A stretch of 38,661 bases of DNA, taken from IMG/VR virus record IMGVR_UViG_3300031953_000059, positions 1 to 38,661 of that record. One strand, given 5' to 3'. The notes beneath the pieces were generated by a model that worked only from the letters and a program-made list of their open reading frames with translations, was not told the origin of the DNA and did not search any database. Positions 1 to 38,661 of this stretch are shown in pieces (positions within the stretch are counted from its first letter, which is position 1; every line of letters begins with the position of its first letter). The stretch is from a virus. Its lineage: Duplodnaviria > Caudoviricetes. The translations under genes and the position numbers were made by a program.

Positions 1-28
1 GCTTTCATTTTCTCTCCCGGGGGTTCCG

Positions 29-1585
29 ATGGCCGCTGAGCCGAGTGCTCGCGTGTCTTTGGCGGAGGTTTTGGCCCTTCGTGGTGATCCGATGTTGGGT
101 GCTCATTCTGAGTGGGCTTCTCATCTTTTGGATGTTCCTGAGGATTCTGCGGTGCCTTTGGCGATGTCGGGCCCGCATCCGCGTGCTGTTGGTTCGTTTG
201 GCCAGGATTTGATCGATTGGTCGAAGACGGTTGGTCTGAGCTGGGGTCGCGCTGGGGCTTGGAAGCCGCCTCGGTGGTGGCAGGAGCTGGCAATCATTCG
301 GCAGTTTGAGCACGATGCTGATGGTGTTTTGGTGTGGCGGGATGTGCTCGAGTCGGCTCCGCGTCGTGTTGGTAAGTCGGTTCGTCTGCGGCAGTCTGCG
401 GTTTGGCGTACGGCTCATTCGTCTCTGATTGGTGAGACGCAGTTGTCGATGCTGGTGTCCAAGGATCTGATGATTGGCAAGGAGATTCACGCGAAGTCGT
501 GGGCTTGGGCTGAGAAGCAGGGGTGGATAGTTCAGCGTCGTGCCGGGGGTCAGGAGATCCGGGTTGCTGATGATGAGGATTCGGATCGTTGGCTGTTGAG
601 GGCTCCGGATGGGGCTTATGGCTATGACGTGTCTTATGGGCAGGTCGATGAGGCTTGGGATATCAAGCCGGATGTGATCACTGACGGTATTGAGCCGGCG
701 TTGCTTGAGCGTTTGTGGCCGCAGTTGCATATGACTTCGACGGCGCATGTGAAGGCTTCGAGCCTGATGCGTGGTCGGTTGATGAATGCGTTGCGTGATC
801 TGTCTGAAGACACTTTGTTGTTGTTCTGGGGTGCGCATCCGGATGCTGACCAGTCTGATCCGGCGACGTGGCGTGCTTCTTCACCTCACTGGTCTGAGGA
901 TCGTGAGCGGTTGGTGACGGAGAAGTTCAAGGCCGCTAAGGCGGGTGAGCTCGATCCGGAGATGGATGACCCTGACCCTTTGCGGGGTTGGGCTGCGCAG
1001 TATCTGAATGTGTGGCCGTTCCTGCTGAACGCGGGTGGGTCGAAGGTTCTCCCAAAGTGGGGGGACTTGTCGGCACCTGTTCGGGTGGGAACACCCGAGG
1101 CCCTGGGGGTCGCTTGTGACCCGGACGGTACTTGGTTGTCGTTTGGTGCTGTAATCCCTGGCCCCAAGCCGCATCTTGGTCTGTTGACTCGTCTTCCGGT
1201 GTCGCAGCGGCGAGCGTTCGTTGCTGAAGTTACTCGGGTGGCGTTGAAGTATGACCGCACTGTTGTGCTCGATAAGGGTGGGCCTGCGGCGTTCCTTATC
1301 CAGGACATTGAGCGTGCTGGTGTGCGGATGGATCTGATCGGCACTGACCGGTATGTGCAGGCAGTTGCTGATCTAGTGCAGGCGGTGGATTCGGGTGAGG
1401 TCGAGCACGGAGCTTACCCCGACCTGGATGCAGCGACGGTCGCTGCTGATTGGCGCATGATCGGCGATCGTCGCGTGTTTGCCCGCAAATCGGGGGATAT
1501 CTCGTCATTGGAGGCGGTTGCTTTGGCTTTCCATGGATCAGTTTTTGCCCCTGTTGTACAGGACTGGATGGCGACTTTCGGATGA
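29..1585 (+). CDS. terL: Terminase large subunit
   Basis: 518 aa; Walker A-like SAPRRVGKS, Walker B GQVDEAW, coupling motif MTSTA, C-terminal RNase H-like region; first gene before the portal. Confidence 0.9.
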   Translation: MAAEPSARVSLAEVLALRGDPMLGAHSEWASHLLDVPEDSAVPLAMSGPHPRAVGSFGQDLIDWSKTVGLSWGRAGAWKPPRWWQELAIIRQFEHDADGVLVWRDVLESAPRRVGKSVRLRQSAVWRTAHSSLIGETQLSMLVSKDLMIGKEIHAKSWAWAEKQGWIVQRRAGGQEIRVADDEDSDRWLLRAPDGAYGYDVSYGQVDEAWDIKPDVITDGIEPALLERLWPQLHMTSTAHVKASSLMRGRLMNALRDLSEDTLLLFWGAHPDADQSDPATWRASSPHWSEDRERLVTEKFKAAKAGELDPEMDDPDPLRGWAAQYLNVWPFLLNAGGSKVLPKWGDLSAPVRVGTPEALGVACDPDGTWLSFGAVIPGPKPHLGLLTRLPVSQRRAFVAEVTRVALKYDRTVVLDKGGPAAFLIQDIERAGVRMDLIGTDRYVQAVADLVQAVDSGEVEHGAYPDLDAATVAADWRMIGDRRVFARKSGDISSLEAVALAFHGSVFAPVVQDWMATFG

Positions 1586-1737
1586 GCGGTGAAATGAGAA
1601 CGGTTGTCCTCGAGTTGTTGTGCGTCGCCGCCATGGTCGGATTCTGCGTTGTTGTCTGGTGGCCTTCCGCGCTTCTGGTGCTTGCTGTGGCTGCTGGGTT
1701 CGCTGCTTGGAATGAGAATAGGAAGGGTATGCGATGA
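1582..1737 (+). CDS. Small membrane protein between terminase and portal
   Basis: 51 aa MSGEMRTVVLELL...; two hydrophobic segments; ATGA overlaps with terL and portal. Confidence 0.7.
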   Translation: MSGEMRTVVLELLCVAAMVGFCVVVWWPSALLVLAVAAGFAAWNENRKGMR

Positions 1738-2846
1738 GCCTGTTCTTCCGTACTGAGCAGCGTTCTTCCGGTGAGTGGTCAAGTTGGTCGTCGTCCTCTG
1801 GAGTTTCGCAGACCTCAGCCACGCACCTGACTCCGGTATTCGCATCGATCCGCCATATTGTCGACTACATTTCTACGCTTCCGGTGGACTTCTATCGGAA
1901 CGTGGATGGGGCGCGTGTTGCCGCGCCGAAGCCCGAACTGATCCGAAACGTGGAGGGCGAGTTCGGGCTGGACACTTGGTTCGGGCAGATTGCCTATGGG
2001 CTAGCTACCCGCGGAAATGCGATTGGCCGTGTGACCGCTTCGGGGCAGTCGGGGCCGACGATGATTCAGTGGGCTGGTTCTTGGTCCTCGATCGGAGATT
2101 CTGAGACTGACCCTTGGTGGGTTGATGGGGTTCAGCGCGGCTACCGTTCGGTGGAACAGGTGCGGTGGATTGTCCCACCTGGGAAGCGTCTTGGCTTGTC
2201 GCCGATTGAGCACTATGCGGCTATGGTGCGTGCGGGCTTGGCAGCTCAGGACTATGCGAATGTTGGTCGTGGTGGCGGTCTTCCGCCTTCTGACATCACG
2301 AACACGGCCCTTTCAGAGATGCCCACCGAGTTGATCGCTGCTGTGCAGGCTAAGGCGGCTGCGTCGTTCGCGACAGGGCTGCCGTTTGTGCATGGTAAGG
2401 ACTGGAAGCTTGAAGCGGTTGACATTCCGCCGAATCATTTGCAGTTCATTGAGACGTTGAAACTGTCGGCGAATGCGATTGCTTCCGTGTATGGGATCGA
2501 CCCGCGAGAGGTTGGTGGGTCGGCGTCGGAGTCGCTGACGTACTCGACTGATGAGTCGCGGGCGTTGAATCGTGCCCATAATCTCCGCCCGTATCTTGTG
2601 CGGATTGAGAATGCCGTGAACCGGTGGATAGCCGGCTCGGTGTACATGAAGTTCAATATCGACGCGACTGTCCGCGCCGATATCAAGACTCGCACCGATG
2701 TAGACGGAGCGAAGGTTGCTGACGGGCGTTTGTCCGTCAATGAAGCGCGCGCGCATGACGATCTGGCCCCTGTGCCAGGGGGCGATTTCTACAACATTCC
2801 ATCACCCAAACAGGAAATCCCCATTGCTCGGAAGGAGCAGCCATGA
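1734..2846 (+). CDS. Portal protein (HK97 family)
   Basis: GLSPI motif, QFIETLK..IASVYGIDP, C-terminal LSVNEARAHDDLAPVPGGD. Confidence 0.93.
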   Translation: MSLFFRTEQRSSGEWSSWSSSSGVSQTSATHLTPVFASIRHIVDYISTLPVDFYRNVDGARVAAPKPELIRNVEGEFGLDTWFGQIAYGLATRGNAIGRVTASGQSGPTMIQWAGSWSSIGDSETDPWWVDGVQRGYRSVEQVRWIVPPGKRLGLSPIEHYAAMVRAGLAAQDYANVGRGGGLPPSDITNTALSEMPTELIAAVQAKAAASFATGLPFVHGKDWKLEAVDIPPNHLQFIETLKLSANAIASVYGIDPREVGGSASESLTYSTDESRALNRAHNLRPYLVRIENAVNRWIAGSVYMKFNIDATVRADIKTRTDVDGAKVADGRLSVNEARAHDDLAPVPGGDFYNIPSPKQEIPIARKEQP

Positions 2847-3517
2847 GCGAGACGAAAGAAGTTCGTTTCACATCCGTCACGGTCGAGGCACGCGCCGAGG
2901 CCAACAACAGAACTATCGGTGGTTATGCCGCGAAGTTCAACAAGCTTTCACAGAACTTGGGTGGCTTCGTCGAGCGTATCGCCCCCGGATTCTTCAACAG
3001 TGCTCGTGCTGATGGTTGGCCGGATGTCATTGCCCGCTACAACCACGACGACAACATGCTCCTCGGTACTACTGGTGGTGGCACCCTCCGCCTCGGGATC
3101 GATGACATCGGCCTCACATATGAGGTTGATATGCCAGCAGCACGCTCAGATGTGTATGAGCTCGTGCAGCGGGGTGATGTGCGTCAGTCATCGTTCGCAT
3201 TCGTCGCGACGGAGGAAGACTGGGGTGTCACCGATCAGGGATTTCCGCAGCGCAGCTTGATTTCTGGTCGTCTCTATGATGTCGCACCAGTGAACACGCC
3301 GGCTTACCGTGACACGTCTGTTGCGGCACGGTCTATTGATGCCGCAATCAACTCGCTGGCCGCGAAGTTCTCTGCTGACCCTGCGGAGATCCGTTCGTTG
3401 GCTGCAGAAAATAACCTGATCAAGCTGTTCAAGCGAAGCGATGAGGTTGTTCCTCCTGTTTCTACGTCGATCTCCGCACAGGAGGCGGTAGCCCGCGCGA
3501 TGGCGCGGAAGAAGTAA
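2843..3517 (+). CDS. Prohead maturation protease (HK97 family)
   Basis: IGGYAAKFN, GFVERIAPG, YNHD, SSFAF, DVAPVNTPAY motifs. Confidence 0.95.
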   Translation: MSETKEVRFTSVTVEARAEANNRTIGGYAAKFNKLSQNLGGFVERIAPGFFNSARADGWPDVIARYNHDDNMLLGTTGGGTLRLGIDDIGLTYEVDMPAARSDVYELVQRGDVRQSSFAFVATEEDWGVTDQGFPQRSLISGRLYDVAPVNTPAYRDTSVAARSIDAAINSLAAKFSADPAEIRSLAAENNLIKLFKRSDEVVPPVSTSISAQEAVARAMARKK

Positions 3518-3677
3518 AGACCACCGCCTTTATGGGCGGTTAGAAGGTCTATCAGTACGCCGATAGGTTCGCGCGAAACGCGGGGTGACGGCTACAGGCT
3601 GATCGACTGACGCCGGGTGGCGACACCAACCGGGGAATCCAACAAATACCAATGGACCCCCGAAAGGAGTCACATCT

Positions 3678-4910
3678 ATGTCTAAGCTCATCGATCAGCT
3701 CGCCGAGCGCCGCAATGGCCTCGTAGAGCAGATGACCCAGATCGCGACCTCGGCCAATGCCGAGGGTCGCTCTATTGACGGCGAGACCCTCGCCAAGTTC
3801 GACACTATCCAGGCCGAGGTTGACGGCATCGACCAGCGCATGAAGTCGATGATCGAGGGCGAGCAGCGTGCCCGCGACATTGACGCATCCTTCCGCCCGA
3901 CCTCGCAGCAGCGCAACGAGCTTGAGGTCGGAACCTTCGGAACCTGGGCGCGCGACTCCCGCAACGGAGACGTGTACGACCTCGAGCGCGTTCCCGGTGC
4001 GGAGCAGCGGGCCATCGATGCACACCGCCACCCAGAGCGACGCGATATGTCGTCCACGGGTGGCGTTGCAGCAGCCGGTGTTTACAACCAGCTCTGGGAG
4101 TATGCAGTCGCCTCGTCGCAGATCCTGCAGTCGGGTGTAACGATCATAAACACGGCGGACGGTAACACCATCCCGATGCCGCGTGTGACCGTGCATGCCA
4201 CTGGTGCATCTGCTGCAGCCGGAGCGAACATCACCGCATCGGACGCGACGATCGACACCGTAGACCTCTCGGTCATCAAGCGCGGTTACATCACCTATGT
4301 CCCGTCTGAACTGATGCAGGATGCCCAGTTCGACATCGAGGGTTACCTTGCCCGCGCTGCCGGTCGTGAGCTGGGCCGCCTGATTGGTGCTGTCGCGTCT
4401 ACTGCCGCCATCGCCGGATATACAGTGTCCGGCGCTGTTGGCCCTGGCACGTCAGCCTCGGGCACCTTCGGCGCGCAGGCAACTGCTGGCCAGGGCTCGG
4501 ACCTGCTGATCAAGCTGTTCCACTCGGTCCTCCCTGAGTACCGCACGAACGGTGCATGGCTGTTCTCGGACTCGGTGGCCGCGCAGATTCGCAGCCTCAA
4601 GGACTCGACCGGTCAGCCGATCTGGCAGCCTTCGCTCGCTCTGGGTAACCCGCCTACGATCGACTCGGCTCCGACCTACATCGACCCGAACCTTCCCTCG
4701 TTCGTCGGCACCCCGGCGACCGACTCCGGTAAGAAGATCGTCTACTACGGTGACTTCTCCTCGCTGGCAGTTCGTATCGCTGGCGGTCTCCGGTTCGAGC
4801 GGTCGAACGATGTCGCGTTCGCAAAGGATGCGGTCGCGTTCCGTGCTCTCGTGCGTACCGGCGCGGTCGTACTTGACGCGAACGCTGTCAAGCACCTCGT
4901 CCTCGGCTAA
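3678..4910 (+). CDS. Major capsid protein (HK97 fold, N-terminal delta domain)
   Basis: 410 aa; coiled-coil N terminus, SELMQDAQFDIEGYL, LKDSTGQPIWQ, YGDFS, FAKDAVAFR; RBS AAGGAG. Confidence 0.95.
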   Translation: MSKLIDQLAERRNGLVEQMTQIATSANAEGRSIDGETLAKFDTIQAEVDGIDQRMKSMIEGEQRARDIDASFRPTSQQRNELEVGTFGTWARDSRNGDVYDLERVPGAEQRAIDAHRHPERRDMSSTGGVAAAGVYNQLWEYAVASSQILQSGVTIINTADGNTIPMPRVTVHATGASAAAGANITASDATIDTVDLSVIKRGYITYVPSELMQDAQFDIEGYLARAAGRELGRLIGAVASTAAIAGYTVSGAVGPGTSASGTFGAQATAGQGSDLLIKLFHSVLPEYRTNGAWLFSDSVAAQIRSLKDSTGQPIWQPSLALGNPPTIDSAPTYIDPNLPSFVGTPATDSGKKIVYYGDFSSLAVRIAGGLRFERSNDVAFAKDAVAFRALVRTGAVVLDANAVKHLVLG

Positions 4911-4921
4911 GGGGGATCGAT

Positions 4922-5341
4922 ATGGCTATTGGTGACGTTCGGGGTATCCCGAACCAGTACATCCTCATCCTTGATGGTGAGGACCGTTCGGCGGAGACCA
5001 CCTCGTGTTCTCTGGCGAAGTCGGCGAAGTCGTCGCAGACGTTCTCTGAATATCGGTCTGGTGGGGCAAAAGCCCTCAAGATGACGGTTCTGCAGAACTT
5101 CACGAGCGGCTCGGTGTGGACCCACGCGAATACCGTGGCCGACATCGGCACCTCTGTGACTGGCATGTTCCTCCCCCAGGGGTCGGCTGCCGGTCGTCCG
5201 AAGTTCGCTGTCACGGCGACGATCTCTGCACCAACGTCTGATGAATGGGTTGGCGGTGAGGGCGGTGAAGCGACCGCTGACTCTCCGACGATCGACGTTG
5301 AGTGGCAGCTCGTCGGTGGTTGGACGCAGTCGACGCTCTAG
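4922..5341 (+). CDS. Probable major tail (tube) protein
   Basis: 139 aa beta-rich, S/T/G-rich, pattern F.PQG....P.F..T..I...VGGE....T..VEW typical of small actinophage tail tubes; no other tube candidate before the chaperone. Confidence 0.65.
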   Translation: MAIGDVRGIPNQYILILDGEDRSAETTSCSLAKSAKSSQTFSEYRSGGAKALKMTVLQNFTSGSVWTHANTVADIGTSVTGMFLPQGSAAGRPKFAVTATISAPTSDEWVGGEGGEATADSPTIDVEWQLVGGWTQSTL

Positions 5342-5348
5342 AAAAGCC

Positions 5349-5386
5349 GGTGCGGGTGGGGATCATGCCCCCCACCCGCACCTTTC
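5349..5386 (+). terminator. Intrinsic terminator after capsid and tail tube
   Basis: 13-bp stem GGTGCGGGTGGGG / CCCCACCCGCACC followed by TTTC. Confidence 0.75.
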
Positions 5387-5434
5387 ATCCCGGGCAGGAT
5401 CTCGGAAATCAGGCATGGGCATGAAGGGCATGAG

Positions 5435-6418
5435 ATGGAAAAGGGCACGGCACCGCTGCGAGTTGCTGCTGTAGAGGATGGTTCGGCGTGTGGGTATTAC
5501 CGCATCCGTTTGCCGTTCGACGAGATCGCCAAGCACGGTCACGAGATGAAGTATTCCCGCGAGTACGAGTTTGACGAGTCGTGGCCGGTGTTCGTGGCCC
5601 AGCGGTTTGGGTCGCCAGGGTTTCAGGCTCAGTGGTTGAAGTTATGGCGGAAGCACAAGCTCGTCTGGGAAACCGATGATGATCTGTGGAACATCGACTA
5701 CTCCAATAAGCGGGCAGTGAAGGCGTTCACACCAGAGTTTTTGAAGGCGATGGAAATGTGTGTGCGCACTGCACATACGGTAACGGTGACGAACGATCAC
5801 CTGGCCGAGCAGATGTCGCGTTTCAACCCGAACGTCGTTGTGGTTCCGAACATGATCGACGCGCCCTTGTGCGATGCCCCCCGCATCCGCCGCAAGAAGC
5901 TGACTATCGGTTGGGCCGGTGGCGACTCCCACCGCCGAGACCTGCGCTACATCGTCACCCCGGTGCAGCGCATCATCCGAACCACAGACGCGCAGGTCCA
6001 CACAATTGGTGCCGACTACCTCAGCGACATCCGCATCCCGCAGGACCGTTACCGGCACTCCGGGTGGGAAACGCGCCTCATTGATTACTACAAGACCATC
6101 GACTTTGACATCGGTCTGGCTCCTCTTGAGGACACCGTTTTTACCCGTTCGAAGTCCTACATCAAAGCCCTCGAGTACGGGGCGTTAGGTATCCCCGTTA
6201 TTGCCTCCGCTGCGGGCCCATACCTCGATTACGTCGAAGACGGCGTGACGGGGTTTCTCGTCAGAAAGGAATCGGAATGGATCGACAGGATGCAGTTACT
6301 GATCGCCGACGCGGACCTGCGGGAGTCTATGGGGGCAGCCGGCAGAGAGAAGGCCAGAAAGCACACGATCCAGCAGGGCTGGACACAGTGGGAGACGGTC
6401 TTCCGGTCTCTGACGTGA
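5435..6418 (+). CDS. Glycosyltransferase, GT-B fold (GT4-like)
   Basis: CGYYRIRLP, WETDDDLW, IGWAGG..H..DL, DIGLAPL....F...KS.IKALEYGALGIPVIAS...PY, GVTGFLV. Confidence 0.9.
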   Translation: MEKGTAPLRVAAVEDGSACGYYRIRLPFDEIAKHGHEMKYSREYEFDESWPVFVAQRFGSPGFQAQWLKLWRKHKLVWETDDDLWNIDYSNKRAVKAFTPEFLKAMEMCVRTAHTVTVTNDHLAEQMSRFNPNVVVVPNMIDAPLCDAPRIRRKKLTIGWAGGDSHRRDLRYIVTPVQRIIRTTDAQVHTIGADYLSDIRIPQDRYRHSGWETRLIDYYKTIDFDIGLAPLEDTVFTRSKSYIKALEYGALGIPVIASAAGPYLDYVEDGVTGFLVRKESEWIDRMQLLIADADLRESMGAAGREKARKHTIQQGWTQWETVFRSLT

Positions 6419-6470
6419 TATGGCCCCCAATGCTTGAGCGTGCCGTTGTTTCTCGGCGGGGTGAAGTCAG

Positions 6471-6806
6471 ATGAGTGTCAGCGCAGCCGATGTTCTAGCT
6501 GAGGCGGGCGCAGACGGCTCAGACACTGATCTCGCTACACGGGTCTTGGCTGAAGCTGTCATCCATGTGGAGAAATTTGTTGAGGACAACCTTCTCGACG
6601 TAGAGACCACAGTGCCTACTGAGGTAGAGGACTCTGCAGTGTTGCGGTGCGCCACCGACCTGTTCGCGCGTGCCAAGGCACCGTTCGGGACGCAGATCCT
6701 TTCGGATGGCAGCGGCCAGATGATACCTCAGCGTCTGGGCGCAGATCCACTCGGTGGCGTGTACTCGCTACTCCGCCCGTGGGCTGCAAGGGTCGGCCTG
6801 GGATGA
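6471..6806 (+). CDS. Head-to-tail adaptor
   Basis: 111 aa helical; VP..V.D.AVL..A.DLF...KAPFG and LLRPW pattern; position. Confidence 0.75.
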   Translation: MSVSAADVLAEAGADGSDTDLATRVLAEAVIHVEKFVEDNLLDVETTVPTEVEDSAVLRCATDLFARAKAPFGTQILSDGSGQMIPQRLGADPLGGVYSLLRPWAARVGLG

Positions 6807-7192
6807 GCGACCTGACCGACGCCCGAACCCAACTTGCCGCCATGCTTAACGCGGTCACCGGCATTCGGGCGGTGAAAGACCTTCCCCAAACGTTCACTCC
6901 CCCGATCTGTTGGGTCGCCGCTGGGTCACCATATAGGCAGCGCGCACAATCTATCGGCAAGAAGAAAATCAACCTCGTTGTCGTCTGCCTCGGTGGGATG
7001 TCGACGAATGCTGCGACCGAGGCCACTACGGAAGCACTCGCCGAACTTGTCGCAGACTCTATCGATAAGTCACTCGTGTTCCGGCTTGACCCGCTCGCGG
7101 AGATGGACCAGCCCCGGCTCTACCCAACAGCGCAGGGTCAGCAGATGCTTGGCATTGCAGTGAATCTCTTCTGCGAGTCCACCCGTGGCTAA
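6803..7192 (+). CDS. Tail terminator / tail completion protein
   Basis: ATG at 6803 (ATGA overlap), 129 aa MSDLTDARTQLAAML...; position in connector cluster. Confidence 0.6.
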   Translation: MSDLTDARTQLAAMLNAVTGIRAVKDLPQTFTPPICWVAAGSPYRQRAQSIGKKKINLVVVCLGGMSTNAATEATTEALAELVADSIDKSLVFRLDPLAEMDQPRLYPTAQGQQMLGIAVNLFCESTRG

Positions 7193-7694
7193 TGATCGGA
7201 TTGAGTGGAATACCGAGGAGCTGAAACTTTTCGCGAAGTCCCTGAATCACGACCGCGATGGTAGGCAGTTGAAGCTGCGCATGCAATCGCAGTTTGACTC
7301 GATCACTGAGACGTTCCGCGACAGGATGCGGCAGGGCACCGCCGATCTGAGAGGTGCTGGATCGTACCCTGCCGAGCTCGCCGAATCTGTGGATTACAAG
7401 ACGAAGATCATCGGCGGAAAGAATGCCCGTGTCTCCGTAATCGGAGAGGGCCGCACCCGGCAAGGCAAATGGCGTGAGGTTGGAAAACTCCTCGATGGCG
7501 GGTTCCTTTACCACCCCGCCTGGGGGCACTGGCGTTCCAACCCTCCCCCAGCGTACCTGCGACAGCTTGTCCCCTCTGGCCCCCAGATGGTCGATGATGC
7601 CCTCGACCGTTCCGAGCCGGTCATGCGAGAAGAAATTCGTAGCGTCCTCAATGACTATCTAGACCGATTGACCGACATCCGAAAAGGGATCTAA
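7185..7694 (+). CDS. Neck/tail completion protein (HK97 gp10-like)
   Basis: 169 aa basic, G...HPAWG..W motif; position. Confidence 0.5.
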   Translation: MANDRIEWNTEELKLFAKSLNHDRDGRQLKLRMQSQFDSITETFRDRMRQGTADLRGAGSYPAELAESVDYKTKIIGGKNARVSVIGEGRTRQGKWREVGKLLDGGFLYHPAWGHWRSNPPPAYLRQLVPSGPQMVDDALDRSEPVMREEIRSVLNDYLDRLTDIRKGI

Positions 7695-7707
7695 AGAAAG
7701 GCATGAA

Positions 7708-8004
7708 ATGACTACAGCAGCAGAGTTCGCGAAGTCCGGCATCACTGGGCAGACGTTCCGCGAGATCACCGAGAAGTTTGGCAAGGCATTCAACGCGGTG
7801 GCGCAGGAAGATCCCGTGATGGCCAACTACGCACTCGCGTTCGCATGGTTTCGTGAGCGGGAGCACCTACCTGTTCAGCCGGCTTTCGACAAAGCGATGA
7901 CCTTGACGACTGCTGGTGTGGAGTCGCTGTTCGAAGATTCGAAGGTCGAAGGTGTGCAGGCTGTCGTGGATTTCGACTCGCCGCCGCCTACGACGATGCC
8001 CTAA
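7708..8004 (+). CDS. Tail assembly chaperone (G)
   Basis: 98 aa just upstream of tape measure; ends near slippery site GGATTTC. Confidence 0.8.
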   Translation: MTTAAEFAKSGITGQTFREITEKFGKAFNAVAQEDPVMANYALAFAWFREREHLPVQPAFDKAMTLTTAGVESLFEDSKVEGVQAVVDFDSPPPTTMP

Positions 8005-8141
8005 CGATCGCCTACTGGTGCGCGGCGACTAAGCAACCTGTGTCGTCGTGGTTAAGCCTGACCACTTTGGAACATGAAGCGTTCCATGAAGCCGCCGTCG
8101 AGATCGGCAGAATCCATGCACGCACGGCGAAAGGGAGGTGA
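7968..8141 (+). CDS. Tail assembly chaperone -1 frameshift extension (GT)
   Basis: G GAT TTC at 7968-7974; the -1 frame is open (FRLAAAYDDALTIAYWCAATKQPVSSWLSLTTLEHEAF...KGR) to TGA 8139-8141 and fills the gap to the tape measure gene. Confidence 0.8.
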   Translation, partial: GFRLAAAYDDALTIAYWCAATKQPVSSWLSLTTLEHEAFHEAAVEIGRIHARTAKGR

Positions 8142-8144
8142 CCC

Positions 8145-10181
8145 ATGGCTAAGGGAATCACCATCGACCTGATCGTCGACCCGAAGAAGGCACTTGACGG
8201 CCTGGACCAAGTTCAGGACCGCTCCGGCAAAGTGTCGAACGTTCTGGGGAATCTCGGCAGCGCCGCAGCCGTGGGGGTCGCCGCTCTGGGTACTGCGGCT
8301 ATCGGCGCTGTAGCAGGGCTAACATCTGCGACGAAAAGTGCAGGTGAGTACGCGGAGAATGTCCAGCTCGCTGCCTCGAAGACTCACCTATCTACAGATG
8401 CGGTCCAGGAGCTCCAGTACGCATCGAAGGTCACGGGCGTCGAGTTCGAGACCATCACCGGGTCGCTGACGAAGCTGACACGGGCGATGGGGACGGCGCA
8501 GGATGGCAACAAGACCACCGCTAGCGCATTCGCTGAGCTGGGTGTTGCGACGACTGACGCAAACGGAAACCTCCTCGACTCGACAGTGGTGTACAGCAAC
8601 GTCATCGCCGCGCTCGGTCAGGTCTCTAACCCTGCGGAGCGGGACGTTCTCGCCATGCAGTTGCTTGGGAAGTCGGCTACCGAACTCAATCCGCTGATCG
8701 ACGGGTCGGCAGGTTCCCTAGCTGACCTTGCGGCTCAGGCTCAAGCCGCGGGATCGGTCCTTTCCGGGCCGATGCTCGAAAAGCTGGGCAGCGTAGATGA
8801 CGCGTTTGACGCCCTCAGCGCAGGCGCAGACGCAGCAAAGAATGCTCTCGGTCTCACCCTCATGCCGATCCTGCAGGAACTCGGAGACCAGGGAACGGGT
8901 CTGCTGGGGAAGTTCACCAACGCAGTTTTGGCTGCCGACGGTGACCTTTCTAAAGCTGCCCCGGCGATCGGTGAGGTGTTCGGCGAGGCGGCTTCCTTCC
9001 TGCTCACTCAGATACCGAAGTTCCTTGAGGTAGGCACTTCGATCATCTCCTCGATCCTCAGCGGAATTGCTGAGAAGGCTGGTGATTTGATCACCTCCGC
9101 AGTGCCGGTCATCGCAAACTTCGCTGCCGAACTGTTGGGCCAGCTTCCCATGTTGATTCAGACCGGGTTCAACATCATCGTCGCTCTGCTCGATGGGGTC
9201 ACCAATTCTTTGCCGACCTTGATACCTGCGGTGGTCACAGCAGTGGTCGACTCAATCACCCAACTCTTCGACGCGGGTAACCTCAGCGCACTGCTTGATG
9301 CTGGGCTGGCCCTCCTGACGGGGCTCATCACCGGTATCATTTCAGCGCTTCCCACGTTGATCGCGGCACTGCCGAAGATCATCGTCGGAATCATTACCTT
9401 CTTGGTGAACGCGATACCCGTCCTCATCGAAGCGGGCATCACGTTATTCATGGCTCTAATCGACGCGCTGCCTCAGATCATCATCGGTATCGTGACGGCC
9501 ATTCCGCAGATCATCACCGGCATTATCACCGCCGTGCTCGGCGCTATCCCGAAACTGATTGAGGCTGGCATCAAGCTCTTGATCGCCCTTGTTTCAGCGA
9601 CTCCGACGATCATCATGGAGATCATCAAGGCTGTGCCGCAGATCATCTCTGGTCTTGTGGGCGCGTTCACTAACCCGACCACGATGATGCAGATCGGCAA
9701 TGCTGGGTTGCAGCTCATCCGTGGACTCTGGGAGGGCATCAAGGGTGCCGGCGATTGGCTGTGGAAGCAGATGCAAGGCTTCTTCGGTGGTGTGATCAAG
9801 AACATCAAGAACCTGTTCGGTATCCGCTCACCATCGACCGTGTTCGCTGGCTTCGGCGACTTCATGATCCAGGGCCTCGAGAAGGGTCTTACCGGGCCTA
9901 ACAATCTCGGTTCGATCATGACCGACCTGTCTGATCAGGTGACAGGTGGGTTCCAGGGCTCACTCGCTGCCACTGCTAGGACCACCGTTACTACTGCTGC
10001 ATCCGCGGTAGCACCGGGAGCATCCAGTGATGGCTTCACAGCGGACCCGCAACTGCACACGCTCGTCAGGAACCTCATCACCGCGGTGAGCAGCATTCAG
10101 CCCGGTTGGGTGCTACCTGAGCAGCTTGCTCAAACCAATCAGGTCGGCACTGGCCGACTTGCCGCACTGGGGGCGAGCTGA
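8145..10181 (+). CDS. Tape measure protein
   Basis: 678 aa Ala/Leu/Ile-rich with amphipathic repeats, LFGIRSPS.VF motif. Confidence 0.93.
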   Translation: MAKGITIDLIVDPKKALDGLDQVQDRSGKVSNVLGNLGSAAAVGVAALGTAAIGAVAGLTSATKSAGEYAENVQLAASKTHLSTDAVQELQYASKVTGVEFETITGSLTKLTRAMGTAQDGNKTTASAFAELGVATTDANGNLLDSTVVYSNVIAALGQVSNPAERDVLAMQLLGKSATELNPLIDGSAGSLADLAAQAQAAGSVLSGPMLEKLGSVDDAFDALSAGADAAKNALGLTLMPILQELGDQGTGLLGKFTNAVLAADGDLSKAAPAIGEVFGEAASFLLTQIPKFLEVGTSIISSILSGIAEKAGDLITSAVPVIANFAAELLGQLPMLIQTGFNIIVALLDGVTNSLPTLIPAVVTAVVDSITQLFDAGNLSALLDAGLALLTGLITGIISALPTLIAALPKIIVGIITFLVNAIPVLIEAGITLFMALIDALPQIIIGIVTAIPQIITGIITAVLGAIPKLIEAGIKLLIALVSATPTIIMEIIKAVPQIISGLVGAFTNPTTMMQIGNAGLQLIRGLWEGIKGAGDWLWKQMQGFFGGVIKNIKNLFGIRSPSTVFAGFGDFMIQGLEKGLTGPNNLGSIMTDLSDQVTGGFQGSLAATARTTVTTAASAVAPGASSDGFTADPQLHTLVRNLITAVSSIQPGWVLPEQLAQTNQVGTGRLAALGAS

Positions 10182-11092
10182 TGGCTACCGTCACAAGTCA
10201 CATCTGGTTCGGTTGGACCGATCGCACTGGCGGGTTCTTCCAGTGGGCCCCGGCACCGCTGAAAGGGATCAGCGTCAGCAACGCCGGATACACCGAGGGC
10301 ATGCTTTTCGAGAACGGCGGGCGCACCCGCGCACGCAGCGCTCGCTACTCGAAGGTGTACACAATCACCGCGATCGGTGAGTCCAAAGAAATGGACGGGT
10401 ACTCGGTCTACAACAAGGCCGCATCCGGTTTCTACGGCATCGCCCGCAAGTGGAGGTTCGCGGACTACTACGCCTTTGAGACGAACCTGTTCCCCGCAGG
10501 GTGGAGTGAGCCGGCACGGCGCGAGTCTGACTGGTACAACACGGGATCTAGTGAGCCAACGTTCTCGGACACAGGAGCGACTTCCTACAATCAGCCATCT
10601 CGGAAAGCAACCTTCGCGATCACCACCGCTAGTGGTGCGACCCCGCTCTCAGACTCGAGCATCCCATACGTAGACATTCCTATACCTCCGACGCACACCC
10701 TGCGGTTGGGGTGCAGCGGAGCAAGGACCGGAACGGCAGTGGTACGTGTCGAGAGTTGGGTGAACGATGCGAGCACGCCAGGAGCGACCGCTGACTTGAC
10801 GTTGCTGTCAGAGTCGGGCAGCACGCGGATGAACGCCACTGTTTCGGGAGCCTCCTATAACTGGGCACGCATTTTCTACACCAGGACTTCCTCAGCAGCT
10901 TCCACGGTTACCCCCATATCTCTCATGGCTCAGCTCTGGGCGACCGGTGTGACACCTTCCCTCGTTGGGAATCACATCACTGGCGAGGGACACACTCAGC
11001 TCGAGTTCGCGGATGACGCGATCGTGGAGGACTACGAGTTCATCTACCCGCCGAAGAAAGCGATCTCGACCACTCTGGAGGAGGTCGTCTAG
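10181..11092 (+). CDS. Minor tail protein (distal tail-like)
   Basis: Follows tape measure with TGATG overlap; beta-rich, 303 aa. Confidence 0.7.
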   Translation: MATVTSHIWFGWTDRTGGFFQWAPAPLKGISVSNAGYTEGMLFENGGRTRARSARYSKVYTITAIGESKEMDGYSVYNKAASGFYGIARKWRFADYYAFETNLFPAGWSEPARRESDWYNTGSSEPTFSDTGATSYNQPSRKATFAITTASGATPLSDSSIPYVDIPIPPTHTLRLGCSGARTGTAVVRVESWVNDASTPGATADLTLLSESGSTRMNATVSGASYNWARIFYTRTSSAASTVTPISLMAQLWATGVTPSLVGNHITGEGHTQLEFADDAIVEDYEFIYPPKKAISTTLEEVV

Positions 11093-13293
11093 TGGCAACC
11101 AGGGTGACCCTTAACGGGTCAGGTTCCATCGGAGACATTGAGCCTGGCTGGTCCGTGTCGGAAGACTGCACCCCTGCAGCTTTGGGTGACTCTTCCGGTT
11201 CTGTGGGGTCAGCTTCAGTGGATGCTGCTTCGACTTCCTCGTCGGTGTTCGCGACCGATAACGGCTTCCAACTCACGGACGAGAACCTCGGAGCGTTTTC
11301 CGGCACGGTGGTTGATGCCCGTGTTGCTGGGATACGTGCTTCATTGAGCGTGGCCGGAAGGCTCGACGTTCTGGTTGGCAATCAGACGGTTGGGCCGATC
11401 TGCGGATCAGCGTTCTACGAAGCGGGTGAAGTAACCGCCATTCAGGCAGCTATCAATGCGCAGCATATCCTCGCCCACGCTGACGGCTCTGTTGCCTATC
11501 TCGTGGGCAATGGAACTGATTCCGTTATCTACCATGTTGTAGACGATGAACTGAGTTCCGTGACTGTGACAGGGCTCTCTGGGCCGGCAGGTTTCACCTA
11601 TGACGAGGTGGGTGGTTACTACTACATCGCCGCAACCCTGACCGGCGCTCGACAGATCCACAAGGTTTCCCCGGCTGGTGTCATCGCATGGTCCTCTGGC
11701 TCGAACGGCACCGGCAATGGTCAGTTCGGGACGTTCAGCAATGCGAACATGTTGTACTTCCACCCAGCCTCTAACCAACTATTCGCGGCCGACTACGGAA
11801 ACAATCGAGTCCAGTATTTCAATGCGTCCGGGACGTATGTAGGAAAGTGGGCATATTCACTCGCGTCAGCCCTAACAGGCACCAGCGCAAACATTTACAC
11901 GCAGGATTCGAACTGTCTGGTGACAAGGACGAGTACGACGGGTGGTTCCCCTTCGGCGATTCCCGATCTGCGGGTCTCATACGACGGTAGGGGAATTGCT
12001 GTATCGCATGATGGGCTACGGCTCCTTATCGCATCATCGAACTCATCAGCTACTGAAAGTTCGTTCCTTGATATTCATCGGATCTCTGACCTCGCTCTGA
12101 TCGATACGAGAACCTTTGACGTCGACATTGTGGGCATCGCTGTAGGACCGACCTACACGTATGTCCAACCGCAAGGTAGCCCGCCGCCGACCCCAGCGAC
12201 TCTGCTGTTCGTTTCCGACACAACTCTGCGCGGCGCGTTCTCCTACTACCTGTCCCTTGCAGGCATCAACGATTTCGCCTATGAGGCATCAGCCGATCCG
12301 ACGATTGTTGTGGCCGGGTGGGCGGGTGATATGTGGTCGCGCATCAAGGAGTTGTGTGCCGCTTACAGCGTGCAGATGAGCTGGTTTGGCGGGAAGCCCC
12401 TCGTACGCGATATCGGATCTGTGACGTTAGCGATCGACAACAAGAGTGTGCCGACGGTCGCCCCCTCGAACGTATTCGGCGGTCGTCAGATCAACATCGT
12501 CCACCAGAACCCGAAGGCCGGCGCTCAGACCATGTTCATGGCTGACTCCACCTATTCAGTCGATGTCGGCCAACGCTTGTCGGTGACGGTGCGCACCAAC
12601 AGCTATCCGACCATGCTAAACACCCCCACGGCCACCGATTCCGTCCCTGCGGGCTCGGGTGAATACCATGTGATCGATTCGAACGGGGCGGGGGTTCCTG
12701 CCGCTACGTGGACTGCCGCTGGCGGTAGTGTCATCGCAGTTATCGGGTATGGCGCTGGCGAGATCGATCTGACCTTCACGGGCCCGACCGCAGCTATGGT
12801 CGGCTATACCGGTCCGTTCAAGTTCCTTGAGACAGCGAATGGTGCCGCATCCCTCTCTGTTCGCGGCGAGGGCGTAGTGACACGCCCAGCCACGCTCGAA
12901 CTGCTAACTGGGGCTGACGAAGCTCGCACTACCCAACAGGTCGCGTTCACAGTCGACTCGCCCTTCATCGACACAATCGATCGAGCGTACGACCGTGGCG
13001 TGTGGGCTGCGAAGGAAGCTGCGGGGCCCTCAGTCGAGGTGACGTTCACCGTCCCAACTGATTCCCTCGCAGGATTCGGTGCCACAGGAGGGTCGATCTT
13101 TGAGTATCAGGACTCCAAGTATCGGGTCACCCAGATCAGATATGGGAGGGTCAAGTCCCAGCTCACTGGCACCCGTTATGTGCTGGCTGTCGAATCAGAT
13201 GCGGTGTGGGCTGGTCAGACGCTCGGTGACCGGGACACGTTCTGGGCTGGGTACTCTGCCGGCGACCGCACCATAAAACCTCTCGCGTCCTAA
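11092..13293 (+). CDS. Minor tail / baseplate hub protein with NHL-repeat insert
   Basis: 733 aa; GSNGTGNGQFG and LFAADYGNNRVQYF are NHL-repeat signatures; position. Confidence 0.7.
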   Translation: MATRVTLNGSGSIGDIEPGWSVSEDCTPAALGDSSGSVGSASVDAASTSSSVFATDNGFQLTDENLGAFSGTVVDARVAGIRASLSVAGRLDVLVGNQTVGPICGSAFYEAGEVTAIQAAINAQHILAHADGSVAYLVGNGTDSVIYHVVDDELSSVTVTGLSGPAGFTYDEVGGYYYIAATLTGARQIHKVSPAGVIAWSSGSNGTGNGQFGTFSNANMLYFHPASNQLFAADYGNNRVQYFNASGTYVGKWAYSLASALTGTSANIYTQDSNCLVTRTSTTGGSPSAIPDLRVSYDGRGIAVSHDGLRLLIASSNSSATESSFLDIHRISDLALIDTRTFDVDIVGIAVGPTYTYVQPQGSPPPTPATLLFVSDTTLRGAFSYYLSLAGINDFAYEASADPTIVVAGWAGDMWSRIKELCAAYSVQMSWFGGKPLVRDIGSVTLAIDNKSVPTVAPSNVFGGRQINIVHQNPKAGAQTMFMADSTYSVDVGQRLSVTVRTNSYPTMLNTPTATDSVPAGSGEYHVIDSNGAGVPAATWTAAGGSVIAVIGYGAGEIDLTFTGPTAAMVGYTGPFKFLETANGAASLSVRGEGVVTRPATLELLTGADEARTTQQVAFTVDSPFIDTIDRAYDRGVWAAKEAAGPSVEVTFTVPTDSLAGFGATGGSIFEYQDSKYRVTQIRYGRVKSQLTGTRYVLAVESDAVWAGQTLGDRDTFWAGYSAGDRTIKPLAS

Positions 13294-13311
13294 CCACCCC
13301 CGCTTCTCGAT

Positions 13312-13331
13312 AGCCCCTCACGGGGCTTCTT
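13312..13331 (+). terminator. Possible weak terminator
   Basis: AGCCCC-TCAC-GGGGCT followed by TCTT. Confidence 0.45.
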
Positions 13332-13348
13332 CCATTTAAGGATTCCTA

Positions 13349-13495
13349 GTGGCTGAAATCAAGCCTGTCACCGTGCAGGCCACGGGTGACGACCAGCAGT
13401 GGAAACGCGACGTTGATCGGGCGATAGCTGAGCTCGTCCGCGCTGACGCAGAGAAGCAGTCACAGATCGACTATCTGAAAGGTCTGGTTCCCTGA
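13349..13495 (+). CDS. Small coiled-coil tail-associated protein (not in ORF track)
   Basis: 48 aa MAEIKPVTVQATGDDQQWKRDVDRAIAELVRADAEKQSQIDYLKGLVP; RBS AAGGA; TGATG coupling to next gene. Confidence 0.7.
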   Translation: MAEIKPVTVQATGDDQQWKRDVDRAIAELVRADAEKQSQIDYLKGLVP

Positions 13496-14142
13496 TGCCA
13501 ACGACCAGAGGTATCTACTACCCCGCCACATCTACCGTCGACGGCTATGTCACAGATGTTGCCGCCGTCGCTACATCGATAACCGCCACACGATCTCAAA
13601 TGCACTTCACCTGGGCAGACTCAACCGCCAGGACTGCCGCCACAGGGATGATCATTGATGATTGCGGTTACCAAACCGACACCGGAATCACCTACAGGTA
13701 CAACGGGTCCGCATGGAAAGCATGGGAATCCGACTGGATCACATACACGCCGACTTTGGCCGGGATCACAATCGGCACGGGGGGTAGTGCTGCGTCGGCT
13801 TGGTCATACAAGTACGTTCTGGGCGATATTCGGGTAAAGGGTGGCGCTATCCTGGGCTCTTCGGGGGGTGCTGTTACCGGAGTTCCCACGATCACGATCC
13901 CCGCGAACAGGGTCGCTCTCGTCCACCCTTATGAGGCTACTGCTGGTGGTGCGGTCCTCTATGACACCAGCACAACAACGCCTTACCTCGTCACGGTCGG
14001 GACTGATAACACCAACGTGGATAAGGTGCGCCTCTACCCGCATAACTCGGGAGCAGTCGTGTCAGCGATTTCCGCGACGGTCCCGTTCACTTGGGCTGCC
14101 GGCGATGCAATCACTGTCGACTTCACATACCGGCCCGCCTAA
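13495..14142 (+). CDS. Minor tail protein / tail fibre
   Basis: 215 aa; TDTG.TYRYNGSAW and W..YTPT motifs, C-terminal PFTWAAGD. Confidence 0.7.
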   Translation: MPTTRGIYYPATSTVDGYVTDVAAVATSITATRSQMHFTWADSTARTAATGMIIDDCGYQTDTGITYRYNGSAWKAWESDWITYTPTLAGITIGTGGSAASAWSYKYVLGDIRVKGGAILGSSGGAVTGVPTITIPANRVALVHPYEATAGGAVLYDTSTTTPYLVTVGTDNTNVDKVRLYPHNSGAVVSAISATVPFTWAAGDAITVDFTYRPA

Positions 14143-15008
14143 TGCCTCGCCCGATCCGTGTCCCGTTCACTATCCCTCCGGGTGCCCAGTTCGGTGCGGT
14201 CCGTGCCGGTGGTTTACGTCGCCACGCTGCAACTGATTACCACGTCCCGATTGGCACACCGATCTATGGCACTGGTGATGGTGGCCGGGTGACAGAGATT
14301 GGCTACAACGGCGACGTGTGGGCAGGGCTCGGCCACTACGTCGGCATCACTTACCCTGACGGGTCGACCCGTGACGCGCACATGCAAGCGCGGACACCTC
14401 TGAGAATGGGTGACCCTGTTGGGCCGACTACTCTCGTCGGTTTTGTGGGGTTGACGGGCAACGCGGTCAACGCCTCCCCGCCCGGTTCGCATGACCACCA
14501 CGAGCGCCGCAAACCCAACGGGCTACTGGTGAACCCCGAGGTGTACTACGGGGGTTCCGCAACAGCCAGCAACGGCACCATCACCCCCATCGACGCAGAG
14601 ACAGAGGATCACGACATGCCCGAACTAACCGCCCTGATCTTCAACAACCCTGGCGACAGTGGCAAACCAGAGTGGAACTCCACCGCTGTCATCGACCACA
14701 TCCGCGGGTTCGTGACCACCAGCATCGGTAGCGACTCCCGCGACCTATGGGAGCACGAGAAGAACATTGCCCGCGCTCTGGGGTGGAAGGTGACCGAGGT
14801 TCAGGCGAGCGCCGACATTTGGGGAACCGCCCGCGCCAGATTCACCAGACCCACCACAGCGGTCGATGCGGCAGCGCTCGCCAAATCACTAGCCCCTCTG
14901 CTCAACGATGGCGAAGTGAACGACGGAGACCTTTCGGCGCTCGAACAGAAAGTGCTCGCAGCAATCGGGAACGTACCCGCCGCCACCCGCGCCGCGATCG
15001 TCAAATAA
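14142..15008 (+). CDS. Endolysin, N-terminal M23 peptidase
   Basis: HAATD (HxxxD) and HDH zinc motifs, GTPIY, VG.TGN; likely start ATG 14142 (TAATG overlap). Confidence 0.85.
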   Translation: MPRPIRVPFTIPPGAQFGAVRAGGLRRHAATDYHVPIGTPIYGTGDGGRVTEIGYNGDVWAGLGHYVGITYPDGSTRDAHMQARTPLRMGDPVGPTTLVGFVGLTGNAVNASPPGSHDHHERRKPNGLLVNPEVYYGGSATASNGTITPIDAETEDHDMPELTALIFNNPGDSGKPEWNSTAVIDHIRGFVTTSIGSDSRDLWEHEKNIARALGWKVTEVQASADIWGTARARFTRPTTAVDAAALAKSLAPLLNDGEVNDGDLSALEQKVLAAIGNVPAATRAAIVK

Positions 15009-15039
15009 CGCAGACCTTCGACCGTAGGAGGCCGATCAC

Positions 15040-15351
15040 ATGACAACCGAACCGCAGATGAAACCCCAAGAAACCATCATCTTCATGCTCGGCAAACTCG
15101 ACGGACAAATGGCATCAGTCACCGCAACCGTCACCGCATCATCAGCAGCCCAAGCGTCAGTCAACGCGGAGAACAAGCGGGAACACGAAGAGTTCCGCGC
15201 CACCCTCCAAGAACAAGGGCTCGACATCAACACCCTCAAATCCACCCAACCCGTGAAGGTATCCCCCTGGTCCAAAGCCGGCGTGATCATCGCGCTTCCC
15301 TCATCCGTGGTCGCCCTCATCGGATTCGTCCTCATCTACTTCAACCGCTAA
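15040..15351 (+). CDS. Lysis-cassette membrane protein
   Basis: Coiled coil plus one C-terminal TM segment; RBS AGGAGG. Confidence 0.65.
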   Translation: MTTEPQMKPQETIIFMLGKLDGQMASVTATVTASSAAQASVNAENKREHEEFRATLQEQGLDINTLKSTQPVKVSPWSKAGVIIALPSSVVALIGFVLIYFNR

Positions 15352-15367
15352 ACGAAAGGCACCACCC

Positions 15368-15622
15368 ATGAACATCAGCCCGAAAGTGATCGCCCCCGCG
15401 ATCTTCAACATCATCCTCATCGGAGTCGTCGCAGCCATCGCCGGCATCACCCCCGACCTGCTCGACTTCCTCGGGCCGTGGGCTGGTGTCGCCTACCTTG
15501 GTGTTGCCGCGATCGGCACAGCACTGGCCGGGTACATCAAACGTGACCCTGCTCGAGACACCGAAATCCACGACCCCGAGTTCCAAGTCACCGGTTTTGC
15601 AGACAACGAGCGCGGAGAATGA
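15368..15622 (+). CDS. Holin
   Basis: 84 aa, two TM segments, ISPKV...AGYIKRD pattern, charged C terminus. Confidence 0.75.
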   Translation: MNISPKVIAPAIFNIILIGVVAAIAGITPDLLDFLGPWAGVAYLGVAAIGTALAGYIKRDPARDTEIHDPEFQVTGFADNERGE

Positions 15623-15693
15623 CCGGACCAGGCGACGAATACCACGTCCCCACCGATCCAATGGACGAACTGCAATGCGAGTCCTGCCAATAG
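15619..15693 (+). CDS. 24-aa peptide ending in CESCQ (not in ORF track)
   Basis: MTGPGDEYHVPTDPMDELQCESCQ; ATGA overlap with holin stop; ends just before the terminator. Confidence 0.55.
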   Translation: MTGPGDEYHVPTDPMDELQCESCQ

Positions 15694-15703
15694 ACAACAA
15701 AAC

Positions 15704-15750
15704 AAAAGCGCCGCCCCACCTTCACAAGAGGACGGGGCGGCGCTTTCTTC
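15704..15750. terminator. Bidirectional intrinsic terminator ending the late operon
   Basis: AAAGCGCCGCCCC (15705-15717) / GGGGCGGCGCTTT (15734-15746), between convergent genes. Confidence 0.8.
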
Positions 15751-15756
15751 GTTAAC

Positions 15757-15927
15757 TCACTCCGGTTCGGGTACGAGAGTGAGCGGGGTGACAACGGCAG
15801 ACTCTTTACGGTCCGCCTTGTCCAGGTCATAGAGACGAAACACATCCGGTATGGAAGTGAAGTCACGGTGAACCTGTTCGGGTGCAGGCGTATGCCCGGG
15901 GGGTGGGCTGATGAATGTGTCATCCAT
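15757..15927 (-). CDS. Small hypothetical protein, probably leaderless
   Basis: 56 aa MDDTFISPPPGHTPAPEQ...; minus-strand TATTGT hexamer 6 nt before ATG. Confidence 0.5.
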   Translation of the reverse strand: MDDTFISPPPGHTPAPEQVHRDFTSIPDVFRLYDLDKADRKESAVVTPLTLVPEPE

Positions 15928-16011
15928 ACGACGACAATAGAAGAGCCCAAACCAAATTAATAGTGGTATGGGTACCTCTATCCATCCGCACTGGGATCCT
16001 AGACTTGCCCA

Positions 16012-16770
16012 ATGATCTCGGTTCTCGTCGTTACCTACAACCACGAGCAGTGGATCGACAGGGCACTAGCGTCCGTGCACAGGCAGAGCGGGATCGGCAA
16101 GGTTGAGATAGTAGTTGCCGACGATGCATCGAACGACGACACCCTGCACATGGTGGAGCGTTGGAAGAATCGACTCAACCTTCGCATCCTTCCAACAGAA
16201 CCAAACATGGGCATAACCCGCAACTACCAGCGTGGGTTTGCGGCAACACAAGGCGACTTAGTTGCCGTTCTGGAGGGTGACGACGAATGGTCCCACCCAC
16301 GCAAGTTGAAACGCCAAGCCCGGGCCATGCGAGACAAGAGCCTGAGCATGTGCGCCACCCGCACCTTAATGATCACTAACGGTGGCGAGCAAGAGGAGGT
16401 GCTTCCGTACCCGCTGAGTAGTCGTAGAAGGTTCTCGGCAGAAGAGCTTGCCGGTGGAAACGCGTTCTCCACCTTCTCCGCATGTATGTACCGAAAAACT
16501 GCGCTTGAACACATCAACCCAGAGGTCTATAGCCTGACCGCCTACGACTGGTTGATCAATCTGCTCGTCACCGAAACGGGCGAAGGGCTTCTACTACCCG
16601 AGGTAATGACCACTTACCATCGCCATTCAGCCGGGGTCTGGTCTCAGAAGACTCAAACAGAACGCGATCGACAAGTAATCAATCTCATCCCTCAGTACCA
16701 GCGTTTTCTTCGCCCCTCAGTCGCAGAAGAGGTAGGACGACTCAGGTCATACCTGATTGACAACCTGTAA
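16012..16770 (+). CDS. Glycosyltransferase family 2 (GT-A), moron next to attP
   Basis: ISVLVVTYNHE, IVVADDASND, NMG...NY, LEGDDEW, DW..NL; TAGACT -10 at 16000-16005, 6 nt before ATG. Confidence 0.92.
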   Translation: MISVLVVTYNHEQWIDRALASVHRQSGIGKVEIVVADDASNDDTLHMVERWKNRLNLRILPTEPNMGITRNYQRGFAATQGDLVAVLEGDDEWSHPRKLKRQARAMRDKSLSMCATRTLMITNGGEQEEVLPYPLSSRRRFSAEELAGGNAFSTFSACMYRKTALEHINPEVYSLTAYDWLINLLVTETGEGLLLPEVMTTYHRHSAGVWSQKTQTERDRQVINLIPQYQRFLRPSVAEEVGRLRSYLIDNL

Positions 16771-16792
16771 GACTGCCGGCCTCGCTTATACC

Positions 16793-17048
16793 TGTGGCAG
16801 CGTGCCACACGTTTCTCTCGCTGAGATGCCCTGAGTACCCCATTTTGTCCTGCTAATGGCCGTCAAATAGGGCGAGTTTAGGCACGCTGTGCGGGTTCAA
16901 GTCCCGCATCCGGCACAACAATACGGGCCTGTGACCAGCACTTTTCAGAGAAAACACCCTCTCCCGCTGGCTTATGCCACGTCGTAGTCCCACAAAACCC
17001 TGCAAACGTGGGACAATGGGGTGTGGCAGCGTGCCACAGATGTGGCAG
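16793..17048. repeat. Integrase arm-type sites flanking the attP core
   Basis: Identical 17-mer TGTGGCAGCGTGCCACA at 16793-16809 and 17022-17038, extra TGTGGCAG at 17041-17048. Confidence 0.7.
16889..16916 (+). other. attP common core: 3' end of a host tRNA (probably Leu)
   Basis: T-arm GCGGG-TTCAAGT-CCCGC plus ATCCGGC-A with no matching 5' half; directly upstream of integrase. Confidence 0.8.
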
Positions 17049-17061
17049 AAATGGGGCACCA

Positions 17062-18288
17062 ATGGGCACCAAGACGCTGTACTCGGCCTCTATTCGCCCC
17101 AGGCCCAGAGCTGATGGAACCACGGCCTACGACGTGCGTTATCGGCATGAGGGCAAGTCCCGCACCCTGTCATTCACGACCGCGAAAGCTGCAGACAACT
17201 GGGCGTCCATTCTCCGCAAAGTCGGCCCCGTCGAAGCGCTCGAATTCCTCAACCTCGCCACCACAGACGGCACCCCCACCGTGGCGGACTACGCCGAGAA
17301 ATACATCTCCACCAAGTCAGGCATCGAAGGACGAACAGCCGACAGCTACCGCACCTACATGCGACTCCACATCGGCCCAAGTCTCGGACATCTCCCACTC
17401 GATGCGGTGAGCTCCGACGCGATAGCCGCATGGATCAACTTGCGTGCAGCAGAAGGTGCCGCGTCGAAGACGATCAAGAACGATCACGGGTTCCTGTCGG
17501 CCATGTTCCAGTCTGCGGTCGACGGTGGGATCATCCCCCGTAACCCGTGCAGCCGATCCCGTCTACCAGAGTCCGAACATCGAGAGATGGTTTTCCTCTC
17601 CCCCGACGAGTTCACCAACCTGCTTGCCTACATCCCACCCCGCTACCTAGCCCTCGTCCTCACCCTCGCGTCGACTGGGCTGCGGTGGGGTGAAGCGACT
17701 GCGTTGCGTCCCGAAGACTTCGACCTCGAGGCCAGGACTGTCAGGGTGTCTCGTGCGTGGAAGTCTTCACGGGCACAGGGTTGGTACATCGGCCCGCCGA
17801 AGACGCGCAGATCTAAGCGCACCGTGTCGATGCCCGAAGATCTTGTTGCTCTCCTCGTCCCGTTACTCGAGGCGCGTACCGAGTATGTGTTCACCAACGC
17901 TTTCGGGAAGCCTGTGAGGCAACAGAACTTCCACGAATCAGTGTGGGCACCAGCGCGACGCCTGGCCAACGGGCAGCAAGCATTCGACAAGGCCAAAGCC
18001 GACCCTGACCAGGAATGGAAGGCACGCACAAACGGTGTGTGGGACGGCAGGAGCCCCGCAAAGAAACCGTTGGGGAAGATGCCCAGGGTTCACGATCTCA
18101 GGCACTCACACGCCTCCTGGCTGATCGCTGCTGGCGTGCCCATAGATGTGGTGTCACGGAGGATGGGGCACGAGTCGATCACGACCACGGTCAACATCTA
18201 CGGCCACATTGCGGAGGAGCGACTGAACCGTGCCGGCGATGCGATAGGCATTGTGCTGTCCGGTGCGATGCCTCAGCTCACCCGCTGA
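17062..18288 (+). CDS. int: Tyrosine integrase
   Basis: TGLRWGE, HDLRHSHAS, MGHES...T.NIYGH catalytic motifs; start ATG 17062 chosen downstream of the arm sites. Confidence 0.95.
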   Translation: MGTKTLYSASIRPRPRADGTTAYDVRYRHEGKSRTLSFTTAKAADNWASILRKVGPVEALEFLNLATTDGTPTVADYAEKYISTKSGIEGRTADSYRTYMRLHIGPSLGHLPLDAVSSDAIAAWINLRAAEGAASKTIKNDHGFLSAMFQSAVDGGIIPRNPCSRSRLPESEHREMVFLSPDEFTNLLAYIPPRYLALVLTLASTGLRWGEATALRPEDFDLEARTVRVSRAWKSSRAQGWYIGPPKTRRSKRTVSMPEDLVALLVPLLEARTEYVFTNAFGKPVRQQNFHESVWAPARRLANGQQAFDKAKADPDQEWKARTNGVWDGRSPAKKPLGKMPRVHDLRHSHASWLIAAGVPIDVVSRRMGHESITTTVNIYGHIAEERLNRAGDAIGIVLSGAMPQLTR

Positions 18289-18305
18289 CTGTACCCCGAG
18301 TGAGT

Positions 18306-18322
18306 GCCCCCACTTCGGGGGC
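18306..18322 (+). terminator. Hairpin after integrase
   Basis: GCCCCC-ACTTC-GGGGGC followed by TATTGTT. Confidence 0.55.
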
Positions 18323-18345
18323 TATTGTTCTCGAAGTCTTTTGAA

Positions 18346-18367
18346 TGTCAGTGACCAGGCATACCGT
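18346..18367 (+). promoter_or_regulatory. PafBC-type (RecA-NDp) DNA-damage promoter
   Basis: TGTCAGTG-ACCAGGCA-TACCGT matches consensus TGTCRGtg-N8-TAnnnT in intergenic DNA. Confidence 0.7.
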
Positions 18368-18420
18368 GAATCAATCCTGTAGCTCAGACCACTGCTGCGG
18401 GTCTGGGATCGGGGTCGTCA

Positions 18421-18558
18421 ATGGGAGACAGTCAGGAAAGCATCGAGGACATGCTGGCGGGTGATCTGCTGCGACTAGCTGCCTCGAAGGGCATACCAGT
18501 GGGCGATCTTCTACGAGAGTTCGGCCTTAGTGAAGACCTCGATGAGAGTCATGTCTAG
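18421..18558 (+). CDS. Small acidic protein, candidate antirepressor (not in ORF track)
   Basis: 45 aa MGDSQESIEDMLAGDLLRLAASKGIPVGDLLREFGLSEDLDESHV; downstream of the PafBC motif; overlaps the repressor 3' end on the opposite strand. Confidence 0.5.
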   Translation: MGDSQESIEDMLAGDLLRLAASKGIPVGDLLREFGLSEDLDESHV

Positions 18559-18750
18559 AGCGCTCGACAGCGATCTGACATCTCTGATCCTCAATAGTCG
18601 TTCGTCGTGTAGGTAGCGCTTCACGGTCCTCACGCTGAACCCGGTCATCGTCGCGAGTTGTTCAAAGTTCAACCCGAGTTCTTCCTTGCGATTGCGGAAG
18701 ACGGTTGCGATTGCTGCGTTCTCGGCATCGCCGGTCTTGTCTGTGCCCAT
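18511..18750 (-). CDS. Immunity repressor (XRE HTH), leaderless
   Basis: 79 aa LNFEQLATMTGFSVRTVKRYL HTH; divergent from cro; TAAAGT hexamer 6 nt before ATG. Confidence 0.8.
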   Translation of the reverse strand: MGTDKTGDAENAAIATVFRNRKEELGLNFEQLATMTGFSVRTVKRYLHDERLLRIRDVRSLSSALDMTLIEVFTKAELS

Positions 18751-18866
18751 ACAGACACTTTAAGACCAAAACGGGCACTCTTCGACCCGTTCATGTGTCC
18801 AAGAAGTTAACTTAACCAAATAGTGACCAATCGGGCACTCTCATGTAGAGTGCCTATATGGTCACT
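18742..18866. promoter_or_regulatory. Switch region with four 18-bp operator-like sites and divergent promoters
   Basis: AGTGACCAATCGGGCACT 18822-18839, AGTGCCTATATGGTCACT 18849-18866, weaker copies 18742-18759 and 18762-18779; GTGACC-N17-TAGAGT ahead of cro. Confidence 0.7.
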
Positions 18867-19079
18867 TTGACACCGCAGACAGAGATAGCCGCAGGAGTCG
18901 AAACACTCCGCAGCAGCAGGGGCATCCCCGTCGCACGCCTATCCGACGCAACGGGAATACCCCGCACAACACTGGCCAGGAAGCTCCCACGTGGTGACGA
19001 CTTCACAGTCTCAGAGCTCCGAGCTATCTCGATCATCCTCGACGTTCCGCTGACCTACTGGTTCGGAGCTCACTCGTGA
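18858..19079 (+). CDS. Cro-like HTH protein
   Basis: 73 aa PVARLSDATGIPRTTLARKL...FTVSEL..I. Confidence 0.8.
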   Translation: MVTLTPQTEIAAGVETLRSSRGIPVARLSDATGIPRTTLARKLPRGDDFTVSELRAISIILDVPLTYWFGAHS

Positions 19080-19324
19080 TCGTATTGGACGAGGTGAACG
19101 ACCTCGAAACCACAGCGGCCTACCTCAAGATGCTGCCGACGAAACTTGCGTCCATCGCATCGGGGCCGACCCCCAAGATCGGCTCTATCAAAGAGGGCCG
19201 CACACGAACCTTCCCTCGTGCCGCGATCGAAGCGTACGTCGAAGCAAACACCATCCACCCCGTTACCCCTCCGCCATTCGGGTTGACAGAACGCTCTGCG
19301 CGCCGCGTTAGGCGCTCTCCCTGA
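19076..19324 (+). CDS. Excisionase-like HTH DNA-binding protein
   Basis: ETTAAYLKM ... KEGRTRTFPRAAIEAYVE winged-helix pattern; GTGA overlap. Confidence 0.7.
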   Translation: MIVLDEVNDLETTAAYLKMLPTKLASIASGPTPKIGSIKEGRTRTFPRAAIEAYVEANTIHPVTPPPFGLTERSARRVRRSP

Positions 19325-19524
19325 TCTGGGGTGTCCCCATTTCACCCGATGTTGTGGGGGCACTCTTCCAGCCGGTTTCAGGGTCGCACCTGATCCCGGC
19401 ACGCATCACAACTTCACAGCTCCGGTATCTCGTTATCTGCCCCGTTGACCAGCGGCGTAAGAGGGACCGGCAATAACTCCACAGTGCTTTAGCTGGATCT
19501 GCTTTGAGTCCGTCTTTGGTTGGC

Positions 19525-19710
19525 GGTGCTATCGGCGGGTTTGCATCACAAGAAGGTCAGCAGCATGGGTTGCCGCATTCGGATTGTCCCCTTTGGGGAA
19601 GCGGTAGTCGCCACACCACGGCATGTAAGGGGAACCGACCCTGGCTGTGAGATACGGGCTGATCGGCCAGGACGGCATACACGCGGGGTTCGAGTCCCCG
19701 GCTGGCACCA
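19525..19710 (+). ncRNA. tRNA-like structured RNA (unclassified)
   Basis: T-arm CGGGG-TTCGAGT-CCCCG (19684-19700) followed by GCTGGCACCA; can pair with GGTGCTATC at 19525; internal hairpins. Confidence 0.45.
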
Positions 19711-19742
19711 CTACTCACTCATCTCTATAGGGAGGTTCCACA

Positions 19743-20069
19743 ATGACTGTTGCAATCCACCCCCACGACACTGCACGCGCCAGGAGACACGACCCTGACA
19801 CATCCCATGAAGCGGCTGATGTGTCTGCCCGTAACCGTCGCCTGGTGATGGATACGGTGTTCGGTCGTCCTCTGGAGCACCCTTCAACGGATCACGAGTT
19901 GGAGGAGTGGTATGCGGCGAATGCTGCGATTCTCCCTGCCGCGCATCCTGGTACACCGAGGAAGCGGCGGTCGGATTTGGCTAAGGCTGGTCTGGTCATT
20001 CGGACCAACTTGAAGCGTCCGCATAGGGATGCTGCGTTTCCGACTTATGTGTGGGCGGTGGCGTTGTGA
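19743..20069 (+). CDS. Winged-helix DNA-binding protein
   Basis: ARRHDPDTSHEAA, TDHEL, RKRRSDL...GLV pattern; RBS GGAGG. Confidence 0.65.
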   Translation: MTVAIHPHDTARARRHDPDTSHEAADVSARNRRLVMDTVFGRPLEHPSTDHELEEWYAANAAILPAAHPGTPRKRRSDLAKAGLVIRTNLKRPHRDAAFPTYVWAVAL

Positions 20070-20187
20070 AGCGCCGCAGTACTTATACGCGGTCAAGTGT
20101 TCTGAACCATCCTTTGGTGCAGCTTTCGATGGTAACGATCATCGTCCTGTCTGGGCTGGGTGCGTACGTGATCCTGTACCGGTTCTG

Positions 20188-20379
20188 ATGGGCGTCACAG
20201 TAACAAGTGGTGAGGACACCATCAGCCGCGAGCACTGGGTGTCCTGCACCGGTCACCGCTACGCGCACCCCTGCACCTTCGAGGGCTACGTCGACGTCTA
20301 CTTCGACCATTACGAGATCAGTTGGGAATGCCCAACCTGCGGCACCACAACAACTAAGGCTTTGGAGGATTGGCGATGA
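20188..20379 (+). CDS. Small zinc-ribbon protein
   Basis: C..C and WECPTCG; start ATG 20188 is uncertain. Confidence 0.5.
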   Translation: MGVTVTSGEDTISREHWVSCTGHRYAHPCTFEGYVDVYFDHYEISWECPTCGTTTTKALEDWR

Positions 20380-20549
20380 GCGATCTGATGACTGTTATCC
20401 GTGACGTGGCAGGTCAGTGCCCGTCAACTTTTTTGGGCACCCGTTGCACTCGTGCTGCACGACATGACGGTGACCATGAAGCGGTTCCGATGAGGGCGGG
20501 TGAGTTCTCGGAAGTGTTCTGGTCTGAGGATGCACAGGTGTCCGCATGA
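20376..20549 (+). CDS. Small Cys/His protein (not in ORF track)
   Basis: 57 aa MSDLMTVIRDVAGQCPSTFLGTRCTRAARHDGDHEA...; RBS GGAGG; ATGA overlaps at both ends. Confidence 0.6.
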   Translation: MSDLMTVIRDVAGQCPSTFLGTRCTRAARHDGDHEAVPMRAGEFSEVFWSEDAQVSA

Positions 20550-20631
20550 CCCGCGCTGCACGGTGGCAACGAACCAAGGAGGTTGCCGCTGTCCTGTTCT
20601 TCCTGGCTGTGTTCTGTGTGGCGGTGTTCCT

Positions 20632-20772
20632 GTGATCCGGCAAACGATCGCCTGGATCCTCGGCGTCGGGGTTGTGTTTTTCGTCCTCGGTTTCCTTGCC
20701 GGCGCTATCACCACCGAACTGTCCTACCCGCCCGCAGTCATCGACGTACAGCTACCCACGAAAGCGAACTGA
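20632..20772 (+). CDS. Small membrane protein
   Basis: 46 aa MIRQTIAWILGVGVVFFVLGFLAGA...; GTGA overlap. Confidence 0.55.
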   Translation: MIRQTIAWILGVGVVFFVLGFLAGAITTELSYPPAVIDVQLPTKAN

Positions 20773-20839
20773 TGGACGACGACGGATACGACAGAGACGA
20801 CTACAAGTCCGAGTGGTATATGGAAGAGGTGCTCGACCA

Positions 20840-21415
20840 GTGATCTCCCCAGACAGGTTCATCATCCAATCCCGATACGAACCTGAATGGCTCGAGGCCC
20901 GCACGCACGGGGTCACAGCAACCGCTGTAGCTGAGGCCGCAACACCGTCAGGTTATGAATCGCACGTCCGCTCCTGGTCCGCGCCGGCCTTCACCGGAAA
21001 CGTCTATACGGAGTTCGGTTCGTGGGCTGAAAGGTACCTGCTCGAGCACGCGCAACAGACGCACGGAATCCTGCCCTCCGATTGGCTTATCTGCGGAGAC
21101 GTGGACTGGCATCTCGGAACCCCTGATGGGTTGTCACTCGACCACCGCACAATCGCGGAAGCGAAGACAGGCGGGGTCATCCCCAAGTCGGTCCCGCGGA
21201 AGCACAGAGATCAGAGCTTGTGGAATCTGCACATCACTGGTGCTGACCGTTGCCTCTACCTGTTCCAACATCGTGCGGTCGCGGATGACGGCACCTTCTA
21301 CCTCGGCCTTCTTGAGCCGATCACTTTCTGGATTGACCGGGACGAGACCCGCATTGCCGAGCTCGTGACCGTCGCTGAACGACTCATGGAGGCCAAACAT
21401 GGCAACGACTTCTGA
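20840..21415 (+). CDS. YqaJ/RecE-like exonuclease
   Basis: EWLEAR..GVTAT, FG...E, TPDG, AEAKT, Q..W.L..TG; start GTG 20840. Confidence 0.88.
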   Translation: MISPDRFIIQSRYEPEWLEARTHGVTATAVAEAATPSGYESHVRSWSAPAFTGNVYTEFGSWAERYLLEHAQQTHGILPSDWLICGDVDWHLGTPDGLSLDHRTIAEAKTGGVIPKSVPRKHRDQSLWNLHITGADRCLYLFQHRAVADDGTFYLGLLEPITFWIDRDETRIAELVTVAERLMEAKHGNDF

Positions 21416-21968
21416 CCACGCATCCCTAGCTGATGCTCTGCTCGCGTTCCAAGCCGAGTTGCCACACGTTGGTAAGGACAACGAGGCTGACACGGGGAAG
21501 TTCAAGTACAAGTACGTCGATCTCACCACACTCACCGACATTGCCCTGCCGTTGTTGAACAAGCACGGCATGTCGTGGTCTACCTGGCCGAACGTCAACG
21601 AGCACGGCGCTGTCCTGACCTACATGCTGACCTTCGGCAAAGAGCAGCAGAGAGGCAGCTACCCCCTGGGTGCCGCAAACCAGCCACCTCAGTCCCTTGG
21701 ATCAGCGATCACCTACGCACGCAGGTACGCACTATGCGCTGTCACAGGTATCGCACCGGGTGGTGACGATGACGACGCACAAGTCGCCCAAACACCACCC
21801 GCACCGACAGTTGACCCGATCGTCGTCACCGAGTGGGTTGAGCAGTTCAACAGTGCTGACAGCATCCCCGCGTTGCAGGCCCTGTGGGAAGAGGCAGGCA
21901 AATCAGGGGTCACGAAGGATCCGAAGATCGCAACCGCGAAGGACGCTGCGAAGAAGAGACTGGCGTGA
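21399..21968 (+). CDS. erf: ERF-family ssDNA annealing protein
   Basis: YKYVDL and Q.LGSAITYARRYALCAVTGI....DDDA signature. Confidence 0.92.
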   Translation: MATTSDHASLADALLAFQAELPHVGKDNEADTGKFKYKYVDLTTLTDIALPLLNKHGMSWSTWPNVNEHGAVLTYMLTFGKEQQRGSYPLGAANQPPQSLGSAITYARRYALCAVTGIAPGGDDDDAQVAQTPPAPTVDPIVVTEWVEQFNSADSIPALQALWEEAGKSGVTKDPKIATAKDAAKKRLA

Positions 21969-22366
21969 GCGACACCAGCACCCACTCGCCTGCCACCTTC
22001 GCAGCAACAATCATCCTCCCGCTAGCGAAGAACCCCCTATCGCTAAACGGTCGTGACCACTGGCGCACTAAGGCGAAGCACACAAAACAGTGGCGCACCT
22101 TCACCGCCCTGCAGGCGGCACGGTTTCCTGAGCTCGGACGCTGCGACGTGACCCTCACCTGGGTCGTCCGCGACCGACGCGACCGTGACGAAGACAACCT
22201 GTACCCGCTCCTGAAAGCGTGCTGTGACGGGCTCGTGGATGCCGGCGTGGTCATCAAAGACACCGCCGACTACATGGGCAAAACCTGTCGGATTGAGCGC
22301 CGTGACGTACCTGTCGCGTTCATGGAACTGCGTGTCGAATCGCGCAACCTTCAACCCACACTTTAG
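21965..22366 (+). CDS. rusA: RusA-like Holliday junction resolvase
   Basis: LSLN.R.HW, RDRDEDNL...KACCDGLVDAGV..D; start GTG 21965. Confidence 0.8.
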   Translation: MSDTSTHSPATFAATIILPLAKNPLSLNGRDHWRTKAKHTKQWRTFTALQAARFPELGRCDVTLTWVVRDRRDRDEDNLYPLLKACCDGLVDAGVVIKDTADYMGKTCRIERRDVPVAFMELRVESRNLQPTL

Positions 22367-22417
22367 ACATCTTTCTATACACCCCGGATGCCTACGCGCC
22401 ATTGAAAAATGCGGACC

Positions 22418-22492
22418 TTATACACAGGCCAGACCCCAACTTGTCCCCAGAAATGAGGACAAACAAGTGAACTACTCACAGCCTTATCCACA
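22418..22492 (+). promoter_or_regulatory. DnaA-box cluster
   Basis: TTATACACA 22418-22426, TTGTCCCCA 22441-22449, CTACTCACA 22472-22480 (degenerate), TTATCCACA 22484-22492, all in the same orientation. Confidence 0.6.
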
Positions 22493-22502
22493 TAGCCGTT
22501 TG

Positions 22503-22518
22503 TCGAACATGTGTTCGC
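22503..22518. promoter_or_regulatory. LexA (SOS) box
   Basis: TCGAAC-ATGT-GTTCGC, one terminal mismatch to actinobacterial TCGAAC-N4-GTTCGA. Confidence 0.7.
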
Positions 22519-22611
22519 CTTCCAGGATTGTGCTGCTGCCCCAAAAGGCAGGACGGCCAGGTGCTGTAACACCGAGGCCGTCCCTAATTCCCGCTTTCCA
22601 TAGGAGGAATC

Positions 22612-22791
22612 TTGACCACCCTACAGACCGCAGCGATTGCGCATCTGAGACTCCTGCAGTCCGAGCAGATCCCATCCCAGGATGCGCTGTATGTGCATCT
22701 TGCTTTCGCATACGGAGTCACCGTCGACGCGATAGCCGAATCTTCAGGGCTCTCACTTACCACCGTTAGAACGATCCTCGGTGGCTCATAG
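22612..22791 (+). CDS. Small HTH protein (not in ORF track)
   Basis: 59 aa, TTG start, RBS AGGAGGA; GVTVDAIAESSGLSLTTVRTIL HTH; stop overlaps initiator start. Confidence 0.75.
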   Translation: MTTLQTAAIAHLRLLQSEQIPSQDALYVHLAFAYGVTVDAIAESSGLSLTTVRTILGGS

Positions 22792-23612
22792 TGGCGCGGG
22801 ACCGAGCCAACATTCGGACCGATATTTGGGCCGACGACCACTGGCGTGCGCTTTCTCACGGAGCCCAATGGCTCTATCACTTCATCCTCGAGTCCCCCAC
22901 CCTGAACCTATGTGGGGTGGCGGACTGGCGACCTAGCAAGTGGTCCCGCATGAGTTCCGACGTCGAACGTTCCGATATCGAACTTTGGGCCGCGGAGTTG
23001 GAGCAGGAGCACTTCCTGGTCGTTGATCTGGACACCGAAGAGGTGTTGGTCCGGTCGTTCTTCCGCCATGACGGCATCCTCTCCCAACCCAACCCGATGA
23101 AGGGAGCGGCGCGGGAGTTCGCGGGAATCGGTTCATCAGTTATCCGCAGTGTTATCTCCTTCGAGCTGAACAGGTTGAAGAAAGAGCACCCCGAGGGAAC
23201 GGGTAAGTCGAACGTCTGGGAGTTAGTAACCGAGCTGCGGACAGTACTGAAAACCCCTCCAATCGACATTCGGAAGGGTTCCGACAACCCTTCGGGGAAC
23301 CCTTCCCAGAACCCTTCGGTAAACCCTTCTGACACCTCTACCTCTACCTCTACCACTACAGAAGCTTCGCTTCTTGCAGACGAAACGAGGAAGAAGCCCG
23401 AGACACGCTTGCCCACCGATTGGGTTCCCACCGCAGCTCATTACGAGCGAGCCAAACAGAACCGCATCGACATCCTCAAGGAAACCGAGGCGTTTCGACT
23501 CCACGCCGAGACGCACGACAGGCACGCAGCGAACTGGAACGCAGCCTTCACGACATGGCTCACCAAAGCGAAACCCGCACCAAAGAAAACCACCGACTGG
23601 ATGAATCAATGA
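22791..23612 (+). CDS. Replication initiator protein
   Basis: N-terminal IW.D..WR.LS..AQ.LY winged helix, central iteron-coded linker, C-terminal LP.DW.P ... F..H ... WNAAF.TW domain; upstream of helicase. Confidence 0.8.
   Translation: MARDRANIRTDIWADDHWRALSHGAQWLYHFILESPTLNLCGVADWRPSKWSRMSSDVERSDIELWAAELEQEHFLVVDLDTEEVLVRSFFRHDGILSQPNPMKGAAREFAGIGSSVIRSVISFELNRLKKEHPEGTGKSNVWELVTELRTVLKTPPIDIRKGSDNPSGNPSQNPSVNPSDTSTSTSTTTEASLLADETRKKPETRLPTDWVPTAAHYERAKQNRIDILKETEAFRLHAETHDRHAANWNAAFTTWLTKAKPAPKKTTDWMNQ
23273..23351 (+). repeat. Iterons (putative origin) inside the initiator gene
   Basis: AACCCTTC at 23286, 23298, 23310, 23322 (12-bp period), inverted copy GAAGGGTT 23273-23280, then ACCTCT x3. 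Confidence 0.75.
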
Positions 23613-24790
23613 CAGGTTCCCCCGCGGAACGTCACCTACTCGGCTCACTAATATTCGACTCCCGGCAATACCGAAACGTTGAAGACATCGTCAACCCAGA
23701 CGACTTCGAAGACGAACGCCTCGGACGTGTCTACGCCGGCATCGGGCAGATGGTCTCCATGGGGAAACCCGTCGACCAGATCACCGTGCAGAATATGTGG
23801 CCCGAGTGGGAGATCCGCGGGATACCCTCCACGGACGTGTTCTTGTGGGCGGACGCTGAAGTGTACGTTCACGCTTCACACGAATACGCCAGGGCAGTCA
23901 AAGACGCTTCAGTGCGCCGCGGGATTCGCAACGTCATCCAGTTCATGGCCGACAACGCACGCGACGAATCGTTCCCACCACTCGACGTCGCATCCCGTGC
24001 CGCCGCGTTGCTGGACGAAATCAGACAAGGGGCATCATCGGGGCTGCTAAATGCCAGAACGTTGGCAGAAATCCTCGAAGGCACCGACACCTACGACTGG
24101 ATCATCCCCGGCCTCCTCGAACGTCAGGATCGTCTCGTCATCACCGGTGCTGAGGGTGCAGGGAAAACAACGTGGGTAAGGCAACTGGCGGTCCTAGCGG
24201 CGGCAGGTATCCACCCCACAAAGTTCACCCCGATGGCACCCCTGAAAGTCCTCGTCATTGATGCGGAGAACACGGAACGGCAGTGGCGGCGTGCAGTCAG
24301 GTGGACATCCACCGAAGCTGCCCGCATCGGTGCTGTCGACCCGCGACTGAACGTCCACATCCAGGCCGGCAGACGGATCGACATCACCCGCGGATCCCAC
24401 CTGTCGGAGATTCACCGACTGCTGGACATCCACACCCCAGATGTCCTCTTCATCGGCCCGCTCTACAAGCTCGTCCCGAAAGCGATCACGAACGATGACG
24501 ACGCAGCCCCGCTGATCGTCGCCCTCGACTCGCTGCGTGAACGTGGTGTCGCCCTGGTCATGGAAGCGCACGCGGGTAAGGCAGCGGGGATGGACGGGGA
24601 ACGCAACCTTGCACCCCGCGGATCCGCAGCACTCATGGGTTGGCCCGAGTTCGGGCTGGGCATCAGACACACGGACGACCCCCAGGTGGTGTCCGTTGTC
24701 CGGTGGCGTGGCGACCGTGACGAACGTGAATGGCCGAAGGCGATGCACAAGGGCGGTGAGTGGCCATGGATGCCAACAACCGAGTGGTGA
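23609..24790 (+). CDS. Replicative helicase (DnaB-like N terminus, RecA-fold/AAA_25 ATPase)
   Basis: AERHLLGSL...DF.D; Walker A GAEGAGKT; IDAEN; PRGSAALMGWPEFG; start ATG 23609. Confidence 0.88.
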   Translation: MTGSPAERHLLGSLIFDSRQYRNVEDIVNPDDFEDERLGRVYAGIGQMVSMGKPVDQITVQNMWPEWEIRGIPSTDVFLWADAEVYVHASHEYARAVKDASVRRGIRNVIQFMADNARDESFPPLDVASRAAALLDEIRQGASSGLLNARTLAEILEGTDTYDWIIPGLLERQDRLVITGAEGAGKTTWVRQLAVLAAAGIHPTKFTPMAPLKVLVIDAENTERQWRRAVRWTSTEAARIGAVDPRLNVHIQAGRRIDITRGSHLSEIHRLLDIHTPDVLFIGPLYKLVPKAITNDDDAAPLIVALDSLRERGVALVMEAHAGKAAGMDGERNLAPRGSAALMGWPEFGLGIRHTDDPQVVSVVRWRGDRDEREWPKAMHKGGEWPWMPTTEW

Positions 24791-25020
24791 TGGACGACAT
24801 GCTTCCGTCCGATATCGCCTTCACAGCGTTCCTGCGGTCCCTCACCCCAGCACGGGTACGCCGGGCAACCCGACCGAAGTTCCGCGGTTGGGAGCTCGCC
24901 CAGTACAGGGAAGCGAAACCTCGCCGCCCACGACGCAAATCGTCGTTCCAACCAACCGAGCAACAAATACAAATCGCAATGGCCACTATCAGGGCCGAAC
25001 GTAAACAGAAAGCAAGCTGA
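24790..25020 (+). CDS. Hypothetical basic protein
   Basis: Coupled to helicase stop; fills the gap to ssb. Confidence 0.5.
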   Translation: MDDMLPSDIAFTAFLRSLTPARVRRATRPKFRGWELAQYREAKPRRPRRKSSFQPTEQQIQIAMATIRAERKQKAS

Positions 25021-25021
25021 C

Positions 25022-25408
25022 ATGGCAAAGATCGAAATCGAATCCGCCTTCGTAGAGGCATGGAACAAGACCACCGACCAGCACCCCGCATGGGGGATGA
25101 AGACTGCGGAACCGCACTCGAAGAAGAACGACGCGGGCAAGTACGACACGGTTGGGCGTACCTTCCGCACCATCAAGGTGTCCCGTGCCTCCGGTATCGA
25201 CCTCACCCAGTTCGCCAAGGGTGACCGGGTGAAGGTGTGGGGTTCCGAACAGACAGAAACCCGCGAGCACGAGGGCAAAAAGTACTACGACCTCATCGTG
25301 TGGGCCGACCGAGTAGAGCCTGCCGACAACAAAGGCCAGAGCCCCGCGCCGGCAAAGACCGCAGATGAGCCATGGGGGAACCTGACCTCAGCAGACGTGC
25401 CGTTCTAG
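25022..25408 (+). CDS. ssb: Single-stranded DNA-binding protein
   Basis: OB-fold KGDRVKVWG...T.E.EGK.Y..L.V.A..V and acidic C-terminal DVPF. Confidence 0.8.
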   Translation: MAKIEIESAFVEAWNKTTDQHPAWGMKTAEPHSKKNDAGKYDTVGRTFRTIKVSRASGIDLTQFAKGDRVKVWGSEQTETREHEGKKYYDLIVWADRVEPADNKGQSPAPAKTADEPWGNLTSADVPF

Positions 25409-25457
25409 CTCATGTCAACACGCCTGAGTACAGACACAACACGAAAGGAAGACCGCA

Positions 25458-25550
25458 ATGGGTGACATTGGTGAACCGCTGCGTCACATCGAGCTTGAGC
25501 CTGTTGAGGCTCCGATCAGCGTCCCGCAGCCCGAGAAGGTGCCGGCGTGA
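25458..25550 (+). CDS. 30-aa peptide (not in ORF track)
   Basis: MGDIGEPLRHIELEPVEAPISVPQPEKVPA; RBS AAAGGAAG; GTGA coupling to next gene. Confidence 0.65.
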   Translation: MGDIGEPLRHIELEPVEAPISVPQPEKVPA

Positions 25551-26314
25551 ACCCGGACGAGCAGTTCAAGGGTCGGGAGAACTTCTTCCAGCGGAAGGCC
25601 AAGCAGGCTAAGCCTGCCGGTTTGCCTTCCGACCGGAAGAAATCGGAGAAGCCTGCACCTTCACCGAAGTCCGTGGTGATTCCGAAGTACAGCAGCGGCA
25701 GTGAATGGGTGCAATTCGACCGACAGGGTGTGACGAACAGCTACGACCAACTCGTATCCGCGTACCTGCGGATGGCTGGTCCGTCGCGCCTGTTGTCGCG
25801 GCAGTCGATCGATCCGAAGTTCTCTGGCAAGGAGTTTGCTGCAACGTCAGCGAAGGGCGCACGGTCGTTCAAGATCGACCCGCTTGGTCGACTGACTGGG
25901 ATTCACTACCGGCAGGTGTGGACCCCAGGCGAGAACCAGGCCGAGTGCCGCGCCGATCTCGGCAACCACGCCGAGGGTCAGTTCCCGCAGTGCCGCTGTG
26001 GCTTCTACGGCTACTACGACGGCTCGAACGATTACCACGACCGTGGTCTCGTCTCGGGAGTAGTGGAGGGCTATGGCGAAGCCGTGCTGGGGTCTCAGGG
26101 CTTCCGGGTGATGAAGGCGCGCATCCTCGCGCTGACGATCAACGACACCGTGCCGGCCCCCGTTGCGCGTCTCGTGGCTCGGAACTATGCCGAGATCCCG
26201 ATCTTCGAGACGTTCTCCCGCATGGTGTCCGAGTTCCCCACCGACTTCGAGCTCACCGACAAGCAAGCGCCGTCACCCGATACAGATCCGGACTTCTGGA
26301 CCCGCAATGCGTGA
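25547..26314 (+). CDS. Hypothetical protein with C/H-CxCGFY motif
   Basis: W.PGEN.AEC....H......CRCGFYGY; V.GVVEGYG....G..GFR...ARILAL. Confidence 0.7.
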   Translation: MNPDEQFKGRENFFQRKAKQAKPAGLPSDRKKSEKPAPSPKSVVIPKYSSGSEWVQFDRQGVTNSYDQLVSAYLRMAGPSRLLSRQSIDPKFSGKEFAATSAKGARSFKIDPLGRLTGIHYRQVWTPGENQAECRADLGNHAEGQFPQCRCGFYGYYDGSNDYHDRGLVSGVVEGYGEAVLGSQGFRVMKARILALTINDTVPAPVARLVARNYAEIPIFETFSRMVSEFPTDFELTDKQAPSPDTDPDFWTRNA

Positions 26315-26353
26315 GCGCATACGTCGCAGTGCTGACACGCCGAGTGAGGTGAA

Positions 26354-26578
26354 GTGATGACGCCCGAACAACTCGAGGCCCGCCGTAAGCAGTCCCGTGA
26401 GGCGAAAGCCCGGCAGCGGGCAGCCATGACACCCGATGAACGGGCCGCGCATCGTGCCCAGCATGACGCGAACTACCGGGATCAGCACCGTGAGGAACGC
26501 CGGCAGTACGACCGTGACCGGCTGGTCAAGATCGCCATCGACCCGAACCGCAGACGACAGACGAAAGAGGAGATCTGA
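26354..26578 (+). CDS. Hypothetical Arg-rich helical protein
   Basis: RBS GAGGTG; two MTPE/MTPD repeats. Confidence 0.6.
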   Translation: MMTPEQLEARRKQSREAKARQRAAMTPDERAAHRAQHDANYRDQHREERRQYDRDRLVKIAIDPNRRRQTKEEI

Positions 26579-26827
26579 ATGCCGACCATCACACTGCCCG
26601 ACGCATGGGCGCTCGTCGCACCGTGCGGCTGCACTGACGGACTCTGCACAGCCGTGGTCAACGGGAGGATCACCCACCCGGATGAGGCGGACGCGTGGAA
26701 GCTGTTCACCCCGCTCAAGAAGGACCGTGACAAGGAAGCGAAGCAGGGCTACAAGATCGAGGCCCGATACGGGAAGCAGAGCATCAGCGCTGACTGCCCC
26801 CACGAGCCGAAGTGGGGCATCAAGTGA
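26579..26827 (+). CDS. Hypothetical protein
   Basis: RBS GAGGAG; in operon. Confidence 0.6.
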   Translation: MPTITLPDAWALVAPCGCTDGLCTAVVNGRITHPDEADAWKLFTPLKKDRDKEAKQGYKIEARYGKQSISADCPHEPKWGIK

Positions 26828-27126
26828 CAAAGGCCAAGCCGAAGGCGGATGACCCGCGCTGCGAGCACCAGGACTTCGATGGAACGTTCCTGCACCGCGT
26901 ATCGAGCGTCCGTGATGGTGACGACTGGCATGGCCGGTCCTTCCGCAGCACATGGGTATGCGCTGAACGCGCTTGCACCCTTGACGCTCAAGCTTGGGCG
27001 TTGCGGTCTGGCGAACCAGAGGTGTTTACCTACGCCCACCGTGGGCACGACTGCGACATGTGCATGCCCGTGCAACTACCTTCCAATACACGTCAGGAGG
27101 CGAACGATGACGCTCGGAACCATTGA
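26824..27126 (+). CDS. Hypothetical Cys/His-rich protein
   Basis: GTGA overlap; CEH, C....C, H..H.C..C. Confidence 0.5.
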   Translation: MTKAKPKADDPRCEHQDFDGTFLHRVSSVRDGDDWHGRSFRSTWVCAERACTLDAQAWALRSGEPEVFTYAHRGHDCDMCMPVQLPSNTRQEANDDARNH

Positions 27127-27664
27127 CCCGACCGCCTACGAACTGGGTGGCGATGTGGACCTCAGCGACCCGCGCATCCGCCGTCTAGACGGCTGGTCCA
27201 ACCACGGCATGATGCGGTTGCAGATGCCGTTCATGACCGAGGTGGCCGAGAACCTGTGGCATGGCGGCGTGGAGCGCGGCATGGTCCTGCCCGAGTTCGT
27301 GCAGTTCAAGCTCTCGCTGTACCCGTGGGAGGACTACGAAATCCAGCACGACGTCGAGTCTCGCAAGGTCGAGATGTACGACAGCCTCGACCAGGGATTC
27401 GATCGGGTCATCGAACTCGCTGAATGGGTCAACGAGCGCCGCTTGATCGGGCCGGTCTTCGTCCACTGTCAGGCGGGCCTCAATCGTTCCAGCCTGGTCG
27501 TGGCGATGGCCCTGCTTGGTCTCGGAGATGTTGATACCGGACAAGAGGCGATCGACCTCATCCGCAAGAAGCGCGATCGCGCCTGCCTCTGCAATCCGAG
27601 CTTCGAGGCCTGGGTCCGAAAGCAGACACCCGCAAGTAGCAGCACAGAAAAGGAGGCCAACTGA
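27107..27664 (+). CDS. Dual-specificity / protein-tyrosine phosphatase family
   Basis: VFVHCQAGLNRS (HCX5R), acid-loop MYD, AIDLIRKKR....LCNPSF; RBS AGGAGG, ATG 27107. Confidence 0.9.
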   Translation: MTLGTIDPTAYELGGDVDLSDPRIRRLDGWSNHGMMRLQMPFMTEVAENLWHGGVERGMVLPEFVQFKLSLYPWEDYEIQHDVESRKVEMYDSLDQGFDRVIELAEWVNERRLIGPVFVHCQAGLNRSSLVVAMALLGLGDVDTGQEAIDLIRKKRDRACLCNPSFEAWVRKQTPASSSTEKEAN

Positions 27665-27864
27665 TGGCTGAACGCTTGGTCTATTGGGGCACCTGTGAGA
27701 AGTGTCACACCACGATGACACTCTCGCCGCATCCCGAGCGCGGGCCGCTACCGCTGACGAGCGATACCGAGGACGGGTGGGAAACCGCCAGCCCCGATTG
27801 CCCCCTGTGCGGCCACTGGATCGACATCGAGGGCTCTGATCCGGTCGAGGGGTTCCGACTGTGA
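27664..27864 (+). CDS. Zinc-ribbon protein
   Basis: CEKC ... CPLCG; RBS AGGAGG. Confidence 0.6.
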   Translation: MAERLVYWGTCEKCHTTMTLSPHPERGPLPLTSDTEDGWETASPDCPLCGHWIDIEGSDPVEGFRL

Positions 27865-28238
27865 CCGCCCTCGACCTCGACGCCATCCAGGCGCGAGCAG
27901 ACGCCGCGACAGTCGGCCCCTGGGTGATGACGGCTCAGGGCGGGATCGAGTCGGCTAGCTACAGGGGTCCTGGCGAAGACTTCACCTCTGTCGCGTCCAC
28001 TCGCACTCAGAACAACTGGGAGTTCATCGCTCATGCCCGTGAGGACGTGCCGGCCCTGGTCGCTGAGGTGCGGCTGTTGCGGGGACGAATCGTGCGCGCC
28101 AAGAGCCGGTTGCATGCCGGCTCGATCCCACTGGGCATGTCAGAGGCGCAGTTCAACTCGGCCACGATCCTCGACACTCTGGCGATCCTGGCCCGCCCAC
28201 TATCTAGCCATTCCCCCACAGATCGGAGCACCGAATGA
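27861..28238 (+). CDS. Ead/Ea22-like phage protein
   Basis: LDAIQARADAAT.GPW ... EFIAHAREDVPALVAEVRLLR. Confidence 0.65.
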   Translation: MTALDLDAIQARADAATVGPWVMTAQGGIESASYRGPGEDFTSVASTRTQNNWEFIAHAREDVPALVAEVRLLRGRIVRAKSRLHAGSIPLGMSEAQFNSATILDTLAILARPLSSHSPTDRSTE

Positions 28239-28609
28239 ACGCCACGAAAGCCCCTGAAATCCGCATGGCATGGCACGTCGGTCCCGAAGGGCACCCCTGG
28301 CTCACTCAGGTTGACGAGCACCGGGGCCGACTCCGAATCGAGCCGCACAAGGTGGAGTTCAACTGGTGGGCCTCCCCCTTCGAGTCCGAGCCGCGATGGT
28401 ACGTGACCGTCATCGGTCCGCTGGTCCGCTTCACCGACGACGGTCTCAGCCGCGTCATGGGACGGGTCACCTACTGGTCCAACGAGGACCAGCGCATCGA
28501 GAAGATGCTGACCTCTGCGCCCGCGTGGGTGCGTGCTCTGGTTGACCAGGCATTCGCGATCATCGGTGACCCGCTATCCATCCATATCGAGAACGGAGAG
28601 AGCCGATGA
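28235..28609 (+). CDS. Hypothetical protein
   Basis: ATGA overlaps at both ends; RBS GGAG. Confidence 0.6.
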   Translation: MNATKAPEIRMAWHVGPEGHPWLTQVDEHRGRLRIEPHKVEFNWWASPFESEPRWYVTVIGPLVRFTDDGLSRVMGRVTYWSNEDQRIEKMLTSAPAWVRALVDQAFAIIGDPLSIHIENGESR

Positions 28610-28887
28610 GCGAACTACCGAAGTACACGCTGGCCGAAGCGCAGGAAGCGAAGGACTCGCTTGTTTCGGCCATTGAGTTTGCGTTCTTCACTGCGCTGGC
28701 CGATATAACCGAGCGCGGTGGGCAGACTCCGCAGCTAGGCCCGGTTGATGGTGGCGGCATGGCACCCCATCGGGGACGACACGATCTGATCGTCGCCCTG
28801 GTAGACCGTCTAGTTCACGAGCCCGACATCGTGCTCTACCCGGTACCGACATCACAGGCTGTTGACACAAAGGATGCAGAAGCATGA
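28606..28887 (+). CDS. Hypothetical protein
   Basis: ATGA overlaps at both ends. Confidence 0.6.
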   Translation: MSELPKYTLAEAQEAKDSLVSAIEFAFFTALADITERGGQTPQLGPVDGGGMAPHRGRHDLIVALVDRLVHEPDIVLYPVPTSQAVDTKDAEA

Positions 28888-29480
28888 GTCGGCCCTACAA
28901 CCGAACCTGCGAGGTCGAAGGCTGCGGACGCCCCAGCAGAGGCAAACACTGCGGTGCTCACGCAACCCGGCTGAGAAAATATGGTGAGCTCGGAAGCGCC
29001 ACCGTGCGCCGGATGCTTCCGGTAGGTACGACTGCCGCCGCGAAAATCGACCTGATTGGCTGGACGGTCAGCGACACCGGGTGCTGGGAGTGGAACGGTC
29101 GCCGGGACAACACTGCAAAATCGACCTACGCACGCGTGGATGACGAAACCGCCTTCCCGCTACTCGCTCACAGGGTCGCCTATGAGAAATGGGTTGGTCC
29201 GCTCGATCCTGAAGTAGTGCTCCTGCACCTGTGTGACAACCCCGGATGCATCAACCCCGACCACCTTCGCGCCGGCACTCAGCTCGAGAATCTTCGAGAC
29301 ATGCGCGACAAGGGACGATCAGCCCCGCAGCAACGTACTCACTGCGTCAACGGCCACGAATACAGCCTCGAGAACACGCATTGGCAGCGGCGCACCAACG
29401 CTCCTGCAACTCGACGCTGCAGGACTTGTGCCGCTGCCAGCAACGCTCGCGGCTACGCAGCGAGGACCGGGACTCGGTGA
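28884..29480 (+). CDS. HNH homing-type endonuclease
   Basis: GCWEWNG, AHRVAYE, LHLCDNPGCINPDHL..GT..EN, HCVNGHEY..EN. Confidence 0.9.
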   Translation: MSRPYNRTCEVEGCGRPSRGKHCGAHATRLRKYGELGSATVRRMLPVGTTAAAKIDLIGWTVSDTGCWEWNGRRDNTAKSTYARVDDETAFPLLAHRVAYEKWVGPLDPEVVLLHLCDNPGCINPDHLRAGTQLENLRDMRDKGRSAPQQRTHCVNGHEYSLENTHWQRRTNAPATRRCRTCAAASNARGYAARTGTR

Positions 29481-29614
29481 TGACCTTCGAGTTCGATCTG
29501 TGGCCGGCGTGGTGCTGTGAGCACTGTGGCGTGCAAGAACGAGGCAGGATGCTCTGGTTCCTGAACCACGGCACCTGCCGATGGAAGGCCGGACATGAAC
29601 CGCACAGTATTTCG

Positions 29615-29659
29615 TCTAGTCCGCTTGACTAGAACTGTCTAGCAAAGTAGACTAACCTT
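29615..29659 (+). promoter_or_regulatory. Leaderless hicAB promoter with two operator palindromes
   Basis: TTGACT(29625-30)-N17-TAGACT(29648-53), ATG 6 nt later; inverted repeats TCTAGTC-N5-GACTAGA and GTCTA-N6-TAGAC overlap -35 and -10. Confidence 0.8.
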
Positions 29660-29860
29660 ATGACCAGCAGCCAGGACACCCGGAAGGTCGTCAAAATGCT
29701 CCGCAACGCGGGGTGGACGGCAGGCCGCACAATTGGATCGCACACCGCCTGGGTCGGCCCGAACGGAACCCCGTTCAGCCTCCCAGACGGACACCGCGAA
29801 ATCAGCCCCGGCGTCTACCGGAACCTGCTGAAGGCCATGAAGGAGGACGAAGCCCGATGA
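29660..29860 (+). CDS. hicA: HicA-family toxin
   Basis: 66 aa; VVKMLRNAGW...R..GSH..W......P.GHREISPGVYRNL. Confidence 0.9.
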   Translation: MTSSQDTRKVVKMLRNAGWTAGRTIGSHTAWVGPNGTPFSLPDGHREISPGVYRNLLKAMKEDEAR

Positions 29861-30240
29861 TGCACTACAAGGCAACAGCCACCCGAGAGGGGAAGTGGTG
29901 GATGGTCACCATCCCCGACCTCGACGGGCTCACACAGGCCCGCCGGCTCTCTGAGGCTCAAACGATGGCACGCGAGTGGATCGCCGTCACCCTCGATGTT
30001 CCTCTGGAAGAAGTCGACGTGACCGTGTACGTCTCACACGTCGCTGACATCGAGGTCGAGGGTTCGGTCATTCAGATCAAGGAGTGGCGGGCGAGTGCGG
30101 CGGACGCGGAGGCTCGAGCGCTTGAACAGGCCGAGCGTCTGGCGAAGGATCTTGCGGCAAAGGGAGTTCCGGTGCGCGACATCGGGACGATCCTCGACCT
30201 TTCGTTTCAGCGAGCTCATCAGCTCGTGACTAAGAACTAG
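29857..30240 (+). CDS. hicB: HicB-family antitoxin with C-terminal HTH
   Basis: Y.ATATREGKWWMVTIPDLDGLTQARRLSEA..MAREWIA; C-terminal PVRDIGTILDLSFQRAHQL. Confidence 0.88.
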   Translation: MMHYKATATREGKWWMVTIPDLDGLTQARRLSEAQTMAREWIAVTLDVPLEEVDVTVYVSHVADIEVEGSVIQIKEWRASAADAEARALEQAERLAKDLAAKGVPVRDIGTILDLSFQRAHQLVTKN

Positions 30241-30268
30241 CGAGTAAACGGCCTGAGGAGGTCACGAA

Positions 30269-30622
30269 GTGAGCTACGACGACAACCCGTACTACAACCC
30301 CGAGAAGCACGGGCTAGTGAAAGTAACAGAGCACGAACTGGCGGAGGCTAGCTATTCATTCGACATCCTCGCGGTGTGGAAGGGTGCTGCTGGCTACTAC
30401 CTCGCTACCGATTCGGGATGCTCGTGCCCTACACCGTTTGAGGACTATGAAGGGGTAGCTGACATGACCGGTCCATTGACGGTCGAGCAAGCTATCGAGG
30501 AGTCATCCAACCTCAAGCGAACGGCATACAACCCGACCTACGACATCGTCGGTTTCAACCAGTTCATTGCCGCGATTCGTGCCAGTGAAACGGTGGCGCT
30601 ACCTATGGATAACGGCTCGTGA
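30269..30622 (+). CDS. Hypothetical phage protein
   Basis: RBS GAGGAGG; YY.PEK.GL, DSGCSCPTPFE motif. Confidence 0.7.
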   Translation: MSYDDNPYYNPEKHGLVKVTEHELAEASYSFDILAVWKGAAGYYLATDSGCSCPTPFEDYEGVADMTGPLTVEQAIEESSNLKRTAYNPTYDIVGFNQFIAAIRASETVALPMDNGS

Positions 30623-31932
30623 CCATGTTTTTCAGCATTCTGATGGGAATGACCGCACGATGGGCCAATCGGCACGGCTATCGCGTCACCTTGACGGGGC
30701 CGATTGATTTCGACCACCCCGAGTACCAGACCGGACAGATGATCTGGGAACCAAAACGTATGAATAGTTCGGAGGGATCGTGAGCCTGCTGGAAATGATG
30801 GTGGAAGCGGATGAGCTGACTGAGGTGTTCTTCAAGGCTCGCCGAGATTTCTTCTACGAACTAGACCTCGCCACTCCAGCTAATCCAGTACAGAAGTACG
30901 ACTCAGCACTGATGACCGAAGCGCTCCTGCGAGGTCTGATAGCCGTGCGTGACCATGTACGTGGGAGTTCAGGTGTGGAGTGAACAAGCCGTCCGTGAGG
31001 CGGCAATGAACTGGCGTGCAGCGCACGAGACCCTGGTCATCATGAAGGACAAGAGTGGTGCTCGCCTCGCTGACGGCTACGCCTCAGCGCTCGAAATGAT
31101 CCTGCGACCAGAACCAACACGCGAGAATGCACGACCCGAGGAGGGGCGATGAGCATATGGGCCGAGCGTGCCGAACAGGAAAGGGCGCGCGCCGTCGAAC
31201 AACTAGCCGCGCACTTCGGCATTGAGGGACACCTCAACCGGGCCGGGCATATCGTCATCCGCCACAGTGATGCAGAACGCCTCAAGGCTGACTATGCAAG
31301 CTACCCCGCTGAGACTCCATTCCCGCCTGGCCGTGGGCAGTTGTGGGGAATCCCGCTCGAGGCTGCGCCGGACTGGACGTTCGATCCCGCATCGGTCGCC
31401 TGGGCACGCCTGATCGCGTCCGTCTCGATCACGCTCCGACTCCGGCAGATTGTCCGGCGGTTGAGTCGCCTGCTAGACCGCCTATCCCCTGCTTTGGAGA
31501 CACCCAATGTCTAAGTTCACCTACCTAGTAGAGTCCGACGTTCCGCTGGGCGTGTTCTCGGGGATGGGCAACACCGCAATTGTCTCGCCTACCCAGCTGG
31601 ACCCTCTGACCGTGAAGCATGTTCAACGCTCCGCGACGAGTGGCCCGCAGAGCATCCACGAGACGACGATCACCCTCGAGTTGATCCGAGTCTCGGACAC
31701 TATCTGAGCATAAGGAGACATCGTGAGCACGAACGCGGGGCAGTACCCATGCGACCGAGGCACCCCTGGCAATGTCAGCTCGCGTGGGTGGCACAACTTT
31801 CAGGCAGGTCCAACCGGCGCTGTCGTTTGCACCCTCTGCGGCGAACGCCGTGGCTCCCAACCGTGGACGCCATCGCCGTTTCCTCCGATGCCTCAATATC
31901 GAGGTCCATTCAGCACATCTCTGCCTTGGTAG
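30619..31932 (+). CDS. Run of small hypothetical genes (30619-30783, 30780-30983, 30973-31152, 31149-31514, 31507-31707, 31723-31932)
   Basis: Contiguous plus-strand ORFs with overlapping stop/start codons and GGAG-type RBS; no recognisable domains. Confidence 0.55.
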
Positions 31933-31963
31933 AGCAACTACGCACCCATTTGAGGAGAGAACG

Positions 31964-32236
31964 ATGACCGACATACTCACGACCGCCGCCGAGCTGTACA
32001 CCAATGCCAGCACGGGCGAGTGGATTCTTGACACCGAGGAAGCCACCGTGACCAAGGCGCTGTACGACGAGGTGGTTGCGTTGCGTGCCGTGATCGGGCG
32101 TTGTGAAGCCAGGTCGGGTAGCGCATCGAACGCTCGTTGCGATCGGGTCACGGGCCACACGGGTGCACACGAGTCTTCCGACCGGGGCTTCATCGTGTGG
32201 ACCAATCGAGACGATTGGCAGCCTGCCGCCGAGTAG
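31964..32236 (+). CDS. Hypothetical protein with C..C..HxGxH motif
   Basis: RBS GAGGAG, ATG 31964; RCEA...RCDRVTGHTGAH...W. Confidence 0.6.
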   Translation: MTDILTTAAELYTNASTGEWILDTEEATVTKALYDEVVALRAVIGRCEARSGSASNARCDRVTGHTGAHESSDRGFIVWTNRDDWQPAAE

Positions 32237-32344
32237 GTGGCATATCGAAACGTGCTCCGCCAACTTTGCACCCAGTCCCACTAGGACTTGGAGAAGCACC
32301 AGGCCCAGCATCCGATAGTTACCACCCACCCGAAGGGAACCAGC

Positions 32345-32887
32345 GTGGCAGACCATCCAGGTTTCGTCTATTACGTCCAAATTGGGCGGTATGTCAAGAT
32401 CGGCTATTCAATGGATTGGCGGTCGCGTATTGCGTCCTATCCGCCAGATTCAGTCCTTCTCGCTGTAGAAGTCGGCGGGCGAGATCTTGAGTCAATCAGG
32501 CATGACCAGTTTTCACGCGACCTCGACGCACGACGTGAGTGGTTCCGCTCCAGCACTGCAATTCGGGAGCATTGCCTTTCGCTAAGGGGCATATCTCAGT
32601 CAATCGCAGGGAGCACGCTAGGGCTCCTGTCCGAAGGCGCGCCACGGTCGGCTCGGACCATGGAGCTCCGGCGTGAACGGGCCGCATCGGGAGACTGGCT
32701 GACTCTTCCTGAGGTTGCCGGTGAGTTGGTAGTCAGCATCAAAACCGTTCGCCGCATGATCACCCGAGGTGATCTGACTGCAAAGAGGTTCGGGCCGCGC
32801 CTCATCCGTGTCGCTAGGGATAGCGTCACTCAGGCTGGGCGTGCGCTGCAATATACCGACCCAAAGGACACCACATGGCAATCCTGA
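32345..32887 (+). CDS. GIY-YIG (T5orf172-like) domain fused to excisionase-type HTH
   Basis: VYYVQIGRYVKIGYS, E...H.QF......REWF; C-terminal WLTLPEVA..L.VS.KTVRRMI..G.L.A.RFG.R.IRV. Confidence 0.8.
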   Translation: MADHPGFVYYVQIGRYVKIGYSMDWRSRIASYPPDSVLLAVEVGGRDLESIRHDQFSRDLDARREWFRSSTAIREHCLSLRGISQSIAGSTLGLLSEGAPRSARTMELRRERAASGDWLTLPEVAGELVVSIKTVRRMITRGDLTAKRFGPRLIRVARDSVTQAGRALQYTDPKDTTWQS

Positions 32888-33051
32888 CCGTTGATAACCG
32901 ACACCAGACATCCAAACCCCCGATGGTCACCCGAGACAAACGCACAAGCGGTCACGATCTGATCACCATCACATGGGGCACACTCACCATCCGTGTCGAA
33001 GCCGAAGAGGCACGCGAGCTCGCACAACGGTTAGCGACCGTGCTCTTCTAA
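32875..33051 (+). CDS. Hypothetical protein (not in ORF track)
   Basis: 58 aa MAILTVDNRHQTSKPPMVTRDK...; RBS AAGGA. Confidence 0.55.
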   Translation: MAILTVDNRHQTSKPPMVTRDKRTSGHDLITITWGTLTIRVEAEEARELAQRLATVLF

Positions 33052-33129
33052 CCCACCCCCAGCACCACACCTTGGACCGTCACCCATCACCGGGTCGGCG
33101 GTCCTTTCGCATTGCCCGAAGGGAAACAA

Positions 33130-33873
33130 ATGCCAGACAGAGAACCACCCACGTTTCTGACCCTCGTGGACCGCCTCACTAAGCCCCACCCCGAAGCGCT
33201 CGCCCGCGACCACGGGACCGAAATACAGACAGTCGATGGCCTGCTTCAACAGTTGCGCGGCGCGATCTTCCTAGGACTCGAGACCGGTGGTGCCGGCGCA
33301 GCATTCGGCAGCCGTTTACCCCTCGACGCGACCGCTACCGACCTGCTTGAAGAGATCGACAGGCAAGCAGCAGAAGTGCTTATGGCAGTGCAGCAGGGAC
33401 CGACACCGTACGGGACGACAGAGGCGTATGTGCGGCGTTGGGCAGGGCAGACCACCGAGGGGAAACTGTTCACAGTTACGGTGCGTCAGACGGTCGACAA
33501 CCCGGAGGAGTATTACCGGACGCATCCTGGGAAGCCGACCGTTTTTTCAGGGATGGTGCAGTACACGGCGATGCAGCTCGTGCAGTCGTGGGTTGATCGG
33601 ATTGAGGATCTGTTCAACCCGCCGAGTACGAGAGAGATAAGGGCGAACTGTCCGGCGTGTGATGCCCGGTACGTGTTCAAGGTGAAGGACGGCCACCATC
33701 AGCAGTCGGCGGCGTTGAACTTTGTGCGCGATAGTGAGGGCCGCACGTTGGCGGCTAAGTGCTCGGCCTGTTCAGCATCATGGGGACCACCACAGTTCGA
33801 GTGGTTAGCCCGCCACATCGGCGCGAAACCGCTACCCGAATTGAGCACGACAGCCGGGATAATCGAAGCATGA
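33130..33873 (+). CDS. Hypothetical protein with C-terminal zinc ribbon (possible late regulator)
   Basis: CPAC ... CSAC..SW; located at the end of the early region; function inferred from position only. Confidence 0.6.
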   Translation: MPDREPPTFLTLVDRLTKPHPEALARDHGTEIQTVDGLLQQLRGAIFLGLETGGAGAAFGSRLPLDATATDLLEEIDRQAAEVLMAVQQGPTPYGTTEAYVRRWAGQTTEGKLFTVTVRQTVDNPEEYYRTHPGKPTVFSGMVQYTAMQLVQSWVDRIEDLFNPPSTREIRANCPACDARYVFKVKDGHHQQSAALNFVRDSEGRTLAAKCSACSASWGPPQFEWLARHIGAKPLPELSTTAGIIEA

Positions 33874-34331
33874 AAATCACTTGCCACTACTGCGGTGAGA
33901 AAGTCGAGCGAATCACCAAAGACCACATTGTGCCCCTCTCAAAGGACGGGGCCGACAAGTCGTGGAACATCGTGCCAGCGTGTTTCCCTTGCAATTCTGC
34001 GAAAGCAAACAATTGGCCCACATGCGACTGCTTCAGATGCCAACGGTCAATTCAGCGACATGGCGACGAAGGCTGGCCTGCGCAGAAGCTTAGGCGGATA
34101 CCACTCGGAGCAACCGTCTATCTCACGCACCCGAAAGGGAGCGTGCTTGTCGGACGCAAGATGCATACCGACGTTGATGATCTCATTGCCGTTGCTGGCC
34201 TTGGTGACTTTCATCTTCATAAGATGAAGAACAGCGGCTGGCATATTTCACTCGAAAGCGAGGGGGAAGCCAATGCGCCCCGCACCGAAGCGCTCAACCA
34301 AACACCTGCAACGCAAGAGCTCGCAAGCTAG
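33870..34331 (+). CDS. HNH endonuclease
   Basis: CHYCG...TKDHIVPLSKDG....NIVPACFPCNSAK; start ATG 33870. Confidence 0.88.
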   Translation: MKITCHYCGEKVERITKDHIVPLSKDGADKSWNIVPACFPCNSAKANNWPTCDCFRCQRSIQRHGDEGWPAQKLRRIPLGATVYLTHPKGSVLVGRKMHTDVDDLIAVAGLGDFHLHKMKNSGWHISLESEGEANAPRTEALNQTPATQELAS

Positions 34332-34356
34332 GCCAACCCGCCGACCCCCTGTTCTG

Positions 34357-34575
34357 ATGGCAGGAGGCACTTGCCACTACTGCAGTAAAGAGTTCGAGCG
34401 ACTGACCAGGGATCATGTAGTGCCCCGCTCAAGAGGAGGCGCTGACATGGATTGGAACATCGTCCTTGCATGCCACGCATGCAATAACCTGAAGGCGTCG
34501 GAGTGGCCGGTTTGCCAGTGCGAGTTCTGCCTGGCAGCTATCTCGCGCCAGACACGCGCTCGAAGGTCGGCGTAG
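34357..34575 (+). CDS. HNH endonuclease (minimal paralogue)
   Basis: CHYCS...TRDHVVPRSRGG....NIVLACHACNNLK; start uncertain (34273 or 34357). Confidence 0.8.
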   Translation: MAGGTCHYCSKEFERLTRDHVVPRSRGGADMDWNIVLACHACNNLKASEWPVCQCEFCLAAISRQTRARRSA

Positions 34576-34580
34576 GTGTT

Positions 34581-34655
34581 GGCCCTCTAGCCCAATTGGT
34601 AGAGGCGGCGGTCTCAAAATCCGTCCATGTCCGAGTTCGAGTCTCGGGAGGGTCA
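34581..34655 (+). tRNA. tRNA-Leu(CAA), short variable loop
   Basis: Acceptor GGCCCTC/GAGGGTC, D-loop AATTGGTAGA, anticodon CAA 34615-34617, T-arm CCGAG-TTCGAGT-CTCGG, A73; CCA not encoded. Confidence 0.85.
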
Positions 34656-34761
34656 CAACTAATTGCGAAACACGCATAATTGCGGCTTGTGCAAACTTGC
34701 AGTTCGTGTAAGACTGAGCGTGCTTGGTATTCGTGTCTGAAAAATCAGACGCCAACCAACT

Positions 34762-34790
34762 GAAAGGGCCACCTTCGGGTGGCCTTTTCT
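34762..34790 (+). terminator. Intrinsic terminator
   Basis: GAAAGGGCCACC-TTCG-GGTGGCCTTTTC with UUCG tetraloop. Confidence 0.8.
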
Positions 34791-34923
34791 CGTTAAGACT
34801 TCGCCCGGACATCGCACACACGCCAAATTACGAGCCTCTATCGGCCCGAGAAGAAAAACGCACCTGCGATTCGATCCCGACGAACCCCTCCCCCAGTATC
34901 CGAATGAACATCGGAGAACCCTG

Positions 34924-35139
34924 TTGTCTCTGCTGGAAGACCTCAACAGTCTTGCCCCGAAAAAGCTGCCCCTCAACGAATGGGTCGATAACCTCACCCC
35001 CGAAGAGCTCGCCGCATTCATAGCCGTCACCCAAGCGAAAACGTCAACAGAGTCGCTAATCGACATCCTCCGCAAAAACGGGTGCGCCGTCACACGCGGC
35101 ACCCTGAACCAGTGGCGGGCCGAGCATGCTGCTCGATGA
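34924..35139 (+). CDS. Small hypothetical protein, possible HTH
   Basis: 71 aa; RBS GGAG; LIDILRKNGCAVTRGTLNQWR; overlaps the next gene. Confidence 0.65.
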   Translation: MSLLEDLNSLAPKKLPLNEWVDNLTPEELAAFIAVTQAKTSTESLIDILRKNGCAVTRGTLNQWRAEHAAR

Positions 35140-36244
35140 CCTCCAAAACCGGCTCATCCCCGACGAATGGCGTGCACGTCAAACCCTCCTAGGTGAAGAC
35201 GGCGAAACAGTCACAGGGCCGATCATGCCTGTGCAGCAAGACGTGGACCTTCTCACCCAGTTCGGCTACGACCCGAACGAGATCGAGATCGTCGGCCAGA
35301 TCGGGCAATGGCGCAAAGAGCAACCCGATGGCACATGGCGGGTTTCGTACAGGTTCTCCCACCGCCGCCGCACAGCCTCACTCGACCTCCCAGCACTGTA
35401 CGCAGCGGCGAAGAAGAAGCCAGGCAAGCCCATCACCACCACAGGTGACCGGGTAACAGTCGTCGTCCTAGCTGACGTTCAGGCAGGCAAGGTCGGTTCA
35501 CGCGGTGGCACACCCGAGCTCATCGACCGCCTCGAAGAGAAGCGGACCAAGCTCGAGCAGCACCTACGCCGAGTGAAGCCCTCCCGCACAGTCCTAGCCG
35601 AAGCCGGCGACCTGTTCGAAGGGTTCGAATCGGGCGGCAACCCGATGTTCACCAACGACCTCTCCCTCGCACAACAGATCGACCTCGCCTCCACCGAAGT
35701 GTTCGAGTTCGTGAAGCTGCAGTCACGGTTCGGCCCTGTTGATGTCATCGCAGTGCCCTCCAATCACACTGCATGGCGGAACGGTAAGCAGCAGCTTGGT
35801 AGACCCGGTGACGATCTCGGACTGTTGTGCCACCGTCAAGTGCAGAAAGTCACCGAAGCATCCGGCATCAACGCCACATGGACCCTGCCACCCATGTACG
35901 ACGAAGCAGTCACCCTCGACGTGAACGGCACCACCCTAGGCATGGTCCACGGGAACCAATACTCACCCGGTGGCGCACCTAACTGGTGGGGCAAACAAAC
36001 CCACGGTGGTCAACCGATCGGCTCAGCCGACATCCTCGTTGCTGGCCACTACCACCACCTCTCCATCCTCCCCACAGGACGCAACCCCTACACGGGTCGA
36101 TCGAAGTGGTTCCTGCAAGCACCCACCCTCGACAACTCGTCCGACTGGTTCAGGAACCGTGCCGGCGACGACTCCGACCCCGGCCTCCTGGTGTTCGACA
36201 TCACGACTGACGGGTTCGACCTGCAATCACTCACCGTCCTGTAA
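35126..36244 (+). CDS. Calcineurin-like metallophosphoesterase (Mre11-like)
   Basis: ADVQAG, AGDLFE, PSNH, VHG, AGHYHH motifs in canonical order. Confidence 0.88.
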   Translation: MLLDDLQNRLIPDEWRARQTLLGEDGETVTGPIMPVQQDVDLLTQFGYDPNEIEIVGQIGQWRKEQPDGTWRVSYRFSHRRRTASLDLPALYAAAKKKPGKPITTTGDRVTVVVLADVQAGKVGSRGGTPELIDRLEEKRTKLEQHLRRVKPSRTVLAEAGDLFEGFESGGNPMFTNDLSLAQQIDLASTEVFEFVKLQSRFGPVDVIAVPSNHTAWRNGKQQLGRPGDDLGLLCHRQVQKVTEASGINATWTLPPMYDEAVTLDVNGTTLGMVHGNQYSPGGAPNWWGKQTHGGQPIGSADILVAGHYHHLSILPTGRNPYTGRSKWFLQAPTLDNSSDWFRNRAGDDSDPGLLVFDITTDGFDLQSLTVL

Positions 36245-36296
36245 CAGTTGCAATGAAAGCTATACGGCCCGCACCTGCCGCTAAAGGTTGCAATTA

Positions 36297-36374
36297 GGGC
36301 TGTAAATAGTGTTCGACTGGCAGAACCGCATGCGGAACCTAGTCAGGACGCCGGGGCAGAACCGGCACAGTCCA
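36297..36374 (+). ncRNA. Mini-tmRNA: tRNA-like domain only, no tag ORF
   Basis: Acceptor GGGCTGT/ACAGTCC with G3.U70 and A73; stemless D-region ending TTCGAC; helix GACTGG/CTAGTC; GGAC then T-arm GCCGG-GGCAGAA-CCGGC. Confidence 0.75.
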
Positions 36375-36491
36375 CGGGGATCTAGCTAGTCCCTGGCGGA
36401 AAGACCCACCCACCGCCATAACTCCTCGTCTTCCTCCGGGAATGGCGGGGCTTACAAACAGGTCGGCGTCAATACGGCGGACCTCATAGTG

Positions 36492-36575
36492 AGAAGCGGG
36501 GCAGGCGTGCGTCTGTGGCCCTCATCCGGCCTCACAAGGGCTTAGACCCGGATAGCCGCATGATGCCCCGCTTCT
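36492..36575 (+). ncRNA. Unclassified long stem-loop
   Basis: 12-bp closing stem AGAAGCGGGGCA/TGCCCCGCTTCT with inner helices CGTGCG/CGCATG and ATCCGG/CCGGAT. Confidence 0.45.
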
Positions 36576-36579
36576 GCAA

Positions 36580-36650
36580 TGCCCGTTGGTGTAACGGCAA
36601 CACGACTGGCTCTGATCCAGTTATTCGAGGTTCGAATCCTTGATGGGCAG
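36580..36650 (+). tRNA. tRNA-Gln(CTG)
   Basis: Acceptor TGCCCGT/ATGGGCA, D-arm GTG-TAACGGCAA-CAC, ACTGG-CT-CTG-AT-CCAGT, T-loop TTCGAAT, G73. Confidence 0.9.
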
Positions 36651-36753
36651 CGAGAGACGAGCACCACGAAATCAACGTGGCGCTAGACAGACTGAGGACG
36701 CCACTCAGGGGTCGGACAACGTTCCCGTCTCCAACCTATAAACGGAGGCGATC

Positions 36754-36933
36754 GTGTGGCGGGTAATGCGCTGGGTACTCCTGTTCGCCGCCCTCTGCCT
36801 TGCGATAGTTGCCCTCTCACACAGCATCGGACTACTGACCCTCATCCCCCTACTCGCCCTCTGGTGGATCCCCATACGACCACAAATCAACCTCGACCTC
36901 GACTGGGAACTCGTCTGGCTACTCGATGACTAA
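36754..36933 (+). CDS. Small membrane protein (not in ORF track)
   Basis: 59 aa MWRVMRWVLLFAALCLAIVALSHSIGLLTLIPLLALWWIP...; RBS GGAGG. Confidence 0.6.
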   Translation: MWRVMRWVLLFAALCLAIVALSHSIGLLTLIPLLALWWIPIRPQINLDLDWELVWLLDD

Positions 36934-37114
36934 CACTGACGGATGGACACCCGCACCAGGGACACTCGACACCGACACCATCGCTGTAGTTGAAGCTGCT
37001 GCACCATACGAAGCCAAACGTGTCCACTGGGCAAACCTCATGGACAAGCTCTCAGAAGCAGACGGAGCCACACTCCGACTACTGATGAACGGTGGCGCAG
37101 GTGAACACCCCTGA
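36926..37114 (+). CDS. Hypothetical protein
   Basis: 62 aa overlapping both neighbours. Confidence 0.5.
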   Translation: MTNTDGWTPAPGTLDTDTIAVVEAAAPYEAKRVHWANLMDKLSEADGATLRLLMNGGAGEHP

Positions 37115-37268
37115 ACTCACACCAGCCGAAGCACTCGCCGGCCTCATCCTTGACCAGCTCACCCCCGTACAAGCAGCAGCCATAGACGCAGCAGCACGAG
37201 TACAAGACCACGCACAAGACGCAGCCGCACACATACGCCAACAACTAGACGACGGCGAAGACGGCTAA
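37101..37268 (+). CDS. Small helical protein (not in ORF track)
   Basis: 55 aa MNTPELTPAEALAGLILDQLTPVQAAAIDAAARVQDHAQ...; fills the gap before 37273. Confidence 0.5.
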   Translation: MNTPELTPAEALAGLILDQLTPVQAAAIDAAARVQDHAQDAAAHIRQQLDDGEDG

Positions 37269-37272
37269 CAAA

Positions 37273-37770
37273 GTGCTCCCAGTCGTAATCGGTACCAACC
37301 CCGAACGAACACCCTGGCTACACGACTGCCTCAAATCCATCAGAGCCACCAGCAAACACCGCCGCGTACTCATCCACAAAACAGGCGGCTACGAACCCGC
37401 CGCCATCCGAACCGGATGCGCACAATTCAGCCAGTTCCTATTCATCCACGACTCAGTAACAATCCTCCACAAAGACTTCTGGGAAATGATCGACTCAAGC
37501 GGGCCAGCATGGCTAGCAGGCTGGCCACCAATGCTCATCGCCATATACAAAAGCGCAGACATCGAACCGCACCTCCCCACCCGCGAGGTATCCAAACGGG
37601 AAGCAATCGAGCTCGAAGGCACCCTCCCCGCACGAGTCATCATGAACACAATCTGGCCCGAAATAACCGACAACACTCATCTTCGCATGGAAGAGCGCCA
37701 CGGTCGCATGAACATGGTCCTAGGTAACCACCTATGGACCAAGCACAAAGGTGACTGGGGACAAGGCTAG
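37273..37770 (+). CDS. Compact GT-A-like glycosyltransferase (divergent)
   Basis: VVIGT...R..WL.DCLKSI resembles the GT2 N terminus; FLFIHDS at the DxD position; only 165 aa. Confidence 0.5.
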   Translation: MLPVVIGTNPERTPWLHDCLKSIRATSKHRRVLIHKTGGYEPAAIRTGCAQFSQFLFIHDSVTILHKDFWEMIDSSGPAWLAGWPPMLIAIYKSADIEPHLPTREVSKREAIELEGTLPARVIMNTIWPEITDNTHLRMEERHGRMNMVLGNHLWTKHKGDWGQG

Positions 37771-37777
37771 GGGGACA

Positions 37778-38212
37778 ATGCGAGTCCTCTACCCAGGCGG
37801 CTTCGACCTCCTCCACCACGGCCACCGAACAGCACTCACCACAGCCCGCACCATCGCCGGCAGATACGGCAACGGACACCTCACAGTGGCAGTCAACTCA
37901 GACGACTTCCTCACCCACTACAAGAGAAACCCCCAGAGGCCCGCCAAAGAGCGCATAGCTGATGTGCGCGAACTCGGCATAGCCGACGACGTAATCCAAT
38001 GGGACGGCCCCGAAGGGCAAGACCAGCAGATACTCAACACCGGCTGCGAACTCTACCTAGCCGGCACTGACTGGCTCACCCAGAACCTCGCCCACCAGCT
38101 CAGGCTCCCATCCCTGGGATGGTTCGACCAGCACAACATCAGCCTCCTCTACCTACGCCGCACACCAGGCATCAGCACAACCCAGCTCATCGAGGAAGGC
38201 ATGAACCGATGA
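37778..38212 (+). CDS. Cytidylyltransferase-like nucleotidyltransferase (TagD/RfaE superfamily)
   Basis: YPGGFDLLHHGH (HxGH), LTVAVNSD....YKR.P....ER, G.DW, YLRRTPGISTT. Confidence 0.9.
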   Translation: MRVLYPGGFDLLHHGHRTALTTARTIAGRYGNGHLTVAVNSDDFLTHYKRNPQRPAKERIADVRELGIADDVIQWDGPEGQDQQILNTGCELYLAGTDWLTQNLAHQLRLPSLGWFDQHNISLLYLRRTPGISTTQLIEEGMNR

Positions 38213-38379
38213 CAGACAGAACCCGATTCCTAGAGGCGCTAGAGAAGTCCAAAGATTTCGTCGCGACCATGACTGGCATCAAGCAGCAGTTCATAGAAGC
38301 CGGATGGTCAGACATCGTGGCCGAGCACATGACCTACGCCATGCTGATCGCCTCACAGAAACAGAATGGCCAAGCCTAA
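38209..38379 (+). CDS. Hypothetical protein
   Basis: 56 aa from ATG 38209 (ATGA overlap). Confidence 0.55.
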   Translation: MTDRTRFLEALEKSKDFVATMTGIKQQFIEAGWSDIVAEHMTYAMLIASQKQNGQA

Positions 38380-38623
38380 GTACGGCACCGCCTACCTCAG
38401 CATCCGCAAAGCGTGGGCACCAGTAGTAGCACGAGGCGAAGCAAACTGCCACGAACCCATCTGCCTCATGCCATCAAGAGCAATAACACCCGGCAGCAAA
38501 TGGGACCTATGCCACGACACAACCGGGACACGCATCCTCGGCCCAGGCCACCGACGCTGCAACCGCAGCGAAGGTGCAACACGCGGCAACAAAGCCCGAA
38601 CAAACCGCTTCCTAAAACTCTGA
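38366..38623 (+). CDS. HNH-type protein, probably packaging-associated
   Basis: CHEPIC...I....WDLCHD......GPGHRRCNRSEG; last gene before terminase on the circular map. Confidence 0.8.
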   Translation: MAKPKYGTAYLSIRKAWAPVVARGEANCHEPICLMPSRAITPGSKWDLCHDTTGTRILGPGHRRCNRSEGATRGNKARTNRFLKL

Positions 38624-38661
38624 ACACCTCCGGTTTTTTATTTATGCATCACCCGAACGAC

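Follow-up and report, generated by a model that had tools for sequence, protein, structure and literature searches.

The window, a 38.7-kb virus record analyzed over its whole length, carries a gene for tmRNA’s tRNA-like domain (TLD) at positions 36297..36374 (+ strand). As read directly from the sequence, the gene is 78 nt long through the discriminator base, and the tag frame is absent. By sequence comparison, this tag-less mini-tmRNA is a member of the TLD-only class of phage tmRNAs represented by Mycobacterium phage DS6A, real and under selection. The same comparisons established its four helices, a D-loop/T-loop contact, alanine identity, the lack of a tag frame and of a phage-encoded SmpB, and mobility between phages. 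The best explanation, to which we assign a probability of about 0.5, is that the RNA acts as an alanine-charged competitor that enters stalled ribosomes with the host’s SmpB and prevents tagging, the benefit to the phage being less SsrA tagging.

Anatomy and detection of the element

The acceptor stem is fully paired (7/7) between its 5′ strand (36297..36303, +), which begins with G1, G2, and G3, and 36367-36373; it contains a G3.U70 wobble and is followed by A73 at 36374. The stemless D-loop (36304..36317, +) ends in UUCGAC and has AG where GG is usual, and this UUCGAC is predicted by homology to be the 5′ half of the SmpB-binding elbow. A shortened P2 arm (36317..36346, +) stands in place of the pseudoknots and tag frame and is composed of a 5-bp helix (36317-36321 with 36342-36346), an internal loop, and a capping hairpin (36326-36335). 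The arm is capped short, and 28 nt separate the two elbow motifs. The GAC connector and T-arm follow (36347..36366, +): GGAC lies at 36346-36349, before a 5-bp T-stem with the loop GGCAGAA, in which G54, G55, and G58 replace U54, U55, and A58. The final segment (36367..36377, +) comprises the acceptor 3′ strand, A73, C74, and GG. The gene encodes no CCA, with CGG directly after A73, and both tRNA genes of the phage lack it as well. None of the resume codon, tag frame, and stop codon of standard tmRNA was found in the element. A hairpin that is not conserved in relatives abuts the 3′ end (36376..36394, +) and is possibly an aid to processing. A 10-mer is repeated inside the gene, in the P2 arm (36319-36328) and across the T-loop (36355-36364), probably by chance.

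The initial annotation had described the RNA as a tmRNA reduced to its tRNA-like domain, with no mRNA-like part; the features it named are present at this place, and a covariance model and covariation agree with that description. Its helix GACUGG/CUAGUC stands as the MFE register of the window copy, but the register of the family begins at the last C of the D-loop, a shift of two bases. At least four of the five pairs of the family P2 register (36317-36321 with 36342-36346) form in 99 of 107 copies, compared to 11 of 107 for the register first proposed. The window copy can adopt both registers, and so can each of its four nearest relatives; the gap between the two is 1.7 kcal/mol. The MFE of the element was -32.1 kcal/mol (z -3.24), which was equalled in 1 of 200 shuffles, and the opposite strand gave no fold signal (z -0.23). 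The window contained a single match to the core pattern, and 100 shuffles contained none. The element was also identical (0 differences) in contigs of three further DNA runs (X5, X6, and X9).

Annotators miss this gene, as had been anticipated: ARAGORN and Rfam searches of the window gave no call on the mini-tmRNA, and RF00023 (cut-off 47 bits) did not match it. A BLASTN search of 50,697 annotated phages with the element returned no homologue, just tRNA-Gln and chance matches. Identity as tRNA-Ala was rejected, because the RNA is without a D-stem and without an anticodon arm with a 7-nt loop and received no ARAGORN or RF00005 call. A permuted two-piece tmRNA, such as the permuted gene seen in L085, was also rejected, since both halves lie in standard order inside 78 nt.

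Family breadth, alanine identity, and the tertiary elbow

A phage tmRNA variant of this kind had been mentioned in the initial annotation, and the precedent was traced to DS6A, whose RNA is listed as a “TLD only” tmRNA in the available text of PMC4131195 and PMC11915505. The DS6A RNA (JN698994 28478-28557; tmRNA Website tmID 11587, Phage__Mycobacterium.9) scored 59.5 bits with model R1, which was built from 20 other copies, excluding the DS6A and window sequences. The window copy scored 35 bits (E value, 4.8e-7), and the next best match scored 15.1 bits. The GCAC connector and the A-U closing T-stem pair of the DS6A RNA hide it from a hand-written descriptor, whereas the covariance model detects it. 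Both RNAs have standard gene order, G3.U70, A73, a stemless D-loop ending in UCGAC, a short P2 helix, an A-rich internal loop, a CCGC/GCGG cap, a length of about 80 nt, no tag frame, and no encoded CCA, and both belong to actinobacterial temperate phages. They share 57% identity and differ in gene neighborhood, and their elbows are also distinct: DS6A has a UUCGA T-loop and GCAC, whereas the window copy has an AG D-loop, a G54/G55/G58 T-loop, and an intact GGAC.

Standard bacterial tmRNA (RF00023) has a homologous tRNA-like domain but also pseudoknots, a resume codon, a tag frame, and a stop codon, none of which is present in the mini-tmRNA. Mitochondrial RF02544 and the plastid tmRNAs of about 65 nt from Mallomonadaceae are, like the mini-tmRNA, tRNA-like domains without a tag frame, as described in the available text of PMC11915505, where the viruses surveyed were those of RefSeq and not of IMG/VR. 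However, a CDS-less organellar tmRNA is the organelle’s own, with its own SmpB, while the phage RNA is present alongside a full tmRNA of the host and comes without an SmpB. Phage and plasmid tmRNAs are treated in PMC12656738 and PMC10832533, the available sections of which do not describe the tag-less form. A literature search found no paper on the breadth of a tag-less phage family among sources that mostly excluded subscription papers.

To describe the family, a pattern was used that specified just the acceptor ends, the elbow motifs, and two T-stem pairs. It gave 120 loci from 10 of the 64 parts of IMG/VR, which extrapolates to about 830 stretches. Together with three sequences from another search and the window copy, the pattern loci amounted to 109 distinct sequences with lengths of 60-92 nt (78-79 nt in 54/109), and 106 of these had 7/7 acceptor pairs and 5/5 T-stem pairs. 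At 80% identity, the 107 viral-set copies with at least six acceptor pairs fell into 62 clusters. An unfitted alignment of 20 sequences was 97.9% paired, with a covariation of 0.69 compared to 0.14 when shuffled. In an alignment of 77 copies, which was fitted to the covariance model, 96.5% of cells were paired (93.6% in helix 2 and 91.6% in helix 3), and the covariation was 0.70 compared to 0.14 when shuffled and at most 0.10 in slid controls. A covariation check on homologues had been proposed at the outset, and all four helices were found to covary. The RF00023 cut-off was passed by 11 of 20 and 36 of 49 family carriers, nearly all with short matches; many members thus lie above the Rfam tmRNA cut-off, which ties the family to tmRNA.

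As a control, the same pattern was applied to bacterial genomes, where it matched mostly the 3′ ends of ordinary tmRNAs (100 ARAGORN tmRNA calls for 120 loci), with acceptor pairing of just 3-5 of 7 in 98 of 118 matches. These matches were not counted as members, and L356 was left out as doubtful, with no model match. GGCAG-type T-loops, which the initial annotation had attributed to alphaproteobacterial tmRNAs, were observed among them.

Several phage loci showed unusual arrangements. L082 contains two different minis 1.3 kb apart (1486-1562 and 2798-2873), one per T-loop type. In L177 (1-379), a ROOL RNA lies about 25 nt from a mini on the same strand. L030 encodes a 150-nt form (2465-2614) with a UUCGAC D-loop, a long middle helix, and a different acceptor register, and its length falls between those of the mini and full tmRNA.

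Alanine identity was determined by an acceptor-free scan, in which the acceptor stem was left unspecified to avoid circularity. The scan gave 100 distinct matches, 85 of which had a full T-stem and at least six acceptor pairs. Within these 85 copies, which overlap the 120-locus IMG/VR set and include relatives and are thus not independent events, A73 and G1-C72 were each present in 85, G3.U70 in 84, C74 in 77, and full CCA in 33, while acceptor pairs 4-7 vary freely, with compensation. The sole copy without G3.U70 looks like a small-deletion copy. Of the remaining 15 matches, some arose by chance, and others were damaged copies or the 3′ ends of tmRNAs, full or permuted. At the level of sequence, these results demonstrate that the alanine identity bases are under selection across the family.

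The D-loop dinucleotide and T-loop base 55 were compared in 107 copies: 53 had GG with U55, 28 had AG with G55, none was discordant, and 26 were ambiguous. The AG/G55 state was found in both length classes and both T-loop types, and in 17 clusters compared to 32 for GG/U55, with one mixed (80% identity). T-loop positions 54 and 58 were UA in 93 of 107 copies and GG in 14 of 107, and the window copy has AG/G55 with G54 and G58. In terms of established tRNA structure, the covarying bases read as 18-55 and 54-58 contacts. Since the D-loop and T-loop bases change together, a tRNA-like elbow is supported.

The strict UCGAC motif was found at the 5′ ends of 66 of 68 full-length tmRNAs, and the window copy retains the full elbow. 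An elbow-free scan, in which the Ala acceptor was fixed and the elbow unconstrained, gave 92 distinct phage matches, 85 of which had a T-stem and no tRNA call. Both strict elbow motifs were present in 26 of these 85 anticodon-less RNAs, one in 22, and neither in 37. Single changes account for many of the deviations, and the 37 matches with neither motif may include odd tRNAs or other RNA classes. The expectation in the initial annotation that homologues would conserve both G3.U70 and the elbow is therefore borne out for G3.U70, but the outcome for the elbow is mixed, as it is rewritten in many phage Ala-acceptor RNAs. In relatives of the window phage, the same accessory region contains Ala-acceptor RNAs of 61-105 nt that lack the UCGAC/GAC elbow (8/85 loci compared to 0 in three shuffles). 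They have no anticodon, a perfect Ala acceptor and T-arm, and variable middle helices, and are possibly a separate class (L011 5096-5193, L015 5165-5245, L024 4835-4917, L025 5626-5713, L026 5011-5115, L028 4354-4444, L031 4963-5053, and L573 2456-2516).

Genomic setting, mobility, and host dependence

The window belongs to a temperate tailed phage with genes for terminase, portal, major head, tape measure, integrase, and replication. The mini-tmRNA shares its strand with both tRNAs and is part of an accessory region close to the end of the genome. tRNA-Leu(CAA) (34581..34656, +) marks the upstream end of this region, and tRNA-Gln(CUG) (36580..36651, +) lies 205 nt downstream of the mini-tmRNA. 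The upstream gene (35126..36244, +), which encodes a 372-aa protein of PHROG 284 (labelled exonuclease), stops 52 nt before it. A Microbacteriaceae host is likely, because this gene has a 71% identical relative in Microbacterium marinum; a search with the major head protein returned distant phages only. The upstream gene was rejected as a fixed partner, since no canonical short mini-tmRNA copy was found at 80 loci of its relatives. No sigma-70-type promoter or terminator was found adjoining the element. No RNA run was listed among the sequencing runs that contain it, a result that carries no information on its expression.

A further structured RNA was observed at 36492-36575, ending 4 nt before tRNA-Gln (z -3.58); it is closed by a perfect stem of 12 bp and may form a 6-bp pseudoknot. 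It had no Rfam match and no true homologue in a pattern search; six pattern matches were one sequence, with no outside similarity and apparently in a coding frame, and were judged to be chance. The stretch after tRNA-Leu (34657-34800) also folds strongly (z -4.45) into two hairpins, the second of which is terminator-like in both directions. Glycosyltransferase, GtrB-like, and cytidylyltransferase-like genes were found at 5435-6418, 16012-16770, and 37751-38212, respectively, and the phage may glycosylate its own virion or the host surface. The early genes include a dual-specificity phosphatase gene (26849-27664) and a HicB-like antitoxin gene (29713-30240).

A metagenome search for the window sub-type gave seven loci, and compensatory changes in the acceptor and T-stem were present in five new sub-type loci and the L133 contig. 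The mini of L567 is 95% identical to the window copy over 80 nt, with flanks that have no similarity. No copy was detected at E 0.001 in the five phage records nearest by terminase or upstream gene, one of which is at least 90% complete. On this comparative evidence, the mini-tmRNA travels between phages as stand-alone mobile cargo.

The flanking genes were surveyed by Pfam for 220 of 251 ORFs at 68 loci, with exclusion of near-duplicate loci and of a small number of overlapping frames, and no recurring or dedicated partner protein was found in these 220 ORFs. A head or packaging gene adjoins the mini in 13 of 68 loci, several of which are interrelated. Minis lie within head-assembly operons in L090, L113, and L139; in L098, L131, L132, and L160; and in L138 and L144. 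Their positions there are the terminase/portal gap, the prohead protease/capsid gap, or just before a Clp-type protease gene. A tRNA was present in the flank of 18 of 76 copies and within 500 nt in 14 of 76.

SmpB was searched for in 49 carrier records, drawn from about 107 loci, and was absent from all of them (0/49), including those at least 90% complete (0/14); the same search found SmpB in 10 of 14 control genomes. Full-length tmRNA co-occurs in six of the seven bacterial assemblies with a clear mini. One 124-kb phage (G014 contig 1) carries both a mini (46486-46567; L118) and a full-length tmRNA (77588-77979; L561). The likely tag frame of the latter, read by eye, ends in ALSV and not ALAA; an ARAGORN tag call for this tmRNA looks wrong, differs from the by-eye frame, and was set aside.

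Candidate functions

If the mini-tmRNA competes with host tmRNA, established tRNA and tmRNA biology would account for its maturation: RNase P would make the 5′ end, the 3′ end would be trimmed and CCA added, host AlaRS would charge the RNA, and SmpB would bind the elbow. Together with host SmpB and EF-Tu, the mini would then enter the empty A sites of stalled ribosomes in competition with host tmRNA. By analogy with published similar RNAs, host tmRNA would be inhibited in cells, the mini could accept the nascent chain, and stalled phage proteins would escape SsrA tagging. Since the RNA offers neither a resume codon nor a stop codon, the chain would be expected, after transfer, to gain one or more Ala and to leave by drop-off with Pth or by ArfB; this is the least supported step (background on drop-off and Ala tails is given in the available text of PMC8012679 and PMC11633108).

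Competition is favored by the architecture shared with the DS6A RNA, a TLD-only form that reportedly inhibits the cell’s own tmRNA in E. coli (PMC11915505 and PMC4131195, available text, both citing Mao et al., 2009). According to the accessible part of PMC4131195, a similar RNA strongly inhibits tmRNA whether chargeable or not, perhaps via SmpB titration. The TLD and SmpB are also active on ribosomes without a template, making poly-Ala in vitro (PMC3929946 and PMC2481249, available text); Shimizu and Ueda (2006) is cited as earlier work in the accessible parts of these tmRNA papers. Competition is further consistent with near-constant alanine identity while pairs 4-7 vary with compensation, with the covariation of the four helices and of the D-loop and T-loop (0/81 unambiguous copies discordant), with the full elbow of standard tmRNAs in the window copy, and with carriers that have no SmpB and, in 6/7 bacterial assemblies, a full tmRNA beside the mini. 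On the other hand, the reported inhibition was independent of charging (PMC4131195, as available), so G3.U70 is not required for it and its conservation equally fits an active role. The rewritten elbow of many phage Ala-acceptor RNAs (strict both motifs in 26/85) and the elbow-less RNAs in the same region of relatives (8/85 loci) also count against competition. The presence of mini and full tmRNA together in G014 is awkward for an anti-tmRNA role, and lambda-immP22 and Mu need host tmRNA, as cited in the available text of PMC12656738.

An active role would take the form of tag-less rescue, in which the Ala-RNA and host SmpB take nascent chains on non-stop ribosomes, add one or several Ala, and speed ribosome recycling; we regard this as a tentative alternative, about half as probable as competition. 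It would be useful during the infection burst, and a short, message-less RNA would survive mRNA-cutting toxins that destroy host tmRNA. Near-absolute alanine identity, although inhibition needs no charging, argues for rescue, as do the in vitro poly-Ala synthesis (PMC3929946 and PMC2481249, as available), the organellar CDS-less tmRNAs thought to aid rescue (PMC11915505, accessible text), and the phage with both mini and full tmRNA. The adjacent head or packaging genes (13/68 loci) and nearby tRNAs (within 500 nt in 14/76) suggest high late expression. However, the RNA has no stop codon and hence no known release step, and no release factor, Pth, or ArfB was found by Pfam in the 220 flanking ORFs. 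The sole cell experiment on such an RNA showed inhibition (PMC4131195, available part), and in organisms with RqcH an Ala tail itself acts as a degron (PMC8012679, available part).

A bolder form of this proposal, about equally tentative, is that hundreds of phages encode RNA-only Ala-tailing and ribosome release, in which a charged mini-tmRNA makes host SmpB a template-free alanine adder and SsrA tagging is replaced during infection. The possible outcome resembles that of RqcH/RqcP, which add Ala to stalled chains without a template, but RqcH works on split 50S subunits with ordinary tRNA-Ala and has no homology to the mini. If true, Ala-tailing would work on stalled 70S ribosomes even in RqcH-less hosts such as Actinobacteria (rqcH is listed in 0 of 3,213 Actinobacteriota genomes in Table 1 of PMC11633108, as available), and elbow-rewritten relatives would be versions retuned to the SmpB of other hosts or to other partners. 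Competition and tag-less rescue coincide up to peptidyl transfer and differ over whether the ribosome is freed afterwards, a point at which sequence cannot separate them.

Host defence toxins attack tRNA acceptor ends or elbows, and non-ribosomal transferases use Ala donors. It is doubtful, though conceivable, that the mini acts independently of SmpB as a tRNA mimic, either as a toxin decoy or as an Ala donor, with the tmRNA scaffold merely a handy anticodon-less carrier. The constant acceptor and variable elbow in the wider set of 85 RNAs, the elbow-less Ala-acceptor RNAs (61-105 nt) of relatives, and the frequent siting in tRNA arrays would fit such a mimic, but a plain decoy would need neither the whole elbow nor a fixed P2 length, and both are retained in the window copy, DS6A, and the main class. 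Still less probable is a cis-acting processing or stability element at which RNase P cuts, dividing a long phage transcript. Several copies do lie at terminase/portal or prohead protease/capsid junctions, and CCA is encoded in only 33 of 85 copies; processing, however, requires neither G3.U70 nor the elbow, the gene context varies freely, and C74 is kept in 77 of 85. A relic (an attP fragment, a decayed host ssrA, or a chance fold) could appeal to ssrA as a common integration site (PMC11915505, available text), to the integrase of the window phage, and to the bacterial matches that are mostly ordinary tmRNA 3′ ends, but covariation makes it very improbable. The integrase lies at a distance of 18 kb, the two halves of the domain both occur and pair with each other, bacterial false matches pair 3-5/7 (98/118) and viral-set copies 7/7 (106/109), near relatives have compensatory changes, and 95% identity persists amid unrelated flanks.

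A charged competitor of host tmRNA is thus the reading we prefer. The tag-less form is already published (DS6A) and common; new here are the breadth of the family, the acceptor-free alanine test, and the D-loop/T-loop covariation, which make the question of function easy to test. For about 15 years, DS6A stood alone as the natural example, beside two laboratory results obtained with similar RNAs. Many natural variants are now available for asking whether SsrA tagging is blocked or replaced, and the window copy is a compact addition of the AG/G55 type to these RNAs, which are missed by ARAGORN and only partly caught by Rfam. Its phage likely infects Microbacteriaceae, for which laboratory strains exist. 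Trans-translation is an antibiotic target, and several hundred copies selected for alanine identity and tertiary shape suggest that phages commonly act on it.
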